Assembly: GCA_016187335.1 (NCBI GenBank)
Contig: JACPJW010000001.1
Location: 640,001 to 704,000 of the forward strand
Direction: 5' to 3'
Length of the DNA: 64,000 bases
Source of the DNA: Candidatus Aenigmatarchaeota archaeon
Lineage (GTDB): Archaea; Aenigmatarchaeota; Aenigmatarchaeia; GW2011-AR5
Part shown: in pieces, positions 1 through 64,000 of the stretch
How positions within the stretch are numbered: position 1 is the stretch's first letter
Layout of the letters: each line of letters opens with the position of its first letter
The notes under the pieces: model-generated
Database searches by the model: none
What the model saw: the letters and a program-made list of their open reading frames with translations, nothing else
Told to the model about the DNA's origin: nothing
Program-made: the position numbers and the translations under genes

Positions 1-51
1 CATTTTTACAAATCCGTGCTCAGTGCTCACCAGCGAATCGCCCGTTACGCA
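1..51 (-). mobile_element. N-terminal splicing block of an intein in the RNR active-site NP/CGE motif
   Basis: After ...IEACNP the frame reads CVTGDSLVSTEHGFVKM, a typical intein block A, instead of CGEQ. Confidence 0.88.
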
Positions 52-1248
52 CGGATTGCACGCCTCTATCCTTCCAACGCCCGGCAGCGGGTTCGTGTCG
101 TTGACATGGTCAATGAAAATCACGCCGGGCTCTCCGTTGCGCCACGCGGCATTAACGATTTCTTCCATCAGCTCGCGCGGCGTTATGGTTTCTTCCTTTA
201 TGTCTAATATCGTGTCGTACTGGTCGCGCTCAATTCTTCTCGGCTTCATCTTCATGCCGTTCCATTCGCAGAGCCAGGGCTCGCTGTCGCCGCTGAGCAC
301 TTTTTCCATGAAATCGTCGGTTACAGCCACGGAAATGTTGAAGTTGCGGATGTCGCCTTCTCGCGCCTTGCAGTGGATGAATTCCAGGATGTCCGGGTGA
401 TCCACCCTCATCACGGCCATGTTCGCGCCGTGACGTCCCTGCTGCTTTATCACGCCGAAAGCCTTGTCGTAAACCCTGAGGAAAGATACGGGGCCTGATG
501 CCACGCCCCTGCTTTTTTTTGCCATCGTGCCTGCAGGCCTGAGAAGGTGGAAAGGAAAGCCCAGTCCGCTGCCTGCCTGCTGCAGCAGCGAAGCATCCTT
601 CAGCGTCTGGAATATTCCGTCCATGCTGTCCTCCATGTGCAGGACAATGCAGTTGGCAACAACCCGCGTGGGCGCGCCGGCGTTGGCTAGCGTGCGCCCG
701 GCCGGCAGGAATTCCATGTTTGTCATTATGCCGTAAAATTCTTCCTTGAACTTTCTTGCTTCGTTGTCGTTCTTGCCATATTTCCTTTCCACGTCAGCCA
801 GCGTCCTTGAAACGCGCTCGAACATCTGCTCCGGCGTCTCCATTATCTGGCCGTTCTCGTCCCTTGCCAAATAGCGGCCGGCGATGATTTTTATCGCGTT
901 CAGACTCAGCTTCTTGTGCAGCCTTGTGTCCTTTCCGTTGAGCAGTCTTTTGATTTCCTCGCGTATCCCGGCGCGCTCCTGCCTGTATAAAATATAAGTT
1001 TTGGCAGTTTTCGCGTGCCCTTCTTCTATGAGCGTTTTTTCAACAGCGTCCTGTACCTCTTCGATATTGGGTATATGCCCGTCCGCGCACTGCTTTTCCA
1101 GCTGCGCGACGACCTTGTCAGCCAAGCTGTTGGCGAGGGAGCGGTCCGTGCCGCCCACGGACAAAGCCGCCTTGAAAATGGCGTCAGCTATCTTTGTCTT
1201 GTCAAAAGGAGCAATTCTGCCGTCTCTCTTCTTTATCTTCGTCAGCAT
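1..1248 (-). CDS. nrdJ: Class II (B12-dependent) ribonucleotide reductase with N-terminal ATP cone; 3' part runs off the window
   Basis: Manual translation: MLTKIKKRDGRIAPFDKTKI (ATP cone), FLPAGRTLANAG, VANCIVL, QQAGSGLGF, GEPGVIFID, IEACNP; SD GAGGTG upstream of ATG 1248. Not in the ORF track because it is open at the edge. Confidence 0.93.
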   Translation of the reverse strand, partial: MLTKIKKRDGRIAPFDKTKIADAIFKAALSVGGTDRSLANSLADKVVAQLEKQCADGHIPNIEEVQDAVEKTLIEEGHAKTAKTYILYRQERAGIREEIKRLLNGKDTRLHKKLSLNAIKIIAGRYLARDENGQIMETPEQMFERVSRTLADVERKYGKNDNEARKFKEEFYGIMTNMEFLPAGRTLANAGAPTRVVANCIVLHMEDSMDGIFQTLKDASLLQQAGSGLGFPFHLLRPAGTMAKKSRGVASGPVSFLRVYDKAFGVIKQQGRHGANMAVMRVDHPDILEFIHCKAREGDIRNFNISVAVTDDFMEKVLSGDSEPWLCEWNGMKMKPRRIERDQYDTILDIKEETITPRELMEEIVNAAWRNGEPGVIFIDHVNDTNPLPGVGRIEACNPCVTGDSLVSTEHGFVKM

Positions 1249-1292
1249 GTTAACACCTCATCAAAGCCGGAAGTCACCCAGCTTTTCTTTAT

Positions 1293-1380
1293 TGCATGAA
1301 ATGCAGTCAATACTACGGCTTTTAAGCCGTTTATAATAATTCTGCATTTCTGCAAAAATACTACGGGCTTTAGCCCGTAG
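1293..1380. repeat. Nested inverted repeats upstream of nrdJ
   Basis: TGCATGAAATGCAG (1293-1306) / CTGCATTTCTGCA (1342-1354); ACGGCTT-TT-AAGCCGT (1315-1330); CTACGGGCT-TT-AGCCCGTAG (1361-1380). Confidence 0.75.
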
Positions 1381-1471
1381 ATATTTATTTTCCCATCCGC
1401 TCCGTTTTTACTGTTTATTCCAGAAACAACACGAAACATTCCAATGTTCTTTTCCATTCTCCCACACCCCA

Positions 1472-1924
1472 CTATCTTGCAGCTTTGAGCATTTTCAGCT
1501 CGTTTTCAAATTCCGTTATGTCGGAAAATTCCCTGTATACAGAAGCAAAGCGGATATAAGCAACCTTGTCTATCTTCTTCAGCTTGTTCATTACCAGTTC
1601 GCCAATATCCCTTGAAGATACTTCCCGGCCGTATGCCCGCAGTTCCGCTTCTACGTCATCCACGACCTTTTCCATGGTTTCCTGGCTTATCGGCCGCTTC
1701 TCGCACGCTTTCAGCAGCCCTGACATTAATTTCTGCCTGTCATACCGCTCCCTGCGGCCGTCTTTCTTAACCACGATAAGGTTCATCTCCGCCCTTTCAT
1801 GCGTTGTGAAGCGCTTGTTACACTTCAGGCACTGGCGGCGCCGGCGCGTGCTGTCGTCATGGTCGCGCTTGTCCATGACCTTCGTGTCATCAAAGGAGCA
1901 GTAAGGGCACCTCGTGAAAATCAC
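1472..1924 (-). CDS. nrdR: Transcriptional repressor NrdR
   Basis: CPYC zinc ribbon, TKVMDKR, RRRRQCLKCNKRFTTHE, ATP cone, DKVAYIRFASVYREF. Confidence 0.95.
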   Translation of the reverse strand: MIFTRCPYCSFDDTKVMDKRDHDDSTRRRRQCLKCNKRFTTHERAEMNLIVVKKDGRRERYDRQKLMSGLLKACEKRPISQETMEKVVDDVEAELRAYGREVSSRDIGELVMNKLKKIDKVAYIRFASVYREFSDITEFENELKMLKAAR

Positions 1925-1938
1925 CTATCAACTGAAAA

Positions 1939-1986
1939 TAACAGCCGCTTGTGGTTTAATAACCTTAAAACCACAACATCTTGTTA
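1939..1986. promoter_or_regulatory. Tandem NrdR-box-like sites flanking the nrdR TATA region
   Basis: CCACAACATCTTGTTA (1971-1986) fits the core CWAYATMTWG fully; degenerate TAACAGCCGCTTGTGG (1939-1954) lies 32 bp away. Confidence 0.65.
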
Positions 1987-2061
1987 CCGTCTCTTATTTA
2001 GCACTTCGCTTTAAAAATGCTTTTCTGTCCTGCAGAGGCGATATGACTGGCGAGTGGTGAG

Positions 2062-2088
2062 AACGAAGCTTTTTTGAAAGATTTCGTT
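2062..2088. repeat. Degenerate copy of dispersed palindrome family (core CTTTTYTGAAAR)
   Basis: AACGAAGCTTTT-TTG-AAAGATTTCGTT. Confidence 0.45.
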
Positions 2089-2354
2089 AAGACAAGGATT
2101 TGTTACACTACTTTAACCTACGGATAACAAGAAGAAGTTACAAAATTACAGATAAAGAAACAAATAAGAATTTCATCATTAGAATTTAGGATGCTGTTTG
2201 AATGGTACAGGTTTCCATTGCTCTGCATCATAGTACCGCTGATAAAGTTCCAATTCTTTTAAACTACGTTTTAAGCAGTTCTTCGCATCTTCAACCAAAC
2301 CTATATATACCGCCGCCGCGATAACTAAGGAATTAGCGGTTTGAGGTGGTCGTA

Positions 2355-2411
2355 ATGAAAGACAAGAAAAAGCACAAGCATGGCGGGAAGCACGTCTGCG
2401 AATATTGTTAG
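2355..2411 (+). CDS. 18-aa microprotein MKDKKKHKHGGKHVCEYC
   Basis: TATA-like CTATATATAC (2301-2310), SD GAGGTGG, T-rich terminator after the stop; similar ORF at 24349-24405. Confidence 0.6.
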   Translation: MKDKKKHKHGGKHVCEYC

Positions 2412-2434
2412 CGCAGGCGGCTTTTTTCTTTTTC

Positions 2435-2755
2435 TTAATCTAACTTCTTCCACAGCAGGTAAAGGGCAAGAAAAATAATTGCTCCGCCAATGGCAAACGC
2501 CTCTTCCGAAATGCCAAGCCAGTGCACGAAGCCCTGAAGTAGCGGGGGGTTCTCTTCTTCATGAGCAAAAACAAGCTGCGCTAAAAGCAGCAGCGGAAGG
2601 ATTTTGGATTTCATTTTTATTACAGCATTATGGAGTTGTTTCATGGTCAATATTCCTTCTTTACAATTTTTGCATTTGAAGTATTTGTAAGTTACGCCTT
2701 TTGTTTCGGTCGTCGTTTCCTTCATTTTTCCTTGGCACTCGGTGCATTTTCTCAT
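2435..2755 (-). CDS. Apparently chimeric ORF: YgiT/MqsA-like Zn finger joined to a signal-peptide/TM segment
   Basis: CTEC...FKCKNC followed by MKSKILPLLLLAQLVFAHEEE and a C-terminal TM helix. Confidence 0.5.
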   Translation of the reverse strand: MRKCTECQGKMKETTTETKGVTYKYFKCKNCKEGILTMKQLHNAVIKMKSKILPLLLLAQLVFAHEEENPPLLQGFVHWLGISEEAFAIGGAIIFLALYLLWKKLD

Positions 2756-3189
2756 AATTCCATTAAATAAGAACCGTTCCTTAAATTGATTCTTATCTCG
2801 AAATTTTCCAGAATATCCTTAAAGCCCATTATGAGCGGAATATCATCAGCAGGAGCCAAAAAAGCCCTGATTTTAATGGGTTTGCTGAAATTTCCCTTCC
2901 TGTCAAGCAATACGCATTGTAACAAGCCTACCTTTACAGGCATCCGGTTTTCCGGTACTATACCCTTAACGTAATGTTCCCCTATAGTTTCGTGTTCCAC
3001 GCCTTTCCAGATACTATGAGGGATGACGCTTGTGTGTGCACCTGTGTCCACGATTCCCTGATATGCTTGCGACCAGTTTTCTGATGTCTTGAATTTTACA
3101 AAGCACAATATCCTTAATAATTCTCCATAATCAGGCAATTTTTCAGAAAGCTCGGGATCAAGAATTCTTTTTGCGGTAAGCTCAATCAT
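2752..3189 (-). CDS. Retropepsin-like aspartyl protease
   Basis: GIVDTGAHTSVIP (DTG motif) and IPLIMGFKDIL; ATG 3189 overlaps the upstream gene end. Confidence 0.75.
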   Translation of the reverse strand: MIELTAKRILDPELSEKLPDYGELLRILCFVKFKTSENWSQAYQGIVDTGAHTSVIPHSIWKGVEHETIGEHYVKGIVPENRMPVKVGLLQCVLLDRKGNFSKPIKIRAFLAPADDIPLIMGFKDILENFEIRINLRNGSYLMEL

Positions 3190-3415
3190 AGTAGATATGA
3201 GAACCACACTCCACAAAAACGAGTGCCACTTCCTTTCTTCCTGTTTTTTTTATTGCCTCTTCCTTAACATTTTCAAGGTTTTTCCCGCAACTGACAACTT
3301 TTCTGTCGACTACTGCAATCCACTGGTCGCTGTATTTTTTACGCAGCTCGAGGTAATTCTTGTCAGCCCATTCGATATCATCAAAGAAATCCTTTGATTC
3401 GAGCTTTATTGTCAT
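3182..3415 (-). CDS. DUF5678-like small protein
   Basis: IEWADKNYLELRKKYSDQWIAVVDRKVVSCG pattern; coupled to the protease. Confidence 0.65.
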   Translation of the reverse strand: MTIKLESKDFFDDIEWADKNYLELRKKYSDQWIAVVDRKVVSCGKNLENVKEEAIKKTGRKEVALVFVECGSHIYYD

Positions 3416-3474
3416 ATTGACCGATAATAATTAAGAATCAGAGAATTTAAAAGAAATAGCTTTCTTCGCTTTGA

Positions 3475-4116
3475 TTACCCGACACCCAACACAGGCCACT
3501 CTATCCTTGCATCCCTGAGAAACTCCGCGGTTTCCTGGCCGCTTCGCTCGTCGAAAGCAATGTAAATTATATCGCGGTCGCTCCAGACGTAATTACGGTC
3601 TGCTGTTCCCCACGGCGTCCCTTTCTCCCAGTATTTCTCAGTGTTTGCAAAAACCTTCAGCGTGCCCGGCTTGCCGTTGCACAAATCTCCGCTGCATTTG
3701 TCCATAAAGCATGTGTCAGTAAAGCGGACGTTGATGCCATCGAAAAACGTCCCCAGTTTCAGCGGCGTTTTGTCGATAATCTCGCCGCTGCTCTTGTCAT
3801 AAGGCAGGCTGGCGTGGAAATGTATGGTGTTTTTTTCCTCGTGGGTGTGCGTTTCTTCCAATTCATTGACCTCTATCGGCAGTTTCTCTTCAACGCCGCA
3901 GACCACAGGCACTATGTAGGCATGTATGTGCGCCTGCCACACGCAGCTGCCGTCTTCACCGCACACGATAATGCCCTGCTCAGCCGCGCCGCTCTGGTAA
4001 TAGACGTACAAGGAATATCCCAGAACAGCGATGATAAGAACAGCAAGAACCGCGGCGACGTACTTCAGGGAAGAAGGTTTTTTTGCTTTCCTGGATTTTT
4101 TTGGCATGATACTCAC
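3475..4116 (-). CDS. Membrane-anchored His-motif protein (paralog 1 of 3)
   Basis: N-terminal TM; HIHA...HTHEE..IHFH...LGTFF...CNG...DRDIIYIAF. Confidence 0.75.
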   Translation of the reverse strand: MSIMPKKSRKAKKPSSLKYVAAVLAVLIIAVLGYSLYVYYQSGAAEQGIIVCGEDGSCVWQAHIHAYIVPVVCGVEEKLPIEVNELEETHTHEEKNTIHFHASLPYDKSSGEIIDKTPLKLGTFFDGINVRFTDTCFMDKCSGDLCNGKPGTLKVFANTEKYWEKGTPWGTADRNYVWSDRDIIYIAFDERSGQETAEFLRDARIEWPVLGVG

Positions 4117-4406
4117 ATGTAGCGGTACAATATATAAGCCTTCGCCGCTTTCGGGAGCTTGTTCTTCACGAGGACGAACTCCAACGTTTCTTTTATTGCT
4201 TCGACGGGAACCGGCTTGCCCCTGTATTTCCTGGCTATCAGCGCTTGCGCCTGCTTCGCCAGCTTCTCGGCAAGTCCCGGCCTGCTCTCGTGAGCATGCG
4301 CCAGGGCTTTCCTGATGCTGCCAAGAATTTTCCTGGGCTGGAACTTTTCCGTGCGCCCGTCGCGCTTTATGACTTTCATGGTTTTTCTTGGGGAGATTTT
4401 AGGCAT
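4113..4406 (-). CDS. Stand-alone ATP-cone domain protein
   Basis: VIKRDGRTEKFQPRKILGSIRKA...AAKAYILYR. Confidence 0.85.
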   Translation of the reverse strand: MPKISPRKTMKVIKRDGRTEKFQPRKILGSIRKALAHAHESRPGLAEKLAKQAQALIARKYRGKPVPVEAIKETLEFVLVKNKLPKAAKAYILYRYM

Positions 4407-4431
4407 AATTATTATTCACCGCCAGGATTTA

Positions 4432-5226
4432 TTAATCGTGTCCTTCCCTGTGCCAGCCGCTTTTCCACAGCACGAACATCGCAGCCAAAATTAACAATTC
4501 AACAGCAATGACATAATGAATGATGCTGAAATAAATTATCGATATGATCCACGTCCCGAGCGCGAGCAGGAACAGCCCGACGGCCAAGCGCATCTTGCCG
4601 CGGTGCTCTCTTCTCCATAACTCCATTTTCTTCAGGCCCGTTCCCGTGTAAGCAAGGTAAATTATCGCGATAAGCGGCACCACGAAAACAAGGTTGTACA
4701 AGAGCAGATAAATCAGTGCAATGCTAAAATCTATCTGCGACATCAGCGCCAGGACAGCCAGGTAAGGAGCGCCTGTGCATGGAAGCTCGACCAAGGTCAC
4801 CAGGACGCCGAACATGAACGCGCCCCAAAGGCTCGCGTGCGTTCTATGGACGTTGCGCTCGACGTGCCTGACGAATCGCGCCGGTATTGCCAGGGAAAAC
4901 CAGTGGCCGTACCAGAAGAAGTCCTTGACCTCGAGGAAGCCTGCAAGAAGAACAAAGGTTCCTATGACTCCGTAAAGTACCTGGCTCAGGAACTGCACCT
5001 CGCGCACGGCGTTGAAGATGTGGAGCAGCGTCAGGCCGCCGAGGAGGTACGTGAAATATACGCCCGCGACATACACGGCGCCGATTTTCAGTATGTTATT
5101 TCTTTTCTTGGCCTTCACCAGGATGGTAATCATCAGAAGAAGGACGCCGATGACGCAGGGATTTATCGAGTCAATGAGCGCTCCCCCGATTATTATCGGC
5201 AGCGTGATTTCCGGAGCAAGGACCAT
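4432..5226 (-). CDS. ccdA: CcdA/DsbD-family membrane thiol-disulfide transporter
   Basis: Multi-TM; DSINPCVIG and LVELPCTGAPY cysteine motifs. Confidence 0.85.
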   Translation of the reverse strand: MVLAPEITLPIIIGGALIDSINPCVIGVLLLMITILVKAKKRNNILKIGAVYVAGVYFTYLLGGLTLLHIFNAVREVQFLSQVLYGVIGTFVLLAGFLEVKDFFWYGHWFSLAIPARFVRHVERNVHRTHASLWGAFMFGVLVTLVELPCTGAPYLAVLALMSQIDFSIALIYLLLYNLVFVVPLIAIIYLAYTGTGLKKMELWRREHRGKMRLAVGLFLLALGTWIISIIYFSIIHYVIAVELLILAAMFVLWKSGWHREGHD

Positions 5227-5281
5227 AACCTATCTTAGGCGCGTTACCGAATAAATAGTTTGCACAGCATTTATTTTAACT

Positions 5282-6433
5282 ATGGTCGGCGAGCAAATAA
5301 CAACATTAGTTCTTTACGAAATCTCGGTTATGCTTATTTTTGCTGTTCTAGGATACATGCTTTCTAAGAAAACCGGCCAGCCGGTCAGCGTCGGCATAAT
5401 ATTTATCGGCGTTCTTCTCGGTCCCAGCGTTTTCGGTCTGCTGAGTTATAATGAAACTATCGCTATTATAGCAAGGATCGGAAGCATAATTCTGCTTTTT
5501 CTTGCCGGCCTTAGCGTAGACTATTCATCAATATACAACAAAAAAGCCCTTCTTGTTGGGATTGTAGGAGGACTTCTGCCTTTTGCGGGAGGCGCTGTTA
5601 TAACAGCTGCGTTCGGCTTTGATTTAATAACTTCCATTTTTGTTGGCGCGACCCTCACAGCAACATGCCTTGGCATAACATCCGCACTGCTACGTGAAAT
5701 GGGTAAGATGAACACAGAAACAGCGAAGCTGATGCTCGGCGCTGCCGTTGTTGACGACGTCGTCGGGCTTCTAGTCCTTTCTGTCGTGAGCGCAGCGCCT
5801 TCATTTGCATTCATGCCCCTGATTACGAAAATATCGCTTGCGATTATTTTCTTGGTGACAATTTCATTTTTCGGGATAAAGCTTGTCCCCAGGATTGTTG
5901 ACGTCTTCGACAAGAATTTTGGTATTGTTTCAGGCCACCTGACATTCACGTTCGGTATGGGGATTGTTTTCGGCTTCAGCTACATTGCTGAAGCAATAGG
6001 TCTCGCAGCCATACTTGGAGCGTTCCTTGCCGGCGTCTGCCTTTCCAATACGCTCTACTCGCGCTTTTTCCACCACGGCGGCGAGTATCTGGAGGCTGTT
6101 TTCACTTCCATGTTTTTCATTGCTATCGGGATAGTTGTAGAGCTGACTGCAATAGTAACATCTTTCTGGTTGATAGTAGCTCTTTCTGCAGTTGCCATTG
6201 CAACCAAGCTTTTCGGGTGCGGGTTTGCTGCCAGGAAATGCGGCATGAACAGAAAAGACTCGCTTATCGTCGGCGTTGGGATGGCTCCTCGCGGAGAAGT
6301 CGCCTTTATCATAGCTCTTTTCGGACTTTCTATTGGCGTGATTTCCAGAGAAATTTATTCCTCAATAGTCTTCGTCTCGTTCATAACAACAGTAATAACG
6401 CTTGTAGCCCTGAAAAGGCTTTACGGCAAGTAA
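5282..6433 (+). CDS. Cation:proton antiporter (CPA2, NapA/KefB-like)
   Basis: About 12 TM segments; GAAVVDDVVG and GMAPRGEVAFII motifs. Confidence 0.9.
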   Translation: MVGEQITTLVLYEISVMLIFAVLGYMLSKKTGQPVSVGIIFIGVLLGPSVFGLLSYNETIAIIARIGSIILLFLAGLSVDYSSIYNKKALLVGIVGGLLPFAGGAVITAAFGFDLITSIFVGATLTATCLGITSALLREMGKMNTETAKLMLGAAVVDDVVGLLVLSVVSAAPSFAFMPLITKISLAIIFLVTISFFGIKLVPRIVDVFDKNFGIVSGHLTFTFGMGIVFGFSYIAEAIGLAAILGAFLAGVCLSNTLYSRFFHHGGEYLEAVFTSMFFIAIGIVVELTAIVTSFWLIVALSAVAIATKLFGCGFAARKCGMNRKDSLIVGVGMAPRGEVAFIIALFGLSIGVISREIYSSIVFVSFITTVITLVALKRLYGK

Positions 6434-6442
6434 TTAGAACTT

Positions 6443-6625
6443 GTCAATTACCCGCCGCTAAAGCGGCGGGCGTGTGTTAAGGTTGAATAGATATGGCTTC
6501 GTTACGTAATTCAGATTCATGCTTTCGGAACGTATGGTTAGAGTTTAAGGTCGAAATTCAGAACAGCCTGAAGTTGCAAAGCAACTTCCATTCTCTTTGG
6601 CTGAATCCATAGGCGTTCTTTCGAC
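6443..6625 (+). mobile_element. IS200/IS605-like terminal hairpin plus structured tail (non-autonomous or omegaRNA-like remnant)
   Basis: GTCAATTA-CCCGCCGCT-AA-AGCGGCGGG-CGTG, then GGTTGAATAG, TTACGT and nested stems GTCGAAA/TTTCGAC, CAGCC/GGCTG, GAAGTTGC/GCAACTTC. Confidence 0.5.
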
Positions 6626-7480
6626 TTACTTCTTTACAAATTTCTTCAGAACATTTTTTATCTCATCAGCAACGTCACTGGCAAGAGTAGACTCGATATG
6701 CTTCTTCGCCGCAAGGTCGCCGGCGGCGCCGTTTATGAAGGCGGAAGCGCACGCAGCGTCAAAAGCATCAACGTTGCGGGCCAGCAGCGCGCCGCATATG
6801 CCCGCCAGCGTATCGCCGGTCCCGCCTTTTGTCATGTAGGGATTTCCTGTCCGGTTCACTGCAACGCGTTTTCCGTCGCTGATGACGTCTGCATAGCCCT
6901 TGAGCAGGATAACGCAGTTAAGCTTCGCGGCGGCTTTCTTTGTTTCGTTAATTCTGCTGTAAACATCCGCGCGCACGCGCGTTCCAGTTACGACAAAAAA
7001 TTCCTGCGAATGCGGCGTGAGGGCGAAGTTTTTGGCAAGATGGAAGCCTTTCAGCGCGTGCAATGCATCGGCGTCAACAACGCAGGGATTTCCAGATTTT
7101 TTGATGTAACGAAGAATATTCTTTACCGCTTCAATTGTTTTCTTTTCCCTGCCCAAGCCGCCGCCGATTACAACGGCATCATGATTGTCTATGAGCGGCG
7201 TTATTTCCTTGATATGCTTGTCAGTCAGGCAGTCGCCTTCCAGCGGAATGGTTATCATGTCCGGCAGGAATTTCGCAACAATGTCAGCGGCGCGTTTCGG
7301 TGCTGCTATAGTCACCAAGTCACAGCCCGCGCGGTACGCGGCTATGGCATTGAACGTCGGAGAGCCGCTGTAGATTTTGGAGCCGCCTATCACGAGCAGC
7401 TTTCCGTACATGCCCTTGTGTGACCACTTCGCACGCGGCTTGTAGATTTTTTTCAGCAGCTTCGCGGAAACGTAGTGCAT
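6626..7480 (-). CDS. nnrD: ADP-dependent NAD(P)H-hydrate dehydratase (YjeF C-terminal)
   Basis: HKGMYGKLLVIGGS, VVDADAL, LTPHSQEF, MTKGGTGDTLAG. Confidence 0.92.
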   Translation of the reverse strand: MHYVSAKLLKKIYKPRAKWSHKGMYGKLLVIGGSKIYSGSPTFNAIAAYRAGCDLVTIAAPKRAADIVAKFLPDMITIPLEGDCLTDKHIKEITPLIDNHDAVVIGGGLGREKKTIEAVKNILRYIKKSGNPCVVDADALHALKGFHLAKNFALTPHSQEFFVVTGTRVRADVYSRINETKKAAAKLNCVILLKGYADVISDGKRVAVNRTGNPYMTKGGTGDTLAGICGALLARNVDAFDAACASAFINGAAGDLAAKKHIESTLASDVADEIKNVLKKFVKK

Positions 7481-7565
7481 GAGAAATAATTAGGCGCGGT
7501 AATTTTTAAGCTCCGAAAGCCTGTAAGGCAGATGGTTTTGGATGAGAATTTCTTTCATAAATTTC

Positions 7566-8597
7566 TCAAACGACGCTCAATTTGGGCGGCGCGTGGAGAA
7601 GCTCGAAAAGCAGTTTTATTGCGTTGTTTATGTCGTTCATGCTCGCAATGCCTATGGTGGAATGCAAGTTGCGGATCGGTATGCCGACAATTGTTGACGG
7701 GACGCCTTCCCTTGTAAACGATATGCTCAGGGCATCCGTCGAGCCTTTCTCGTTGACGTCATACTGCAGTGGTATTTTGTGTTTTTTTGCCGTTTCCGCC
7801 AGCCAACCGTTTATCGTGCTGTTTGTTATCATCCCGCTGTCTTTCAGCGTGATGGCCGGGCCTTTGCCGATAACATTCATTTTAATGCTTGCCTTGTCTT
7901 CAGCCCCTGTTGCATCAACGGCTATTGCCCAGTTCGGCTGTATCTTGTATGCGGAGATCTTCGCGCCGTATAATCCTATCTCTTCCTGCACGGTGAAGAC
8001 ATAATAAATGTCAGCCTCGGTTTTCTGCAGCTTCTTTGCCAGTTCTATCAGGATATAGCAGCCCACACGGTCGTCCAGGGCCTTGCCGTATACGAGATCG
8101 CCGTCTTTCAGGTAGCCGAATTCCTGGTACAGAACAATAAAATCCCCCGGGTTGACGCCTTTCTTTTCCAGTTCCTCCTTTGTATGGCCCGTATCGATGA
8201 AAAGGTCTGAAGCTTCCGGAAGTTTGGTGACAAAATCAGAGTTGCTGATTTCCTTTGTTGTTATGACGCCGTCAACGAAATGATTGTAAGAGGATTTTAT
8301 TTTCACCCTTTGTCCTATCAGCGTCAAAGGTTCTATGCCCCCTATGCGCGAAAAATAAACATTGCCTTCGTCATCTGTGCCTTTAACCATAAGGCCGACT
8401 TCATCCGTGTGGGCGGCCAGCATCACCTTTGACCCCTTTCCTTTCTTGTGGGCAATAAGGTTGCCCACGGAATCAACACTGGTTTCGTCGACGTATTTCA
8501 GTATCTCCTTGTTGATAACAGCCCGTATTTCCGCTTCGTTGCCGCTTATGCCGCCCGCGTCAACCAGTCTTTTCAGAAGTTCAGTCATGATTATCAT
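7566..8597 (-). CDS. M42 family (TET) aminopeptidase
   Basis: AAHTDEVG, KALDDRVG, QEEIGLYGA, RNLHS metal ligands. Confidence 0.92.
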   Translation of the reverse strand: MIIMTELLKRLVDAGGISGNEAEIRAVINKEILKYVDETSVDSVGNLIAHKKGKGSKVMLAAHTDEVGLMVKGTDDEGNVYFSRIGGIEPLTLIGQRVKIKSSYNHFVDGVITTKEISNSDFVTKLPEASDLFIDTGHTKEELEKKGVNPGDFIVLYQEFGYLKDGDLVYGKALDDRVGCYILIELAKKLQKTEADIYYVFTVQEEIGLYGAKISAYKIQPNWAIAVDATGAEDKASIKMNVIGKGPAITLKDSGMITNSTINGWLAETAKKHKIPLQYDVNEKGSTDALSISFTREGVPSTIVGIPIRNLHSTIGIASMNDINNAIKLLFELLHAPPKLSVV

Positions 8598-8631
8598 CTG
8601 CTAAGGCAAAGCGCTTCAGTGTCAACCGCTT

Positions 8632-9942
8632 TTAACCTGTCACTTCCTTCACAGCGTCCTCGAAAATATCCAGGCCTTGATCAGCCTGTTTTTTGCTGAT
8701 AATTAATGGCGGGCAGACCCTTATTACGCTTTCGCCTGCCGGCAGAAGTATAAGTCCTTTCTCGCTGGCCTTGCAAAGAATCTGCGCCCGCTCTTTTTCA
8801 GCAATTTTCCTGCTTTTCTTGTCCTTCACGATCTCAACGCCTATCATTAAACCCAAACCGCGCACGTCGCCGACGATTTCATAGTCGTCCCTGATTTCCC
8901 CGAGCCTTTTCATCATATAACTGCCCACGCTTTTTGCGTTTTGTCCTAATTTCTTTTTCCTCATGTAATTCAGCGCTGAAATTCCTGCAGCGCACGCAAT
9001 CAGGTTTCCGCCGAACGTGTTTGCATGGCTCCCCGGAACCCAGTCCATTATCCTGCTGCTTGCCACCGTAGCGCCCAAAGGAAGCCCGCCTCCTATTGCC
9101 TTGCTGAGCGAAACAATGTCAGGGAGCACGCCGAAGTTTTCTATTGCAAGGAAAGTCCCGGTGCGGTAGCATCCTGCCTGCACCTCGTCGTCGCATAGCA
9201 GCGCGCCGTGTTCATTGCACAGCTTTCTCACGCCGCGGACAAAGCTTTTCGGCGGCACGACGTAGCCGCCTTCGCCCTGTATTGGTTCCATGAACACAGC
9301 AGCAAGATTGCCATGAAGTTGTTTCATCGTCTTTTCCAGCGCGTTCAAACAATGCTGGCTGCATTCTTCCGGCTCCATTTTCATTCTATAGTAGTATGGA
9401 AATGGAACGTGCTTTACAGGCAGGAAAGGCGAAAACCGCTCACGCTGCACGGGCTTTGAATTCGTCATCGACAGCGAGCCCATTGTACGTCCGTGAAAAC
9501 AGCCCTTAAAAGCAATGACCCATTTCTTGTTTGTATGCCATCGCGCCAGCTTGTACGCAGCCTCGATGCTCTCGGTTCCGCTGTTTGAAAGGAAGCATTT
9601 GTCAAATTGCTTTGGAAGAAATGTCAGCAGCGTCTCTGTGAATTTCACCGGCAATTCGGCGTAGAAATCGTAAAAGCCCGCGTGAGCGGCAATCTTCGCC
9701 TGCCTGGCCATTGCTTTCATCACTTCAGGGTTTGTATGCCCGACGTTCATGACAGCGATGCCTGCGGCAAAATCCAGGTAGCGCCGGCCGTCAGCATCGT
9801 AGACATAGCAGCCCCTGGCACTCTTGAAGACAAAAGAGTATTCGCGCGTCGCCGAGGAAGAAACAGCTTTGCCGTCCCTTCTGATGATGGCAACGCTTTT
9901 CGGCCCGGGCTTGCGGCAGATGAATTTAATTTGCCTGTTCAT
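8632..9942 (-). CDS. Class III PLP aminotransferase (ornithine/4-aminobutyrate-like)
   Basis: SNSGTESIEAA, FHGRT, EPIQGEGG, DEVQAG, SLSKAIGGG, TFGGN. Confidence 0.9.
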   Translation of the reverse strand: MNRQIKFICRKPGPKSVAIIRRDGKAVSSSATREYSFVFKSARGCYVYDADGRRYLDFAAGIAVMNVGHTNPEVMKAMARQAKIAAHAGFYDFYAELPVKFTETLLTFLPKQFDKCFLSNSGTESIEAAYKLARWHTNKKWVIAFKGCFHGRTMGSLSMTNSKPVQRERFSPFLPVKHVPFPYYYRMKMEPEECSQHCLNALEKTMKQLHGNLAAVFMEPIQGEGGYVVPPKSFVRGVRKLCNEHGALLCDDEVQAGCYRTGTFLAIENFGVLPDIVSLSKAIGGGLPLGATVASSRIMDWVPGSHANTFGGNLIACAAGISALNYMRKKKLGQNAKSVGSYMMKRLGEIRDDYEIVGDVRGLGLMIGVEIVKDKKSRKIAEKERAQILCKASEKGLILLPAGESVIRVCPPLIISKKQADQGLDIFEDAVKEVTG

Positions 9943-9977
9943 GCTAAATTAAATCTTTCTATAGCTTTATATAATTT

Positions 9978-9997
9978 ATATGATAAAATTATCATAT
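9978..9997. promoter_or_regulatory. Perfect 9-2-9 palindromic operator overlapping the ArsR start codon
   Basis: ATATGATAA-AA-TTATCATAT just downstream of TATA-like CTTTATATAA. Confidence 0.75.
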
Positions 9998-10310
9998 GAA
10001 AACTATTCCTTACAGGCTGTTTTTCAAGGCATTTTCAAATGAAACACGGCTAGGGATTATAAACACTTTAAGAAACGGCCATCAAAAAAATGTTACCGAG
10101 ATATGCAATGAATTAGACTTTGAACAATCGCGTGTTTCTCATAATCTTTCTTGCCTGATAGATTGCGGCTTCGTTGAAGTAAAGAGAAACGGAAAGGAAA
10201 GGATATATTCGCTCAATAAAGACACAATAAAGCCTATGATAAACCTGATAGACAGGCACATCAAAAAATATAGTAAGCATCTGCACAGATGCGGCGTCCT
10301 GAAGAGGTGA
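9996..10310 (+). CDS. ArsR/SmtB-family regulator (probable mer repressor)
   Basis: FKAFSNETRLGII, QSRVSHNLSCLIDCG wHTH with Cys; directly upstream of merA. Confidence 0.88.
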   Translation: MKTIPYRLFFKAFSNETRLGIINTLRNGHQKNVTEICNELDFEQSRVSHNLSCLIDCGFVEVKRNGKERIYSLNKDTIKPMINLIDRHIKKYSKHLHRCGVLKR

Positions 10311-10314
10311 TTTC

Positions 10315-11727
10315 ATGGATTATGATTTGGTAATTCTTGGTCAGGGTTCAGCGGCATTTGCAGCGGCAATAAAGGCGAATGATTTGGGCATTAAAACAGC
10401 GATGATCGGCGGAAATGCAACTCCCGGAACACTTATTGGAGGCACTTGCGTAAATGTCGGGTGCATGCCCAGCAAGAATTTGATAACTGTTGCAAACGCT
10501 TTCTATCATGCTGCGAACAATTCTTTCGAAGGCATAAAGTACGACAAAGGGAAACTGAATTTCAAAAAGATAATAGAGCAGAAGGATAAACTCGTTGCAA
10601 AATTCAGGAAAGAGAAATACGCCGACGTTGTAAAAAACCTTGATAACGTTACTTACATTGAAGGTAAAGGCAGATTCGTTTCCAGGAATGAAGCTGTTGT
10701 CAATGGAAAAAAGATAAGAGGGAAAAAATTTGTAATCGCTACCGGGGCAAGATCAAATATTATTCCTGTTAAAGGCTTGGAAAATATCGATTATCTCACA
10801 AACGAGGAAGCTCTGAGCCTGAAAGAGCTGCCTGAATCCTTATGCGTGATAGGCGGCCGTGCGCTAGGATTGGAATTCGCGCAGATGTATGCCCACTTTG
10901 GCACAAAGGTTATAGTTCTGCAAAGAAGCGACCGGATAATCCCGGAAGAGGAACCTGAGATTTCTGATGCGTTAAAGCGGTACTTGGAAGAAGAAGGCAT
11001 CGAAATTTACACCGGCATGAATATTAATTTTGTAAAGAAATCCGGCATCAAGAAAATTGTCAATTTCTCCGCCAAAGGCAGGGCAAAGGAGATAGAAGTC
11101 AGCCACATTTTATTCGCGACAGGCAGAAGACCAAATACAGACGGCATGAATTTAGAGAAGGCAGGAGTAAAGCTTGACGACAAAGGCTTTGTAAAAGTCG
11201 ACAGCGGAATGCAGACTTCTGCGCCGCATGTTTTTGCAGCCGGCGACGTGATTGGAGAGCCTATGCTGGAAACAATAGCAGCGAAGGAAGGCGCTGTTGC
11301 TGTTGAAAACGCGTTTGCAAAGCAAAAGAAGAAAATCAATTTCAACGAAGTTCCTAGAGCTGTTTTCACTTATCCGGAGGTTGCAAGCGTTGGCCTGACG
11401 GATGAAGTAGCTAACGGCAAAGGAATAAGGTGCAGGTGCGGCGTTCTTCCACTAGATTACGTGCCGAAAGCTCATGTTATCGGCGATACGCGCGGATTGG
11501 TCAAAATTGTTGCCAATAACAAGACGAAACAGATTGTTGGTGTCCATATACTCGCGCCTCATGCAGCTGATCTAATTCATGAAGGCACGATTGCCGTAAA
11601 ATTTGGATTGACTGTTGATGACATTATAGATACTGTTCATGTCTTCCCGACGCTTTCAGAAGCAATCAAATTGGCAGCCCAGTCATTTTACAAGGATGTA
11701 AGCAAACTGAGCTGCTGCACAGAGTGA
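10315..11727 (+). CDS. merA: Mercuric reductase lacking the N-terminal NmerA domain
   Basis: GGTCVNVGCMPSK redox pair, FPTLSE, C-terminal LSCC vicinal cysteines. Confidence 0.9.
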   Translation: MDYDLVILGQGSAAFAAAIKANDLGIKTAMIGGNATPGTLIGGTCVNVGCMPSKNLITVANAFYHAANNSFEGIKYDKGKLNFKKIIEQKDKLVAKFRKEKYADVVKNLDNVTYIEGKGRFVSRNEAVVNGKKIRGKKFVIATGARSNIIPVKGLENIDYLTNEEALSLKELPESLCVIGGRALGLEFAQMYAHFGTKVIVLQRSDRIIPEEEPEISDALKRYLEEEGIEIYTGMNINFVKKSGIKKIVNFSAKGRAKEIEVSHILFATGRRPNTDGMNLEKAGVKLDDKGFVKVDSGMQTSAPHVFAAGDVIGEPMLETIAAKEGAVAVENAFAKQKKKINFNEVPRAVFTYPEVASVGLTDEVANGKGIRCRCGVLPLDYVPKAHVIGDTRGLVKIVANNKTKQIVGVHILAPHAADLIHEGTIAVKFGLTVDDIIDTVHVFPTLSEAIKLAAQSFYKDVSKLSCCTE

Positions 11728-11739
11728 TTTTATTAGTTT

Positions 11740-13203
11740 TTACCGCTCGATGTCAATCTGTGCCCTCTGCAGCTTGCCGCTATAATCAATATACACGGCT
11801 TTGATTTCGCTGAATTCCTCGATGCCTGTTATTCCGGCTTCCCTCGTGCCATTGCCTGTTTGTTTCACGCCGCCGAACGGCAGATGCACCTCAGCGCCGA
11901 TTGTCGACGCGTTGACGTAAGTTATGCCCGCCTCTATGTTTTCTATAGCCTGAAACGCGTTCTTTATGTTGTTCGTGTATATGGACGAGCTAAGGCCGTA
12001 ATCAACAGCATTCATGTATTCCACGGCTTCTTCCAGCTTTCTGAAAGATATTATAGAAAGCACCGGCCCGAATATTTCCTCTTTAGCGATGCGCATGTCA
12101 ATGCTGACTTCCGTAAACACGGTTGGTTTGTAGAAGAATCCGCGCGTGCCATGCTTCTCTCCGCCGCACAGAAGTTTTGCTCCTTCTTTCTTTCCTATTT
12201 CAACATAGCGCTGGGATTTCTCCACGGCTGCTTTGTTCACGAGCGGACCTACATCCGTTTTGGAGTCAAGGCCTGACCCAAGGCGCAGCTTCCTGGCACG
12301 GTTTACCAGGGCATTCTCGAACTTCTTTTTTATTTTCTCATGAACAATCACGCGCGATGCCGCCGTGCATCTCTGCCCTGTCGTGCCGAACGCGCCCCAT
12401 ATAACGCCGTCCAGGGCTAAATCAATGTCCGCGTCATCCATTATTATTATGCCGTTCTTGCCGCCTAATTCCAGGCCTACTTTTTTTATCCCTGCGTTCT
12501 GGGTTATCCACAGGCCCGTGTCGCGGCTTCCTGTAAATGAGATGCCGCGCATTTTCTTGTGCCTGACAATTGCTGTGCCGGCCGGGTCGCCGGGTCCTGT
12601 CACAAGGTTTACAACGCCCTTCGGCACGCCGGCTTTTTCGATGAGCTTTGTAAGCTCCACAGCGCACAGCGGGGTGTCGCTGCTCGGCTTCCAGACAACA
12701 GCGTTGCCGCATACAAGCGCAGGCATAAGTTTCCACGCTGGTATGGCTATGGGAAAGTTCCACGGAGTTATTATGCCTACGACGCCTACAGGCATCCGCA
12801 CTGTCATGCAGAACTTGTTGCGCAGTTCTGACGGGGTTGTATTTCCGAAAAGCCTTCTTCCTTCTCCGGCCATGTACTCCGCTATGTCAACAGCTTCCTG
12901 AACGTCGCCGCGGGCTTCTGTAAGAACTTTGCCCATCTCCGTTGTCTCCAATCTTGCCAGCCTTTCCTTTTCCTTGCGCAGCAGCTGGGCAATGCTGAGC
13001 AAAATTTCTCCGCGGCGCGGCGCAGGAATATTAGACCATTTTTTCTGCGCATCTTCCGCGGCATCGACAGCCTTGCTAACGTCAGAAGCCGCGCTTTTCT
13101 GGAAATAGCCTATTGCCTTCTCTGTTGACGGATTAATGCTGGAGAAAACTCCGCCTGAAGAAGGAACCCAGTTGCCGCCAATATAGTTTTTGTAAACAGC
13201 CAT
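11740..13203 (-). CDS. Aldehyde dehydrogenase
   Basis: ITPWNFP, LELGGK (Glu), GQRCT (Cys), EEIFGP, PFGGVK. Confidence 0.93.
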   Translation of the reverse strand: MAVYKNYIGGNWVPSSGGVFSSINPSTEKAIGYFQKSAASDVSKAVDAAEDAQKKWSNIPAPRRGEILLSIAQLLRKEKERLARLETTEMGKVLTEARGDVQEAVDIAEYMAGEGRRLFGNTTPSELRNKFCMTVRMPVGVVGIITPWNFPIAIPAWKLMPALVCGNAVVWKPSSDTPLCAVELTKLIEKAGVPKGVVNLVTGPGDPAGTAIVRHKKMRGISFTGSRDTGLWITQNAGIKKVGLELGGKNGIIIMDDADIDLALDGVIWGAFGTTGQRCTAASRVIVHEKIKKKFENALVNRARKLRLGSGLDSKTDVGPLVNKAAVEKSQRYVEIGKKEGAKLLCGGEKHGTRGFFYKPTVFTEVSIDMRIAKEEIFGPVLSIISFRKLEEAVEYMNAVDYGLSSSIYTNNIKNAFQAIENIEAGITYVNASTIGAEVHLPFGGVKQTGNGTREAGITGIEEFSEIKAVYIDYSGKLQRAQIDIER

Positions 13204-13423
13204 GGCTTAGTTATGCTCCGGCCGCTTAATAAAATTTTGCTTGAAGACAAATGTAAAACGGAAGGTGATTTGCCGCTTCTTTCCATGGTAAGAGCGCTGA
13301 ATTTGTGCTTTCTTTTCTAGACAAAATGATTTCTTCCGCTTATTGACCTCTGAGAAGGTCTTTCGTTTCCTTGCAGAACGAAGTTCTGCGGGGTTCTGAA
13401 GAAGCAAAGCTTCTTCCGAATGA

Positions 13424-13446
13424 TTGAACTTTTCTGAAAAGTTCAA
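13424..13446. repeat. Perfect 11-1-11 palindrome, dispersed repeat family
   Basis: TTGAACTTTTC-T-GAAAAGTTCAA; 25 nt identical to 21092-21116. Confidence 0.85.
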
Positions 13447-13563
13447 ACGTTTCACGAATGTTTCACGGCGGTTTCTCGTATCCGAAACGGACTATATATA
13501 CATTAGCGATGAGCGGCGCCGGGCCGCGAGCAATCGTCTCTAAAAATGAACGGAGGTGTTCGC

Positions 13564-14649
13564 ATGAGATGGATCGCAGGGCTGCTGATGGCTTTGCTCA
13601 TTGCAATGCCGCTGGCAGTCGCTGACGAATTGGACGGACAGGCAACTGTCAAAGGAAACGCCGCTTCTGCCATGGACCTCAGGTTCAGGCAGATGGGCGA
13701 AGGATTCGGCGACTTTGTCTTTCACGTCAAGGCATTTCTGACGTTCGACGAGAAGGCAAAGGTTGAGCTGATGAAGGAAAGGAACGCGGATCTGCAGGCA
13801 AGGCAGGAGGCATGGCTTGAGACAAAAGCAGATGCGCTTGCCAGGTTCAGGTCAGAGAATCTGACAGCCGAGCAGAAACAGGAAGTCATCGGCGTCATCC
13901 AGGCCGAGCACGAGGCCATAATAAAGGAGCATCTGAAAACGACCGAGGAAATCAGGGAGATGCAGCTGAAGGCCAAGGCACGCGGCGACGCTGAGCTTGA
14001 AAGCAGGGCAGAAGCGGCTGCCAGATCAGCTGAGGCATCCCGTCTTTCCGTTGGGCTGAAATTAGTCGGCGACGGAGCATCTGACGGCATGCTCAAGCTC
14101 AAGGTGAAGATGGTCGCAGACGGGGACGGCGAAGCCAGTGCAGTGACAGCCGAGGAAGCCCAGGCCATGGTCGAGAATGAGTTCGACATCGGGGCGACGA
14201 CCGTTACAACAGTGACTGAAGGCGGCAGGACGGTCTTTGTCGTGACAGGCAGTGAAACGGAAACCGAAGGCAGGTTTGTCATGACAAAGGAAATAACAGC
14301 AAAAGTCGACGCGGAAACAGGAGCCGTGACTTCGGTTGACTTCGATGCCCACTTCCAGACCACGGCTGAAGGGAATGCAAGCGTGAACAGCTCTGGATGC
14401 AGAGGATTCCTCTGCCTGGGAATAGGCATTTCCAGCGAAGCCGAAGCTGAGTCTGAAGCTGAATCAAGCGGTAGTGCCCAAGCTGGCGGCGGAGCTTCGT
14501 CAGAGGAAAGCGCCCAAGCTAGCGGTGGCGCGCATGCTTCGGCTAACGCAGGAGTCAGCGGCGGCTCCAGCATAGGAGGCCAGAGCAACGGCGCTTCTGC
14601 AGGCGGAAGCGGCAATGCCGGCAGCAGAATCAGCGTAAGAATCGGCTGA
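13564..14649 (+). CDS. Secreted protein: helical N-domain, PepSY-like segment, Ser/Gly/Ala-rich tail
   Basis: SD GGAGGTG; signal peptide; VTAEEAQAMV...AKVDAETGAV; low-complexity C-terminus. Confidence 0.75.
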   Translation: MRWIAGLLMALLIAMPLAVADELDGQATVKGNAASAMDLRFRQMGEGFGDFVFHVKAFLTFDEKAKVELMKERNADLQARQEAWLETKADALARFRSENLTAEQKQEVIGVIQAEHEAIIKEHLKTTEEIREMQLKAKARGDAELESRAEAAARSAEASRLSVGLKLVGDGASDGMLKLKVKMVADGDGEASAVTAEEAQAMVENEFDIGATTVTTVTEGGRTVFVVTGSETETEGRFVMTKEITAKVDAETGAVTSVDFDAHFQTTAEGNASVNSSGCRGFLCLGIGISSEAEAESEAESSGSAQAGGGASSEESAQASGGAHASANAGVSGGSSIGGQSNGASAGGSGNAGSRISVRIG

Positions 14650-14728
14650 GAAATTTATCTTTTCTTTTTTCATTTTTCTTTTTTAATGAAAATAAAAGAA
14701 AAAAACAAAGAATAAACATAAACAGAAT

Positions 14729-14764
14729 TTATCTTTTTTCTCTTCTTGCTGCTTTTCGTGCCAT
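14729..14764 (-). CDS. Possible 11-aa basic micro-ORF MARKAARREKR
   Basis: TTTATAAA box, SD GAGGTGA, followed by T-rich tract. Confidence 0.3.
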   Translation of the reverse strand: MARKAARREKR

Positions 14765-14857
14765 TTAAATCACCTCTTGGTTAATTGAGAGAATTAATGA
14801 TAACCAAAGGCAGTTTATAAAGTATTCTGTGATGCAGAATAGATTTTCTCGGAAAAG

Positions 14858-15793
14858 TTATCTGATTTTTCCCGCCAGCCGCAGCATCAGCGCCTTCTGC
14901 GCGTGCATGCGGTTCTCCGCCTGGTCAAAGACGATGCTCTGCCTGCTGTCCATCACGTCGTCGGTGACTTCCTGGCCGCGCTTGGCAGGGAGGCAGTGCA
15001 TGAACAGGGCGTTCTTTTTGGCATGCTTCATTAGCGGCACGTTAACCTTATAGGGCCTGAAAATCCTTTCGCGCTCCTTTTCCTGTTCAGCCGGGATGTG
15101 ATAGCTCATCCAGCTGTCCGTATACACTACGTCAGCGCTTTCGACGGCTTCCTTCGCATCATTTGTAATCAGGATTTTACTGCCGGATTTTGCAGCAAGC
15201 CTTTTCGCTTCGGCAACGATTTTCTTGTCAGGCTCGTAGTCTTTTCCTTTCGGCGAAGCCACTGCTATGTTCATGCCGGCAATGGAGCAGCCCAAAAGCA
15301 ATGAATGCGTTGTGTTATTAAGTCCGTCACCTAGGTAAGCTAATTTTCCCTTCAGGGCGCCTTTCTTTTCCTGTATTGTCATCAGGTCGCTAAGGATCTG
15401 GCAGGGATGCTCGCGGTTGCTCATCGCGTTTATCACAGGTATGCTGGCGTTGGCAGCCATTTCTTCTATCTGCCTGTGGTCGTAAAGCCTTGCCATGATC
15501 ATGTCGCAATAGCGTTCCGTGGTTTTTGTGAAGTCCTTTACTGACTCTTTCTTGCCCAGTGTTGACTGGGCAATGTCGTAATATATCGCATGCCCGCCCA
15601 GCTGGGTCATGCCTGCCTCGAAAGAAACCCTTGTCCTGAGGGACGGCGCCTCGAAGAGCATGAAAAGCGTCTTGTTCCTGAGATTTTGCGAATATTTTTC
15701 CGGGTTCTTTTTTATTTCCAGCGCCTTCTTTATCAGGAACTCTATTTCCTTCTTTGACAAATCCGCTATGGACAGGAAATGCCGCGTTTTCAT
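14858..15793 (-). CDS. arcB: Ornithine carbamoyltransferase-family enzyme
   Basis: SLRTRVSFE, HPCQ, HCLP; operonic with carbamate kinase. Confidence 0.88.
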   Translation of the reverse strand: MKTRHFLSIADLSKKEIEFLIKKALEIKKNPEKYSQNLRNKTLFMLFEAPSLRTRVSFEAGMTQLGGHAIYYDIAQSTLGKKESVKDFTKTTERYCDMIMARLYDHRQIEEMAANASIPVINAMSNREHPCQILSDLMTIQEKKGALKGKLAYLGDGLNNTTHSLLLGCSIAGMNIAVASPKGKDYEPDKKIVAEAKRLAAKSGSKILITNDAKEAVESADVVYTDSWMSYHIPAEQEKERERIFRPYKVNVPLMKHAKKNALFMHCLPAKRGQEVTDDVMDSRQSIVFDQAENRMHAQKALMLRLAGKIR

Positions 15794-17118
15794 CGTTTAA
15801 CCTTCCTTGCAAAGGCGTCTAAAATCCTGTCAAATTCTTTTGGCGCGTCGAGCTCATACTCCACGCTGATGACGGGCTTGTTTATCCTGATCAGTTTTGC
15901 CAGGTTTATCGGCGTTGCTTCCACGACAAAATCGCATTTCGCGCGGTTTATTGTTTTTTCCAGCTCGCCTATCTGCTTTCTGCTGTAGCCCATGGCGGGA
16001 AGAATTTTTTTCAGGTGAGGATATTTTTGGTAAACTTTCTTTATGGAGCCGGCGGCATGCCGGGAAGCGTCTATGATTTTCGCCCCGTGCCTTTCCGCGA
16101 CTATGGCTCCTGCGCCGAACGCCATCCCGCCGTGGGTGAGCGTGGGGCCGTCCTCCACTACAAGGACTTTCTTGCCCCTTATGGCTTCCGCTTTGTCGGC
16201 TGTAAGCTTCATGTCCGTTTTGATTATCCTTGCCTTGGGGTTCGCTTTCTCCGAGTTTTCAATGACAAGGCGGATGTTTTTCTTCGGCGCCGTTCCCGTC
16301 TTGCTTATCAGTATGACATCAGCCGCGCGCAGGTTCGCCTCGCCGGGATGGTAGCTTATCTCGTGCCCAGCCCTGTGCGGGTCCGCTATTGTTATGTGCA
16401 GGTCCGGCTTGAAAAAAGGCAGGTCGTTGTTTCCGCCGTCCCACAGGATGACGTCCGCCTCCTTCTCGGCAATACGCAGTATTTTCTCGTAATCAACGCC
16501 TGCGAAAACGACCACGCCTCTCCGGATGTAAGGCTCGTATTCCTCCCTTTCCTCTATGGTGCATTTGTGCTTCTGGAAATCCTCGTATTTTTCGAACCGC
16601 TGCACTTCTTCCTCAGCAAGATTCCCGTAAGGCATCGGATGGCGCACTGCCACGACCCTGACCTTTTTCTCCAGCAGGTAGTTCACCACGTACCTGCTTG
16701 TCGGGCTTTTGCCGGCGCCTGTCCGGACAGCGCAGACAGCGATGACAGGCTTGCTGGACTTGAGGGCTGTCGAGCCCATCCCAAGAAGGATGAAGTCCGC
16801 TCCGTTTGCCAGCGCAATGGACGCCCTGTGCATAACCTCCTCGTGACTGATGTCAGAATAAGAAAAAACAACCTTGTCAACCTTGTGCTTCCTTATCAGC
16901 GCTGCGAGATCGCTTTCAGGATAAATGGGAATTCCCTTCGGATATAACCGCCCTGAAATCTTCGGCGGGTAGATCCTGCCTTCTATATCCGGTATCTGGG
17001 CGGCGGTAAATGCAACAACCTTGTAATACCTGTTATTGCGGAAATAAGTGTTGAAGTTGTGGAAGTCCCGGCCCGCCGCGCCCATTATGATAACTCTTTT
17101 CTGTTTCATGACTGTCAT
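15790..17118 (-). CDS. arcE: cDPG-synthetase-like P-loop protein, probable arginine synthetase ArcE
   Basis: MGAAGRDFHNFN, AVRTGAGKS, RHPMPYG, EEREEYE, DGGNND, EDGPTLTHGGM; lies between arcC and arcB with ATGA overlaps. Confidence 0.8.
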   Translation of the reverse strand: MTVMKQKRVIIMGAAGRDFHNFNTYFRNNRYYKVVAFTAAQIPDIEGRIYPPKISGRLYPKGIPIYPESDLAALIRKHKVDKVVFSYSDISHEEVMHRASIALANGADFILLGMGSTALKSSKPVIAVCAVRTGAGKSPTSRYVVNYLLEKKVRVVAVRHPMPYGNLAEEEVQRFEKYEDFQKHKCTIEEREEYEPYIRRGVVVFAGVDYEKILRIAEKEADVILWDGGNNDLPFFKPDLHITIADPHRAGHEISYHPGEANLRAADVILISKTGTAPKKNIRLVIENSEKANPKARIIKTDMKLTADKAEAIRGKKVLVVEDGPTLTHGGMAFGAGAIVAERHGAKIIDASRHAAGSIKKVYQKYPHLKKILPAMGYSRKQIGELEKTINRAKCDFVVEATPINLAKLIRINKPVISVEYELDAPKEFDRILDAFARKVKR

Positions 17119-18041
17119 CTCATTATCGTCGTCCCGGCGGCGCCTTTCAATGCTTTTTCGGCAAGCTCCGGTTTCGTTATGATAACCTTCTTGCCGCCTG
17201 ACGACAAAAAGTTTATGGCAGCAGAGATTTTAGGTCCCATGCTTCCGGCAGGGAAATGTCCTTCTTCCATATACTGCCGTGCTTTTTTTGCTGTTATTTT
17301 GTTCAGGAATCTTTGCCCGGGTTTTCCGTAATTAATGGCGACTTTCGGAACGTCCGTGAGGATCATCATAATGTCAGCTGATATCTGTTTTGCAAGCAGA
17401 GCGGACGCAAGGTCTTTATCAATGACGGCATCAATGCCCTTCAGTTCATTGCCGGGCCTGTAAACAGGGATGCCTCCGCCGCCGCATGCTATGGCAATCA
17501 CGCCGCTTTTTACAAGCTTGTTTATGGCAGAAGCTTCCACAATTTCTTTCGGCCGCGGCGATGCGACAACGCGCCGGTATCCGCCATGAACGTCCTTTGC
17601 AATAACAAAGCCCTTTCCGCGCAGCAGCATTGCCTGCAGCCGCGTGTAGTAAGGTCCTACAGGCTTTGTCGGGTTCCTGAAAGCCGGGTCGTTTTTGCTG
17701 ACAACGACCTGCGTCAGGACTGTTGAGACACTCTTTCTTATCCCTTTCCTGCGCAGCTCGTTTTCAAGGCACTGCTGTATCATGTACCCCATCTCGCCCT
17801 GCGACTGCGCGACGGCTGAGTGCAGGGGCAGTTCGTAAGCCTGCTTTTTGGCAGCTTCGCTTCGCAAGAGAATGGCGCCTACCTGCGGTCCGTTGCCGTG
17901 AGTTATAACAAGAGAAAACTTCTTTGCCAGAGGCGTGATGTGCCTCATCGCGCGCGCAGTATTTCTGAATTGCGTAGCTATATCAGGCTTGTCCTTCTTC
18001 CGCAGGATTGCATTGCCGCCCAGTGCGATGACTAAGAGCAT
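17115..18041 (-). CDS. arcC: Carbamate kinase
   Basis: IALGGNA, THGNGPQVG, GGGIPV, AVIDKD, GSMGPK. Confidence 0.95.
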   Translation of the reverse strand: MLLVIALGGNAILRKKDKPDIATQFRNTARAMRHITPLAKKFSLVITHGNGPQVGAILLRSEAAKKQAYELPLHSAVAQSQGEMGYMIQQCLENELRRKGIRKSVSTVLTQVVVSKNDPAFRNPTKPVGPYYTRLQAMLLRGKGFVIAKDVHGGYRRVVASPRPKEIVEASAINKLVKSGVIAIACGGGGIPVYRPGNELKGIDAVIDKDLASALLAKQISADIMMILTDVPKVAINYGKPGQRFLNKITAKKARQYMEEGHFPAGSMGPKISAAINFLSSGGKKVIITKPELAEKALKGAAGTTIMR

Positions 18042-18205
18042 AAGCTATATTTTTAAGGGCGGTATAAATAAGGTTTTAAGAGAAATTAAAAGAGTAAAAA
18101 GATGAACATCTATATTGAAGTGATCGTGATGCCCCGCCAATTTATAATTCTCCGAGCGAAACAAATTCTAGATTATTCTACGGCAGCGTCTGTTCCAGAG
18201 AAGAT

Positions 18206-18625
18206 TTGATAGAGGATCATATTAGTAGGCATAAATTAGATTTGACGGCTTCGCAGTATCTGGAAATAGCTGATCTTGCGGTTAGAAACGGACTTAACGG
18301 TCCAGTATCGGTTGTGCATTACAATGGCAGGAATTACAGGGTAGTCATAAATGGATTCATTGAACACGACGGCCATGAATACAGAATTGTGCGCAGCATA
18401 GTAAATGTTGGGGCTAAAGCTGATCCCTATCCGGGTTATGAGATAAACATAAGAGTAGTTCAGGGCCCTAGATTCGTAAAACCTGATTTTCCTGAATGGA
18501 GTAAGGAATCAATTAAACAACTCGTTCAGCAACTCGAAGCTGAATATAGCAAAAATAATAGGAAAAAAGCAACTTACGAATTTTGCTGGCCCGTCCATTA
18601 TTTTGTTAGAATCCGGAAAAAGTGA
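18206..18625 (+). CDS. Hypothetical protein, AT-rich, possibly frameshifted at the 5' end
   Basis: 139-aa ORF with TTG start; overlapping ATG frame 18102-18209. Confidence 0.45.
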   Translation: MIEDHISRHKLDLTASQYLEIADLAVRNGLNGPVSVVHYNGRNYRVVINGFIEHDGHEYRIVRSIVNVGAKADPYPGYEINIRVVQGPRFVKPDFPEWSKESIKQLVQQLEAEYSKNNRKKATYEFCWPVHYFVRIRKK

Positions 18626-18630
18626 AAAAG

Positions 18631-18867
18631 CTACGCCTTCACCTTCAGCGCCTTCTCCAGCGCAGGGCGATCAAAGCCAACAATAATCTTGCCGTCCACG
18701 TCGATTACGGGGACGCCCATCTGGCCGCTTTTCTCAATCATTTCTTCGGCGGCTTTCTCGTCCAGCTCGACGTTCACTTCCTCGTATTTCACGCTGTTCT
18801 TCTTGAAGAAGTCTTTAGCCATGTTACAGTAAGGGCAGTGGGTCGTCGTGTAGATTTTTACGTGCAT
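18631..18867 (-). CDS. Glutaredoxin/NrdH-like protein (copy 1)
   Basis: CPYC, GQMGVPVI, IVGFD. Confidence 0.92.
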   Translation of the reverse strand: MHVKIYTTTHCPYCNMAKDFFKKNSVKYEEVNVELDEKAAEEMIEKSGQMGVPVIDVDGKIIVGFDRPALEKALKVKA

Positions 18868-18974
18868 GAAAACACCTGATTCTCTTGTATAACAACTTTT
18901 ATTTAAAGTTTTTATTTAAGCCGTCTGCAAGCAGCAAAGCATATAAGAATTCTATGGCTATTCATAATGGTCTG

Positions 18975-19883
18975 ATGCTGAAAAACAAAGACATTATTTC
19001 TGTCCGCGACATGAGAAAAGAAGACATAGAGCTTGTTCTTGAAAAAGCAGAGGAAACGGAAAGAACCGGCAAAAGCGGCATTATGAAAGGAAAAATCCTC
19101 GCTTCCCTGTTTTTTGAGCCAAGCACGCGAACAAGGCTTTCTTTCTCTTCGGCGATGCATAGCCTTGGCGGAAACGTCATCGGCTTTGAAAGCACTGAAG
19201 GAACTTCAGTCGCCAAAGGTGAGAATCTTGCCGACACGATAAGAATGGCGAACGGCTACAGCGATCTGATTGTGATAAGGCACCCGAAAGAGGGCGCGGC
19301 GCGGTTTGCTGCTGAGCTTTCGGAAAAGCCTGTAATAAACGCGGGCGATGGCGCGAACCAGCATCCGACGCAGACGCTGCTTGATTTATACTCAATAAAG
19401 AAATTCGCCGGGGCCATAGAGGGAACTAATGTAACGCTTCTGGGCGATTTGAAGTATGGCAGGGTGATGAAATCTTTATTCTACGCGTTGTCAATGTTCG
19501 GCGCAAATATTCACCTGAGTTCGCCGAAAGGATTGGAAATGCCGCAAAGCATCGTTGAGGAAGCCAGGCAGAAGTTCGGCGCGGATATCATGCAGTCCAA
19601 TGAAATTCTGGAAGGAATAAAGGGCGCTGATGTTGTTTACGCGTGCAGGATACAGAAAGAGCGTTTTGCCGACCCTTACGAAGCCGAAAAGATGCAAAGG
19701 GAATTTCGTTTAACGCTGGAAATTCTTGAAAAGGGGAAGGATGATGTTATAATACTTCACGCCCTGCCCAAGGTGACAGAAATAGAGCCTTCTATTGACA
19801 ATACGAGGCATGCGAAATATTTTGAGCAGGCGGCGCTGGGCGTGCCCGTGAGGATGGCTCTGATAAGTTTACTGGTCGGATGA
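18975..19883 (+). CDS. pyrB: Aspartate carbamoyltransferase catalytic subunit
   Basis: FFEPSTRTRLSF, HPTQTLLD, DLKYGR, RIQKERF, HALP; start set to ATG 18975. Confidence 0.95.
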   Translation: MLKNKDIISVRDMRKEDIELVLEKAEETERTGKSGIMKGKILASLFFEPSTRTRLSFSSAMHSLGGNVIGFESTEGTSVAKGENLADTIRMANGYSDLIVIRHPKEGAARFAAELSEKPVINAGDGANQHPTQTLLDLYSIKKFAGAIEGTNVTLLGDLKYGRVMKSLFYALSMFGANIHLSSPKGLEMPQSIVEEARQKFGADIMQSNEILEGIKGADVVYACRIQKERFADPYEAEKMQREFRLTLEILEKGKDDVIILHALPKVTEIEPSIDNTRHAKYFEQAALGVPVRMALISLLVG

Positions 19884-19889
19884 TGCCTT

Positions 19890-20339
19890 ATGGAAAAAGA
19901 ATTTCTTGTCAGGAAAATAGAGAACGGCACGGTTATTGACCATATACCTGCTGGGAGCGGGCTGAAAGTCGCGTATATTCTGGACCTTAACGAAAATGAC
20001 AGCTGTTTTGTTGTGCTTGCAAATGTGCTGAGCAGCAAAATGGGCAAGAAGGATATTGTGAAAATAGAGAACAAAGAGCTGGATAAGAGAGAGGCGGACA
20101 GGATATCCCTGATGGCTGCCGGTGCCACTCTGAACACCATAAGGGAATCGGCTGTTGTGGAAAAAAGGGAATTATCCTTGCCCGAAATGCTTGAGGAAAT
20201 AATAAGCTGCCCGAACACGAACTGCATCACGAACTGCGAGCACGCCATGAGCAGGTTTTCTGTGGAAAGCAGGCAGCCGCTGAAGATCCGCTGCCATTAC
20301 TGCGAGCGCGTTTTCGGTTCTGGCGAAATTTCTGTGTAA
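19890..20339 (+). CDS. pyrI: Aspartate carbamoyltransferase regulatory subunit
   Basis: IENGTVIDHIPAG, KKDIVKIE, CPNTNC...CHYC zinc site. Confidence 0.95.
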   Translation: MEKEFLVRKIENGTVIDHIPAGSGLKVAYILDLNENDSCFVVLANVLSSKMGKKDIVKIENKELDKREADRISLMAAGATLNTIRESAVVEKRELSLPEMLEEIISCPNTNCITNCEHAMSRFSVESRQPLKIRCHYCERVFGSGEISV

Positions 20340-20375
20340 CTGACAATTAATAATTTGCAGTTGCATTATAATTTT

Positions 20376-21062
20376 ATGAAAAGCCCCAAAATATGGGTAG
20401 AATCTGTCCACAATAAATCAGCAATAGCGGAAAAAATAAGGAAAGCGGGATTCAGGATAGACAGGAAAAACCCTGATTTCGTTCTTACTTACGGCGGCGA
20501 CGGGGCCATCCTTGCAGCAGAATGGAAATATCCCGGCGTGCCCAAGATTCCTGTCAGGAAAAGCATGATATGCAGCAAGTGCGACTACTACGATGTCGCT
20601 GATCTGGGCACTGTGCTGAGGAAATTGAAAAAGGGCAGCTTTAGGATATCAGCAACCCCGAAAGTCGAGGCAATTTTCAGGAAAAAATCTGTCATAGGCC
20701 TTAACGAAGTGCAGGTGCGCAACAAGGACCCGCGCCGTGCGCTTCGTTTTCTTCTGAACGTGGACGGAAAATCCATGCAGTTCATAGCTGACGGCATTGT
20801 AGCGGCAACCCCTTACGGCTCTACCGCTTATTACAAGTCGCTTGGCTACGAGCCCTTTGGCAGCGGCATAAGAATAGGCCTGAACAATCCTGCAGGGCTT
20901 CGCCGGTATTTTGTTGTAAAGAAAACAGCGAAGATAAGGATATCGCGCGAGCGTGCGCTGCTTGCAGCTGATAACCAGAGCAGGATTCATGGGCTGAAAG
21001 AAGGCGACACTGTTCTTGTCAGGGAATCCAAACAAAGGGCACGATTTGTAAGGTTTTTGTGA
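20376..21062 (+). CDS. ppnK: NAD kinase
   Basis: GGDG, LNEV, ADGIVAATPYGSTAY. Confidence 0.88.
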   Translation: MKSPKIWVESVHNKSAIAEKIRKAGFRIDRKNPDFVLTYGGDGAILAAEWKYPGVPKIPVRKSMICSKCDYYDVADLGTVLRKLKKGSFRISATPKVEAIFRKKSVIGLNEVQVRNKDPRRALRFLLNVDGKSMQFIADGIVAATPYGSTAYYKSLGYEPFGSGIRIGLNNPAGLRRYFVVKKTAKIRISRERALLAADNQSRIHGLKEGDTVLVRESKQRARFVRFL

Positions 21063-21066
21063 TAAA

Positions 21067-22296
21067 TTAAGCTTGGGAAGACCCACCGTTTTGATTGAAC
21101 TTTTCTGAAAAGTTCAGTCTTTCCTTTTCCGCCTCATCCATAGAGGTTTCCTCTTCCGGCATATCTGATTTTTTCTGGCGTTTTTCCATGGCTTTTCTCA
21201 CGCGTTTCATTGCCAGTTCCATTGCAGCCTCGCGTGGCGCCATCCTGATCTTCTTCGCGTGCTTCAGGACTTTTTTTGTGTTCGCAGTTATCTTTTCCTT
21301 TACAAGGTCAAACATGTTCTGGGGATTCAGGCCTTTGTATTCCGCATAGCTTGATATCACGCCTCCGGCGTTAGCGACAAAATCAGGCACAACAAGGATG
21401 CCCTTTTCGTGAAGTTTTGCCTCGATTTCAGGCGTCATGGGTATGTTGGCTCCTTCCACAACGAGCTTTGCCTTTATCCCGTCAACGTTCTTTTCGTTTA
21501 TGACATCCGGAAGCGCCGCGGGTATCAGTATATCAACATCGAGCAGAAACAGTTCCTCGTTCTTCAAAACCTGGCCGGGCCTGTAATTTACCACGGATCC
21601 TGTCTGCTGCTTCACTTCGGAAAGCTCTTCGATGCCAAGGCCCTGGTCGTTGTATATGCAGCCTTTTGAATCCGATGTTGCTACAATCCTCGCGCCCATC
21701 TCGGAAAAGTGCTTTGCCGCGAACGAGCCGACGTTGCCAAATCCCTCTATTGCTATTTTCGCCCCCTTAAGGTCTATTTTTGCGAAGCCGGCTGCTACCG
21801 CTGTTGCGTGGGCAACACCGAATCCCGTGGAGCCGTATTCATGGGGTATGCCGCATTTCTCGCCGGGCTTCACGCACATGTTTGCCGGTTTTCCCGTGCA
21901 GGATTTCCACGAGCCGTTTGCTTCCGCGTACCAGCGCATTTCTTCCTCGGCAATGTTCACATCAGGCGCAGCTATGTATTGCCTGGGCGAAAGAGGTTTG
22001 AGCGCAATTGCAAAGGCTTCGACAACCGCTTTTTTCTGCTCTTTGCTCATATTTTTCGGGTCGGCGATAATGCCGGATTTCGCCCCGCCGAAAGGAAGCC
22101 CTGCTAACGAGCACTTCCACGTCATCGTTCGCGCAAGCCTGAAGACCTCATCCTTGTCCACAGTAGGCGTCATCCTTATGCCGCCTTTTCCGGGACCTAA
22201 AGCGGTGTTGTCTATAACAAGAACGCCGCGCATCTTAGTTTTGGGGTCGTAGACCTCCACGATCTTTTCCGGCCCGAATTCGTCGTGTAGAATCAT
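21067..22296 (-). CDS. gdhA: Glu/Leu/Phe/Val dehydrogenase (glutamate dehydrogenase) with a C-terminal extension
   Basis: GPGKGGIR, GGAKSGI, APDVN, EGFGNVG, EGAN, NAGGV. Confidence 0.9.
   Translation of the reverse strand: MILHDEFGPEKIVEVYDPKTKMRGVLVIDNTALGPGKGGIRMTPTVDKDEVFRLARTMTWKCSLAGLPFGGAKSGIIADPKNMSKEQKKAVVEAFAIALKPLSPRQYIAAPDVNIAEEEMRWYAEANGSWKSCTGKPANMCVKPGEKCGIPHEYGSTGFGVAHATAVAAGFAKIDLKGAKIAIEGFGNVGSFAAKHFSEMGARIVATSDSKGCIYNDQGLGIEELSEVKQQTGSVVNYRPGQVLKNEELFLLDVDILIPAALPDVINEKNVDGIKAKLVVEGANIPMTPEIEAKLHEKGILVVPDFVANAGGVISSYAEYKGLNPQNMFDLVKEKITANTKKVLKHAKKIRMAPREAAMELAMKRVRKAMEKRQKKSDMPEEETSMDEAEKERLNFSEKFNQNGGSSQA
21092..21116. repeat. Dispersed palindrome copy inside the gdhA 3' end
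   Basis: TGATTGAACTTTTCTGAAAAGTTCA identical to 13421-13445. Confidence 0.85.
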
Positions 22297-22379
22297 ATCA
22301 TCACGAGTAATTATTGCTCAGGCGATTAATAAGTTTGCCTGCGGATGCCTTGCAATAAAAAATTAAAAGAAATCGGTTA

Positions 22380-22463
22380 TCAGTGGTTTTCCTTGTTGTG
22401 CTTGTCCAGCTCCTTCCTGTCTTTGAAAGACATGCCGCACATCCTGCACTCAGCCATAGCCAT
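22380..22463 (-). CDS. 27-aa stand-alone C2H2 zinc-finger microprotein
   Basis: MAMAECRMCGMSFKDRKELDKHNKENH; TATA CTTATAAAG, SD AGGTGA, T-tract terminator. Confidence 0.75.
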   Translation of the reverse strand: MAMAECRMCGMSFKDRKELDKHNKENH

Positions 22464-22549
22464 GTTATCACCTAATTAGTTGAGGCGGGCAGAACTTTAT
22501 AAGATTCTTTACGCCGAACAAAAATCCGGTTTCTTGGATAAAATTCTGC

Positions 22550-22627
22550 TTACATCTTGCCGCAGCAGTCTTTGTACTTCTTGCCTGAGCCGCAGACGCA
22601 TCTGGCATTAGGGTCCATTTTCTTCAT
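22550..22627 (-). CDS. 25-aa stand-alone SEC-C motif microprotein
   Basis: MKKMDPNARCVCGSGKKYKDCCGKM; SD GGGGGTG. Confidence 0.8.
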   Translation of the reverse strand: MKKMDPNARCVCGSGKKYKDCCGKM

Positions 22628-22629
22628 GA

Positions 22630-22818
22630 TTACACCCCCTGTTTCTTGTTTAATCTTGATCTGAAGTAAGGCAAAATATACGCAAGAAAAATCAGAAAAA
22701 CTCCTGTTGTCTTGAATATTTCAGCTTGCTGGAAAGCAAGCACAAAACCCGCAACCAATAGGATAAACCCCTCCTTTGTGTGAGTCGGGCAAGCAATGCA
22801 GACGTTTTTTCTTGGCAT
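22630..22818 (-). CDS. Small two-TM membrane protein with N-terminal CxxCxxH
   Basis: MPRKNVCIACPTH plus hydrophobic segments; between trxB and the SEC-C ORF. Confidence 0.6.
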   Translation of the reverse strand: MPRKNVCIACPTHTKEGFILLVAGFVLAFQQAEIFKTTGVFLIFLAYILPYFRSRLNKKQGV

Positions 22819-22893
22819 CAGCTATAGATTTTTCTTTATAGAAAAAGCCGCATTCGCTGCATTGAAAAAGCTTGTTTTGCATTTGAAATCACT

Positions 22894-23883
22894 TCATTTT
22901 TTAATATTCTCAGTAACGAGTACCTCGTCGTTGCAAGGGCATACGAACTCGTTTTCGTTCACATACCTGTACGCGGAATAAACCCCGACTACTGATTCTC
23001 CCACGCCTGTGATTGCCTGCTTGAATTCCGTGTCGCCGACATCGCCGGCTGCAAAGACCCCTGGCAAGTTCGTCTGCGCTTTCCTGTCTATAATTATTTC
23101 GCCTTTCGAGTTTGTTTTTATGCCGATTGATTGTGCAAGCTGGTTGTTGGGCAACATACCTATCTCCACGAAGACGGCGTCCGTAACGAATTTTTTGCTG
23201 CCTTTGTATTCCTTGTCCAGCGTCAGATATTCAACTTTTCCTGCACCGTGAATTTCTTTCACATTAGTATTGTTGATTATTTCTATTTTACCTTCGGCGA
23301 TTTTCTGCTCCACACGCTTCATGTTCACGGGCTCCGCCCTTATCTTCTCGCCGCGGTAGATTATGTAAACTTTCTTTGCATATTGGGTTAGCAGAAGAGA
23401 TTCCTTCGCAGCGCTGTCACTCCCGCCCACAACGGCAACAATTTTATTCTTATAAATCGGCCCGTCGCACAAGGCGCAGGAATGCACGCCTTTGTTGGAA
23501 AGTTCTTTTTCGCCCGGCACCCCAAGCTCGCGGTGCTTCGCGCCCGTAGCAAACAATATAGTCTTTGTATGGAAACTTTGGTTTTCCGTAAAAACATTGT
23601 AACAAGTTTCGCTGCATTTCTTTACGCTTATGGCCTTTTCTTCCACAAGCTTTATTTCGTACTCCATTGCGTGCTCCTGGATTCTGTCCGCAAGTTCCTG
23701 TCCCGTAAGCCTCTTGAACCCTGGATAATTCTCTACAACATCGGTAAGTATGATTGTGCCGCCGTTCGTTTCCGACAGAACCAAGGTTTTCATGCCAAGC
23801 CTGCCTGCGTACATAGCTCCGGCGAATCCTACAACACCGCCGCCTATGATTATTATGTCGTACGTTATGTGTTCGTGTTCCAT
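22894..23883 (-). CDS. trxB: Thioredoxin-disulfide reductase (copy 1)
   Basis: GGGVVG, VENYPG, CALC, GGSDSA, FAAGD. Confidence 0.92.
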   Translation of the reverse strand: MEHEHITYDIIIIGGGVVGFAGAMYAGRLGMKTLVLSETNGGTIILTDVVENYPGFKRLTGQELADRIQEHAMEYEIKLVEEKAISVKKCSETCYNVFTENQSFHTKTILFATGAKHRELGVPGEKELSNKGVHSCALCDGPIYKNKIVAVVGGSDSAAKESLLLTQYAKKVYIIYRGEKIRAEPVNMKRVEQKIAEGKIEIINNTNVKEIHGAGKVEYLTLDKEYKGSKKFVTDAVFVEIGMLPNNQLAQSIGIKTNSKGEIIIDRKAQTNLPGVFAAGDVGDTEFKQAITGVGESVVGVYSAYRYVNENEFVCPCNDEVLVTENIKK

Positions 23884-23909
23884 GGAATCCCTTCTTCAAT
23901 TTTTTGGCT

Positions 23910-24155
23910 TTACGAAGCTTTTACCATGCTTTTAAGTGCCTTTTCCAGCGCAGGCCTGTCAAAGCCGACAATTATTTTCCCGTCAATATCAATGACAGGG
24001 ACGCCCATCTGTCCTGATTTCTTGGTCATTTCCTCGGCGGCTTTCTCGTCATTTTCCACGTTAATTTCTTCATACTTCACATTATTCTTCTTGAAGAAGT
24101 CTTTTGCCATCTTGCAGTAAGGGCAGTATGTAGTTGTGTAGATTTTTACTGTCAT
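23910..24155 (-). CDS. Glutaredoxin/NrdH-like protein (copy 2)
   Basis: CPYC; close paralog of 18631-18867; SD GGTGAT before ATG 24155. Confidence 0.92.
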   Translation of the reverse strand: MTVKIYTTTYCPYCKMAKDFFKKNNVKYEEINVENDEKAAEEMTKKSGQMGVPVIDIDGKIIVGFDRPALEKALKSMVKAS

Positions 24156-24348
24156 CTTTATCACCTAATTAAAATCATTTGAAGGGATTATAAAACCTAT
24201 ATTTTATTATTAAATCTTGAATTTAACTATATTTTGCAGGCTATTCTAGAATCAAAAAATCCGTTAGAAGGAAATAGAAAGACTTAACAATCAAGTACGA
24301 AGGAGTAAAATAAAAAAGAAAAAATTCCGCTTAACAATATAGGCATAC

Positions 24349-24405
24349 TTAACAGTATGCGCAATGCTGCGTTGATTTGGTTTCCTGCTTGGTTTTCTTT
24401 TTCAT
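24349..24405 (-). CDS. 18-aa microprotein MKKKTKQETKSTQHCAYC
   Basis: SD GGTGAT; same length and CxYC end as 2355-2411. Confidence 0.6.
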   Translation of the reverse strand: MKKKTKQETKSTQHCAYC

Positions 24406-24623
24406 TCTTATCACCGCATACATTTTGTATTATCACTCAAATGAAGACTATATTGATGTGTAAAAACTTGGTTTTAATTGGAAAATCTTTATCGCAGCGA
24501 ACCGATTCCAGTTTTCCGGAATTTTTCATTGAATAAATACAGGAATTAAATAGTTAAATCTAAAATTTAATTATTCAATAGAATTTTAAAGTAGTATTCT
24601 GGCCAATTCTACTTGGTGATTTT

Positions 24624-25112
24624 ATGAAAAGGATTCTTGTAACAGGTGCGGCTGGACAGATAGGCTCGGAGCTTATACCTGCTCTAAGGGAAAGGTACGG
24701 GAATGAAAGTGTTGTGGCCAGCGTATATGAAAAAGATTTGGGATCTCTCTTAAGGTCCTATGAAATTGATCCTGAAGAGTATCGTGCATTCAGGGATGTG
24801 CTAGAAACGTCACCCCTTGAAGATTTAGATCTTACTTTGGTTGATCGCAATGAGCATTTGGGTTATGCTGATCCTGGTTTCGGAGACGCACCGAATATAA
24901 GATTCAGAGCAAGATATCCAAGGGAACTGGGAGATATAACAACTGTGGTAGAATTACTTAACAAAAGAACAGGGCTAACTTTTGTAAATCCAACTATATG
25001 GCCTAATCGAGACGGAATAGGAACTGTAGATTATCGTTTTCGTGATGGAAGGAATACGGCCAGACTGATTTTAATTCCGTATTCTGCTGAAAATTCTGAT
25101 GAAACGAGGTGA
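24624..25112 (+). CDS. Chimeric ORF: SDR Rossmann N-terminus fused to unrelated sequence
   Basis: MKRILVTGAAGQIGSELIPALRERYG, then no SDR catalytic motifs. Confidence 0.55.
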   Translation: MKRILVTGAAGQIGSELIPALRERYGNESVVASVYEKDLGSLLRSYEIDPEEYRAFRDVLETSPLEDLDLTLVDRNEHLGYADPGFGDAPNIRFRARYPRELGDITTVVELLNKRTGLTFVNPTIWPNRDGIGTVDYRFRDGRNTARLILIPYSAENSDETR

Positions 25113-25117
25113 GAAAA

Positions 25118-26050
25118 ATGAGAAGAATTCTTGTAACCGGTGCAGCTGGTGCGATTGGTCGTAATTTATTACGGGGCCTTTATGCATTTCATAGGCCTCA
25201 AGATGTTGTTGCAGGTTATAACAAAACCCCATTAACTGGACTTCCAGAAGATGGTTTATCAGTCCAGGTTGATGTAACTGATAAAGAAAGACTGGGATTA
25301 GTTGTTGAGAAGTACGATGTAGGTGATGTGTACCATCTTTCTGCACTTTTATCAATTGCAGCTGAAAAGAATCCGGAACTCGCTAGACGCGTGAACATGG
25401 GCGGCCTAACAAATGTTCTTGATTTAGCTAAAGACTATGATTTGAGGGTATTTTGGCCCAGCTCTATTGCAGTCTTTGGCTCAACTGCGCCAAAATATAA
25501 CACTCCGCAGGATGCCCCGCTTGATCCGGAATTCGAATATGGCAGGAATAAGGTAGCAGGGGAGAGGCTTCTTCAACAATATTTTAATGAATTTGGAGTG
25601 GACGCAAGAAGCGTACGATACGGAGGGCTTCTGGGACCCGGAAAACCAGGACCCGGAACAACTGAGTATGCAATAGAAATGATTTATGCGGCGGTTAAGG
25701 GAGAACCATATGCATCTCCTTTAGGACCTGGTACTGCACTGCCAATGACGGATATGCGTGATGCAGTAAGGGCTGCAATAGAAATCATGGCAGCACCAAA
25801 GGAAAGAATAAAGATAAGGACAAGCTACAATCTTTCAGCAATGAGTTTTACACCAGAACAGTTAGCAGATGAAATTAGAAAATATATTCCTGGGTTTGAG
25901 TTGCGATTCAAAATAGACGAACTAAAACAAAGGGTTGCTAATTCATGGCCATATACTATTGGTGATTCTTTTGCACGCGAGCACTGGGGTTGGGTGCATA
26001 GCTATGGATTGCCAGAAACGGTCGGATACATGATTAATGAAATAAGATAA
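25118..26050 (+). CDS. Extended SDR, L-threonine 3-dehydrogenase-like
   Basis: ILVTGAAGAIG, YHLSALLS, FWPSSIAVFG, YGRNK, GTTEYA. Confidence 0.8.
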   Translation: MRRILVTGAAGAIGRNLLRGLYAFHRPQDVVAGYNKTPLTGLPEDGLSVQVDVTDKERLGLVVEKYDVGDVYHLSALLSIAAEKNPELARRVNMGGLTNVLDLAKDYDLRVFWPSSIAVFGSTAPKYNTPQDAPLDPEFEYGRNKVAGERLLQQYFNEFGVDARSVRYGGLLGPGKPGPGTTEYAIEMIYAAVKGEPYASPLGPGTALPMTDMRDAVRAAIEIMAAPKERIKIRTSYNLSAMSFTPEQLADEIRKYIPGFELRFKIDELKQRVANSWPYTIGDSFAREHWGWVHSYGLPETVGYMINEIR

Positions 26051-26201
26051 GAGACTGCTATTTGAACTTTCAAAAATATAGCAAGAAAAGATTGGGGATG
26101 GAAACCGGATTGGAATAGAGAGAAAATGTCGGACGATATATGCTGGAAAATCTAGGCAGAAAGCCCGCGAAAATTGAGATGGGAACAAAGAGGTGATGGC
26201 A

Positions 26202-26330
26202 ATGGCAAAAGTATGTCCTATGGAAGGCTGCAAAGAGCACGAAGGGATGTGCATTCATGACAAGATGATGGTTGCTGTAGGAGTAATTATAGTGTTATTG
26301 ATAATTGCAAGGTTCTCTGGATTGCTATAA
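26202..26330 (+). CDS. 42-aa Cys/His microprotein with C-terminal TM helix
   Basis: MAKVCPMEGCKEHEGMCIHDKMMVAVGVIIVLLIIARFSGLL; SD GAGGTGA. Confidence 0.7.
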   Translation: MAKVCPMEGCKEHEGMCIHDKMMVAVGVIIVLLIIARFSGLL

Positions 26331-26344
26331 TTATCCGGATAATA

Positions 26345-26360
26345 AATTGTAATTACAATT
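26345..26360. promoter_or_regulatory. Perfect 16-bp palindrome, candidate operator
   Basis: AATTGTAATTACAATT between two Cys-rich micro-ORFs. Confidence 0.45.
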
Positions 26361-26418
26361 ACAGTCGGTTTTACTCTTAAACACTAGTTATAAACACTGC
26401 ATTAGTGAAAAAATTTTT

Positions 26419-26544
26419 ATGAACTGCATTATTTGCGGAAATGCATCTAATCTGCTAGGAACAAAAGGCGGGATAACGGTTTCTTATTGCTCTCGCCATG
26501 CAATAGAATGTGTAAAAGCAGAAGCATCATGCATATGTAGGTAA
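26419..26544 (+). CDS. 41-aa Cys-rich microprotein
   Basis: MNCIICGNASNLLGTKGGITVSYCSRHAIECVKAEASCICR. Confidence 0.6.
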   Translation: MNCIICGNASNLLGTKGGITVSYCSRHAIECVKAEASCICR

Positions 26545-26593
26545 AATCGGATTTAAACCCTAATTATAAAAACTTCTAAAAGAAAACAAAATT

Positions 26594-27136
26594 ATGCTAG
26601 TTAATGCGAAATATGTCCTGCTACTTGTTTTTGTCATTTCAGCTTCGGCTTGTGTTTCTCCGTCGCAGGAACAAGTTTCTACCCAAGGTCAGGCGCAGCA
26701 GACCGACTGGCGCAACGTATCGCTGAAAGACATAAGAAACGGCTCGTCTTTCATGCTGGGCGATTTCCGCGGAAAAGTTGTGGTGATGGAATCAATGGCT
26801 GTCTGGTGCCCGCTTTGCGCTGAACAACAAAGAGAAATCCAAAAAGCCGAGCAACAGCTGAGCAATGAAGATGTCGTTTCAGTGAGCATTGACATAGACC
26901 CCAACGAAGACGAAGCAAAACTGCTTTCGTATGTGCAAAAATCAGGCTTTTCATGGCGCTTTGCCGTCGCGCCTCGCGAATTTTCGCAATCATTGAGCAA
27001 ACAGTACGGGGCGCTTGTGCTGAACCCTCCTTCGACACCTGTAATTATTATTGACAAGAACAGCGAGCCACATCCGCTGCGGTACGGGATAAAGAAGTCT
27101 GACGAGCTTGTTAATGAGATAAAGAAATACATGTAA
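26594..27136 (+). CDS. Exported redoxin/TlpA-like thioredoxin (possible lipoprotein)
   Basis: Signal peptide with Cys; FRGKVVV..MAVWCPLC. Confidence 0.85.
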   Translation: MLVNAKYVLLLVFVISASACVSPSQEQVSTQGQAQQTDWRNVSLKDIRNGSSFMLGDFRGKVVVMESMAVWCPLCAEQQREIQKAEQQLSNEDVVSVSIDIDPNEDEAKLLSYVQKSGFSWRFAVAPREFSQSLSKQYGALVLNPPSTPVIIIDKNSEPHPLRYGIKKSDELVNEIKKYM

Positions 27137-27165
27137 TAGCGGGAAGGAAGCAGCAGGTTGTCTTT

Positions 27166-27828
27166 ATGGCTTCAGAAATCATTACGGCCTTTTTCCTAGG
27201 CATGCTTGCCACGGCCGCTCCGTGCGTCCTGCCGCTTTATCCAGGCTTCCTTGCTTACCTGAGCGCAAGCGGTGGCGGAAAAGTTAAGGTGCAATATCTT
27301 GGCTTCCTCGTTTTTCTCGGCGTGCTTACGATGATGATAGTTCTTGGCTTAATTATTTCATTGCTGAGTGTTGCTGTTGGCAGCGTGATAAGCATAATCA
27401 CACCGCTTGCCGACATCATAATAATACTGATAGGAATTCTGCTTCTGATGAACAAAAATATCTTTGCATCTTTGCCGAAGACGAAAAACCCGCTGATGAA
27501 GAATCCTTATGCCAATGCTTATTCCTACGGGCTGTTATACGGCCCTGTCGCGCTGCCCTGCAGCGGCCCTTTTCTTGTAAGCATCTTCGCAATATCATTC
27601 ACAGCCGCAGATTTTTTCAGCGGCCTTTTACTGTTTTTTGTATTCGGCCTTGGATTCGGCGTGCCGCTTTTCCTTATTTCGCTGGTTGCCAAGGCCAGGC
27701 AGCAGTGGCTTATAGAAACTGTTACGAAGCATCAGGAAAAGATGAACAGGATTGCAGGATCGATTCTGATATTAGTTGGCGCTTATGATTTGTACATCAA
27801 CTGGCAGTTTCTGACGGTTTATTTATAA
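27166..27828 (+). CDS. ccdA: CcdA-family membrane protein
   Basis: TAAPCVLPLYP and VALPCSGP. Confidence 0.88.
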   Translation: MASEIITAFFLGMLATAAPCVLPLYPGFLAYLSASGGGKVKVQYLGFLVFLGVLTMMIVLGLIISLLSVAVGSVISIITPLADIIIILIGILLLMNKNIFASLPKTKNPLMKNPYANAYSYGLLYGPVALPCSGPFLVSIFAISFTAADFFSGLLLFFVFGLGFGVPLFLISLVAKARQQWLIETVTKHQEKMNRIAGSILILVGAYDLYINWQFLTVYL

Positions 27829-28826
27829 AGCTCAGTTTCAGGATGCGCCGTGAGCCATGAAAACCAGTAAGAGCCAAAGCTGCTGATTCTTTCGCCGCTT
27901 TCATCGAATATTTTTACGCCGTTTATTTCCTTGTCCCACAAGACAGTAATTTTCATGCCGCCGACGTCGTCACTGATTTCCAATTTTTCCTTTGAGATAT
28001 TTTCAGGATAAGCTTTTGTTGTGTTGCCGACAATGACTCCATACACGATTTCTTTCGGCCCCAAACGCGTATCGCTGAAATCAACGCCGAATCCGACGAA
28101 ATCGCTTTTTGCAAAGTCAGCATACGGGTCAGCATCGTAATCTCTTCTTATTCCGGTATCTTTTGAAAGCACAAGGATGTCCGTGTGGGCTTTTTTCCAG
28201 TCCTTCCACTTCACCGCTTCCAAGTGTATTGGCTCAAGTTTTGTGCCCGCCAAAGGACCGATTATAGCCTGCCCTATGACTTGCGACCAGTACGTGTCCG
28301 TTTTGTCATCGTACATAACGAGGTTTGCGTTCCATAACTTGCCTGAAGTTCCGAAATTGTATGTAACGCCATCTATGGTTCTTTTGAACGCAATGCCCGT
28401 CCTGCAGAGCGGGCAGTACGTTATCAGAACAGGCTCTCCATTCACGTCGTCGTTTGCTATTTCATGCCAGTTTAGGATCCTGAACGGGTAAGCCTTTACG
28501 GCCCCGTTATATTCAAGCCCCAGAACCATATCGTCGTCGGAAAGCCAATCAGCTTCGCCGGCACTTGTGAATTTCGGGTTAAGCAATGCAGGTATGCCCC
28601 TGTCAAAGCCGATGCCGCCTTTCGCCGGCCCGCCTGCCAGAAGTTCTGACGGATGCACAATGTATTTCGTGCCGTCGGGCAATGTTTTCACCTCTCCGAA
28701 ATCTTGTATCGTTGCTGTTCTTGCTGCTTGCGGCGATAAAAAGCCGCCTGCCAGAAGCAAAATAATCACTAAAACAATAATCAGAGCCGCTCCTACGGAC
28801 AAATTCTGAGGCAGTTTCCTTTTCAT
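27819..28826 (-). CDS. Membrane-anchored DUF3179-family protein
   Basis: GIPALLNPKF, AYPFRILNWHEIAND, ITYCPLC, FGTSGKLWNANLVMYD. Confidence 0.85.
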   Translation of the reverse strand: MKRKLPQNLSVGAALIIVLVIILLLAGGFLSPQAARTATIQDFGEVKTLPDGTKYIVHPSELLAGGPAKGGIGFDRGIPALLNPKFTSAGEADWLSDDDMVLGLEYNGAVKAYPFRILNWHEIANDDVNGEPVLITYCPLCRTGIAFKRTIDGVTYNFGTSGKLWNANLVMYDDKTDTYWSQVIGQAIIGPLAGTKLEPIHLEAVKWKDWKKAHTDILVLSKDTGIRRDYDADPYADFAKSDFVGFGVDFSDTRLGPKEIVYGVIVGNTTKAYPENISKEKLEISDDVGGMKITVLWDKEINGVKIFDESGERISSFGSYWFSWLTAHPETELYK

Positions 28827-28958
28827 TTTCTCTAAAAATAATCGGACTTATGATATTTATTGGTCATGTTTAACCCTGAAGAAGTGACTTAAATCAAAAT
28901 TTTAATAAATAAAATAGATATTTAAGCATTGCGGTCGTAATTATTATTGGTATTCGAA

Positions 28959-29591
28959 ATGAAAAACATAATTGTCGCGCCTGTAGGCAGGAACCTGGAT
29001 GCATTGTTCACCGGTCTTCGCGAATTCCCCACGGAAAAGGTTATTCTGATTGCCACTGAAAATAATCTGGAGCAGGCGAAAAAGGCAAAGCGCGAGCTGG
29101 AGCGGTTTAAGGTACCTTCATCCATAATAGAAATACGCGGCGATTTGTGGGAAGAAACGTTCAAGTTAATAGCGGACATGAAAAAAAGCACGAACAAAGA
29201 AATAATTGTAAATGTTTCGACGGGCGACGAGATCGCTCAGTGCGTTGCGCTGTCTGCCGCTTTCGTCAACGGCCTGAAGGCTTTCGGCGTGAACAAGAAC
29301 GAGGTAATGATGCTGCCCGTGCTGAAGTTTTCTTATTACCGGCTTATACCGGAAAAAAAGATGAAGATACTGCACTTCCTCAGCAATAACCGTGACTGCT
29401 GCTCGTCGTTTGAGGAAATGTCAAAGAAACTAGGCATGAGCCTGCCGCTGCTTTCTTACCACATAAACGGGAATATCAAGAGCGAAGGCCTCAAGCAGAT
29501 GGGTTTGGTTGATACACATAGCAGGAAAGGCCGGCTTGAAGTGAAATTAACAAAACTTGCAGAACTGCTTCTAAAGGGATACATCGCGTAA
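28959..29591 (+). CDS. CARF-like Rossmann + winged-HTH regulator (Csa3/DUF6293-like)
   Basis: IVAPVG...KVILI...IIVNVSTG...ALSAAF N-domain; SLPLLSYHI...LKQMGLV wHTH. Confidence 0.7.
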   Translation: MKNIIVAPVGRNLDALFTGLREFPTEKVILIATENNLEQAKKAKRELERFKVPSSIIEIRGDLWEETFKLIADMKKSTNKEIIVNVSTGDEIAQCVALSAAFVNGLKAFGVNKNEVMMLPVLKFSYYRLIPEKKMKILHFLSNNRDCCSSFEEMSKKLGMSLPLLSYHINGNIKSEGLKQMGLVDTHSRKGRLEVKLTKLAELLLKGYIA

Positions 29592-30299
29592 TTAGCTGAA
29601 ATTCTCAAAAAGCCACCTGACTATGACTTTGTCCACGTTCGTTATAGTTAGCATGTCGGTCCCGTGCGCATTGCCGTTGAAGAGCGATAATGCCTTCTTA
29701 CCGGGCGCATAGAAGTACATGTATTTGGATGAATCCGCAGAATACGCATCGCCTTCCGTTGTTATGAACAGTACGGGCGATGTGTAGTTTTTTATCGTCT
29801 CCTGCGCGTCAACCCCCCTGTAATTGAATCCCGGAGAAAGAAGAATCACGGTTCTTATATCGTCATCGCCGGCGGAGTAGTTCAGAGCAATATTCGCCCC
29901 GATGCTTGCCCCGATTACTGCAAATCTTGTCTTTCCCCTGCTTTCAAGGAATGCCTTTGCCGCGGCTACGTCTTTTTTCATGGATGCGAAATCATCCTCG
30001 GAAAAATCATTCCATGTTATTTTTGCGCCGTTCTGAACAACGCTTTCTCCATGCCCGCGCATGTCTACCGCAAGAACCGTGTAGTTCAGCTTTGACAATG
30101 CCGGGACAAGACCGTTCCAGCTTTCCTTGCTGCTGCCGAGCATATGAAGCAGGATTAAGCCCTTCTCGCTGCCCTCGTAATAATTCCCGTGGATGGCAAA
30201 GCCGTCGCCGGTGGTGAAAGAAACCGCTTCCGCTTTCTGCTGCTGGACGCAGCCCAGTGTTATCAATGAGATGAGCAATAAAAGAAATATTTTTTTCAT
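29592..30299 (-). CDS. Exported alpha/beta hydrolase (lipoprotein-like)
   Basis: TLGC lipobox-like, LLHMLG, VDMRGHG, GASIG nucleophile elbow, AHG. Confidence 0.85.
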   Translation of the reverse strand: MKKIFLLLLISLITLGCVQQQKAEAVSFTTGDGFAIHGNYYEGSEKGLILLHMLGSSKESWNGLVPALSKLNYTVLAVDMRGHGESVVQNGAKITWNDFSEDDFASMKKDVAAAKAFLESRGKTRFAVIGASIGANIALNYSAGDDDIRTVILLSPGFNYRGVDAQETIKNYTSPVLFITTEGDAYSADSSKYMYFYAPGKKALSLFNGNAHGTDMLTITNVDKVIVRWLFENFS

Positions 30300-30351
30300 G
30301 AAAAGGTTTGTCGGCAAAAGATTTTAAATGCTTGGGTTCAGAGATTATAAC

Positions 30352-30783
30352 ATGAATAAAAATATCAGAAATGTTTTTTTGGTTCTTTTTGCAGCCGTCC
30401 TTGTTCTGGGATGTGTCCAGCAGAGCCAAACGCAGCAGCCTCAGGCACAGCCGAACGAGACACATGCGCCTCAGACAAGGCAGTTCAGCATGGTTATAAG
30501 CCACACGTTTTACAATCCGTCAGTGCTAACAGTCAATAAAGGCGATACTGTCGTCATTAAAGCCGTGGCAGCGCCCGGAACTGCTTCGCACCTTCACGGC
30601 ATAACCATAGACGAGTTTGATGTCAACGAGGCTGTCACCTCAGAAGACCCCAACAATCCTGTGGTAATCCAGTTTGTCGCGGACAAGGAAGGGACATTCA
30701 CTATATACTGCCAGACATGCTGGAGCGGGCCTTTCGGCCAGGGTCACCCGCCCATCAAGGCGTTTCTTGAAGTGAAGCCGTGA
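30352..30783 (+). CDS. Exported cupredoxin-domain protein
   Basis: VLGC, YNPSVLTVNKGDTV, HLHGI, GTFTIYCQTC...GH. Confidence 0.8.
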   Translation: MNKNIRNVFLVLFAAVLVLGCVQQSQTQQPQAQPNETHAPQTRQFSMVISHTFYNPSVLTVNKGDTVVIKAVAAPGTASHLHGITIDEFDVNEAVTSEDPNNPVVIQFVADKEGTFTIYCQTCWSGPFGQGHPPIKAFLEVKP

Positions 30784-30793
30784 AGGCGGTTCA

Positions 30794-31498
30794 ATGGAAT
30801 TCCAATTAAAACTTGATGAATACCATTACATGATTATTTTTCTTCTTGTTTCAACGGCTGTCGCAATGTACCAGGCCGGCCAATTTTATCCGCAGGTAAT
30901 CGTAATCCCTGTTATTGCTGCTGTTGCCGACTTTGCAGTGAATTATTACAAGAACAAAAGAAAAGATATCCCGTTTTCAGCCATCATATCCGGACTGATT
31001 ATTGCATCAATAATGCCGCAGCTGTCATTGCCGGTTCAGGTTATAGCCGCGCTTCTTGCCGTTGTGCAGAAGCACGTCATACGCTGGAAAGGTTCTCACA
31101 TCTTCAATCCCGCCGCCTTTTCTGTTCTGATAACATCGCTTTTGTTTTCAACAGCGCCATCATGGTGGATTGCGGTTTCCCCGGTGGTGCTGGTATTCCT
31201 CCTGACTGCGAACATGGTCCGAAGGCTCCCGATAGCAGTATCATTCTATGCGTTTCATGTCCTCCTGTCCGGCGCTTCAATCGCCGCGATGCTTGACTAC
31301 ACCGCGATATTCTTCGCGCTTGTCATGGCTGTGGAGCCTAAGACAACGCCGCTGTCGCAGAAAGGCATGGTGGTATTCGGCGCGTGGATCGCCGTTCTTT
31401 CTGCTGTCGTCCACTACACAGGCTTGAGCATTGACCCGTTCATTATCGCGCTCCTTGTCATGAACATTTTCAGGAGATACCTGAATACTATAAAGTAA
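30794..31498 (+). CDS. Stand-alone RnfD/NqrB-like membrane protein
   Basis: AIISGLII, HIFNPAAF, MAVEPKTTP; no other rnf/nqr subunits in the window. Confidence 0.7.
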   Translation: MEFQLKLDEYHYMIIFLLVSTAVAMYQAGQFYPQVIVIPVIAAVADFAVNYYKNKRKDIPFSAIISGLIIASIMPQLSLPVQVIAALLAVVQKHVIRWKGSHIFNPAAFSVLITSLLFSTAPSWWIAVSPVVLVFLLTANMVRRLPIAVSFYAFHVLLSGASIAAMLDYTAIFFALVMAVEPKTTPLSQKGMVVFGAWIAVLSAVVHYTGLSIDPFIIALLVMNIFRRYLNTIK

Positions 31499-32218
31499 TC
31501 AGAAAAGCTGGAAGCCTGCAATGGCCAGGACAGCAAGCAGAGACGGTATATGAATCATGTATATTGCCAGCGAGTTTCTTCCGAGGAAAGCAACAAAGGA
31601 AAGGAAGGGGTTTTTTGTCTCGCTTACCCTGAAATTCCTTTTCCCGTTTTTGTATAATGCCCCGCTGAAAGTTATGCCAATCAGAAAGAACCCGAACCAC
31701 GGCAGCATCGGGAAATAATCAAGCGTTGCGAAGTTATGCGGCTGCAGCCCGAGCCACAGCAGCCACGGGGAATCAAAGGAAAAGCTGCTTAGGTAAATGC
31801 CCGCAGCAATGAAGGCAAGACCCAAAAGGATGTTCCATTTTCCAAACCGAAGGAAGAAGGGGGATATGACAACAGAAATTCCTATCAGATGCAGGATTCC
31901 GAACCAGACAGTCTGGCCCGGGACAAAAATCCATGTAACAAGGGTTATCGCCATTCCGAGCAGGAAAATTTTCATGCCCCGCATCTCACCTCTATGATGA
32001 AAATTTTTCTTCTTTCTGCCATAGCTCACCGCCAGAGATATTCCAGCTATGGTTATGAACAATGTGCCGACGAAGCGCGGGAACCAGAACCAGAATATTT
32101 CTCCGGCAGAAAAATTATAAACGCCGAAATAGCGCAGCGCGAAGGCATAGTTGAATATTATCATCAGGATTACGGCAAGGCCCCGAGCAAAATCAAGCTC
32201 CCGGAAGCGTTTTGGCAT
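31499..32218 (-). CDS. DUF1624/HGSNAT-like membrane acyltransferase
   Basis: RFRELDFARGLAVILM, FGILHLIG, DYFPMLPW, FLGRNSLAIY. Confidence 0.85.
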   Translation of the reverse strand: MPKRFRELDFARGLAVILMIIFNYAFALRYFGVYNFSAGEIFWFWFPRFVGTLFITIAGISLAVSYGRKKKNFHHRGEMRGMKIFLLGMAITLVTWIFVPGQTVWFGILHLIGISVVISPFFLRFGKWNILLGLAFIAAGIYLSSFSFDSPWLLWLGLQPHNFATLDYFPMLPWFGFFLIGITFSGALYKNGKRNFRVSETKNPFLSFVAFLGRNSLAIYMIHIPSLLAVLAIAGFQLF

Positions 32219-32251
32219 ATAATTAAATTTGCAAAGGAACGTTAAAAGCAG

Positions 32252-33010
32252 TTATTTCAGAGTGAATTTTATTCTTTCAAATTCGTCTATTTTTCTCTTT
32301 GCGGATTTTAGGTATCTGTATGTTTTCTGTATTCTGATGGCAACCTTGTCTGCATAGGCCTCTTCTTCATCTGAATCGTGGTGAAACCTTGCCAGCAGCG
32401 AAAGCGGCGAGAAAAATTTAAGCAGAGAAAAAGACAGTTTTAATACAGATGCCTTGCGTTTCAGATGCCCAAGTTCATGCAGTATTACAGCTTCTATCTC
32501 TTTTTTGTTAAGAAGGTCAATAAGCCCTGCAGAAAGGAATATCATTGATTTGAATGATCTGAAAGAAAATGCGACGGGGTTCGCGTTGTCGATTACGTAA
32601 ACCTTCGGCATTCTGATTTTCATCCTTGTAGAATGTTTCTCTACAAATCCGACTACGTGAAAATTCTCCACCTCGTATTTTCTGCTGAAGAACATGTAAA
32701 AGCCGGGTATAACTAAAAAACCTGCTACCGTGCTAATTAAAAGCGTTGTTGGAAGCGCCAGTGAAACTAAGTTCAAAAGGCTGTTTGTACATGCGCAAGT
32801 GAAACTGCACATAGTGGCATTTGTAGTCAAGACTACGAATGGGAAAAACAGGAAAATTAAATGGCCGTAAATAAGCCCGATTTTCGATTTTGTTGAAAGC
32901 TTGGATTTCTTCAGAACCAGCAGCGTAATTATGGCAAGCAAAAGGGAGCTTGCCATCAGCAGTAATTTGTCGGGGTCTATAGAAAACCCGGCATAGCACG
33001 CGTCCAACAT
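32252..33010 (-). CDS. BlaR1-like (M56/M48) membrane zinc metalloprotease without a penicillin-binding domain
   Basis: TM segments, PVAFS, ILHELGH (HExxH), EEAYAD; coupled to blaI. Confidence 0.82.
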   Translation of the reverse strand: MLDACYAGFSIDPDKLLLMASSLLLAIITLLVLKKSKLSTKSKIGLIYGHLIFLFFPFVVLTTNATMCSFTCACTNSLLNLVSLALPTTLLISTVAGFLVIPGFYMFFSRKYEVENFHVVGFVEKHSTRMKIRMPKVYVIDNANPVAFSFRSFKSMIFLSAGLIDLLNKKEIEAVILHELGHLKRKASVLKLSFSLLKFFSPLSLLARFHHDSDEEEAYADKVAIRIQKTYRYLKSAKRKIDEFERIKFTLK

Positions 33011-33011
33011 T

Positions 33012-33395
33012 CTACTTCCTCTTTGAAAACCTTTTATAAAAGTAATTGGCTGCGACAGTTCCAAAGTTGTTCATAAGCTTGTTTACAGTATGTTCAATAA
33101 CTGACTCCTCGAATTCATGCTTTGTCTTTTTAGGATAATAAATATAATGTCCGCCACCACGACCTTTCTCTATTGTTCTGGATACTATGCCTTTCTGGTG
33201 AAGCCTGTCAAGGGTTACCGCAACGCTTGTCAACGCAAAATTTCTGTTTCTTTTCAATAGCCTGTGAAGTTCTGCGACACGGGCTTTGTCCATTTTCCAC
33301 AGAAGGAGCAATATTTCTGTTTCCAGCGGGCTCAAAAGAGTTTTCACGCCCTTTCTGTCTAACCTTAATTTATTTACCTTCATCATAGAAACCAT
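33012..33395 (-). CDS. BlaI/MecI/CopY-family repressor
   Basis: LSPLETEILLLLW, ALTSVAVTLDRLHQKG, YIYYP. Confidence 0.88.
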   Translation of the reverse strand: MVSMMKVNKLRLDRKGVKTLLSPLETEILLLLWKMDKARVAELHRLLKRNRNFALTSVAVTLDRLHQKGIVSRTIEKGRGGGHYIYYPKKTKHEFEESVIEHTVNKLMNNFGTVAANYFYKRFSKRK

Positions 33396-33456
33396 GTTTT
33401 TAATTTAATTTCAGGAACAGTATATTTTATGAATATGTATCCAGTTTCTTAAATAC

Positions 33457-33541
33457 TTTACAAAATCTGTAAATCTTGCGAGAACCAAAAATATTTAAAT
33501 AACCCCGAATAAGATATTTAAAGCTTTACATAACTTGTAAA
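33457..33541. promoter_or_regulatory. Twin TTTACA-N5-TGTAAA operators in the divergent promoter region
   Basis: TTTACA-AAATC-TGTAAA (33457-33473) and TTTACA-TAACT-TGTAAA (33525-33541). Confidence 0.75.
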
Positions 33542-33557
33542 TGTATTCGGTGATTGC

Positions 33558-34931
33558 TTGAAGAAAAAACGCCCCAATACAAGCTATATGACTGACGAAG
33601 AAAAAGAAGCTTACGAGAAACTCCAAGAAAAGTTTGAGCTCGTGCCGAAGAAAGAGCAAAAGAAAAGAATTTCTAAAAAATCCACCCATGATTCTGAGAA
33701 TGTTGTTTTGCATACAATAGGCATCGTAAAGCAGCCTCTTTACGCAAAAACTTTCGCCACAAGCGCTATACTGTTTGGAATTCTGTACACATTTTTATAC
33801 GGCCTATGGAGGATACCAGTTATAGATTTCGGATTTAACAGGTTCTCTGCTGTAGGGATTTTAGATTATGCGTATCTGCTTATTATTACGGCCATCACGG
33901 GCTTGATGTTTGCTTTGTTCAAGTATGAAAGGGTTCAACACGTCAAATCAGGTTCCAAAGCTGGTTTGGGCGGCAGCGGATTGGCGGGTATTGTGTCGGC
34001 TATCTGCCCGGTCTGCCAAGGCATAACGATAACCGCATTGGGAGGAACAATAGCCACATTGCCGCTTGCATTCCTTGTCCCTTACATAGGATTAATCCAA
34101 CTTATGACAGTTTTGATTTTAGGTTTCGCGCTTTACCTAAAAGCTAACAGCGTATATACGCAAACCTGCATAACGTGCAAAGTTAAGGTTGATAAAAAAT
34201 TGCACACAGAAATTCCTTCTACGGGCACACCAAAAGCGAAAGAGCCCTTTTTGTACAGGAATAATATCGCTTTTGGCGCTTTGATTGTTTTGGTTTTGAT
34301 GCTTGTTGCAAATAATTTTCTTATAACAACTGCTTACGCAAATGCCGGCGCATCTGCCGGCCTAAACGGCGACAGCGTATCTTTGAAAACGGGATTTGAA
34401 TACGGCTCTAAAGTTACGCTAAAGCCAATGCCTTTGGCAACCGGCGAAAGCCCGCGATTTCAGGGGTATAGAACAATAGTAAAGCCTTTGCCGACCATCA
34501 GCGAATTATCATTATCTCCGCCGACTGGTGACGTAGTTCAGGACCTTGTGAATAACGTTGTTCCAAGAGGGACACCATGGTACGGGCAAGAGGCGGGCGT
34601 AACATTTGACGACCCAATACAAGCGCAGCAGCTCTGGGCAAAAGGCAGGGCAATCCAGCTCGATGCTGCAGAGGAACAGCGATGGAGCAGGATAGTCAAT
34701 TCATTCACATGCGACTACTGCTGTGGCTCTCCGCAGAATCCAACTATCATAACAAGGTGCGGTTGTGCGCACTCGGCAGCTGCGCAGGGCATGGCAAAAT
34801 GGTTTGTAAAGAATTACGGAGACAAATACTCTGACGAAGAAATATACGGCGAAATGGCAAGATGGTATGCGTTGTGGTATCCCGGTCCTACAGTAAAGAG
34901 AATTGCAGAGGAGTTGCAGGCGGCAAATTAG
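33558..34931 (+). CDS. Uncharacterised multi-TM protein with CPVC and a C-terminal Cys-cluster domain
   Basis: ICPVCQG in TM region, TCITC, FTCDYCCG...RCGCAHS. Confidence 0.8.
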   Translation: MKKKRPNTSYMTDEEKEAYEKLQEKFELVPKKEQKKRISKKSTHDSENVVLHTIGIVKQPLYAKTFATSAILFGILYTFLYGLWRIPVIDFGFNRFSAVGILDYAYLLIITAITGLMFALFKYERVQHVKSGSKAGLGGSGLAGIVSAICPVCQGITITALGGTIATLPLAFLVPYIGLIQLMTVLILGFALYLKANSVYTQTCITCKVKVDKKLHTEIPSTGTPKAKEPFLYRNNIAFGALIVLVLMLVANNFLITTAYANAGASAGLNGDSVSLKTGFEYGSKVTLKPMPLATGESPRFQGYRTIVKPLPTISELSLSPPTGDVVQDLVNNVVPRGTPWYGQEAGVTFDDPIQAQQLWAKGRAIQLDAAEEQRWSRIVNSFTCDYCCGSPQNPTIITRCGCAHSAAAQGMAKWFVKNYGDKYSDEEIYGEMARWYALWYPGPTVKRIAEELQAAN

Positions 34932-34941
34932 GCATGATTTT

Positions 34942-35469
34942 ATGGCAAAAAGAAAGAACAAAATCAGCGATAAAATGATTGGAATTATGATGGGTATAGC
35001 TTTCACGCTCAGCGCCATAGGGATAATCAATGCAGCATATGTTTTCTTTGCGCACAAAAATGAAGGAAATTCTATGATGGATTCAGGAGGTAGGATGCCT
35101 ATGATGATGAGTTTCTCATATTCATCTCCTGATAATGCCGCCATACAAAGCCAGCAGCAAGAAGAACAAGAAGGCAAAAAGTTTTTGGATAACCTAAACA
35201 ACAAAATAGTTGTCTGTCCACAACTCAAGAATGCAGATTTTGAGAAAATTGGTGAATATTTTATGGGTCAATCCATTGGAGATACTTCGAGGCACATTGC
35301 CATGAATGAAATGATGAAATCAATGATGGGAGAACAGGGGGAAGAACAAATGCATATCGCAATGGGCAAGCGAATGAGTAATTGCGAACCTGACGCACCA
35401 ATGCCTCAAAATATGATGGGCAGCGACATGATGTCTGGAAATATGATGCGCTCAATGATGATGGGTTAA
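34942..35469 (+). CDS. Met/His-rich membrane-anchored protein
   Basis: GEYFMG...HIAMNEMMKSMMGEQGEEQMHIAMGKRMSNC...MMRSMMMG. Confidence 0.8.
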   Translation: MAKRKNKISDKMIGIMMGIAFTLSAIGIINAAYVFFAHKNEGNSMMDSGGRMPMMMSFSYSSPDNAAIQSQQQEEQEGKKFLDNLNNKIVVCPQLKNADFEKIGEYFMGQSIGDTSRHIAMNEMMKSMMGEQGEEQMHIAMGKRMSNCEPDAPMPQNMMGSDMMSGNMMRSMMMG

Positions 35470-35520
35470 TAGTGGTGATTCAATGGAAAATAAAAAGAAA
35501 AAGAAAGGAGGCTGTTGCTG

Positions 35521-35736
35521 ATGGAAAGAAAAGAGCTGCTGATGACGCTGATGATAGGCGTGCTTCTGCTCACGACAGCCATGCAGACAGTAGCTTTGGC
35601 AAGTTTGAGCAACGGACAGGTAGTGGTAAGAGGCAAAGCAGTTGCAAGCAGCCCGGCACCAAGCTCAAGCGCGCCGTCGACAGGCGGTTCGGCATCTAGC
35701 TTAGCGAACTTGCCAAGCATGGTAGGCGGCTGCTAG
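35521..35736 (+). CDS. Small anchored protein ending in LPSMVGGC
   Basis: SD AGGAGG; TM, Ser/Pro linker, terminal MVGGC. Confidence 0.8.
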   Translation: MERKELLMTLMIGVLLLTTAMQTVALASLSNGQVVVRGKAVASSPAPSSSAPSTGGSASSLANLPSMVGGC

Positions 35737-35759
35737 CTGAAACGCATGGTTGATGACGA

Positions 35760-37163
35760 ATGGGCAACAAAACATTAGACATTATTTTATATATTTTTAT
35801 AGCGTTAGCAGTTGTACTTTCTGTCGTAAATTTTTCGCTTATATCTGCCCGAAGCGAAAAAGTAAAGGAAGCTGTTCTGTTGGCTGAAAAAGAAAACAAG
35901 CCGGCTAAATTGGAATTGATAAAAATTATCTCTTCTTCTTGCCAGGATTGTTTCGATATAAATCCTGTTATTGAAACCCTCAAGAAAGCGAACGTCAACG
36001 TCACTTCTGAAAAAACTATAGATTTTTCTTCGCAGGAAGCAAAGCAGCTTATAAGTCAGTACAACATAGAAAAGCTTCCTACTGTTGTAGTTCTGGGTGA
36101 AGTCAATAAATCTTCCGTAGTCAATTTATGGAACCAGAACTGGTACGTTGAAATGGCTGACGGCACGCAGGTTTTAGCTGTTTATTCTGCCGTGGCTCCA
36201 CCTTATGTGGACGCAGCATCCGGTGATTTCAGGGGTCTTGTAGCCTTAACGCATATTTTAGACGAATCGTGTCCGGATTGCGCAGACCTTATGCAGGTAA
36301 TAAGCTTCTTCAAGCAGCAGAATGTCAAGTTCTCAAGCGAGAAAACAATTGACTATACTTCTCAAGAAGCCAAAGACCTAATAGCTAAGTTTGAGGTGCA
36401 GAAAGTTCCAGCTTTGATTATCTCTAAGGATATTCTAGATTACCCAGCTATATCTCAAGTATGGGATCAGCTAAATACCAGTGAGAAGCAAGGTTTCTAT
36501 GCGCTGCACACAACCGTTCCGCCATATAGGGATTTGGCCACAAACAAAATTGAAGGGTTGGTAACTGTAATTTACCTTAATGACAGCACATGTGCAAGCT
36601 GCTACGATGTCCAGATTAACAGGCAGATTCTGGAAAGAAACTTTGGAGTGGTAATTGCAAACGAGACAACTGATGATATAAATTCTGAAAACGGCAGATC
36701 GTTAGTAAAGCAGTACAACATAACAAAGGTTCCTATAATGCTTGCTTCCCCTGATGCCAGCGTGTATGCAGCCTTTACTGAGATCTGGCAACAGGTTGGG
36801 AATGTCGCTAAAGACGGATGGTATGTAATGAGAAAGCCGGAAGTTTTGGGAACTTACAAGGATCTAGCCAAGGGAATTGTTGTGAATGAGGTAACTGTTT
36901 ATGCAGGCGAATTTGAATTCCAGCCAAATGCTATCGAGGTCAAGAAAGGTGAAACTGTTCGGCTGACTTTCATAAACGCGGGGACAGTTGAGCATGACTT
37001 TGTTATAGACGAGCTAAATGTAAGAACAAAACGCTTGCAGCCGAGAACATTAGAGACTATAGAATTTGTGGCGGACAAAAGCGGCGCGTTTTCATTCTAC
37101 TGTTCCGTTGAAGGCCATAGGCAGCAGGGTATGGAAGGATCTATTACTATAAGCCAGGTGTGA
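35760..37163 (+). CDS. Three CxxC thioredoxin-like repeats fused to a type-1 cupredoxin
   Basis: CQDC, CPDC, CASC repeats each followed by EA..LI..YNI.K.P; HDF...FYCSVEGHRQQGM. Confidence 0.85.
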   Translation: MGNKTLDIILYIFIALAVVLSVVNFSLISARSEKVKEAVLLAEKENKPAKLELIKIISSSCQDCFDINPVIETLKKANVNVTSEKTIDFSSQEAKQLISQYNIEKLPTVVVLGEVNKSSVVNLWNQNWYVEMADGTQVLAVYSAVAPPYVDAASGDFRGLVALTHILDESCPDCADLMQVISFFKQQNVKFSSEKTIDYTSQEAKDLIAKFEVQKVPALIISKDILDYPAISQVWDQLNTSEKQGFYALHTTVPPYRDLATNKIEGLVTVIYLNDSTCASCYDVQINRQILERNFGVVIANETTDDINSENGRSLVKQYNITKVPIMLASPDASVYAAFTEIWQQVGNVAKDGWYVMRKPEVLGTYKDLAKGIVVNEVTVYAGEFEFQPNAIEVKKGETVRLTFINAGTVEHDFVIDELNVRTKRLQPRTLETIEFVADKSGAFSFYCSVEGHRQQGMEGSITISQV

Positions 37164-37167
37164 GCAA

Positions 37168-37650
37168 ATGGGGGTCGCAAAGCCAAAATCCAATGTAGTT
37201 CTAGGCGCAGTCGTAATAGCCGCTGTGTTTGTTGCAGGACTGATTTACGTTCAATTCACAAAGCAGAATGAAGTAGCGGATAATTACCAAGTTGCACCAC
37301 CCGAAGAAGTCGTTAGGCAATATTTTACGTCGTGGAACAATAGAGACTGGCCCAATATGTACGCAACTTTGTCAGACGGATTCAAGAAAATTGATCCCAA
37401 TGCTAAAGACTTAGCTGCATTCAGAAACTTTGCAAGCTCTCAAGGTATAGAAGGCGTTAACATAATAAGCATAAAAGAAGAGTCTAATGACGGAACTACA
37501 GCTAGCGTTGTATATTCTATTGAATTCACATTATCAAATGGAAGCAAGAGGCCGTTCAGCGATAGATTTACACTGAAATTCAGGCAAGGCGACATCATTC
37601 CCGGCTGGAAGCTTATTCACCCGTACGGCCCCAACATTGATACTTCGTAG
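37168..37650 (+). CDS. Membrane-anchored NTF2-like protein
   Basis: TM, then PEEVVRQYFTSWNNRDWPNMY and C-terminal GWKL. Confidence 0.7.
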   Translation: MGVAKPKSNVVLGAVVIAAVFVAGLIYVQFTKQNEVADNYQVAPPEEVVRQYFTSWNNRDWPNMYATLSDGFKKIDPNAKDLAAFRNFASSQGIEGVNIISIKEESNDGTTASVVYSIEFTLSNGSKRPFSDRFTLKFRQGDIIPGWKLIHPYGPNIDTS

Positions 37651-37732
37651 GCGATTGGATGAAGAGCAAACTAGTAAAACATATCGGCATGATGACATCA
37701 TTTTGTTGATAATTAACGCAAGAGGTAAAAAT

Positions 37733-38485
37733 ATGGACAATACAGAAAAATTTGCTTTTGGGTTTCTTGGAATAGCATCTATAATAGCGGTATTCGCAAT
37801 GCTCTCTGCGTTTAATATCGTACAGCTCAATTCAAATCCAGCAACAGGAAATTCTGTCCAGAATTCAATGGGCCAGCGGTTAACAAGAATGAGCTTGTCG
37901 CCTTTCGATGTCCAGCTTGCGAAGCAGTTCATGGACAAGAACGGCGACGGCAAATGCGATGTATGCGGCATGGATGTGCAGATATGCATAGACAGCGGGC
38001 AGATGCAGTGCAATATGGATTCCAAATCTACTATAGGTGTTCTAGGCTCGCAGCATATTCATGCTGACTGGAAAATATATATAAACGGCAAAGAATTAGA
38101 CGATAATTTTTTTGACTCTATAGCTATGAACATGTCAAATGAAAACAATGGCATATCGAGCAGTTTCATACATGTTGACAAAGGCGCGCCTTCACCGGAA
38201 AAAACAGGTAATGTATTGCATATGCATGCTACCGGAGTGCCATTATGGATATTCTTCAAAAGCGTGGGAATGGATTTCAATAAAGACTGCCTGTCGCTTT
38301 CAGATGGACAAAAATTCTGCAACGCTGGGGAAAATACTTTGAAATTCTATGTAAACGGAAAGCCTAACAGCGAATGGGAAAAATATGTTTTCAACGATCT
38401 GGACAAGATTCTGATTTCATATGGAGAAGAAACAGACCTGAGCCAGCAGCTGAATTCAATAACGGATTTCGCAAAGAGTCATTGA
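37733..38485 (+). CDS. Membrane-anchored His-motif protein (paralog 2) with DKNGDGKCDVC segment
   Basis: HIHA...FIHV...LHMH...FYVNGK...DLDKILISY; SD GAGGT before ATG 37733. Confidence 0.8.
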   Translation: MDNTEKFAFGFLGIASIIAVFAMLSAFNIVQLNSNPATGNSVQNSMGQRLTRMSLSPFDVQLAKQFMDKNGDGKCDVCGMDVQICIDSGQMQCNMDSKSTIGVLGSQHIHADWKIYINGKELDDNFFDSIAMNMSNENNGISSSFIHVDKGAPSPEKTGNVLHMHATGVPLWIFFKSVGMDFNKDCLSLSDGQKFCNAGENTLKFYVNGKPNSEWEKYVFNDLDKILISYGEETDLSQQLNSITDFAKSH

Positions 38486-38491
38486 TACTTT

Positions 38492-38950
38492 ATGAAAAGG
38501 AAAAATAGTAGCAAGGCGCATAAAGAAAAATTTCTCAGCATGTTTAGTGGGCTTTCAGGTAGCTTGAGCTTTCTGGGCGGATGGCAGGTTTGCCATAATT
38601 TATGCCTAGGTATTATAGCTCTGCTGTCAGTGGTGGGCATAGCAGTAGTTGGCATGCCGTTTTTGTTTTTAACGCAGTACGCTGTATATTTCTGGTCGCT
38701 AGCTGCATTGCTTCTTGTACCTACGCTTATATTGTACTGGAAAAACAGAAAATGCATCTCCGCGAATCTGATACTGTTTAACATAGGCATTGTAATCGCA
38801 AGCGTGCCTTTTGCGCAGCTGCAGGCTTATCAAGTAGCATTCTGGCTAGTTGGCGGCGTTTTAATTGCATCTTCTGTGTGGATGTTTGTAAAGCCGAAGT
38901 TTCAAAAGAACAATAAAAATTTAGCTTCTGGTGCTATTTCAGCGCCTTGA
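38492..38950 (+). CDS. Small multi-TM protein with CHNLC motif (MerC/MerT-like layout)
   Basis: GGWQVCHNLCLG in the first TM; about 4 TM segments. Confidence 0.7.
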   Translation: MKRKNSSKAHKEKFLSMFSGLSGSLSFLGGWQVCHNLCLGIIALLSVVGIAVVGMPFLFLTQYAVYFWSLAALLLVPTLILYWKNRKCISANLILFNIGIVIASVPFAQLQAYQVAFWLVGGVLIASSVWMFVKPKFQKNNKNLASGAISAP

Positions 38951-39068
38951 GCAGAAGTTTTCGCGCTTCTGGCGTCAATGACTTCCTGAGATTCTTCGTG
39001 CATATACAGACGCAGCAGTCGCATGCAGGACAGACACCGCCCGTGCAGCATGATTTTCTTCGTGTCAT
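38934..39068 (-). CDS. 44-aa metallothionein-like microprotein
   Basis: MTRRKSCCTGGVCPACDCCVCICTKNLRKSLTPEARKLLLKALK; SD GGAGGTTG. Confidence 0.75.
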   Translation of the reverse strand: MTRRKSCCTGGVCPACDCCVCICTKNLRKSLTPEARKLLLKALK

Positions 39069-39095
39069 AGCATCAACCTCCTTTGAGCAAAAATA

Positions 39096-39938
39096 TTACG
39101 GGAAAAATAAGGCAACAAATTGCTTAGCGTAAAGCACTGTAATTATGATGAATAACCCAGCCAGCATGAGAACGATTGCGGATATTTTTAGTATCTTATG
39201 GCTCGACTCGCGCAGGAAATTTATCTTAGCGGTGCCGACAAGAAGAGAAACCGTCAGCATCAAAATTCCCATTGTCAGCGAATAAATAACAAAAGCCAAA
39301 AGCGCAGCATTAAACCCGCTAGCCAACGCAAGGACAATCAATCCAGCAAGAATAGGGCCGGTGCAGCCTATATTTCCCAAGTTATAACCGAACCCGTAGA
39401 AGAAATAATTCTCTGAGCTCTTTTTTCCCGAAACAAATTTATGACTTATGCTTTTGAACAGTTGCCCCTGTACTGAAATATGAAAGAATTGCAGTACGCC
39501 AAGGATGAACAAAATTCCGCCTACTATTGCCCTTATTGTCAGAGTAATACCCGAAAGCTGGCCGCTTTCTGCAACCGAAAAGGCAGACCCAATTCCCAGG
39601 CCAATGAAGGCAAGAATAACGCCCAGAATTATGTTGAATGAGACTAATCCTGCCGATGCCAAAACCCCGTTTCTAAAAATAGCACCCTTGTGTAAGTTCT
39701 TGCCCTTCCCGTATAGTGAGAGGTATGCTGGCAGCAAACCGAAAGAGCATGGGGAAAAGAATGTTGCCAGGCCTGCAAATACTGCAACAATCATCAGAGG
39801 CAGCACGCCCAAAGTAGCCATATTTTTTGCGAATTCAAGAAAGCCAAAATACCCTGCAACCGTGATTGCTATCAATACTGCGAGGAATACTACATATAAG
39901 CCAGCTTGTCCCTTGGCATCTGAACCCATAAAAATCAC
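39096..39938 (-). CDS. ccdA: CcdA-family membrane protein
   Basis: FFSPCSFGLLP and NIGCTGP. Confidence 0.85.
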   Translation of the reverse strand: MIFMGSDAKGQAGLYVVFLAVLIAITVAGYFGFLEFAKNMATLGVLPLMIVAVFAGLATFFSPCSFGLLPAYLSLYGKGKNLHKGAIFRNGVLASAGLVSFNIILGVILAFIGLGIGSAFSVAESGQLSGITLTIRAIVGGILFILGVLQFFHISVQGQLFKSISHKFVSGKKSSENYFFYGFGYNLGNIGCTGPILAGLIVLALASGFNAALLAFVIYSLTMGILMLTVSLLVGTAKINFLRESSHKILKISAIVLMLAGLFIIITVLYAKQFVALFFP

Positions 39939-39998
39939 GCTTTAATAGTTTCTTTTGTATACTATTAGTGTTGTATGAAATATAAGGCAGGCAGTTTC

Positions 39999-40367
39999 AT
40001 GGCAGAAACCAGTTTACGCGCAGTAACTAATGGAAAAGAATGCAAAATGGTAGGCGGCGGCTATTGCCCAAAGCCCCTGGAAATCGCTGCTTCTTTCCTC
40101 AGTAGGAAGTGGACGCTAAGCATAATAGTAACGATAGGAAATTTCGGCTCGCTAAGGTTCAACGATTTGCTCAGGCGAATTGAAGGTATAACACAGAAAA
40201 CATTGTCCGAAAGGCTGAAAGAGCTTGAGCGGCACAATATAATAATCCGTCGCGCTTTCAATGAAAAGCCTCCCCGTGTCGAATATTCGCTTACGCCAAA
40301 CGGTCATAATGTTCGAAAAGCTGTTTTGCCGCTTCTGAAACTTGCTGAAAAAAAACACTTTCATTAA
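39999..40367 (+). CDS. HxlR-family transcriptional regulator
   Basis: YCP..IAASFLSRKWTLSII, LRFNDL, LSERLKELE, PPRVEYSLT. Confidence 0.9.
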   Translation: MAETSLRAVTNGKECKMVGGGYCPKPLEIAASFLSRKWTLSIIVTIGNFGSLRFNDLLRRIEGITQKTLSERLKELERHNIIIRRAFNEKPPRVEYSLTPNGHNVRKAVLPLLKLAEKKHFH

Positions 40368-40448
40368 AAGAAACGCTTAAACATTACATATTTAAACATC
40401 CGATGCAATTTTATTCAATTCAAATTTTTGTAAAGGTTATGTGATAAA

Positions 40449-40529
40449 ATGGCTGAAGATTCAATAACCTTCAAGAAAAGCACGGTCCAGCTTATCGCTG
40501 TTCTCGTTGTCGGCTTGATTATAGGATAA
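40449..40529 (+). pseudogene. Truncated membrane-anchor ORF (MAEDSITFKKSTVQLIAVLVVGLIIG)
   Basis: SD-like GTGAT; stops right after the TM helix; frame stays open briefly past the TAA. Confidence 0.35.
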
Positions 40530-40611
40530 CCCAATACTGGGATGAGTCCGACATATGCGGCAACTGAGCTGTTTAAAAATTTTGGCATTAATCTAAGCAA
40601 AGAGACAAATT

Positions 40612-41298
40612 ATGGAAGAAAAAGAAGAAAAACACCAATGCAGTGAATGCGGAAAGGAGTTCAGCGCGGCGGAAGGTCTGGCGCAGCACATGCGCGACAA
40701 GCATTCGGCAATGACCAGCCATGAACTCAAGGAACAGCGCAAAAAAGAGAGGGAAGATCAGCTGAAAAAAGAAAAGGATAAGTCGGAGCGCTCAAAGCTG
40801 ACTAGAAAGATCCTGATTGTCGGCGGTGCTTTTCTTTTACTGTCAGGGCTGATTTACGCTTTTCTTGTCCTTAGCAAAGGCGGCGGCGAATCGCGCCTTG
40901 CCGACGAGGAATATATCCTGCGTACCAATCTGAGGACGCACAGCGGCGTAAGCATGCACATACATCCCCATTTGATAATAATCGCAAACAACGAAAACGT
41001 GAATATACCGGCTGAGATAGGCATTGAAGGCGGCATAATGAGAGTTATACATACCCATGACGCAACAGGAACAATTCATCTGGAATCGCCGGTTCCTAAG
41101 GACTTCACTTTAGGCCAATTCTTCTTCGTGTGGTCGCGAACCAGCGGCGAGCCGAAAGTATTCAATTCGTCTTGCATCCTCAGCTATTGCAATAACGGAA
41201 CGAAGGCGGTGAAGATGTTCGTGAACGGCAAAGAAAGCGACGAATACGAGAATTACATCATGCACGATCTGGACAGGATAGAGATAAGATACGAATAA
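40612..41298 (+). CDS. C2H2 zinc finger + TM + His-motif domain (paralog 3)
   Basis: CSECGKEF...HMRDKH; HIHPH...IHTHDATGTIHLESP...TLGQFF...MFVNGK...DLDRIEIRY. Confidence 0.82.
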   Translation: MEEKEEKHQCSECGKEFSAAEGLAQHMRDKHSAMTSHELKEQRKKEREDQLKKEKDKSERSKLTRKILIVGGAFLLLSGLIYAFLVLSKGGGESRLADEEYILRTNLRTHSGVSMHIHPHLIIIANNENVNIPAEIGIEGGIMRVIHTHDATGTIHLESPVPKDFTLGQFFFVWSRTSGEPKVFNSSCILSYCNNGTKAVKMFVNGKESDEYENYIMHDLDRIEIRYE

Positions 41299-41336
41299 GC
41301 TTATAAATCTTAAAGCGATAAACAAAGTGATTTCAA

Positions 41337-41804
41337 ATGGGAGCAGACTTTGACAGAATTGCTGTGCAACATCCTTGCCCAAGATGCAATAACGCGATGC
41401 CTGAGTATCAAACCGGTCAATTGGGCGGTAAGATGCGTGTATATAGACTGGGAGAAAGAATTTACGCTGTTAACCAATCAGATTTTCGCAGATTAGAAGA
41501 TATACCTGATTTTGAATTTCATCTTTATGATGTATGTGGTTTATGTTTAATAACGATAGAAGGAGACGGTATTGTAAGAGGTAATAAATTATGGAGTATC
41601 ATAGAGAAAGGATACAGGGATGAACGTGCATCGCCGATAATCGACTACGATCATCCTATGGAAGTACCCGAACGTTACACAATAGAAACAGTTCTTATAG
41701 GAGAAAAACCGGCTAAAGTAAGAGTTCCCGTGGGTAAAAAAATTGTTTATCCACAGGAACAGCCGTTTATTCCTAACGAAAGAGTTATCGCGACTCTTGA
41801 ATGA
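41337..41804 (+). CDS. Hypothetical protein with two CxxC motifs
   Basis: CPRC and CGLC. Confidence 0.6.
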   Translation: MGADFDRIAVQHPCPRCNNAMPEYQTGQLGGKMRVYRLGERIYAVNQSDFRRLEDIPDFEFHLYDVCGLCLITIEGDGIVRGNKLWSIIEKGYRDERASPIIDYDHPMEVPERYTIETVLIGEKPAKVRVPVGKKIVYPQEQPFIPNERVIATLE

Positions 41805-41849
41805 ACTTTTTCTTTACCCTTTTATACTTTGTTTTCCATTTTATTATCC

Positions 41850-42350
41850 ATGCGTGGATTGTATAAAGAGCAGCGCGTTGGCATTTTTGTCGATGTCCAG
41901 AACCTCTACTATTCTGCAAAGAACCTTTACCGTGCGAAGATAAACTATAACGGCATTTTGAAAGAAGCGATGAACGGCCGCACACTGATACGTGCGCTGG
42001 CTTACGTGATAAGGGCTGCCATTGAGGAGGAGAAAACCTTTTTCGATGCGCTGGAAAAGATAGGCTTTGAATTAAAGGCAAAGGATTTGCAGATATTCTA
42101 CGGCGGAATGAAGAAAGGCGACTGGGACGTCGGCATAGCGATGGATGCCATAGAGCTTGCGCCAAAGCTTGACGTTATAGTCCTTGTTTCCGGCGACGGC
42201 GATTATTTGCCGCTTCTGGAGCACCTGAAGCGCTCGTCGGGCTGCAAGGTCGAGGTCATGGCTTTCGGCCGCTCGGCAAGCAGCAAGCTCAAAGAGGCTG
42301 CAGACGAGTTCGTGGACCTGGACGCCGCGCCTGCGAAATATCTGAGATAG
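41850..42350 (+). CDS. NYN-domain (LabA/DUF88) protein
   Basis: IFVDVQNLY, KKGDWDVGIAMD, LVSGDGDY, ADEFVDL. Confidence 0.9.
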   Translation: MRGLYKEQRVGIFVDVQNLYYSAKNLYRAKINYNGILKEAMNGRTLIRALAYVIRAAIEEEKTFFDALEKIGFELKAKDLQIFYGGMKKGDWDVGIAMDAIELAPKLDVIVLVSGDGDYLPLLEHLKRSSGCKVEVMAFGRSASSKLKEAADEFVDLDAAPAKYLR

Positions 42351-42507
42351 GAAAATCTAAAAGCAAGGGATTTTTCCTAGTTTGCATTAGATTAGTTTAT
42401 GCGTTATAAAATATGCCTGAAGCAAAAAGGAAATTTCTGAAAACATTAAAAAAGCTTAAATTGCTTCTCTTCTTAATTAGAATTGCAAATTATTCTTTGG
42501 TGCAATT

Positions 42508-43521
42508 ATGCCAGAACACATTCACGCAGCCAGCAAAACAAAATGGGACGTTGTAATCATCGGCGCAGGCTCTGCAGGTCTCACTGCAGCGGTTTATACC
42601 TGCAGGAAAAAGCTGTCCACGCTGATTTTAAGCGTTGACGTAGGCGGTCAGACAATCCTGACAAACCATATTGAGAATTATCCAGGCTTTTTCAAAGAGA
42701 CACCCGGCTATCCGTCCGGGCCAAAACTTATGCAGATTTTTGAGGAGCAGGCAAAGCATTTCGGCGCAGAGATAATAATGGGCAAGGTGACGAAGGTAGA
42801 GGTTGTGAATGAAAGCCCCACGCCGGAAAATCCTTACAAGTTTGTTCTGGAATTAAGCAACGGCGAGCGGTACGAAGCAAGGGTTGTTTTGCTGGCATAC
42901 GGCAAGGTTCCCCGCGAGCTTGGCATCCCCGGCGAGAAAAAGTTCATAGGCCGCGGCGTCAGCACGTGCGCAACATGCGACGCTCCCTTATTTAGAAACA
43001 AAAACGTTGCTGTTATAGGCGGCGGCAACTCAGCTGTTGAGGCCGCTGAGCTTTTGACAAAGTTCGCCAGCAAGGTTTACCTCGTCCATCGGAGGGACCA
43101 GTTCCGCGCTGACGAAATAACCATGGACAAGGTAAAGGCGTCGCCGAAAGTAGAACTTGTTTTAAACAGCATGCCTGCAGAAATCAAAGGCGACAAGTTT
43201 GTAAGCGGTCTGGTTGTCCAGAATGTCAATACTCAGGAAACAAGAGAACTTCCTGTTCACGGTGTTTTCGTCGAGATCGGCTATATCGTGGTGACGGATT
43301 TTGTCAAAGATTATGTCGAGGTGAACAAGGCCAATGAAATTGTCGTTAATGAAAACTGCGAGACGAGGACGCCCGGTTTGTTCTCGGCAGGTGATTTAAC
43401 AAACATACCGTTCAAGCAGACCATAACTTCCGCAGGCCAGGGCGCGATAGCCGGCTTGTCCGCCTACAACTACCTGATGCGCCTGCAGGGCAAGGCAGGC
43501 ATTAAGGCTGATTGGGCTTGA
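42508..43521 (+). CDS. trxB: Thioredoxin-disulfide reductase (copy 2)
   Basis: GAGSAG, IENYPG, CATCD, GGGNSA, FSAGD. Confidence 0.92.
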   Translation: MPEHIHAASKTKWDVVIIGAGSAGLTAAVYTCRKKLSTLILSVDVGGQTILTNHIENYPGFFKETPGYPSGPKLMQIFEEQAKHFGAEIIMGKVTKVEVVNESPTPENPYKFVLELSNGERYEARVVLLAYGKVPRELGIPGEKKFIGRGVSTCATCDAPLFRNKNVAVIGGGNSAVEAAELLTKFASKVYLVHRRDQFRADEITMDKVKASPKVELVLNSMPAEIKGDKFVSGLVVQNVNTQETRELPVHGVFVEIGYIVVTDFVKDYVEVNKANEIVVNENCETRTPGLFSAGDLTNIPFKQTITSAGQGAIAGLSAYNYLMRLQGKAGIKADWA

Positions 43522-43548
43522 TTTAAAACTTGAAAACTATTTTTATCC

Positions 43549-43917
43549 ATGAAACTGGCACTGGAATTCCGTAAAAGAATTCCTTTTCTGAGGCTTATTC
43601 CAGATAAAGTATATTTTGACTTGAACTTTGACGAATTCTTTCTCCCGGATGATGAAATCAATGAACTTCGGAAAAGCCTTGAATCAATGCTGAATCATTA
43701 TGTCATGACTTACAAGACAAATGGATTTGACGATAAAATGCCCAAAGAAAAACACCTGTGCTTCAACCTGGAAATAGCAGAATTGAATGTCAGGCAGATG
43801 AAAATTTTAAGCGATTTTGAAAGTATTGCTAAAAGAAAAGGCGTCAGTTTTTGCGTCTATCGAAAGCCGCTTAAACTGGTCCCACAAATTGACTTAAAAG
43901 CTTTCCCGCGTTATTAA
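43549..43917 (+). CDS. Hypothetical protein
   Basis: 122-aa ORF between trxB and sod; no recognised motif. Confidence 0.5.
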   Translation: MKLALEFRKRIPFLRLIPDKVYFDLNFDEFFLPDDEINELRKSLESMLNHYVMTYKTNGFDDKMPKEKHLCFNLEIAELNVRQMKILSDFESIAKRKGVSFCVYRKPLKLVPQIDLKAFPRY

Positions 43918-43946
43918 AGAAATATTATCAAAAGGATGGTGATATT

Positions 43947-44549
43947 ATGGCACATGTATTGAAAGAACTTCCTTGGGACCCGAAGAAAGTCACGTGCGTT
44001 TCGCAGCAGGTCGTGCAGTGGCACCACGGCACGCATCACGCTGGTTACGTAAAAAAGCGCAATGAAATTGAGGAAAAGATAGATAAATTCGACAAAGCCG
44101 CTGCCAATGCAAATTATTCTGATTGGGGCGAGCTGAAGCGCAGAGAAACCTTTAACGCTTCCGGCATTATACTGCACGAGATATACTGGGAAAACATGGG
44201 CGGCGACGGCAAACACGACATGGACGCTGAAATTGTGAAGGCAATCATTCATTCTTTCGGTTCTTTCGAGAAGTGGAAAGAGGATTTCGTTGCCACGGCA
44301 AAAGCAAGCTTAGGCTGGGCAATATTGTGCTGGGACCCGTCTGACGGCAAGCTGCACAACTTCCTGGTTGATTTCCACAACAACGGCGCTGTGTGGGGTT
44401 CCGTGCCGTTAATAGCCATAGACGTTTTTGAGCACGCATACTACCATGATTACGGGCCGGACAGGGCGAAATACATAGAAGCTTTCCTGAACAATCTGGA
44501 CTGGGCAGCAATCAACGACAGGTTCAGGAAGAACGTGCCGAAACATTGA
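43947..44549 (+). CDS. sod: Fe/Mn superoxide dismutase
   Basis: WHHGTHHAGYV, LHEIYW, DVFEHAYY. Confidence 0.93.
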   Translation: MAHVLKELPWDPKKVTCVSQQVVQWHHGTHHAGYVKKRNEIEEKIDKFDKAAANANYSDWGELKRRETFNASGIILHEIYWENMGGDGKHDMDAEIVKAIIHSFGSFEKWKEDFVATAKASLGWAILCWDPSDGKLHNFLVDFHNNGAVWGSVPLIAIDVFEHAYYHDYGPDRAKYIEAFLNNLDWAAINDRFRKNVPKH

Positions 44550-44658
44550 AAAGAGAGGACTGAATAATGAATTAAAGCGGAAAAGAAAAGGCGAATTTCA
44601 TTTTTAAATCAACCTTTACGTTCTGCCTTAATAAAATTTATTTTTTGGTGGTCTTTTC

Positions 44659-44817
44659 ATGCCAACAAAAAAATCTTCAGCGAAGCAAAAATTATACAAA
44701 TGTAAGCACTGCGGTTTTGGTTACAGAGAGAAAAAATGGCAGCGCGCCTGCGAAGCATGGTGCTCGAAGCACAACAGCTGCAACATCATGATAACGAGGC
44801 ACGTAGTGAAGAAGTGA
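44659..44817 (+). CDS. 52-aa Cys/His microprotein
   Basis: YKCKHCGFGYREKKWQRACEAWCSKHNSCNIMITRH; SD GGTGGT. Confidence 0.75.
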   Translation: MPTKKSSAKQKLYKCKHCGFGYREKKWQRACEAWCSKHNSCNIMITRHVVKK

Positions 44818-44819
44818 TT

Positions 44820-45248
44820 TCAGCCTTTCAGTATTCTGAGCACGCATATTCCCTGCGCCGTGCGGAAAAAAACCATTAGTTTGTGGTACTCCCCATCCTT
44901 GACATTCACATTCTCGGTTCTTTTTATGCTGGATTTCAGCGTATCAATTATCCTTTTTATCCTCTCGGCATAAGGCTTTTCCTTGCGTTCGTAGTCGGAA
45001 GCGAATTTTCTTGCAAGCCTCAGGTTATACGCGCAATATTGCATTTTGCCGCTGCGGAAGTTTTCCGAAGCCCTTACAAGATATGTGTATATCCTGAGGT
45101 AAAAAATTATTTTCCTGTGCTCTTTTTGCTCAAAGCTTATGAAGTCTTCTAAATACAACTCTATTTTTTTGAGATCCTGCAGTCGCAACAACCTGTCAAG
45201 CTTTATTTTTTCGAGTTCTTTTAGCCGGAAAAACTTTTCAACTTTCAT
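44820..45248 (-). CDS. Hypothetical helical protein coupled to the amidohydrolase
   Basis: ATGA overlap at 45245-45248. Confidence 0.6.
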   Translation of the reverse strand: MKVEKFFRLKELEKIKLDRLLRLQDLKKIELYLEDFISFEQKEHRKIIFYLRIYTYLVRASENFRSGKMQYCAYNLRLARKFASDYERKEKPYAERIKRIIDTLKSSIKRTENVNVKDGEYHKLMVFFRTAQGICVLRILKG

Positions 45249-46045
45249 TCAAACCACTTCTGCAGGTTTCCAGACAAAATATTTCCCAGATCGCGCATCG
45301 AAATGTTAAGGATACTTGCGACATGAATTATGGATTCCAGCGAATAGTCGCAGCTTACATAAGGAACGTCAGAACCATATACTATGCTTGTTTTGTCCGC
45401 TTTGTCTATGAGGTTGTAAAGGTCAAATACGCTTGTCGCCGACGTTTCGAAATAAACATACCTTGATTTTGACATTTTTCTGATGACCCTGTCCATGTCG
45501 ATAAAAGCTGAATGACCTAAAATAAGGCGGAGTCTCGGGAAATCTTTCACGACCATTTCCAGTTCGACCGATATTTCATTCAGCCCGTGACCTGTATGTA
45601 TCAGCACTGGTAAGTCGTGCTTTTCTGCTTTGGCATATACTTTCATTGCTTCGTCGGATGCAATGTCAAAATGCTGCGAGCGTGGATGCAGCTTTATGCC
45701 CATGAATCCCTGTGATGCACGCTTCTCAAACTCTTCTTTCCATTTTCTTTTTGGATTCAGGCGAAAGAATGGAATAAGCTTTCTCTTGTGGGATTTGTAA
45801 GCGTTGTATACAAAGTCGTTTGGCTTTGAAAAACTCTGGTCGTAGGGATCATTTAGTGGAAATATAACTGCCTTTTCTATTCTGCAGCTTTTGATATCCT
45901 TCATCAACTCATTTAATGAAAAAAGTGTTCCGTCCTTGTCTTTGCCTATGTGTGTATGAGCATCCCATACCTCGAACTGGTCGAAAACCCACTCTGCTAC
46001 CTTGAAAGCTTTCTCGCCAACAAAGTATTTTGTCCATTTAGGCAT
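45245..46045 (-). CDS. Amidohydrolase-superfamily metallohydrolase
   Basis: DAHTH, IKLHP, LIHTG, ILGHS, YGSDVP. Confidence 0.88.
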   Translation of the reverse strand: MPKWTKYFVGEKAFKVAEWVFDQFEVWDAHTHIGKDKDGTLFSLNELMKDIKSCRIEKAVIFPLNDPYDQSFSKPNDFVYNAYKSHKRKLIPFFRLNPKRKWKEEFEKRASQGFMGIKLHPRSQHFDIASDEAMKVYAKAEKHDLPVLIHTGHGLNEISVELEMVVKDFPRLRLILGHSAFIDMDRVIRKMSKSRYVYFETSATSVFDLYNLIDKADKTSIVYGSDVPYVSCDYSLESIIHVASILNISMRDLGNILSGNLQKWFE

Positions 46046-46094
46046 AATGACACAGAAAACTATGAGATTTAAATCTTTTATACATTTTTATTCC

Positions 46095-47027
46095 ATGTTA
46101 AAGATAGGAATCGTTTTTGACAGGGTCAAATGGATTCAAAGACCTTTCGACAAGAGGTACTCTTATTCTTACAGGATTCTGTCAAAGGTGGCAAGACAGC
46201 ACGGCATTGAAGTCTATATAAGCGACCTGAAAAATTACAGGGCGAGAAAATTTGCAAAATGCTGGTTTTGCGAAAAAAGTTGGAAAATACTCCGCAACAG
46301 GTATATTGACATGGTTTTTGACAAAATGAGCACTTCCGGCAGGAATGTCCTGAAAAGAATGCGGGTGAGAATGATGAGGGAATTGCCTATTGTTAACCAC
46401 CCCGAACTGAACGAAATTTCTGAGGACAAGTATCTTTCTTATACGATCTTCCGGGAATATTTCCCGAAAACATACCTTCTAAGCACAAGCGGCATAAGGA
46501 AGGCTCCGGCAGGACTTTATGTAATGAAACCTAGGCACGGCTCAAGAGGAGAATTTATCAGAATAATGGAAAAGGAAAAGCTACAACCGAAGAAAGACTT
46601 TATTTTTCAGGAATTCATCGACACGTCAGGCGGCATTAAGGATGTCATAAACAAAGTTCACGACTTGAGGCTGGTCTCAATAAACGGAAAAATAATCAAG
46701 GCATACCTTAGAGTCCAAAAAAAAGGCATTATAAACAATATGGATACCGGAGAGTTTGAGATTCATATCGAAAAATCTAAAGTACCAGAAAGCGCAGTTA
46801 AAATATTCAGGATAGTTGACAGGAAACTTAGTAAGTACGATTTCAGGTTCTATACAATAGATTTTTTGGTTGACAAAGATCAGAAACCTTGGATATGCGA
46901 GCTAAACACTCATCTGGGTCTGGGGATTGCAGGTAAAAAAACGAAAGAAATATATTTTAACATGTACAGAGAAATTCTGCTTGCTATGAAAAGGTATTAT
47001 CTAAAACTCGGGTCCGGAAAAAACTAG
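46095..47027 (+). CDS. ATP-grasp protein A (degenerate motifs)
   Basis: DKYLSY, VMKPRHGSRG, FQEFID, HDLR, IDFL...CELN. Confidence 0.82.
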   Translation: MLKIGIVFDRVKWIQRPFDKRYSYSYRILSKVARQHGIEVYISDLKNYRARKFAKCWFCEKSWKILRNRYIDMVFDKMSTSGRNVLKRMRVRMMRELPIVNHPELNEISEDKYLSYTIFREYFPKTYLLSTSGIRKAPAGLYVMKPRHGSRGEFIRIMEKEKLQPKKDFIFQEFIDTSGGIKDVINKVHDLRLVSINGKIIKAYLRVQKKGIINNMDTGEFEIHIEKSKVPESAVKIFRIVDRKLSKYDFRFYTIDFLVDKDQKPWICELNTHLGLGIAGKKTKEIYFNMYREILLAMKRYYLKLGSGKN

Positions 47028-47030
47028 ACT

Positions 47031-47963
47031 CTAGCCAATGCAGGATTTTACCGCCTTCATGATGCACCTGCAGATTTTTTTATAGATTTTCTGTTGCCCG
47101 CCCACCTTTATTTTGTAATACAATCGAAATCCGGGATGCGAGTTGAGTTCGATTATCCAAGGCCTCTGTTTCTTGTCAATTAGAAAATCAATCGAATAAA
47201 GCCTAGGAACAAATTTATTGAATTTGCTGTCAACATAATTTGCTATTCTCATGACTTTTTTAGGGATTTTCCTTATTCTTACGAGTCTGCCGCCAAGCGA
47301 AATGTTGCTAATAAGACCCTTTCTAGGAACCCTGAGGTAAAAATCCAGAATTTTTCCGTTTAGAACCAGCAGCCTAAGGTCGTGAATTCCTTTGTACACG
47401 CCTTTTATTCCTGCGGATGTGTCTACAAATTCCTGCACTATATAGTCTTTCTTCAGTTTTCTTAGCCTGTACTTTTCCATTACCTTGACGCCCGCACCAC
47501 CGGCACCGAATCTCGGCTTCACAACGGCAAGACGGTTTTTGATTTTTTTTAATCCTTTCAGGGAAATGGAAGTTTTCGGAACGTACCTTCTGAATAACTT
47601 GTGCGTGAGATATTTGTCGTTGCATAGATCCTCAATAAAAGGGTCGTTCATCATCAATAACACTTTCTTAAATTTTTTTCTCAGGTTCCGCATGAAATCA
47701 TGGTGCTTCCTGTTGAAGCTTAAAACCCTGTCAAAAACGAAATTGACAGGCACGCTTTTCTCTTTTCTTTTTTCAAGCAGGTTCCAGCACAGAAGAAATT
47801 TCCCTCTATTGTACCATTCTGGCTTCGCTACAACGACCTTTACACCAATTTTCTTTGCAACCTCAGAGAATTTCCTATAAGCTTTGAAGGTACTGCGATC
47901 ATTGAAAGGCTTGTTCAGAAAAATGCCGTCAGTATCATTATACGTTATTCCCAGAGTTTTCAT
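47031..47963 (-). CDS. ATP-grasp ligase B (RimK/YheCD-like)
   Basis: CNDKY, VKPRFGAGGAG, VQEFVD, HDLR, SNISLGG, IELNSHPG. Confidence 0.85.
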   Translation of the reverse strand: MKTLGITYNDTDGIFLNKPFNDRSTFKAYRKFSEVAKKIGVKVVVAKPEWYNRGKFLLCWNLLEKRKEKSVPVNFVFDRVLSFNRKHHDFMRNLRKKFKKVLLMMNDPFIEDLCNDKYLTHKLFRRYVPKTSISLKGLKKIKNRLAVVKPRFGAGGAGVKVMEKYRLRKLKKDYIVQEFVDTSAGIKGVYKGIHDLRLLVLNGKILDFYLRVPRKGLISNISLGGRLVRIRKIPKKVMRIANYVDSKFNKFVPRLYSIDFLIDKKQRPWIIELNSHPGFRLYYKIKVGGQQKIYKKICRCIMKAVKSCIG

Positions 47964-47967
47964 GAAA

Positions 47968-49338
47968 TCACTCCGCAAGTCTTGATACAAGCTTTTTTGT
48001 ATTCTCTATGTCCTTTTCAATGTTTCGCGATATTCTGAGCGCAATATCTGCTGCTGCTTTGTTTGGCAAAGATTCTTTATAACCTATTTTTCTTGCTTCA
48101 GAAATTATCTCATCCGACACGGTTTTTTTCTTCTGGACCATTTCTTTAAGCGGCTTAAGGAATTTTTTTCTGTCAGAAGGCAATATCTTGGAAGCCAGTT
48201 TCAGGAAGCGCGAACAGCAAAGCCTTAAATCAGGGCTTTCCATCCCGTAAAGCGCTGAATCGCGCTGCAGCACGTTGTAAACGTAGCTGTAAGGCGGTAT
48301 GAATATTCTGTCGCCTTCCATTTTGAACGGCTCGCGTATCGCAATGTCGCTGTCAACAACATTCACATAATCTTCATGGATTGATTTCAAAATGAACTTC
48401 ATTGTTACAGCCAGCGACGCCAGAACTTCAAACCTGTTCATGTCCATGCCGCGCATCTCAAAAGTGCCGTTAGGGTTTATCTTCACAGGCGACCAGTTAG
48501 TGTCAAGAACAGAACCGTAGAGGGCTAGTGTTTTGATGTTAATTCCCAGCTTCTTGATAAGCAGCGACCATTCCCTGAATCTGTCATCTATCAAGTGCAT
48601 TATGTCAAGAAGCGTGTGATGATAAGGCGGCAGCCCGCCGAAATCGTGGAAATCAGAGTACAAGCCGTCAACGCCAAAAATCCTGCTGCCTCTGTAAAAC
48701 ATCAGCCGCGAATCCTTGCCGTAAAGCCTTCCCTCATAATAAGGCGAAGACTGGGCGAATGTCGTGAACACGGGATCCATCGCAACAAGCATGTTGTAGC
48801 TTCCGACCATTGTCTGGCTTATCCTGGATTTAATGAAAATTTTCAGATGCTTGCTGATGTAATCAAACATGCCCCTCGGCAAGGTATAGTGGCAATGGAA
48901 GCCGATGCAACGGCCGGCAATCTTGAATCTTTCTTTTCCGAATATCTTCTCCTTTATTCCGTAGCCTCCTTTCTTTCTCATTGAAGGGCTGAATTTTCCC
49001 GGATATGTTCCGTAGAAGTAAGGCATGTAACCCATTTTTTCCATGGCGTCAAGAAGCTGCTGGGTTCTTTCAAGCATATCGTGCATTGTGCCAGTTATTG
49101 TCCGGGAAGGAAACGTATCGATTTCAATCATGTTATTGGCGCATTCTTTCTTCGCGTTGCCCGGAATTTTTTCTAGGATTTTGTCTGCAGAATGCGAAAC
49201 ATTGCCATCGCTGTCAATTATCATGAACTCTGCTTCAAGCCCTATCATATGATGTTTCAATGAGCGTTTCCGCATTCCCAAGATTTTTCTTAGGTCCTCG
49301 GCTATTTCTTCTGCTATGTTAGGATTTTTTTCTTTCAT
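47968..49338 (-). CDS. Glutamate-cysteine ligase family 2 (GCS2/YbdK-like) carboxylate-amine ligase
   Basis: GLEAEF, MIEID, GFHCH, SPYYEG...SR, TFEMRGMD. Confidence 0.8.
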   Translation of the reverse strand: MKEKNPNIAEEIAEDLRKILGMRKRSLKHHMIGLEAEFMIIDSDGNVSHSADKILEKIPGNAKKECANNMIEIDTFPSRTITGTMHDMLERTQQLLDAMEKMGYMPYFYGTYPGKFSPSMRKKGGYGIKEKIFGKERFKIAGRCIGFHCHYTLPRGMFDYISKHLKIFIKSRISQTMVGSYNMLVAMDPVFTTFAQSSPYYEGRLYGKDSRLMFYRGSRIFGVDGLYSDFHDFGGLPPYHHTLLDIMHLIDDRFREWSLLIKKLGINIKTLALYGSVLDTNWSPVKINPNGTFEMRGMDMNRFEVLASLAVTMKFILKSIHEDYVNVVDSDIAIREPFKMEGDRIFIPPYSYVYNVLQRDSALYGMESPDLRLCCSRFLKLASKILPSDRKKFLKPLKEMVQKKKTVSDEIISEARKIGYKESLPNKAAADIALRISRNIEKDIENTKKLVSRLAE

Positions 49339-49399
49339 TGATATTCCCGAATAGAATTAGATTTCATTTATTTTAAAGAGTTAAAAGAATAATTCAGCG

Positions 49400-50617
49400 T
49401 TAAGCAATCACGCCGTAGCCGATCAAATGCCATCTTCCGCCGACCTGGGCGGCTATGGCGACCTTGTCGCCTTTATCCGCGCACACGGGCAGTTTTAGTT
49501 TGAGCTGTACAGTTTTACCGCCTGCTGACGTGACTGCGCCCACGGTCTTCGCTATCGCAACTGTTATCAGCAGGGCATCGCCTGTCTTCGGCGGCGAAAC
49601 CTTTTGCTGGCCTTCCACCCCGATGACGTAGCTGAAAAGTTCCACGTTCAGCTTTATTTCCTCGTGCACAGGCGGAAGTTTTTCGGGCAGGCCGATGATG
49701 TTTCCGACAATGCCGTCGCCCCTCGTTATCGCAGGATCCAGTTCTGTTTGAAGCGCTACGAGGCCGCCGGGCTTCGCTTCCTGCAGCTGCTGGCCGGATT
49801 CCACAATCTCGGTTATCTTTGTCCTCATCGGAGTCCATTTTCCGCTCACCTGCACGCCGGGCCGGATCTCGATTTCCTGGTTCACGCGAAGCACACCTTC
49901 CGTAAGCGACCCGCCTGCGACGCCGCCTTCTAATTGCTCAATATCGGTTCCGGGCTTGTTCACATCAAAGCTGCGCGCGACGTAGAACCTGGGATCATCA
50001 CCGAGATTTCTTTCCGGCGTGGGCATAAACTGCTCAATTGCGTCTATGAGCGCGTCTATGTTTGCGTTGTTTATGGCGCTTACGGGAATCACGGGCGCGT
50101 TCTCGGCCACGGTGCCCTTGACGAATTTCTTTATTTCCTCATAGCTTTCGAGCGCCCGCTCCTCGCTGACAAGGTCAACCTTGTTCTGGACAATGATTAT
50201 CTTTCTTATGCCCACAATGTCCAGGGCTTTCAGGTGCTCCGCTGTCTGCGGCTGCGGGCATTTTTCGTTGGCGGCTATTACAAGCAGCGCCCCGTCCATG
50301 AGCGCAGCGCCGCTCAGTACCGTTGCCATCAGTGTTTCGTGCCCCGGGGCATCGACAAAAGAAACAGCCCTTTTCGGCTCGGCGCTTTCAAAGCAGGAAG
50401 AGCATTTTGGAGCATTGCTGTACTTCATGCATTTATTGCAGTAATAGAAAACGGCGTCGGCGTAGCCCAGTCTTATAGTAATGCCGCGCTTGATTTCTTC
50501 GCTGTGGGTGTCGGTCCACTTTCCCGTTATCGCCTGGTTTAATGTGGTTTTTCCGTGGTCGACGTGGCCGACTATTCCTATGTTTACCTCGGGAATCAGG
50601 TCTTTCTTTTCTTTCAT
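49400..50617 (-). CDS. eif2g: Translation initiation factor aIF2 gamma
   Basis: GHVDHGKTT, EEIKRGITIRLGY, DAPGHE, WHLIGYG. Confidence 0.96.
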   Translation of the reverse strand: MKEKKDLIPEVNIGIVGHVDHGKTTLNQAITGKWTDTHSEEIKRGITIRLGYADAVFYYCNKCMKYSNAPKCSSCFESAEPKRAVSFVDAPGHETLMATVLSGAALMDGALLVIAANEKCPQPQTAEHLKALDIVGIRKIIIVQNKVDLVSEERALESYEEIKKFVKGTVAENAPVIPVSAINNANIDALIDAIEQFMPTPERNLGDDPRFYVARSFDVNKPGTDIEQLEGGVAGGSLTEGVLRVNQEIEIRPGVQVSGKWTPMRTKITEIVESGQQLQEAKPGGLVALQTELDPAITRGDGIVGNIIGLPEKLPPVHEEIKLNVELFSYVIGVEGQQKVSPPKTGDALLITVAIAKTVGAVTSAGGKTVQLKLKLPVCADKGDKVAIAAQVGGRWHLIGYGVIA

Positions 50618-50711
50618 TTCAGTTTTTGTTTGTGCGAAATCAATCACCCTTTTTGATGCTCAGAAAGCAAAGCTTTCTGGCATTGCCAAAATCCTTTGGA
50701 TTTTGCGCAAT

Positions 50712-50732
50712 GAAACTTTTTTGAAAGGTTTC
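50712..50732. repeat. Degenerate dispersed palindrome copy
   Basis: GAAACTTTT-TTG-AAAGGTTTC. Confidence 0.55.
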
Positions 50733-50786
50733 CAGGTCGGAAGCAATTGTTCGTCTTTGAATAGACGGATGAATTTTTCCATTTCC

Positions 50787-51200
50787 TTATTGCCCTGCAG
50801 GCGCTTCCGGTTTTTCTTCTTTCTTTTCTTTTGTTCCCAGAATTTCTCCCACAGGCTTGTCGCCGTGCTTGCTGACCTTGCAGTTTATCTGCGCGGTATC
50901 GGGGCTTATCGTGTTGCCGCGCAATAATTTCCTCTTGCGCACGCCTTCCTTTTCTGAAGCAAAAGCGAAGCCTTTCGTGATTATTATTTTCTTTCTTACG
51001 GCGCCTTCCACGTCTTTCTTCATCGGGAACCCCTCTTTGTCAGAGCCGCCTGTTATATGCAGTTCGTAGCCCTGAAGGCCCAGGAATTCCGCGTCAAATG
51101 CGTCGCCTATTTTCTTCCCCATTACAGGGCAGTCCTTCTGGTCTTTCTCTACCTGCCACGAGCGGTTTTTATCACTGACCACGAACTTGAAATTTGGCAT
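50787..51200 (-). CDS. rps6e: 30S ribosomal protein S6e
   Basis: ITGGSDKEGFPM, RKRKLLRGN, QINCK. Confidence 0.95.
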   Translation of the reverse strand: MPNFKFVVSDKNRSWQVEKDQKDCPVMGKKIGDAFDAEFLGLQGYELHITGGSDKEGFPMKKDVEGAVRKKIIITKGFAFASEKEGVRKRKLLRGNTISPDTAQINCKVSKHGDKPVGEILGTKEKKEEKPEAPAGQ

Positions 51201-51385
51201 TTTAACACCTCAAAGTCGAACAGATTTTCAAAGCCGGAAAATCTGAAAGGGAAGAATTAAGACGGAGCAGAAAACTTCTAATTCCGGTTACTTTCCGCTT
51301 TAACTTATCCCAGTTTTTCCAGCCGGGTTTATCAACGAAAATAATTGATAGGAAAATTTAAAAAGACAAGTAATTGAATTGTTGT

Positions 51386-52051
51386 ATGAAAACCCCGGAT
51401 TATGTCGGCAAAGACAGGGAAGAATTTTTGAAACGAATGCTTGGAACAGGGCCTTATTCAATAAATTTTTTAGTCTATGAGATAATTGTTCTCCCGCAGG
51501 TTTTTCTTCCAAGCACGCCTTCTGAATTGATGGCAAAATTTATACAAGTCAAGAAAGGAGACAGAATAATTGATGTAGGAACCGGTACAGGTATTTTAGC
51601 TTTGATTGCCGGGCTGCAAGGCGGAGCGGGTTATGCTACTGACATAAATCCCGATGCCGTAAAGAATGCCGGCATGAATCTGGATAAATACGGCATTTCT
51701 GGCATCCAGACCGCTGAAAGCGACTTGTTTTCAAATGTCCCAAAAGAAACGTTTGACTTGATAATTTTTAACAGACCGTTTTGGGACAGTTATGATGACA
51801 AAAGAATGCAGCATACAGTCGAATTGGGATTTTCAGATCCTACAGGAAAAGTGTTGCCTGAATTTTTGGACCAGTCAAAAGAACGCCTTAACACAAACGG
51901 GAAAATACTTGTCAGCGCAGCCGAGTGGGAAGATTTGCCGCAGGTAGAAAAAATGTTTCAAGAATTTGGTTATGCGTATACGATGCTTGGCAAGATGGCT
52001 AGTAAAAGAGACGAAAGAAGAGTTTACAGAGCTTATGAGTTGACTAGATAA
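51386..52051 (+). CDS. Class I SAM methyltransferase (HemK-like)
   Basis: DVGTGTG, TDINPDA, ESDLF, IFNRPF. Confidence 0.82.
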   Translation: MKTPDYVGKDREEFLKRMLGTGPYSINFLVYEIIVLPQVFLPSTPSELMAKFIQVKKGDRIIDVGTGTGILALIAGLQGGAGYATDINPDAVKNAGMNLDKYGISGIQTAESDLFSNVPKETFDLIIFNRPFWDSYDDKRMQHTVELGFSDPTGKVLPEFLDQSKERLNTNGKILVSAAEWEDLPQVEKMFQEFGYAYTMLGKMASKRDERRVYRAYELTR

Positions 52052-52107
52052 TTTGTTATTTAATATGTTCTTTTTCCGTAGACACTTTTTCTTGGAAGAA
52101 AAAGGGT

Positions 52108-52848
52108 CTACATTGACCCGCCTGAAACAACGAGCACCTGTCCCGTGACGTAGGAGTTGTCGTCTGAAGCAAAGAACAGGGCGGCCTTTGCGATGTCTTC
52201 TGGTTTTGCCAGTCTTTTGAGAGGAATATTTTCAGTGTATTTTTTTATGAGATCGGGCGATGCTGACCCCATCATGTCGGTGTCAACAGGTCCCGGAGCT
52301 ATGGCGTTCACCGTGATGTTGTGCTCGGCAAGCTCGCGGCTCCAGATGCGCGTAAGCGCCGCTACGCCAGCCTTGCTGGCGGCGTATACGGCTGATGATG
52401 AACGGGTTGAGAAAGCCGCAACAGAGGAAATGTTTACAATCCTGCCGTATTTCCGCTTCATCATGTGGGGGACAACGGCCTTTGCGCAGTAAAAAACGCC
52501 CCTCAGATTTGTGTTTATCGTCTCGTCCCATGTTTTGTCGTCTGTGTTGAGCAAAGAGCCGCGCACAAGCACGCCGGCGTTGTTCACAAGAATGTCTATT
52601 CTTCCTAACTTTTCAATTACCGCAGCAATCGTCCTGCTTACTTCTTTCTTGCTTTTGACGTCGCATTTTATTGCAATGCACTTCCTGCCCGACTTTTCTA
52701 TTTCCCTTTTCACTTTTTCAGCAAGCTCTCTGTTCTTGTTGTAAGTTATCGCGACGTCAGAGCCTTCCTTCGCGAATTCCACGGCAATGGCTGCTCCGAT
52801 GCCGCGGCTACCGCCTGTTACCAGCGCGACCCTGTTTTTCAGGCGCAT
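52108..52848 (-). CDS. Classical SDR (FabG-like)
   Basis: TGGSRGIG, NNAG, YAASK, VNAIAPG. Confidence 0.9.
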   Translation of the reverse strand: MRLKNRVALVTGGSRGIGAAIAVEFAKEGSDVAITYNKNRELAEKVKREIEKSGRKCIAIKCDVKSKKEVSRTIAAVIEKLGRIDILVNNAGVLVRGSLLNTDDKTWDETINTNLRGVFYCAKAVVPHMMKRKYGRIVNISSVAAFSTRSSSAVYAASKAGVAALTRIWSRELAEHNITVNAIAPGPVDTDMMGSASPDLIKKYTENIPLKRLAKPEDIAKAALFFASDDNSYVTGQVLVVSGGSM

Positions 52849-52888
52849 AGCTGTAACTTTGAAATAAAATTTATAAAAATGACTAGAA

Positions 52889-53437
52889 TCAGCGATATAC
52901 CTCTTCAAGAAGGAAAACTTCAGGGCCCGGTATGACATCTTCGTGTGCTTTGAGCCAAACTAACGGAAATCTTTCTCTTCCGGCATCCCGCTCCAAAAAT
53001 TTTTCTTTCCATTCAGGGTTCAATGCAGTCTGGAGGCCAAGTCCCTGCCCCTGATAGCCGAAACGGGCAGCTTCCAGAGGATCGCCTTTAAGCGCATGAA
53101 GCAATTCGAGGAAATCAGGCTTTGGTATTTCTACCACGCGTCTGGAAGTTGGGTCATATATTGAAACTATTCTAATTCCCGGATATGCCTCTAAACTTTT
53201 TCTGTCAGCAGCTAAAGCCATAGGGTCGATTCTTCTTAACTGCTCTAATGGCGTATTAGCCCCTTCTCCAAGGATTTCGCCACGTTCGTAAGCATCTCTT
53301 CTGGCGGCTGCAACAGCCTGTCTGAGACTTGCCTGAAAAATTTCGGGTTCTCTGGTTGGTTTCACTATACCCCTGTAGACATTTGAAGGCAGTCTTCCAC
53401 GAAATTCATAAAGAGGTTGGCCAAACATAATATTCAC
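52889..53437 (-). CDS. Hypothetical protein
   Basis: 182-aa ORF filling the gap; no motif recognised. Confidence 0.55.
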   Translation of the reverse strand: MNIMFGQPLYEFRGRLPSNVYRGIVKPTREPEIFQASLRQAVAAARRDAYERGEILGEGANTPLEQLRRIDPMALAADRKSLEAYPGIRIVSIYDPTSRRVVEIPKPDFLELLHALKGDPLEAARFGYQGQGLGLQTALNPEWKEKFLERDAGRERFPLVWLKAHEDVIPGPEVFLLEEVYR

Positions 53438-53523
53438 TACTTATTAGTGATAATATATTATTTAAGCTTTATGTTAGGAAAAAATATATTTTGCAGCATA
53501 TAAATTAAACCTTTCAGCAGATT

Positions 53524-54015
53524 TCAGGCGAACCCCACGACAAACCCCATAAGCATATAGGTCGTGACGAAATTGAGCGCAACGAACAGGATGTATCCCG
53601 GGCCGATGGAGCGGTAAGCCAGAAGAGCGATTGAAAAGGAAATGAGGTGGTAGAAAATCATGGCAAAGACGGCCGCCGTAACGAGCGGAAGCCCGCTGAG
53701 CATTGCCGAAACAGCGCCCGCAGCGGCGTTCAGCGGCATGACGTAAGGCGCGTGCGCAGCCCACCTGATGTTTATCACGTAAAACGCCGCGGCGATCAAA
53801 GCGCCGTACAGCATTCCTGACTTCACGCCGTAGAAATATCCTGAAAGGACGGAGCAGAACAGCAATGCATCAATGCCTGTGCGCAGCCGGCCGGCATACC
53901 TGAGGACAATCTTTGCCGCTATATTAAATGCAAGGGCGATAAGAAATATAATCAAGGCGGACGGCGGCATTAAGAAGAATTGGGAAGAAAGGTTAAAAAC
54001 TAGAACAATCCCCAC
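53524..54015 (-). CDS. Small multi-TM membrane protein
   Basis: About 5 hydrophobic segments, directly downstream of infB. Confidence 0.6.
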   Translation of the reverse strand: MGIVLVFNLSSQFFLMPPSALIIFLIALAFNIAAKIVLRYAGRLRTGIDALLFCSVLSGYFYGVKSGMLYGALIAAAFYVINIRWAAHAPYVMPLNAAAGAVSAMLSGLPLVTAAVFAMIFYHLISFSIALLAYRSIGPGYILFVALNFVTTYMLMGFVVGFA

Positions 54016-55751
54016 CGCGGGTCCTGCTTTTTCTTTATTCCCCCGATTTCTTCCAGGACAGCCAGCTCGTTTTCAGGAAGCAGCTGCTCATGCTGTTTCA
54101 GCTTCTTGTATTCCTCGCTGCTGACTTCCGTGTACAAAACGTCGCTTTCATCTATGTGCCTGCCGACTGTCGGGCCGACAATGGAAACGGCAATCTTGTC
54201 GCTTATTTTTGCCTCTTCCACGTTCTGGCCCTGCGACTGTATCTGCTTGACCTCGCCGACAACGCCGCGGCCTTCCTTGAACAGTTTGTAGCCCGGCTTC
54301 ACAAGGCCTCCCAAGACCTCGCATCCCACTATGGCGGGGTTGCTCGCCCTGAATATACAGCCCGGCAATATTTTTATTTTTCCCGCCCTTGTTATGCCCT
54401 CTATTTCTTTTTTCTTTATTTCCGCTTTCTCTTTCTCCACCCACGCTTCGTATTCTTCCTTGAGCCTGTATATGATGTCCGACTCTATGATTTTGATGCC
54501 CCTGTCCTTTGCGTAATTCCGCGCGTCGTCAGAAGTTGAAACGTTGAAGCCGACGACAACCCTGTGAAAAATGTCTGCATTCGCTTCCGCGTCAATGATT
54601 TCGTATTTCGTTACCTGCCCGATCGTGGCTGAGCGTATCTGATAGCTGCTGAACAGGTTTATCAGCGCTTCCAGGCTGCCCACGGTGTCCGCCTTGAGAA
54701 TCAGCCCGCCGTTTTCGCTCCTCAGCTCTATTTCCTCCTTTTCCTTTTCCATTTCATCCAGAAGCTTTTCCGCTTCCTCGAATGTTTTTGCCGTTTTTAC
54801 CGGCGAGCCCGCTATCACCTTGTCAAGTCCCGGCGCGGATATGCGGACGCCCGCGGCAGCATTGACAGAATCGACATTGTGGAATTTTTTCTCCGTCCTT
54901 ATGTCCCTGAGCGGATCGGGCAGCAGCAGGGAGCGTATCTTTGCGATCATCGGGAATTTCCCGCCGACAACAAGAAAATCGTTCCTGCTTGCGGAGCCGC
55001 TGTAGATTATCGCGTCAAGGACCGTCCCCAGGCCGACAACTTCCTTCACTTCTAGGACCATCCCTTCGCTTTTGTCTTCAGCAGTTAATTGCTCCTTCAG
55101 GAACTGCTGTGAAAGCCCTATAAGCACAACCAAAAGCTCTGCGATGCCTTCGCCTGTCTTTGCGCTGAGCGGCACCGCTGCAACGGTGCTGCGAAAATCC
55201 GTCACGCGATCGAACCTGTCCGCGGAGAACCCGTGATTGGAAAGCTGCATTATGATTTTGTAAAAACTTTCTTCAAAGAGCTGTTTCACAAAGTCCGTCT
55301 GCTGCGGGTAGTTGTCAAGAAAGCATTGCTCATGCGCAGTCCATCCCTGAAGCCTGTCTATCTTGTTGACGGCGACGACAAAAGGCGTTTTTGTTTCCTT
55401 CAGGATGTCAATGCTTTCTTCCGTCTGGGGCATGATGCCCTCGACAATGTCTACGACAAGAACAGCTATGTCAGCTATCGTTCCGCCCCTTTTTCGCAAT
55501 GTGGTGAAAGCCTCGTGGCCCGGCGTGTCAATGAACAGCAAGCCGGGAACGTTTACGTCGAAGCGGAACTTTTCAAGAAGCGAGCCGCATATGTTTTTTA
55601 TGGAATCAGTAGGTATTTCCGTGGTGCCTATTGCCTGCGTTATGCCCCCGGCCTCCTTTGATGCTATCGCCGTCTGCCTTACTTTGTCTAACAAGCTTGT
55701 CTTTCCGTGGTCTACGTGACCCAGAACAGCAACGATGGGCTGGCGCAGCAT
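54000..55751 (-). CDS. infB: Translation initiation factor aIF5B (IF-2)
   Basis: LRQPIV, GHVDHGKT, EAGGITQ, DTPGHEAF, KADTVGSLEAL. Confidence 0.96.
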   Translation of the reverse strand: MLRQPIVAVLGHVDHGKTSLLDKVRQTAIASKEAGGITQAIGTTEIPTDSIKNICGSLLEKFRFDVNVPGLLFIDTPGHEAFTTLRKRGGTIADIAVLVVDIVEGIMPQTEESIDILKETKTPFVVAVNKIDRLQGWTAHEQCFLDNYPQQTDFVKQLFEESFYKIIMQLSNHGFSADRFDRVTDFRSTVAAVPLSAKTGEGIAELLVVLIGLSQQFLKEQLTAEDKSEGMVLEVKEVVGLGTVLDAIIYSGSASRNDFLVVGGKFPMIAKIRSLLLPDPLRDIRTEKKFHNVDSVNAAAGVRISAPGLDKVIAGSPVKTAKTFEEAEKLLDEMEKEKEEIELRSENGGLILKADTVGSLEALINLFSSYQIRSATIGQVTKYEIIDAEANADIFHRVVVGFNVSTSDDARNYAKDRGIKIIESDIIYRLKEEYEAWVEKEKAEIKKKEIEGITRAGKIKILPGCIFRASNPAIVGCEVLGGLVKPGYKLFKEGRGVVGEVKQIQSQGQNVEEAKISDKIAVSIVGPTVGRHIDESDVLYTEVSSEEYKKLKQHEQLLPENELAVLEEIGGIKKKQDPRWGLF

Positions 55752-55817
55752 GATTATCAACCCTGAATCGGAAATGCAGTCCTTCCAATATGCAGGACGG
55801 ACTTTTCCTTTCCATTT

Positions 55818-56609
55818 TTGTCAAATTCATATCCTGCTTTTTCATTAGCGTTCAAGCTTAAAAAAGATAAGAAAAGAATTTATTTCGTGGCAAGCGTTTA
55901 CAGGGTAGAGGCAGAAATAGATAAAAATATCAAGACAAAGGAAGACATGATAAAATTTTTTAAGAAAATACTTCAATTAAAGGAATTTGTTGAAGAATCT
56001 AATTTTGAATGTTTCGAAGATGATGATACCATTTCTGTTGATGGTAGTATAGTATTAAGTAAGAACAAATTCGGCTCTCTATATAAATCGGCTTCTGAGA
56101 TTAAATGGGGTCATAATGCTGAATTTTATCAAGATTCGGCAAAAAAATACAGAATGAATTTTTCTGTAACTAAATGGAAAGAGTGGGGAGTAATCAGAAT
56201 AGTTTTGGAGGATATATCGTCTGAATTTTATCACAAACACTCGTTCAGAACAGTATTCTTTGGGAAAATGATTATCGGATGGTACTCGAACAGAGAGAAA
56301 AGATTTTTATTTAAAATTCCATATTATTATTTAGTTCTTAATTTACCGCAGCCGAGTTTTTTGAAAAATACGAAAGAAATAAGATTGCCTTTCATATCGA
56401 TAAATTTTGATATTTTTGACAGAATAAACAAATATGTAGAAGAAAATAATAGAGTATTCGTAGAGTTTATTAAAAAATTTGTAGAACTCTACAATGTGGA
56501 TACATGTGTAGGAAAAGACTACAGCACCGTATCTATGGAGGGTGCTATAATTTTTGATTACTCCAAAAAGAACGGGTTCGTAGTTCACGATCATACGCTA
56601 CTATTTTAA
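55818..56609 (+). CDS. AT-rich hypothetical protein inserted opposite the translation cluster
   Basis: 263-aa ORF with distinct base composition. Confidence 0.6.
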   Translation: MSNSYPAFSLAFKLKKDKKRIYFVASVYRVEAEIDKNIKTKEDMIKFFKKILQLKEFVEESNFECFEDDDTISVDGSIVLSKNKFGSLYKSASEIKWGHNAEFYQDSAKKYRMNFSVTKWKEWGVIRIVLEDISSEFYHKHSFRTVFFGKMIIGWYSNREKRFLFKIPYYYLVLNLPQPSFLKNTKEIRLPFISINFDIFDRINKYVEENNRVFVEFIKKFVELYNVDTCVGKDYSTVSMEGAIIFDYSKKNGFVVHDHTLLF

Positions 56610-56659
56610 ATTAGAATTATACTTCATACATAAAAATGAACAGTAACGGATTCGATTCC

Positions 56660-57175
56660 TCAAACGGAAACTTCCCCGATTTCCCAGGGGAATACTATCC
56701 AGTCTTCAGCTTCTAACGCATAGTAGTCCGGAACGAATGCTGAATGCGGCTTCATCAGCAGTGACGCGGTTTTTATGCTCCATTCGCCGTGGCCGAGCAG
56801 GTCCGGCAGGGCTTTCAGCACTTCCCTGAACGTCGTTCCCGTGTCTGCGATGTCATCGACAAGGAGAATGTTGAGGTCCGTGTGCCTCGGGACAAAGCCC
56901 GACAGCACCTTCTCCACGAGGCATTCCTTCCTTTTGTTGCCGTTTTTCTCGTAATAGTGTGCAGAAATAACGCCCATCACCTTCACGCCGAGCATTTCCT
57001 TAAGCAGCTTTCCCGGCACGAGCCCGCCGCTCGCTATGGAAATTACAACGTCGGGCCTGAAATCCTTCTTTATCGTTCTCGCCAGGTTCTCGGACATTTC
57101 GTGGACTTCATTCCATGAAACCATCCGCTCTCCAATCTTAGACGGCGCAACTGCCCTGAGGATTTCTTCATTCAT
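56660..57175 (-). CDS. Type I phosphoribosyltransferase (purine-salvage-like)
   Basis: ILLVDDIADTGTT PRPP loop, PDYY, WIVFPWE. Confidence 0.88.
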   Translation of the reverse strand: MNEEILRAVAPSKIGERMVSWNEVHEMSENLARTIKKDFRPDVVISIASGGLVPGKLLKEMLGVKVMGVISAHYYEKNGNKRKECLVEKVLSGFVPRHTDLNILLVDDIADTGTTFREVLKALPDLLGHGEWSIKTASLLMKPHSAFVPDYYALEAEDWIVFPWEIGEVSV

Positions 57176-57488
57176 TTTTCACACCAGATTCTTATGCAGG
57201 CAGCAGAAAGTTTGTAATACTTCTTCATATATGCTCCCTTCTTTAAATATCTTATCATACTTTTTCATACGAAAAATTTTCAAGTAACAATGGAAAGGTA
57301 GTTACACTAAAACCAAAAAACAGCGGCATACTTTACTTTCACCGAACTTTAATCTTTAATAATTGTCTGTACTAATAATTCTTGAGTGAATATTATGAAA
57401 AAAGGCGGAAATAGAAAGATTCCCAGACCAAAGCCGTTTGGCGGCATGAATCCGACAGAATTCTTTAGGAAAATAAGGGATGAAAAGT

Positions 57489-58478
57489 CTAGGAAGCGAA
57501 CGTGGTAAATGCTTCCTTGCTGTCTATTATTCTGGGCATCTTGAAATTATTCTCATGATTAATATTTTCTAATATTTTTTTTGTTTCTGAATTATTCATA
57601 GTTCTTCTGTTATTAGTAACAATATAATCAAGCCGATTTACGACAGCAGCTGCAATTATTTCGCAGTCTTCAATAGTGATTTTTATTTTTGCATTTATAC
57701 ATGCCTTGAAATAAGATTCTGCAAGAATTTTGACATTTTGATTTATCTCCAAGGCATTGTTTATGGCAGAATTGTAAAGCTTCAAAGTTTCCATCCTTGT
57801 AGGTTTGTGGGGGTTCTTTTCAAGCTCTTTCTTAATTGTACCAAATCCTAAAATTAACAGACGCCCATCATTTTTTTCATTTATAAGTTTTGATACCAAA
57901 TCCCCGACAGATTTGTCTTCTACCGCCCATCCATAAATATTAGTATCAAAAAGAATTTTTGTTGGTATAATTTCAGAAAACCACAGTTTTATTTCCGTTT
58001 CGGCTTCCTCTTTGTTGCCCGATGCGTGTATCAGATTGTACACAGGCCTTCTTTCCTTGTTCGCCTGCAGGATGTTGTCATTGCCTAAATCGCCGCGTAT
58101 CGTGCCCTTTTCAGCTGCCGAAGGATCCGTGTAGCCCGTGATTTCCCTTGCCTTCTTTATTGCGTTCTCGCCTTCCAGAATCATGGCAACAACGGGCCCT
58201 GAAGTCATGTATTTGCGCATGCCCGTTACGATAAACATGCCGTAGCCGTGGGGGTCCTTGCTTGCGAAAGGATCCCCGGCTTTCTTTCCTTTTTCAGCCA
58301 GCGAGAGCAGGTATTCTTCTTTTTCCGGGTAATGTTTTTTTATCAGCGATTCAGAAACGCCCAGCATCTTCATTGCGGCAATGCGCAGCCCGCCTTTTTC
58401 ATACCTGCTGATTATTTCGCCTATAAGATTCCTTTCAACGCCGTCCGGCTTTATCACGATGAGGGTTTGCTCTTTCAT
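57489..58478 (-). CDS. ndk: Nucleoside diphosphate kinase fused to a C-terminal PIN domain
   Basis: IKPDG, SGPVVAM, GTIRGD, LIHAS, EIKLWF; then ILFDTN...KKEL...EDCEIIAAA...YIVTNN. Confidence 0.85.
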   Translation of the reverse strand: MKEQTLIVIKPDGVERNLIGEIISRYEKGGLRIAAMKMLGVSESLIKKHYPEKEEYLLSLAEKGKKAGDPFASKDPHGYGMFIVTGMRKYMTSGPVVAMILEGENAIKKAREITGYTDPSAAEKGTIRGDLGNDNILQANKERRPVYNLIHASGNKEEAETEIKLWFSEIIPTKILFDTNIYGWAVEDKSVGDLVSKLINEKNDGRLLILGFGTIKKELEKNPHKPTRMETLKLYNSAINNALEINQNVKILAESYFKACINAKIKITIEDCEIIAAAVVNRLDYIVTNNRRTMNNSETKKILENINHENNFKMPRIIDSKEAFTTFAS

Positions 58479-58491
58479 GATTAAAAACTCC

Positions 58492-58881
58492 TTACCATTT
58501 TTCTGTTTTTAGTTCTTTAATTTTTGAAAAATGCTTTGTGTTTCTCGTCACAAGGCTGCAGCCGTTTGATATTGCTATGGATGCTATGAAAATATCCCTC
58601 AAATCAAGCTGGGTGCCTTTTTGGGAAAGTTCCTTATGGATGTCACTAGCCTTTTCGGATGCTTTTTCATCAAACGGAAGCATTAACAATTTTGCCAGTA
58701 TCTTTCTGGATTCTTCCAGATTCGCCTCTTTTTTTGATTTTTTTGCCCCGAAGAGTATTTCATACGCATTAATCGAGGTTGTAAATGCCTTGCCTTCTTC
58801 ATCAATTGATTTGGATTTTTCCAAGGCTTGTTCGTTCCCTCTTAAAATTGCCACGAGAAAATCAGAGTCAAGGCATTTCAT
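58492..58881 (-). CDS. vapC: VapC-family PIN toxin
   Basis: CLDSDFL, INAYEI, LRDIFIASIA, LVTRNTKHF. Confidence 0.9.
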   Translation of the reverse strand: MKCLDSDFLVAILRGNEQALEKSKSIDEEGKAFTTSINAYEILFGAKKSKKEANLEESRKILAKLLMLPFDEKASEKASDIHKELSQKGTQLDLRDIFIASIAISNGCSLVTRNTKHFSKIKELKTEKW

Positions 58882-59099
58882 TTTTTACCAAACCCTTTCC
58901 ATGCCCTTTTCAGTTCCTTGTCTATTTTTTTCCATTCGCTTTCAGTCATATCCCACTTGCCGAAAGAATCGGCTAACCTCCCCCTTCTGGCGGTAAGTTT
59001 CAGAATGGTCTTGCTGAAGCTCTCTCCCTTTCTCTTCTCCCTTGCCAAGGCCTCGTAAGCCTCGTCAAGAATTGTTATTGTCTTGGTCCCCATATCCAT
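58878..59099 (-). CDS. vapB: VapB-family antitoxin (DUF217-like)
   Basis: TKTITILDEAYEAL...ESFSKTI; ATGA overlap with vapC. Confidence 0.85.
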   Translation of the reverse strand: MDMGTKTITILDEAYEALAREKRKGESFSKTILKLTARRGRLADSFGKWDMTESEWKKIDKELKRAWKGFGKK

Positions 59100-59140
59100 T
59101 TATGTGTATGTGTATGTTTAAATATTTATCTCAGAAATAA

Positions 59141-59467
59141 TCAGTCCGTCAGTTCAATCTCAATGTTCACGTCGCGCGGTATCCTTATCCTCGTTATCTG
59201 CCGCAGCACGCGGTCGTTGGCGCCGACGTCGAGGACCCTTTTGTGGATTCGCATTTCCCATGTTTCCCAGTTGCCCCCGCCGCCTCCGCGGTGCATGCCG
59301 TCTCCGCACGGGGTGCGCATGACAGGCACGCGCAGCTTTTTGGTCGGCAGCGGTATCGGCCCGCTGACAGCAGTTCCCAGCTTCTCGGCTATGTCCTTGA
59401 TTTCCTTGGACAAATCGTCAAGCTGCTTCGGGTCCTTCCCTGTCAGTTTTATCCGCGCCGTGTTCAT
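59141..59467 (-). CDS. rps10: 30S ribosomal protein uS10
   Basis: ARIKL, GPIPLPTK, WEMRIHKR, IEI. Confidence 0.95.
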   Translation of the reverse strand: MNTARIKLTGKDPKQLDDLSKEIKDIAEKLGTAVSGPIPLPTKKLRVPVMRTPCGDGMHRGGGGGNWETWEMRIHKRVLDVGANDRVLRQITRIRIPRDVNIEIELTD

Positions 59468-59518
59468 AATAACCAAAACATACATCAGAAGATAAATATT
59501 AAAGCATTTTCGGATTCG

Positions 59519-59911
59519 CTAGCCGAGGAACTCCGACGTCAGGATAAACAGAACAGAAGAATCATTGTACAGCATATATTTGTCCGCCGCTGCATCGCCG
59601 AATTTTTCATTAACGTAATAAAACCAGTAGTGCGTTGAGTTCTGCTCAAAGCCGTTGATTGATGTTACAAGCTTCCCTAGACCGGCGAATTCTTTGTATT
59701 CGACGGCAAAGGAGCTGTTCAGCGCGTCAAACACCGTGGAGCCGTTGTTAATCGTTGCTATCCCTGTTGCGTTTGACGAGCCGGAATTCACCGTAAGATT
59801 TATTTTTATTCTTTCCGAACTTTCTTCTCTTGTAGAAGAAAGGAACGAACTTATCAGCAGGCTCGCTACCGCTACCAGCAGCAGGCCTGAGGCCAAGAAT
59901 TTCTTTTTCAA
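59519..59911 (-). CDS. DUF4430 (transcobalamin C-terminal-like) anchored protein
   Basis: TM; GSTVFDAL, GKLVTSING, YWFYYVN...AADKY; SD GGAGGTG before TTG 59911. Confidence 0.75.
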   Translation of the reverse strand: MKKKFLASGLLLVAVASLLISSFLSSTREESSERIKINLTVNSGSSNATGIATINNGSTVFDALNSSFAVEYKEFAGLGKLVTSINGFEQNSTHYWFYYVNEKFGDAAADKYMLYNDSSVLFILTSEFLG

Positions 59912-60500
59912 CCAAGACACCTCCTTTCGCTTTCTTTATCTGTTCGCCGAATTCGTAGAAAGCAATCACGAACCCGACGCTGCTTATAATGTGAACCAGC
60001 GAAAAAGGCAGGCTTGTCAGCATGTAAAGGGCTGTGAAAGCAATGCTGAAGGACATCAGAAATCCTAAGCTTGCTGTCACTATGATTTCATATGCAGCAA
60101 TGCCGAGAAAAGTCGCGATAACAGCGCTGGTCCTTGATCTTGAAAAGAAGCCGAAAATGCCGCCGACGAATCCTGCTGCGCCAGCGCCTGCTGCCTGGAA
60201 CAAAGTCCACGGACCCTGCCCTCCCCATACCAGAAAATTTGACGCGTAAAAACCCGAAGCGCCTGAAACAGCTCCGGCAACAGGGCCGAAAAAGAATCCG
60301 ACAAGGATTGCAAGCGGAGTAAGCGGCTCGACGCTGGGTATGAACTGGAACGCTGCGCGGCCGAGGACACCTATGCCTGTAAGTATTGTGATAAGAAGTG
60401 CTATCCTGATGGTCGAGTATTGAAATTTTTGGAGTGTTAAAAGAACTTGTATTTGTTTTGGCTTTTTAATCGTTTTATAAAGCTGCCTTGTTTTCGGCAT
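59748..60500 (-). CDS. ECF transporter S component (CbrT-like)
   Basis: GRAAFQFIPSVEP, FGPVAG, SNFLVWGGQGPWTLFQ; C-terminal tail overlaps the DUF4430 gene. Confidence 0.78.
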   Translation of the reverse strand: MPKTRQLYKTIKKPKQIQVLLTLQKFQYSTIRIALLITILTGIGVLGRAAFQFIPSVEPLTPLAILVGFFFGPVAGAVSGASGFYASNFLVWGGQGPWTLFQAAGAGAAGFVGGIFGFFSRSRTSAVIATFLGIAAYEIIVTASLGFLMSFSIAFTALYMLTSLPFSLVHIISSVGFVIAFYEFGEQIKKAKGGVLVEKEILGLRPAAGSGSEPADKFVPFFYKRRKFGKNKNKSYGEFRLVKRNRDSND

Positions 60501-60583
60501 CTGGTTATCTAACTAAACCAAATTTTAAAGCTATTGCTAAGACCCGAAATATATTTTGATAAAAGGAAAAGAAGAAAAGTCCA

Positions 60584-61849
60584 TTAATGCACAACGTCAA
60601 TGCAAATTCCAGCTGCAACCGTCTGCCCCATGTCGCGGATTGCAAAGCGCGCCATCTGGGGAATGTCTGACTGTTTTTCAATGATCAGCGGCTTTGAAGG
60701 CTTTATCTTCACCACGGCCGCGTCGCCTGTTTTTATGTAGTCAGGGTTTTCCTGCGCTACAGCGCCTGTTTTCGGGTCGAGCTTCTTTGTTATTTCCGTG
60801 ATCGTGCACGCAACCTGCGCCGTGTGCACGTGGAACACCGGAGTATATCCTTTGCTGATGACAGAAGGATGATTCAGAACGATTATCTGCGCCGTGAATT
60901 CCTTGACAGGCTTTGCTGCATTGTTCGGGTGGCACACAACGTCGCCCCTCTTGATGTCCGTTTTCGACGCGCCGCGTATGTTGAAGCCGATGTTGTCGCC
61001 CGGGAGGGCTTCCTGGACCTGCTCGTGGTGCATCTCTATTGATTTCACTTCCGCTGATGTCCCGGAAGGAACGAAAACTATCTTGTCGTTTATCTTGATG
61101 ACGCCTGTTTCAACCCTGCCGACAGGCACGGTTCCTACTCCTGTTATTGAATAAACGTCCTGCACAGGCAGCCTTAGCGGCTTGTCCGTTGGCTGTGCCG
61201 GCGGGCTGAATTTGTCCAAAGCTTCAATAAGTGTCGGCCCCTTGTACCACGCCGTCTTTTCGCTTTTCTTCGCAACATTGTCGCCTATATAGCCTGAAGT
61301 CGGCACGAAAACTATTTCATCCGTCTTGAATCCTATGCCCTTCAGCAGCTTGATGACGTTTTCCTTTGTTTCGCTGAATTTATTCTCTTCGTAATTCACG
61401 GCGTCCATCTTGTTTATGGCAACAACAACCTGGTTCACGCCCAGCACCTTCGCAAGATAAGCGTGCTCCTTCGTCTGCTCCTGCACGCCCTCCTTCGCGG
61501 AGCATACTAATATAGCGCCGTCGGCCTGTGACGTGCCTGTAATCATGTTCTTTACAAAATCGCGGTGCCCCGGAGCGTCTATGATTGTGAAGTAATATTT
61601 TGGCGTGTCAAATCTCTGGTGCATGATGTCTATGGTCACGCCTCGCTCCCTTTCTTCCTTCAGCCTGTCCATGATGAACGCGAACTCGAACGTTTCCTTT
61701 TTCAGCTCCTTGGCGAGGTCTTTCAGCTTGCGCAATGCATCGTCCCTGATTGCTCCTGTATCGTAAAGCAGTCTGCCTACTAGTGTTGACTTCCCGTGGT
61801 CTACGTGACCTATAGTTACCAGGTTTATGTGCGGTTTCTTTTCAGCCAT
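60584..61849 (-). CDS. tuf: Elongation factor 1-alpha
   Basis: [42 protein letters not shown]. Confidence 0.97.
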
Positions 61850-62017
61850 TTCATGACCTCCGATTGAAACATTAACTGTGGTGAAATCTTTTTATTGCTT
61901 TTGTCACAGCCAAAGAATACTATTCCAAACGTTTTTAAAGCTTATATTTTTAATATTGATTCAGAATACTAAAATTCAGAATTACGTGTCCGAAAGATTC
62001 GGCAAAGCGAGATAAAA

Positions 62018-64000
62018 TCAAAACCCCGGCATCTCCTTCGGCATGCCTTTTCTTTCCCTTATCTTTGTGATAACCTGCGTTTTCATCTCTTCCGGCAGTT
62101 TTTCAAAAGTTACGTCAATGAGCGAGTAAAAGCCCTTGCCGCCCGTCGCGCTTTTGAGCTGCGCCTCGAAGCCGAACATCTCGGCTACGGGCATTTTCGC
62201 TGTTACGACAGCAACGCCCTGCTCGATCTGCGTGTCCAGAATCTGCCCGCGGCGGTTCTGCACCTGGTTCATGGCATTTCCCATCAGCTCCTCGGGGACG
62301 TCTATGCGTATCGTCTGTATCGGCTCGAGCAGGGTGGGCTTCGCCTTGAATATCGCTTCCTTCAGCGCGTCGCTTATTGCCGGCAGCACCTGCGCGGGGC
62401 CGCGGTGTATGGCGTCCTCATGCAGCTTCGCGTCAACTATTTTTACTTTCAGTCCCGAGCAGGGCTCGCCCGCGAGGGGACCTGAATCCATGACGTTCTG
62501 GAAGCCTTCTATGACGAGTTCTATGGTCTCGTTCAGGTATTGGATGCCTTTTGTCGCGTCAATGAACAGGCATTTGTTGTGTATGTCGTAAATGCTCTTC
62601 GCCTCGTCCCTGCCCATGCCGGCGTCAACAAGCTGCTGCACGACCGTCTTGATATTCTTGCGGACGTTTTCTTCTATGACGTTGCCGGAAACAAGGGCAT
62701 TATAAACTCCTTGCTCCATTGGTTCCACGGTCATGTAAAACCTGTTGTGCTTGTTCGACGACTTGCCTTCCACCTCCGGCGAATACCCGCGCACGGTTTC
62801 GCGGTAAATGACTATCGGCGTCGACGTTTTCACTTCTATGCCCTTGTCTTTCAGCGGACGCTCCACTTTCGCGTCAATATGAAGCTCGCCAAGGCCGGAA
62901 ACCAGGTATTCTCCTGTTTCCTCGTTTATTTTGACAACCAGCGTAGGGTCTTCCCTGCTTATCTGCTTGAGGAACATTATCAGCTTCGGCAGGTCGGAAG
63001 GATCCGCCACGTCAATGCTTTTCGTGACAACTGGCTCAAAAATATGCTTTATCGCCTCAAACGGCTCTATTTCCCGTTCAGCGTCGCACACGGTTTCGCC
63101 GCTGAATGCATCGGTGAGCCCGACAACGCCCACGACGTTCCCCGCGCTGACTTCTTCCATCTGCACGCGCTGCGGTCCCTTGTAAATGCTCACCTGCTGC
63201 ACCCTGCGCGTCATGTGCTGCGCAACAAGGCGGACTTCCATGCCGCGCTTCAGCGTGCCCGAAAAAATCCTGCCTGCCGCGACAATGCCTGCGTGCGGGT
63301 CAGGGACGACTTTTGTGATTATCATCGCCAGCGGCCCGTTCGGATCCATGGCGAGCATGCTTTTGCCTGCTTCGCTTTCCACGTCGCCGTGCCATATCTT
63401 AGGTATCCTGTATTTCTGCGCATCCTCGGGATTCGGCAGGTGCCTGGTGACCATGTTCAGCACGATGCGGTGAAGCGGCGCTTTTTCGGACAGTTCTTCA
63501 TCCCTGCCCTGGGAAGACAGCTCGATTATGTCCTTGAACGTTATCTTGTGCTCCTTCATGTACGGAACAGAAATAGCCCATTTCCTGTAAGCCGCGCCGA
63601 AAGCAACGCTGCCGTCGTCGACCTTGACAAGAAACTTTTCGGCATAAGCCTTCTCAGAATATTTCTGTATGAGCCTGTTCACCTGCGCGATAATATTAAG
63701 AAATCTTTGCTGCATCTGTTCCGGCGACAGCTGCAGTTCCTTGATGAGCCTGTCCACCTTGTTTATGAAAAGAACCGGCTTCACCCTTTCGTGCAGCGCC
63801 TGCCTTACAACGGTCTCGGTCTGCGGCATCACTGCTTCCACGGCGTCCACGACGATAATCGCGCCGTCTATGGCTCTCATCGCCCTTGTTACGTCGCCGC
63901 CGAAATCTACGTGGCCGGGAGTGTCTATAAGATTTATCAGATACTCGTTGCCCTCCACCTCGTGGATCATGCTGACGTTTGCGGCAAAAATTGTTATGCC
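62018..64000 (-). CDS. fusA: Elongation factor 2 (5' end outside the window)
   Basis: GITIFAANVSMIH, DTPGHVDF, EDAIHRGPAQ (diphthamide His present). Confidence 0.97.
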   Translation of the reverse strand, partial: GITIFAANVSMIHEVEGNEYLINLIDTPGHVDFGGDVTRAMRAIDGAIIVVDAVEAVMPQTETVVRQALHERVKPVLFINKVDRLIKELQLSPEQMQQRFLNIIAQVNRLIQKYSEKAYAEKFLVKVDDGSVAFGAAYRKWAISVPYMKEHKITFKDIIELSSQGRDEELSEKAPLHRIVLNMVTRHLPNPEDAQKYRIPKIWHGDVESEAGKSMLAMDPNGPLAMIITKVVPDPHAGIVAAGRIFSGTLKRGMEVRLVAQHMTRRVQQVSIYKGPQRVQMEEVSAGNVVGVVGLTDAFSGETVCDAEREIEPFEAIKHIFEPVVTKSIDVADPSDLPKLIMFLKQISREDPTLVVKINEETGEYLVSGLGELHIDAKVERPLKDKGIEVKTSTPIVIYRETVRGYSPEVEGKSSNKHNRFYMTVEPMEQGVYNALVSGNVIEENVRKNIKTVVQQLVDAGMGRDEAKSIYDIHNKCLFIDATKGIQYLNETIELVIEGFQNVMDSGPLAGEPCSGLKVKIVDAKLHEDAIHRGPAQVLPAISDALKEAIFKAKPTLLEPIQTIRIDVPEELMGNAMNQVQNRRGQILDTQIEQGVAVVTAKMPVAEMFGFEAQLKSATGGKGFYSLIDVTFEKLPEEMKTQVITKIRERKGMPKEMPGF

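What the first reader, a model, noticed from the sequence alone, without database searches (positions are those of the whole stretch)
44820..49338. Candidate new biosynthetic cluster: GCS2 ligase + two ATP-grasp enzymes + amidohydrolase
The GCS2/YbdK-like gamma-glutamyl ligase is directly followed by ATP-grasp B, which converges on paralog A. Paralog A is divergent from an amidohydrolase and a coupled helical protein. GCS plus ATP-grasp is the logic of glutathione synthesis (GshA+GshB), but these ATP-grasps look RimK/YheCD-like rather than GshB. The cluster adjoins trxB and sod. Inference: an unknown gamma-glutamyl peptide or thiol, or a protein/cofactor glutamylation system with its own erasing hydrolase.
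Basis: partly seen in the sequence, partly recalled or inferred. Interest (0 to 1): 0.72.

Follow-up and report, generated by a model that had tools for sequence, protein, structure and literature searches.

The report
DPANN peptide ligase-hydrolase gene module

Summary
All five genes are at the stated coordinates and in the stated orientations.

Across 84 related loci from DPANN archaea and CPR bacteria, the constant partner of this divergent GCS2 ligase is a hydrolase. It is one of three unrelated, mutually exclusive types:
- FGase, 27 loci
- Amidohydro_2, 17 loci
- peptidase M29, 5 loci

An ATP-grasp ligase is an optional extra, present in 18 loci. The small helical protein belongs to the amidohydrolase. 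It nearly always follows that gene and is fused to it in three protein clusters.

The closest relative has one ATP-grasp in a colinear four-gene operon. ATP-grasp A is therefore an extra, inverted, fast-diverging paralog so far seen only in this genome, with its catalytic motifs intact.

The trxB/sod adjacency is not conserved. The genome has no gamma-glutamyltranspeptidase (GGT) or glutathione peroxidase. The ATP-grasps fail every GshB test. Instead, the family's neighbourhoods are enriched about fivefold in MscS channels and Na+/H+ exchangers, with trehalose-synthase and sugar-phosphate-synthase genes also nearby.

My best reading is a build-and-cleave module for a small gamma-glutamyl-type peptide, tied to solute or stress homeostasis. 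The product is unknown. I rate it a new variant of a known kind, of moderate interest.

Earlier notes of this scan, on other genomes, describe related cassettes, two of them also linked to MscS.

The parts
47968..49338 (-). GCS2-family (YbdK/plant-GCL fold) carboxylate-amine ligase, 456 aa, with a conserved helical extension of about 100 aa at the C-terminus
   Evidence: Pfam PF04107, 35.4 bits against a cut-off of 21. NCBIfam equivalogs score only 15-25 bits against cut-offs of 176-437. AF2 model has pLDDT 87.8. Best Foldseek matches are 2gwc, 1r8g and 1tt4 at E about 1e-11. 256 homologs, with strongly conserved motifs.
47031..47963 (-). ATP-grasp B, a RimK/YheCD-like ligase of 310 aa. It is the ancestral partner of GCS2 in this lineage.
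   Evidence: Pfam and NCBIfam hits. 51% identical to the single ATP-grasp of the closest relative's operon and 59% to that of L035. The residues invariant across the six aligned homologs are kept, among them K149, D195-L196-R197, D259 and E272, and the E-L-N motif is present.
46095..47027 (+). ATP-grasp A, an inverted, fast-diverged paralog of B, 310 aa, with conserved motifs intact
   Evidence: 37% identical to B over the full length. Only 34% identical to the relative's ATP-grasp. No close homolog found other than itself, by a word-index search that also failed to list paralog B. Invariant ATP-grasp residues retained.
45245..46045 (-). Amidohydro_2-family metal hydrolase (AMH), 266 aa
   Evidence: PF04909, 3.2e-18. 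Family invariants D28, H30, H32, K118, H150, H178 and D226. Closest solved structure is 3cjp, uncharacterised, at 1.9e-20 with the family profile. Next to GCS2 in 17 of 84 loci.
44820..45248 (-). Helical-bundle accessory protein (HEL), 142 aa, translationally coupled to AMH
   Evidence: No Pfam or NCBIfam match. AF2 model has pLDDT 83 and five helices, with no PDB match at E <= 0.001, best 0.056. Follows AMH in 12 of its 13 loci. Family of only 54 representative clusters, three of them Amidohydro_2::HEL fusions. Conserved motifs YLRIYT and AQNICILRILK.
46046..46094 (.). 49-nt divergent intergenic region between AMH and ATP-grasp A, with A/T-rich TATA-like boxes facing both ways
   Evidence: Read directly from the sequence. 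Promoter function is inferred.
49339..49399 (-). 61-nt region upstream of GCS2 with a TATA-like TTTAAAATA about 30 nt before the ATG. It probably serves as the promoter of the GCS2 / ATP-grasp B unit.
   Evidence: Read directly from the sequence. Inferred.

Best explanation
The five genes form one functional module that makes and cleaves a small amide-linked compound, most likely a short gamma-glutamyl-type peptide.

Proposed steps, all inferred from family chemistry:
1. The GCS2 enzyme uses ATP to join a carboxylate, probably the gamma-carboxyl of glutamate, to the amino group of an unknown amino acid or amine.
2. The RimK-like ATP-grasp B extends the product at a free alpha-carboxylate, probably with glutamate. 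The extra paralog A adds a further or alternative residue.
3. The metal amidohydrolase, working as a complex with its helical partner, hydrolyses the product or trims it.

The module is accessory. It is patchily spread among ultra-small archaea (DPANN) and bacteria (CPR). From its recurrent neighbours, it most likely serves solute, ion or osmotic-stress homeostasis rather than a dedicated thiol-redox role.

What is shown and what is not:
- Shown: gene linkage, fold assignments, conserved catalytic residues, the AMH-HEL partnership and the neighbourhood statistics.
- Not shown: the substrates, the product and the physiological role.
For: Linkage:
- GCS2, AMH, HEL and the ATP-grasp recur together in at least six different gene orders and orientations across divergent lineages.
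- A hydrolase lies within 4 genes of GCS2 in 49 of 84 loci: FGase 27, AMH 17, M29 5. The three types never occur together and are interleaved on the GCS2 tree, a pattern of non-orthologous displacement.
- Reverse test: strong AMH homologs in the phylum sit next to GCS2 in 7 genomes. They sit next to a very divergent 597-aa GCS2 in G128 and between two RimK-like ligases in G122.
- AMH::HEL fusions exist.

Enzymes look active:
- GCS2 has a confident GCL/YbdK fold and invariant acidic, His and Arg motifs.
- AMH keeps the full HxH-K-H-H-D set.
- Both ATP-grasps keep the residues invariant across the six aligned homologs and the E-L-N motif.
- The nearest solved relatives of the ATP-grasps are glutamate ligases: TTLL6/7, RimK and LysX.

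Role:
- MscS-type genes make up 19 of 580 ORFs within 4 genes of GCS2, against 5 of 736 farther out (Fisher p = 6e-4).
- Na+/H+ exchangers are 10 against 2 (p = 0.007).
- TreT, a GT+HAD sugar-phosphate synthase and inositol monophosphatase (IMPase) are also present, sometimes interleaved between AMH-HEL and GCS2.
- The own genome has only 2 MscS genes in 1 Mb.
Against: - No substrate or product is known, and nothing was assayed.
- This window itself has no osmotic genes next to the cluster. Its MscS genes lie far away.
- Loci are phylogenetically non-independent, so the enrichment p-values overstate. MscS is nearby in 8 of 25 identity groups.
- 35 of 84 loci show no hydrolase nearby. Five such genomes also lack FGase anywhere.
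- Many solved Amidohydro_2 enzymes are decarboxylases or hydratases, not amidases, so the "cleaves the product" step is inferred mainly from its displacement by FGase and M29.
- The hydrolase could act before the ligase rather than after.
Confidence: 0.45

Rival explanations
1. A low-molecular-weight thiol pathway. GCS2 makes gamma-Glu-Cys, the ATP-grasps add one or two residues (GshB-like or glutathionylspermidine-synthetase-like), and the amidohydrolase recycles the thiol.
For: - Best fold matches of GCS2 are genuine glutamate-cysteine ligases and YbdK.
- ATP-grasp B gives weak GSH-S_ATP and GshB hits.
- Some loci carry a GSP_synth/CP-ATP-grasp-like ligase instead.
- Adjacent "GshAB" genes are annotated in cultivated nanohaloarchaea, by annotation only (PMC10266531).
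- One Cys is invariant in the GCS2 family.
Against: - The trxB/sod adjacency is absent from the closest relative and from all other loci.
- An ATP-grasp accompanies GCS2 in only 18 of 84 loci.
- GshB and GCL equivalog scores lie far below their cut-offs.
- No GshB N-domain was detected.
- No GGT, and no glutathione peroxidase above cut-off, in a 91%-complete genome.
- Recurrent neighbours are osmotic and ion genes, not redox genes.
- An earlier scan note on another genome also found a GCS2/thiol-gene adjacency to be accidental (e1-1108034).
Confidence: 0.2
2. A protein or cofactor glutamylation system with an eraser. The ligases add Glu residues to a protein C-terminus or side chain, or to a cofactor tail (RimK/TTLL/CofF/MptN-like, or PafA/Dop-like for GCS2). 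AMH:HEL removes them.
For: - The closest solved relatives of the ATP-grasps are protein glutamylases: TTLL6/7, RimK and LysX.
- MptN and CofF give weak NCBIfam hits.
- Dop and PafA share the GCS2 fold, at E about 1e-4.
- Related ATP-grasps in CPR sit in RimK / retropepsin-like (Zn_protease) operons.
- HEL has an invariant Glu.
Against: - No conserved candidate substrate with an acidic C-terminal tail. HEL ends in ...LRILK(G), and its fusion to AMH marks it as a hydrolase subunit rather than a target.
- No Pup-like or LysW-like gene was seen.
- DPANN generally lack F420 and H4MPT pathways (general knowledge, not tested here).
- GCS2, not the ATP-grasp, is the constant component.
Confidence: 0.15
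3. A salvage pipeline in which the hydrolase acts first. AMH:HEL (or FGase, or M29 in other lineages) frees an amino acid or amine from a compound scavenged from the host. The ligases then capture it.
For: - DPANN and CPR depend on scavenging (general knowledge).
- The three alternative hydrolases all release amino acids from N-acyl amino acids or peptides, by family annotation.
- FGase sits directly upstream of, and co-directional with, GCS2 in most of its loci.
Against: - In AMH-type loci the hydrolase lies either upstream or downstream of GCS2.
- No transporter is consistently linked.
- The data cannot separate this reading from build-and-cleave.
Confidence: 0.12
4. The genes are unrelated neighbours in a compact genome.
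For: - Intergenic distances are small everywhere in this 1-Mb genome.
- The cluster is split into three transcription units here.
Against: - The same four families recur together in different orders in distant lineages.
- AMH::HEL fusions exist.
Confidence: 0.02

Closest known systems
YbdK / plant-type glutamate-cysteine ligase (Pfam GCS2, PF04107; PDB 1r8g, 1tt4, 2gwc)
   Same: Same fold (Foldseek E about 1e-11, TM 0.6-0.78). Passes the Pfam GCS2 cut-off. The N-terminal strand with the two Glu residues aligns to YbdK.
   Different: Only 13-15% identity. Scores 15-25 bits against NCBIfam GCL and YbdK models whose cut-offs are 176-437. It carries an extra conserved C-terminal helical region of about 100 aa. 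It is restricted to DPANN and CPR. Its substrate is unknown.
GshA + GshB glutathione synthesis, and GshF
   Same: A GCS-fold ligase is followed directly by an ATP-grasp ligase.
   Different: The ATP-grasp is RimK/YheCD-like, with no match to the GshB N-domain family in the Pfam scan and far below the GshB cut-offs. It is optional across the family. A hydrolase is the conserved partner. No GSH-using enzymes were found.
RimK / RimB, and the CPR "7TM-transglutaminase + ATPgrasp_ST::Zn_protease + RimK-like" operons (alpha-L-glutamate ligase plus trimming protease)
   Same: The ATP-grasps are 30-38% identical to the RimK-like genes of those operons. Both follow build-and-trim logic, pairing a ligase with a hydrolase.
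   Different: Here the partner ligase is a GCS2 enzyme and the hydrolase is an Amidohydro_2:HEL pair. There is no 7TM-transglutaminase and no retropepsin-like protease. TIGR00768 scores 43-50 bits against a cut-off of 143.
FluG and bacterial Amidohydro_2 plus gamma-glutamyl ligase (GS-like) pairs (PMC6478659)
   Same: An amidohydrolase-superfamily enzyme is coupled to a gamma-glutamyl-type carboxylate-amine ligase of unknown substrate. A gamma-glutamylated intermediate is proposed there too.
   Different: The FluG ligase is GS type I-like, not GCS2. The two domains are fused in FluG. It has no ATP-grasp and no HEL.
Amidoligase gene neighbourhoods predicted by Iyer, Abhiman, Burroughs and Aravind 2009 (Mol Biosyst 5:1636; cited from memory, the paper was not held)
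   Same: The general idea: ATP-grasp and GCS/GS-like amidoligases cluster with peptidases or amidohydrolases to make novel peptides or peptide tags.
   Different: I could not check whether this DPANN/CPR GCS2-Amidohydro_2-HEL combination is described there. DPANN genomes were largely unavailable in 2009.

Membership tests
Pfam GCS2 (PF04107) / YbdK-type carboxylate-amine ligases | Score above the Pfam gathering cut-off | tested here: met
   35.4 bits against a cut-off of 21
Pfam GCS2 (PF04107) / YbdK-type carboxylate-amine ligases | GCL/YbdK three-dimensional fold | tested here: met
   AF2 pLDDT 87.8. Foldseek gives 2gwc, 1r8g and 1tt4 at E about 1e-11, probability 1.00.
Glutamate-cysteine ligase / YbdK equivalogs (NCBIfam NF010043, NF010039, NF010040, TIGR02050) | Score above the curated equivalog or subfamily cut-off | tested here: not met
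   15-25 bits against cut-offs of 176-437
Glutamate-cysteine ligase | Uses L-Glu and L-Cys as substrates | not testable with these tools
   Needs an enzyme assay or gshA complementation.
Glutathione synthetase GshB | Score above the GshB equivalog cut-offs, and presence of the GshB N-terminal substrate domain | tested here: not met
   19.5-29 bits against cut-offs of 272-299. Only the generic ATP-grasp half (GSH-S_ATP, 24 bits) matches in B, and nothing matches in A.
GshA+GshB pathway | The two ligases co-occur consistently | tested here: not met
   An ATP-grasp of any type lies within 4 genes of GCS2 in 18 of 84 loci.
RimK family alpha-L-glutamate ligases | Pfam RimK domain, and the TIGR00768 subfamily cut-off | tested here: inconclusive
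   Pfam RimK scores 32.2 bits for B and 21.0 for A, against a cut-off of 21. TIGR00768 scores 49.5 and 42.8 against a cut-off of 143.4. They are ATP-grasps of the RimK-like assemblage but not members of the curated subfamily.
ATP-grasp superfamily | Conserved ATP- and Mg-binding residues (Lys in KPR, the QEF hinge, DLR, and the D...E-x-N metal ligands) | tested here: met
   Both paralogs keep them. The functional roles of these residues are from general knowledge of ATP-grasp enzymes.
Amidohydrolase superfamily (Amidohydro_2, PF04909) | Pfam cut-off, and the metal-ligand set HxH, Lys, His, His, Asp | tested here: met
   66.9 bits against a cut-off of 26.4. D28, H30, H32, K118, H150, H178 and D226 are invariant in 17 sequences. 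Which reaction it catalyses (amide hydrolysis, decarboxylation or hydration) was not tested.
LysW/LysX amino-group carrier system | Small carrier protein with an acidic C-terminal tail ending in Glu | tested here: not met
   HEL ends in the conserved AQNICILRILK motif, and it is fused to the hydrolase in some lineages.
Pup / PafA / Dop tagging | Pup-like tag gene and PafA/Dop-type ligase | tested here: not met
   Dop and PafA are only distant fold matches (E about 1e-4, TM 0.3-0.44). No small disordered tag gene was seen in the cluster.
Known anti-phage defence systems (PADLOC) | Match to any PADLOC model | tested here: not met
   No hits for any of the five proteins.

The most novel reading that the evidence does not exclude
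Ultra-small episymbionts of both domains (DPANN archaea and CPR bacteria) share a previously unknown small peptide metabolite. It would be built by a private clade of GCS2 ligases, optionally extended by RimK-like ligases, and taken apart by interchangeable hydrolases. The cell would use it to adjust its solute pool (an osmolyte, a K+/Mg2+ counter-ion, or a stored amino-acid reserve), or else it would be a new low-molecular-weight thiol.
Probability: 0.3. Interest if true: 0.75.

Novelty: new variant of a known kind. Interest (0 to 1): 0.55.

Why it matters
DPANN and CPR organisms have stripped-down metabolism, so an accessory enzyme module kept and exchanged among them probably meets a real need of the episymbiotic lifestyle.

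The module gives a concrete four-gene target for biochemistry: a ligase, one or two extension ligases, and a two-part hydrolase. The product could be a new compatible solute, counter-ion peptide or thiol.

It also assigns a partner, and therefore a likely role, to an orphan helical protein family. And it gives a clean natural example of three unrelated hydrolase folds replacing one another beside the same ligase.

Tried and rejected
Rejected readings:
- trxB/sod linkage as a functional clue. It is absent from the closest relative and from all 84 loci.
- eIF2-gamma adjacency, considered because the eIF2-gamma assembly factor CDC123 belongs to the ATP-grasp superfamily (PMC4431377). It is seen only here and about 3 kb away in one brine contig, L121. 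I treat it as chance.
- HEL as a carrier or tag protein. Rejected because of the AMH::HEL fusions and its non-acidic C-terminus.
- HEL fold assignment. Foldseek against the PDB and the ESM Atlas gave only generic helical bundles.
- The C-terminal extension of the G128 AMH as a hidden HEL. hhalign probability is 0.2%, so no.
- A defence system. PADLOC found nothing.
- A search for close orthologs of ATP-grasp A found none. This was a word-index search, which also failed to list paralog B.

Tools and sources that were unavailable:
- The fold library pdb_via_wide was not installed.
- The Iyer et al. 2009 paper is not held.

Literature searches found no description of this module. The only related item was an annotation-level "GshAB" in nanohaloarchaea.


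Full report
**1. The observation**

- HEL, 44820-45248 (-), 142 aa, no family match.
- AMH, 45245-46045 (-), Amidohydro_2 at 3.2e-18.
- ATP-grasp A (+) and ATP-grasp B (-), both with weak RimK, YheCD, ATP-grasp_3 and TTL matches.
- A GCS2-family ligase, 47968-49338 (-), PF04107 at 35.4 bits against a cut-off of 21.

AMH and HEL overlap by 4 nt. The GCS2 stop and the ATG of B are 4 nt apart. The stops of A and B are 3 nt apart.

The best starts are ATG 46095 for A and ATG 47963 for B, making both 310 aa. Homologs align from these starts, and the public gene call for A is the same form.

The flanks are trxB and sod on one side, and eIF2-gamma, S6e, a methyltransferase, an SDR and aIF5B on the other. 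TATA-like boxes lie upstream of GCS2 and in the 49-nt divergent spacer between AMH and A. The cluster is therefore probably three transcription units: GCS2-B, A, and AMH-HEL.

**2. The organism and the family**

The genome is a 1.01-Mb, 91%-complete DPANN archaeon. The nearest named relative of its GCS2 gene is annotated Candidatus Aenigmatarchaeota.

The GCS2 protein has 256 homologs in the 5.8-billion-protein set, nearly all unnamed. A scan of GTDB species genomes found 120 loci. By record title they come from Woesearchaeota, Aenigmatarchaeota, Nanoarchaeota, Iainarchaeota/Diapherotrites, Micrarchaeota and Nanohalarchaeota, and also from CPR bacteria: Parcubacteria/Paceibacterota, Magasanikbacteria and Saccharibacteria. 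Some "Methanosarcinales" and "Gammaproteobacteria" titles look like placeholder names. I did not verify that.

Within the window's own phylum the gene is patchy. It occurs in 18 of 371 genomes, and in only 1 of 43 other genomes of its own family. It is an accessory gene.

**3. The individual proteins**

GCS2:
- The AF2 model is confident (pLDDT 87.8, pTM 0.89).
- It matches plant glutamate-cysteine ligase and YbdK best (E about 1e-11). GshA, GshF, Dop/PafA and glutamine synthetases follow.
- By sequence it is remote. A family profile reaches YbdK at only 1.6e-6. NCBIfam GCL and YbdK models score 15-25 bits against cut-offs of 176-437.
- The family alignment shows strongly conserved motifs: GxExE, HxH, QSSP, GKDSR..YRG and GTxExRGMD. 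A helical region of about 100 aa at the C-terminus is also conserved.

ATP-grasps:
- A and B are 37% identical.
- Both keep the residues invariant across the six aligned homologs, including those I read from general knowledge as the ATP- and Mg-binding set.
- The nearest solved relatives are weak hits to TTLL6/7 polyglutamylases, RimK and LysX.

AMH:
- It keeps the complete amidohydrolase-superfamily set, invariant in 17 sequences: D28, H30, H32, K118, H150, H178 and D226.
- Its closest solved structure is the uncharacterised 3cjp. Next come LigW/LigY-type Amidohydro_2 enzymes, several of which are decarboxylases or hydratases.
- Its exact reaction is therefore open.

HEL:
- It models as a helical bundle (pLDDT 83) with no informative structural match.

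**4. Synteny**

I called ORFs in 84 GCS2 loci, clustered them, and annotated the recurrent families with Pfam and custom HMMs.

A hydrolase lies within four genes of GCS2 in 49 of 84 loci:

| Hydrolase | Loci | Position |
|---|---|---|
| FGase (PF05013) | 27 | usually directly upstream and co-directional |
| AMH | 17 | upstream or downstream |
| Peptidase M29 | 5 | usually directly upstream |

The three never occur together in these loci. They are interleaved on the GCS2 tree. This is the pattern expected if unrelated hydrolases have replaced one another in the same role.

An ATP-grasp is present in only 18 loci and is of three kinds: the RimK-like type found here (6), a circularly permuted / GSP-synthetase-like type (8), and a third RimK-like type (4).

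AMH-type loci show many arrangements:
- GCS2>AMH>HEL
- AMH>HEL>GCS2
- GCS2>GRASP>AMH>HEL
- GCS2>AMH>GRASP>HEL
- AMH>HEL>GRASP>GCS2
- GCS2>HEL<AMH<CP-grasp<

Selection for linkage best explains such variety, not shared ancestry of one operon.

The reverse test also holds:
- Strong AMH homologs in the phylum sit beside GCS2 in seven genomes.
- In G128 the AMH homolog lies one gene from a very divergent 597-aa GCS2, with a VWA gene between them.
- In G122 it lies next to two RimK-like ligases.

**5. HEL belongs to the hydrolase**

HEL follows AMH in 12 of its 13 loci; in L035 an ATP-grasp gene sits between them. An exhaustive profile search of 1.84 billion representative proteins found only 54 clusters. 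Three of these, of 422-439 aa, are Amidohydro_2::HEL fusions. HEL is therefore an accessory subunit or domain of the amidohydrolase, not a substrate or carrier.

**6. ATP-grasp A is an extra copy**

The closest relative is G192/L032, whose GCS2 is 63% identical. It has a colinear operon GCS2>GRASP>AMH>HEL with a single ATP-grasp. That ATP-grasp is 51% identical to B and 34% to A.

In the window, an inverted paralog sits between B and AMH and splits the operon. No close homolog of A turned up elsewhere, though the word-index search used also failed to list B. Its motifs are intact, so I read it as a functional, fast-evolving duplicate.

**7. What the wider ATP-grasp family does**

I scanned metagenomes with the ATP-grasp alignment. 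Most relatives, at 30-35% identity, lie in a recurrent CPR-bacterial operon. This operon comprises a 7TM_transglut protein, an ATPgrasp_ST::Zn_protease fusion, a RimK-like ligase, further ATP-grasps and YdjC, next to a PBP1a gene. It is a RimK-type ligase-plus-protease system.

Only 3 of the 80 loci carry GCS2. The ATP-grasp is thus a mobile "extension" component that different systems recruit.

**8. Physiological context**

The thiol reading is not supported:
- The trxB/sod adjacency is unique to this genome.
- The genome has two glutaredoxin-like genes, but no GGT and no glutathione peroxidase above cut-off.
- The review PMC7278568 notes DPANN hits to GshA families and no archaeal GshB.
- PMC10266531 annotates adjacent "GshAB" genes in nanohaloarchaea, without experiment.

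GCS2 neighbourhoods are instead enriched in osmotic and ion-homeostasis genes:

| Gene type | Within 4 genes | Farther out | Fisher p |
|---|---|---|---|
| MscS-type channels | 19 of 580 ORFs | 5 of 736 | 6e-4 |
| Na+/H+ exchangers | 10 of 580 ORFs | 2 of 736 | 0.007 |

- Trehalose synthase TreT, a GT+HAD sugar-phosphate synthase, inositol monophosphatase (IMPase) and an AI-2E transporter also recur.
- These genes sometimes sit between AMH-HEL and GCS2, as in L036, L044 and L050.
- 26 of 84 loci have at least one such gene nearby.
- MscS is nearby in 8 of 25 GCS2 identity groups.
- This genome has only two MscS genes, both far from the cluster.

The loci are related to one another, so the p-values overstate. 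The window itself shows no such neighbour. I treat the osmotic link as the best available lead, not a result.

Earlier notes of this scan on other genomes (e1-1417658, e1-3881670) independently report ligase/hydrolase cassettes linked to MscS channels. I used them as leads only.

**9. Interpretation**

The module is a build-and-cleave system for a small amide-linked compound.
1. GCS2 makes the first bond, by family precedent a gamma-glutamyl amide.
2. The RimK-like ligases extend it.
3. AMH:HEL, or FGase or M29 in other lineages, cleaves it.

The rivals are a new thiol, protein or cofactor glutamylation with an eraser, and a hydrolase-first salvage route. The data here exclude none of them, and I give them lower odds.

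The nearest conceptual relatives are the RimK/RimB-type systems, FluG-type amidohydrolase plus gamma-glutamyl-ligase pairs (PMC6478659), and the amidoligase neighbourhoods predicted by Iyer et al. 2009. I could not read that last paper.

I found no description of this GCS2-Amidohydro_2-HEL module in the papers searched.

**10. Verdict**

The cluster and its eraser are real, but the thiol link is not conserved.
- Novelty: a new variant of a known kind.
- Interest is moderate. The module is conserved, spans both domains among ultra-small organisms, is biochemically tractable and has an unknown product.

Noticed in passing
window 44659-44817 (+): An unannotated 52-codon ORF lies between sod and the HEL stop. 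It encodes a Lys- and Cys-rich peptide with a CxxC and several further Cys residues, zinc-ribbon-like in appearance. It has no Pfam match, and I did not check its conservation.
   Followed up: partly
window 18682-18861 (-) and 23970-24149 (-): The only two glutaredoxin-family (PF00462) genes of the genome both lie in this window, in the same 30-kb stretch as the thiol-redox operon noted by earlier readers, and trxB and sod.
   Followed up: no
L173:5859-10560 (similar in L145, L163, L180 and about 40 other metagenome loci): A recurrent CPR-bacterial operon: a 7TM_transglut protein, an ATPgrasp_ST fused to a Zn_protease (retropepsin-like) domain, a RimK-like ligase, one or two further ATP-grasps, and YdjC. 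It lies between ruvC/yebC and a PBP1a gene. It looks like an uncharacterised envelope-associated peptide-ligation system.
   Followed up: partly
L195:2490-6703 (G128): A very divergent 597-aa GCS2-family protein, a VWA-domain protein, and a 408-aa Amidohydro_2 with an unrecognised C-terminal extension of about 150 aa form a second, distinct ligase-hydrolase cassette in the same phylum.
   Followed up: partly
L188:1-16864: A metagenome contig carries three M29 peptidase genes, an Amidohydro-like gene and an FGase gene around two tandem RimK-like ATP-grasps. All three hydrolase types are together here, with no GCS2.
   Followed up: no
window 49400-50647 (-) and L121:7449-8612: eIF2-gamma lies directly upstream of GCS2 in the window, and about 3 kb from a GCS2/ATP-grasp pair in one brine contig. 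The eukaryotic eIF2-gamma assembly factor CDC123 belongs to the ATP-grasp superfamily (PMC4431377). The adjacency is absent from the other 83 loci and is probably chance.
   Followed up: partly
L079 and L088: Tandem duplications of the GCS2 gene itself. In L088 the whole M29-GCS2 pair is duplicated.
   Followed up: no
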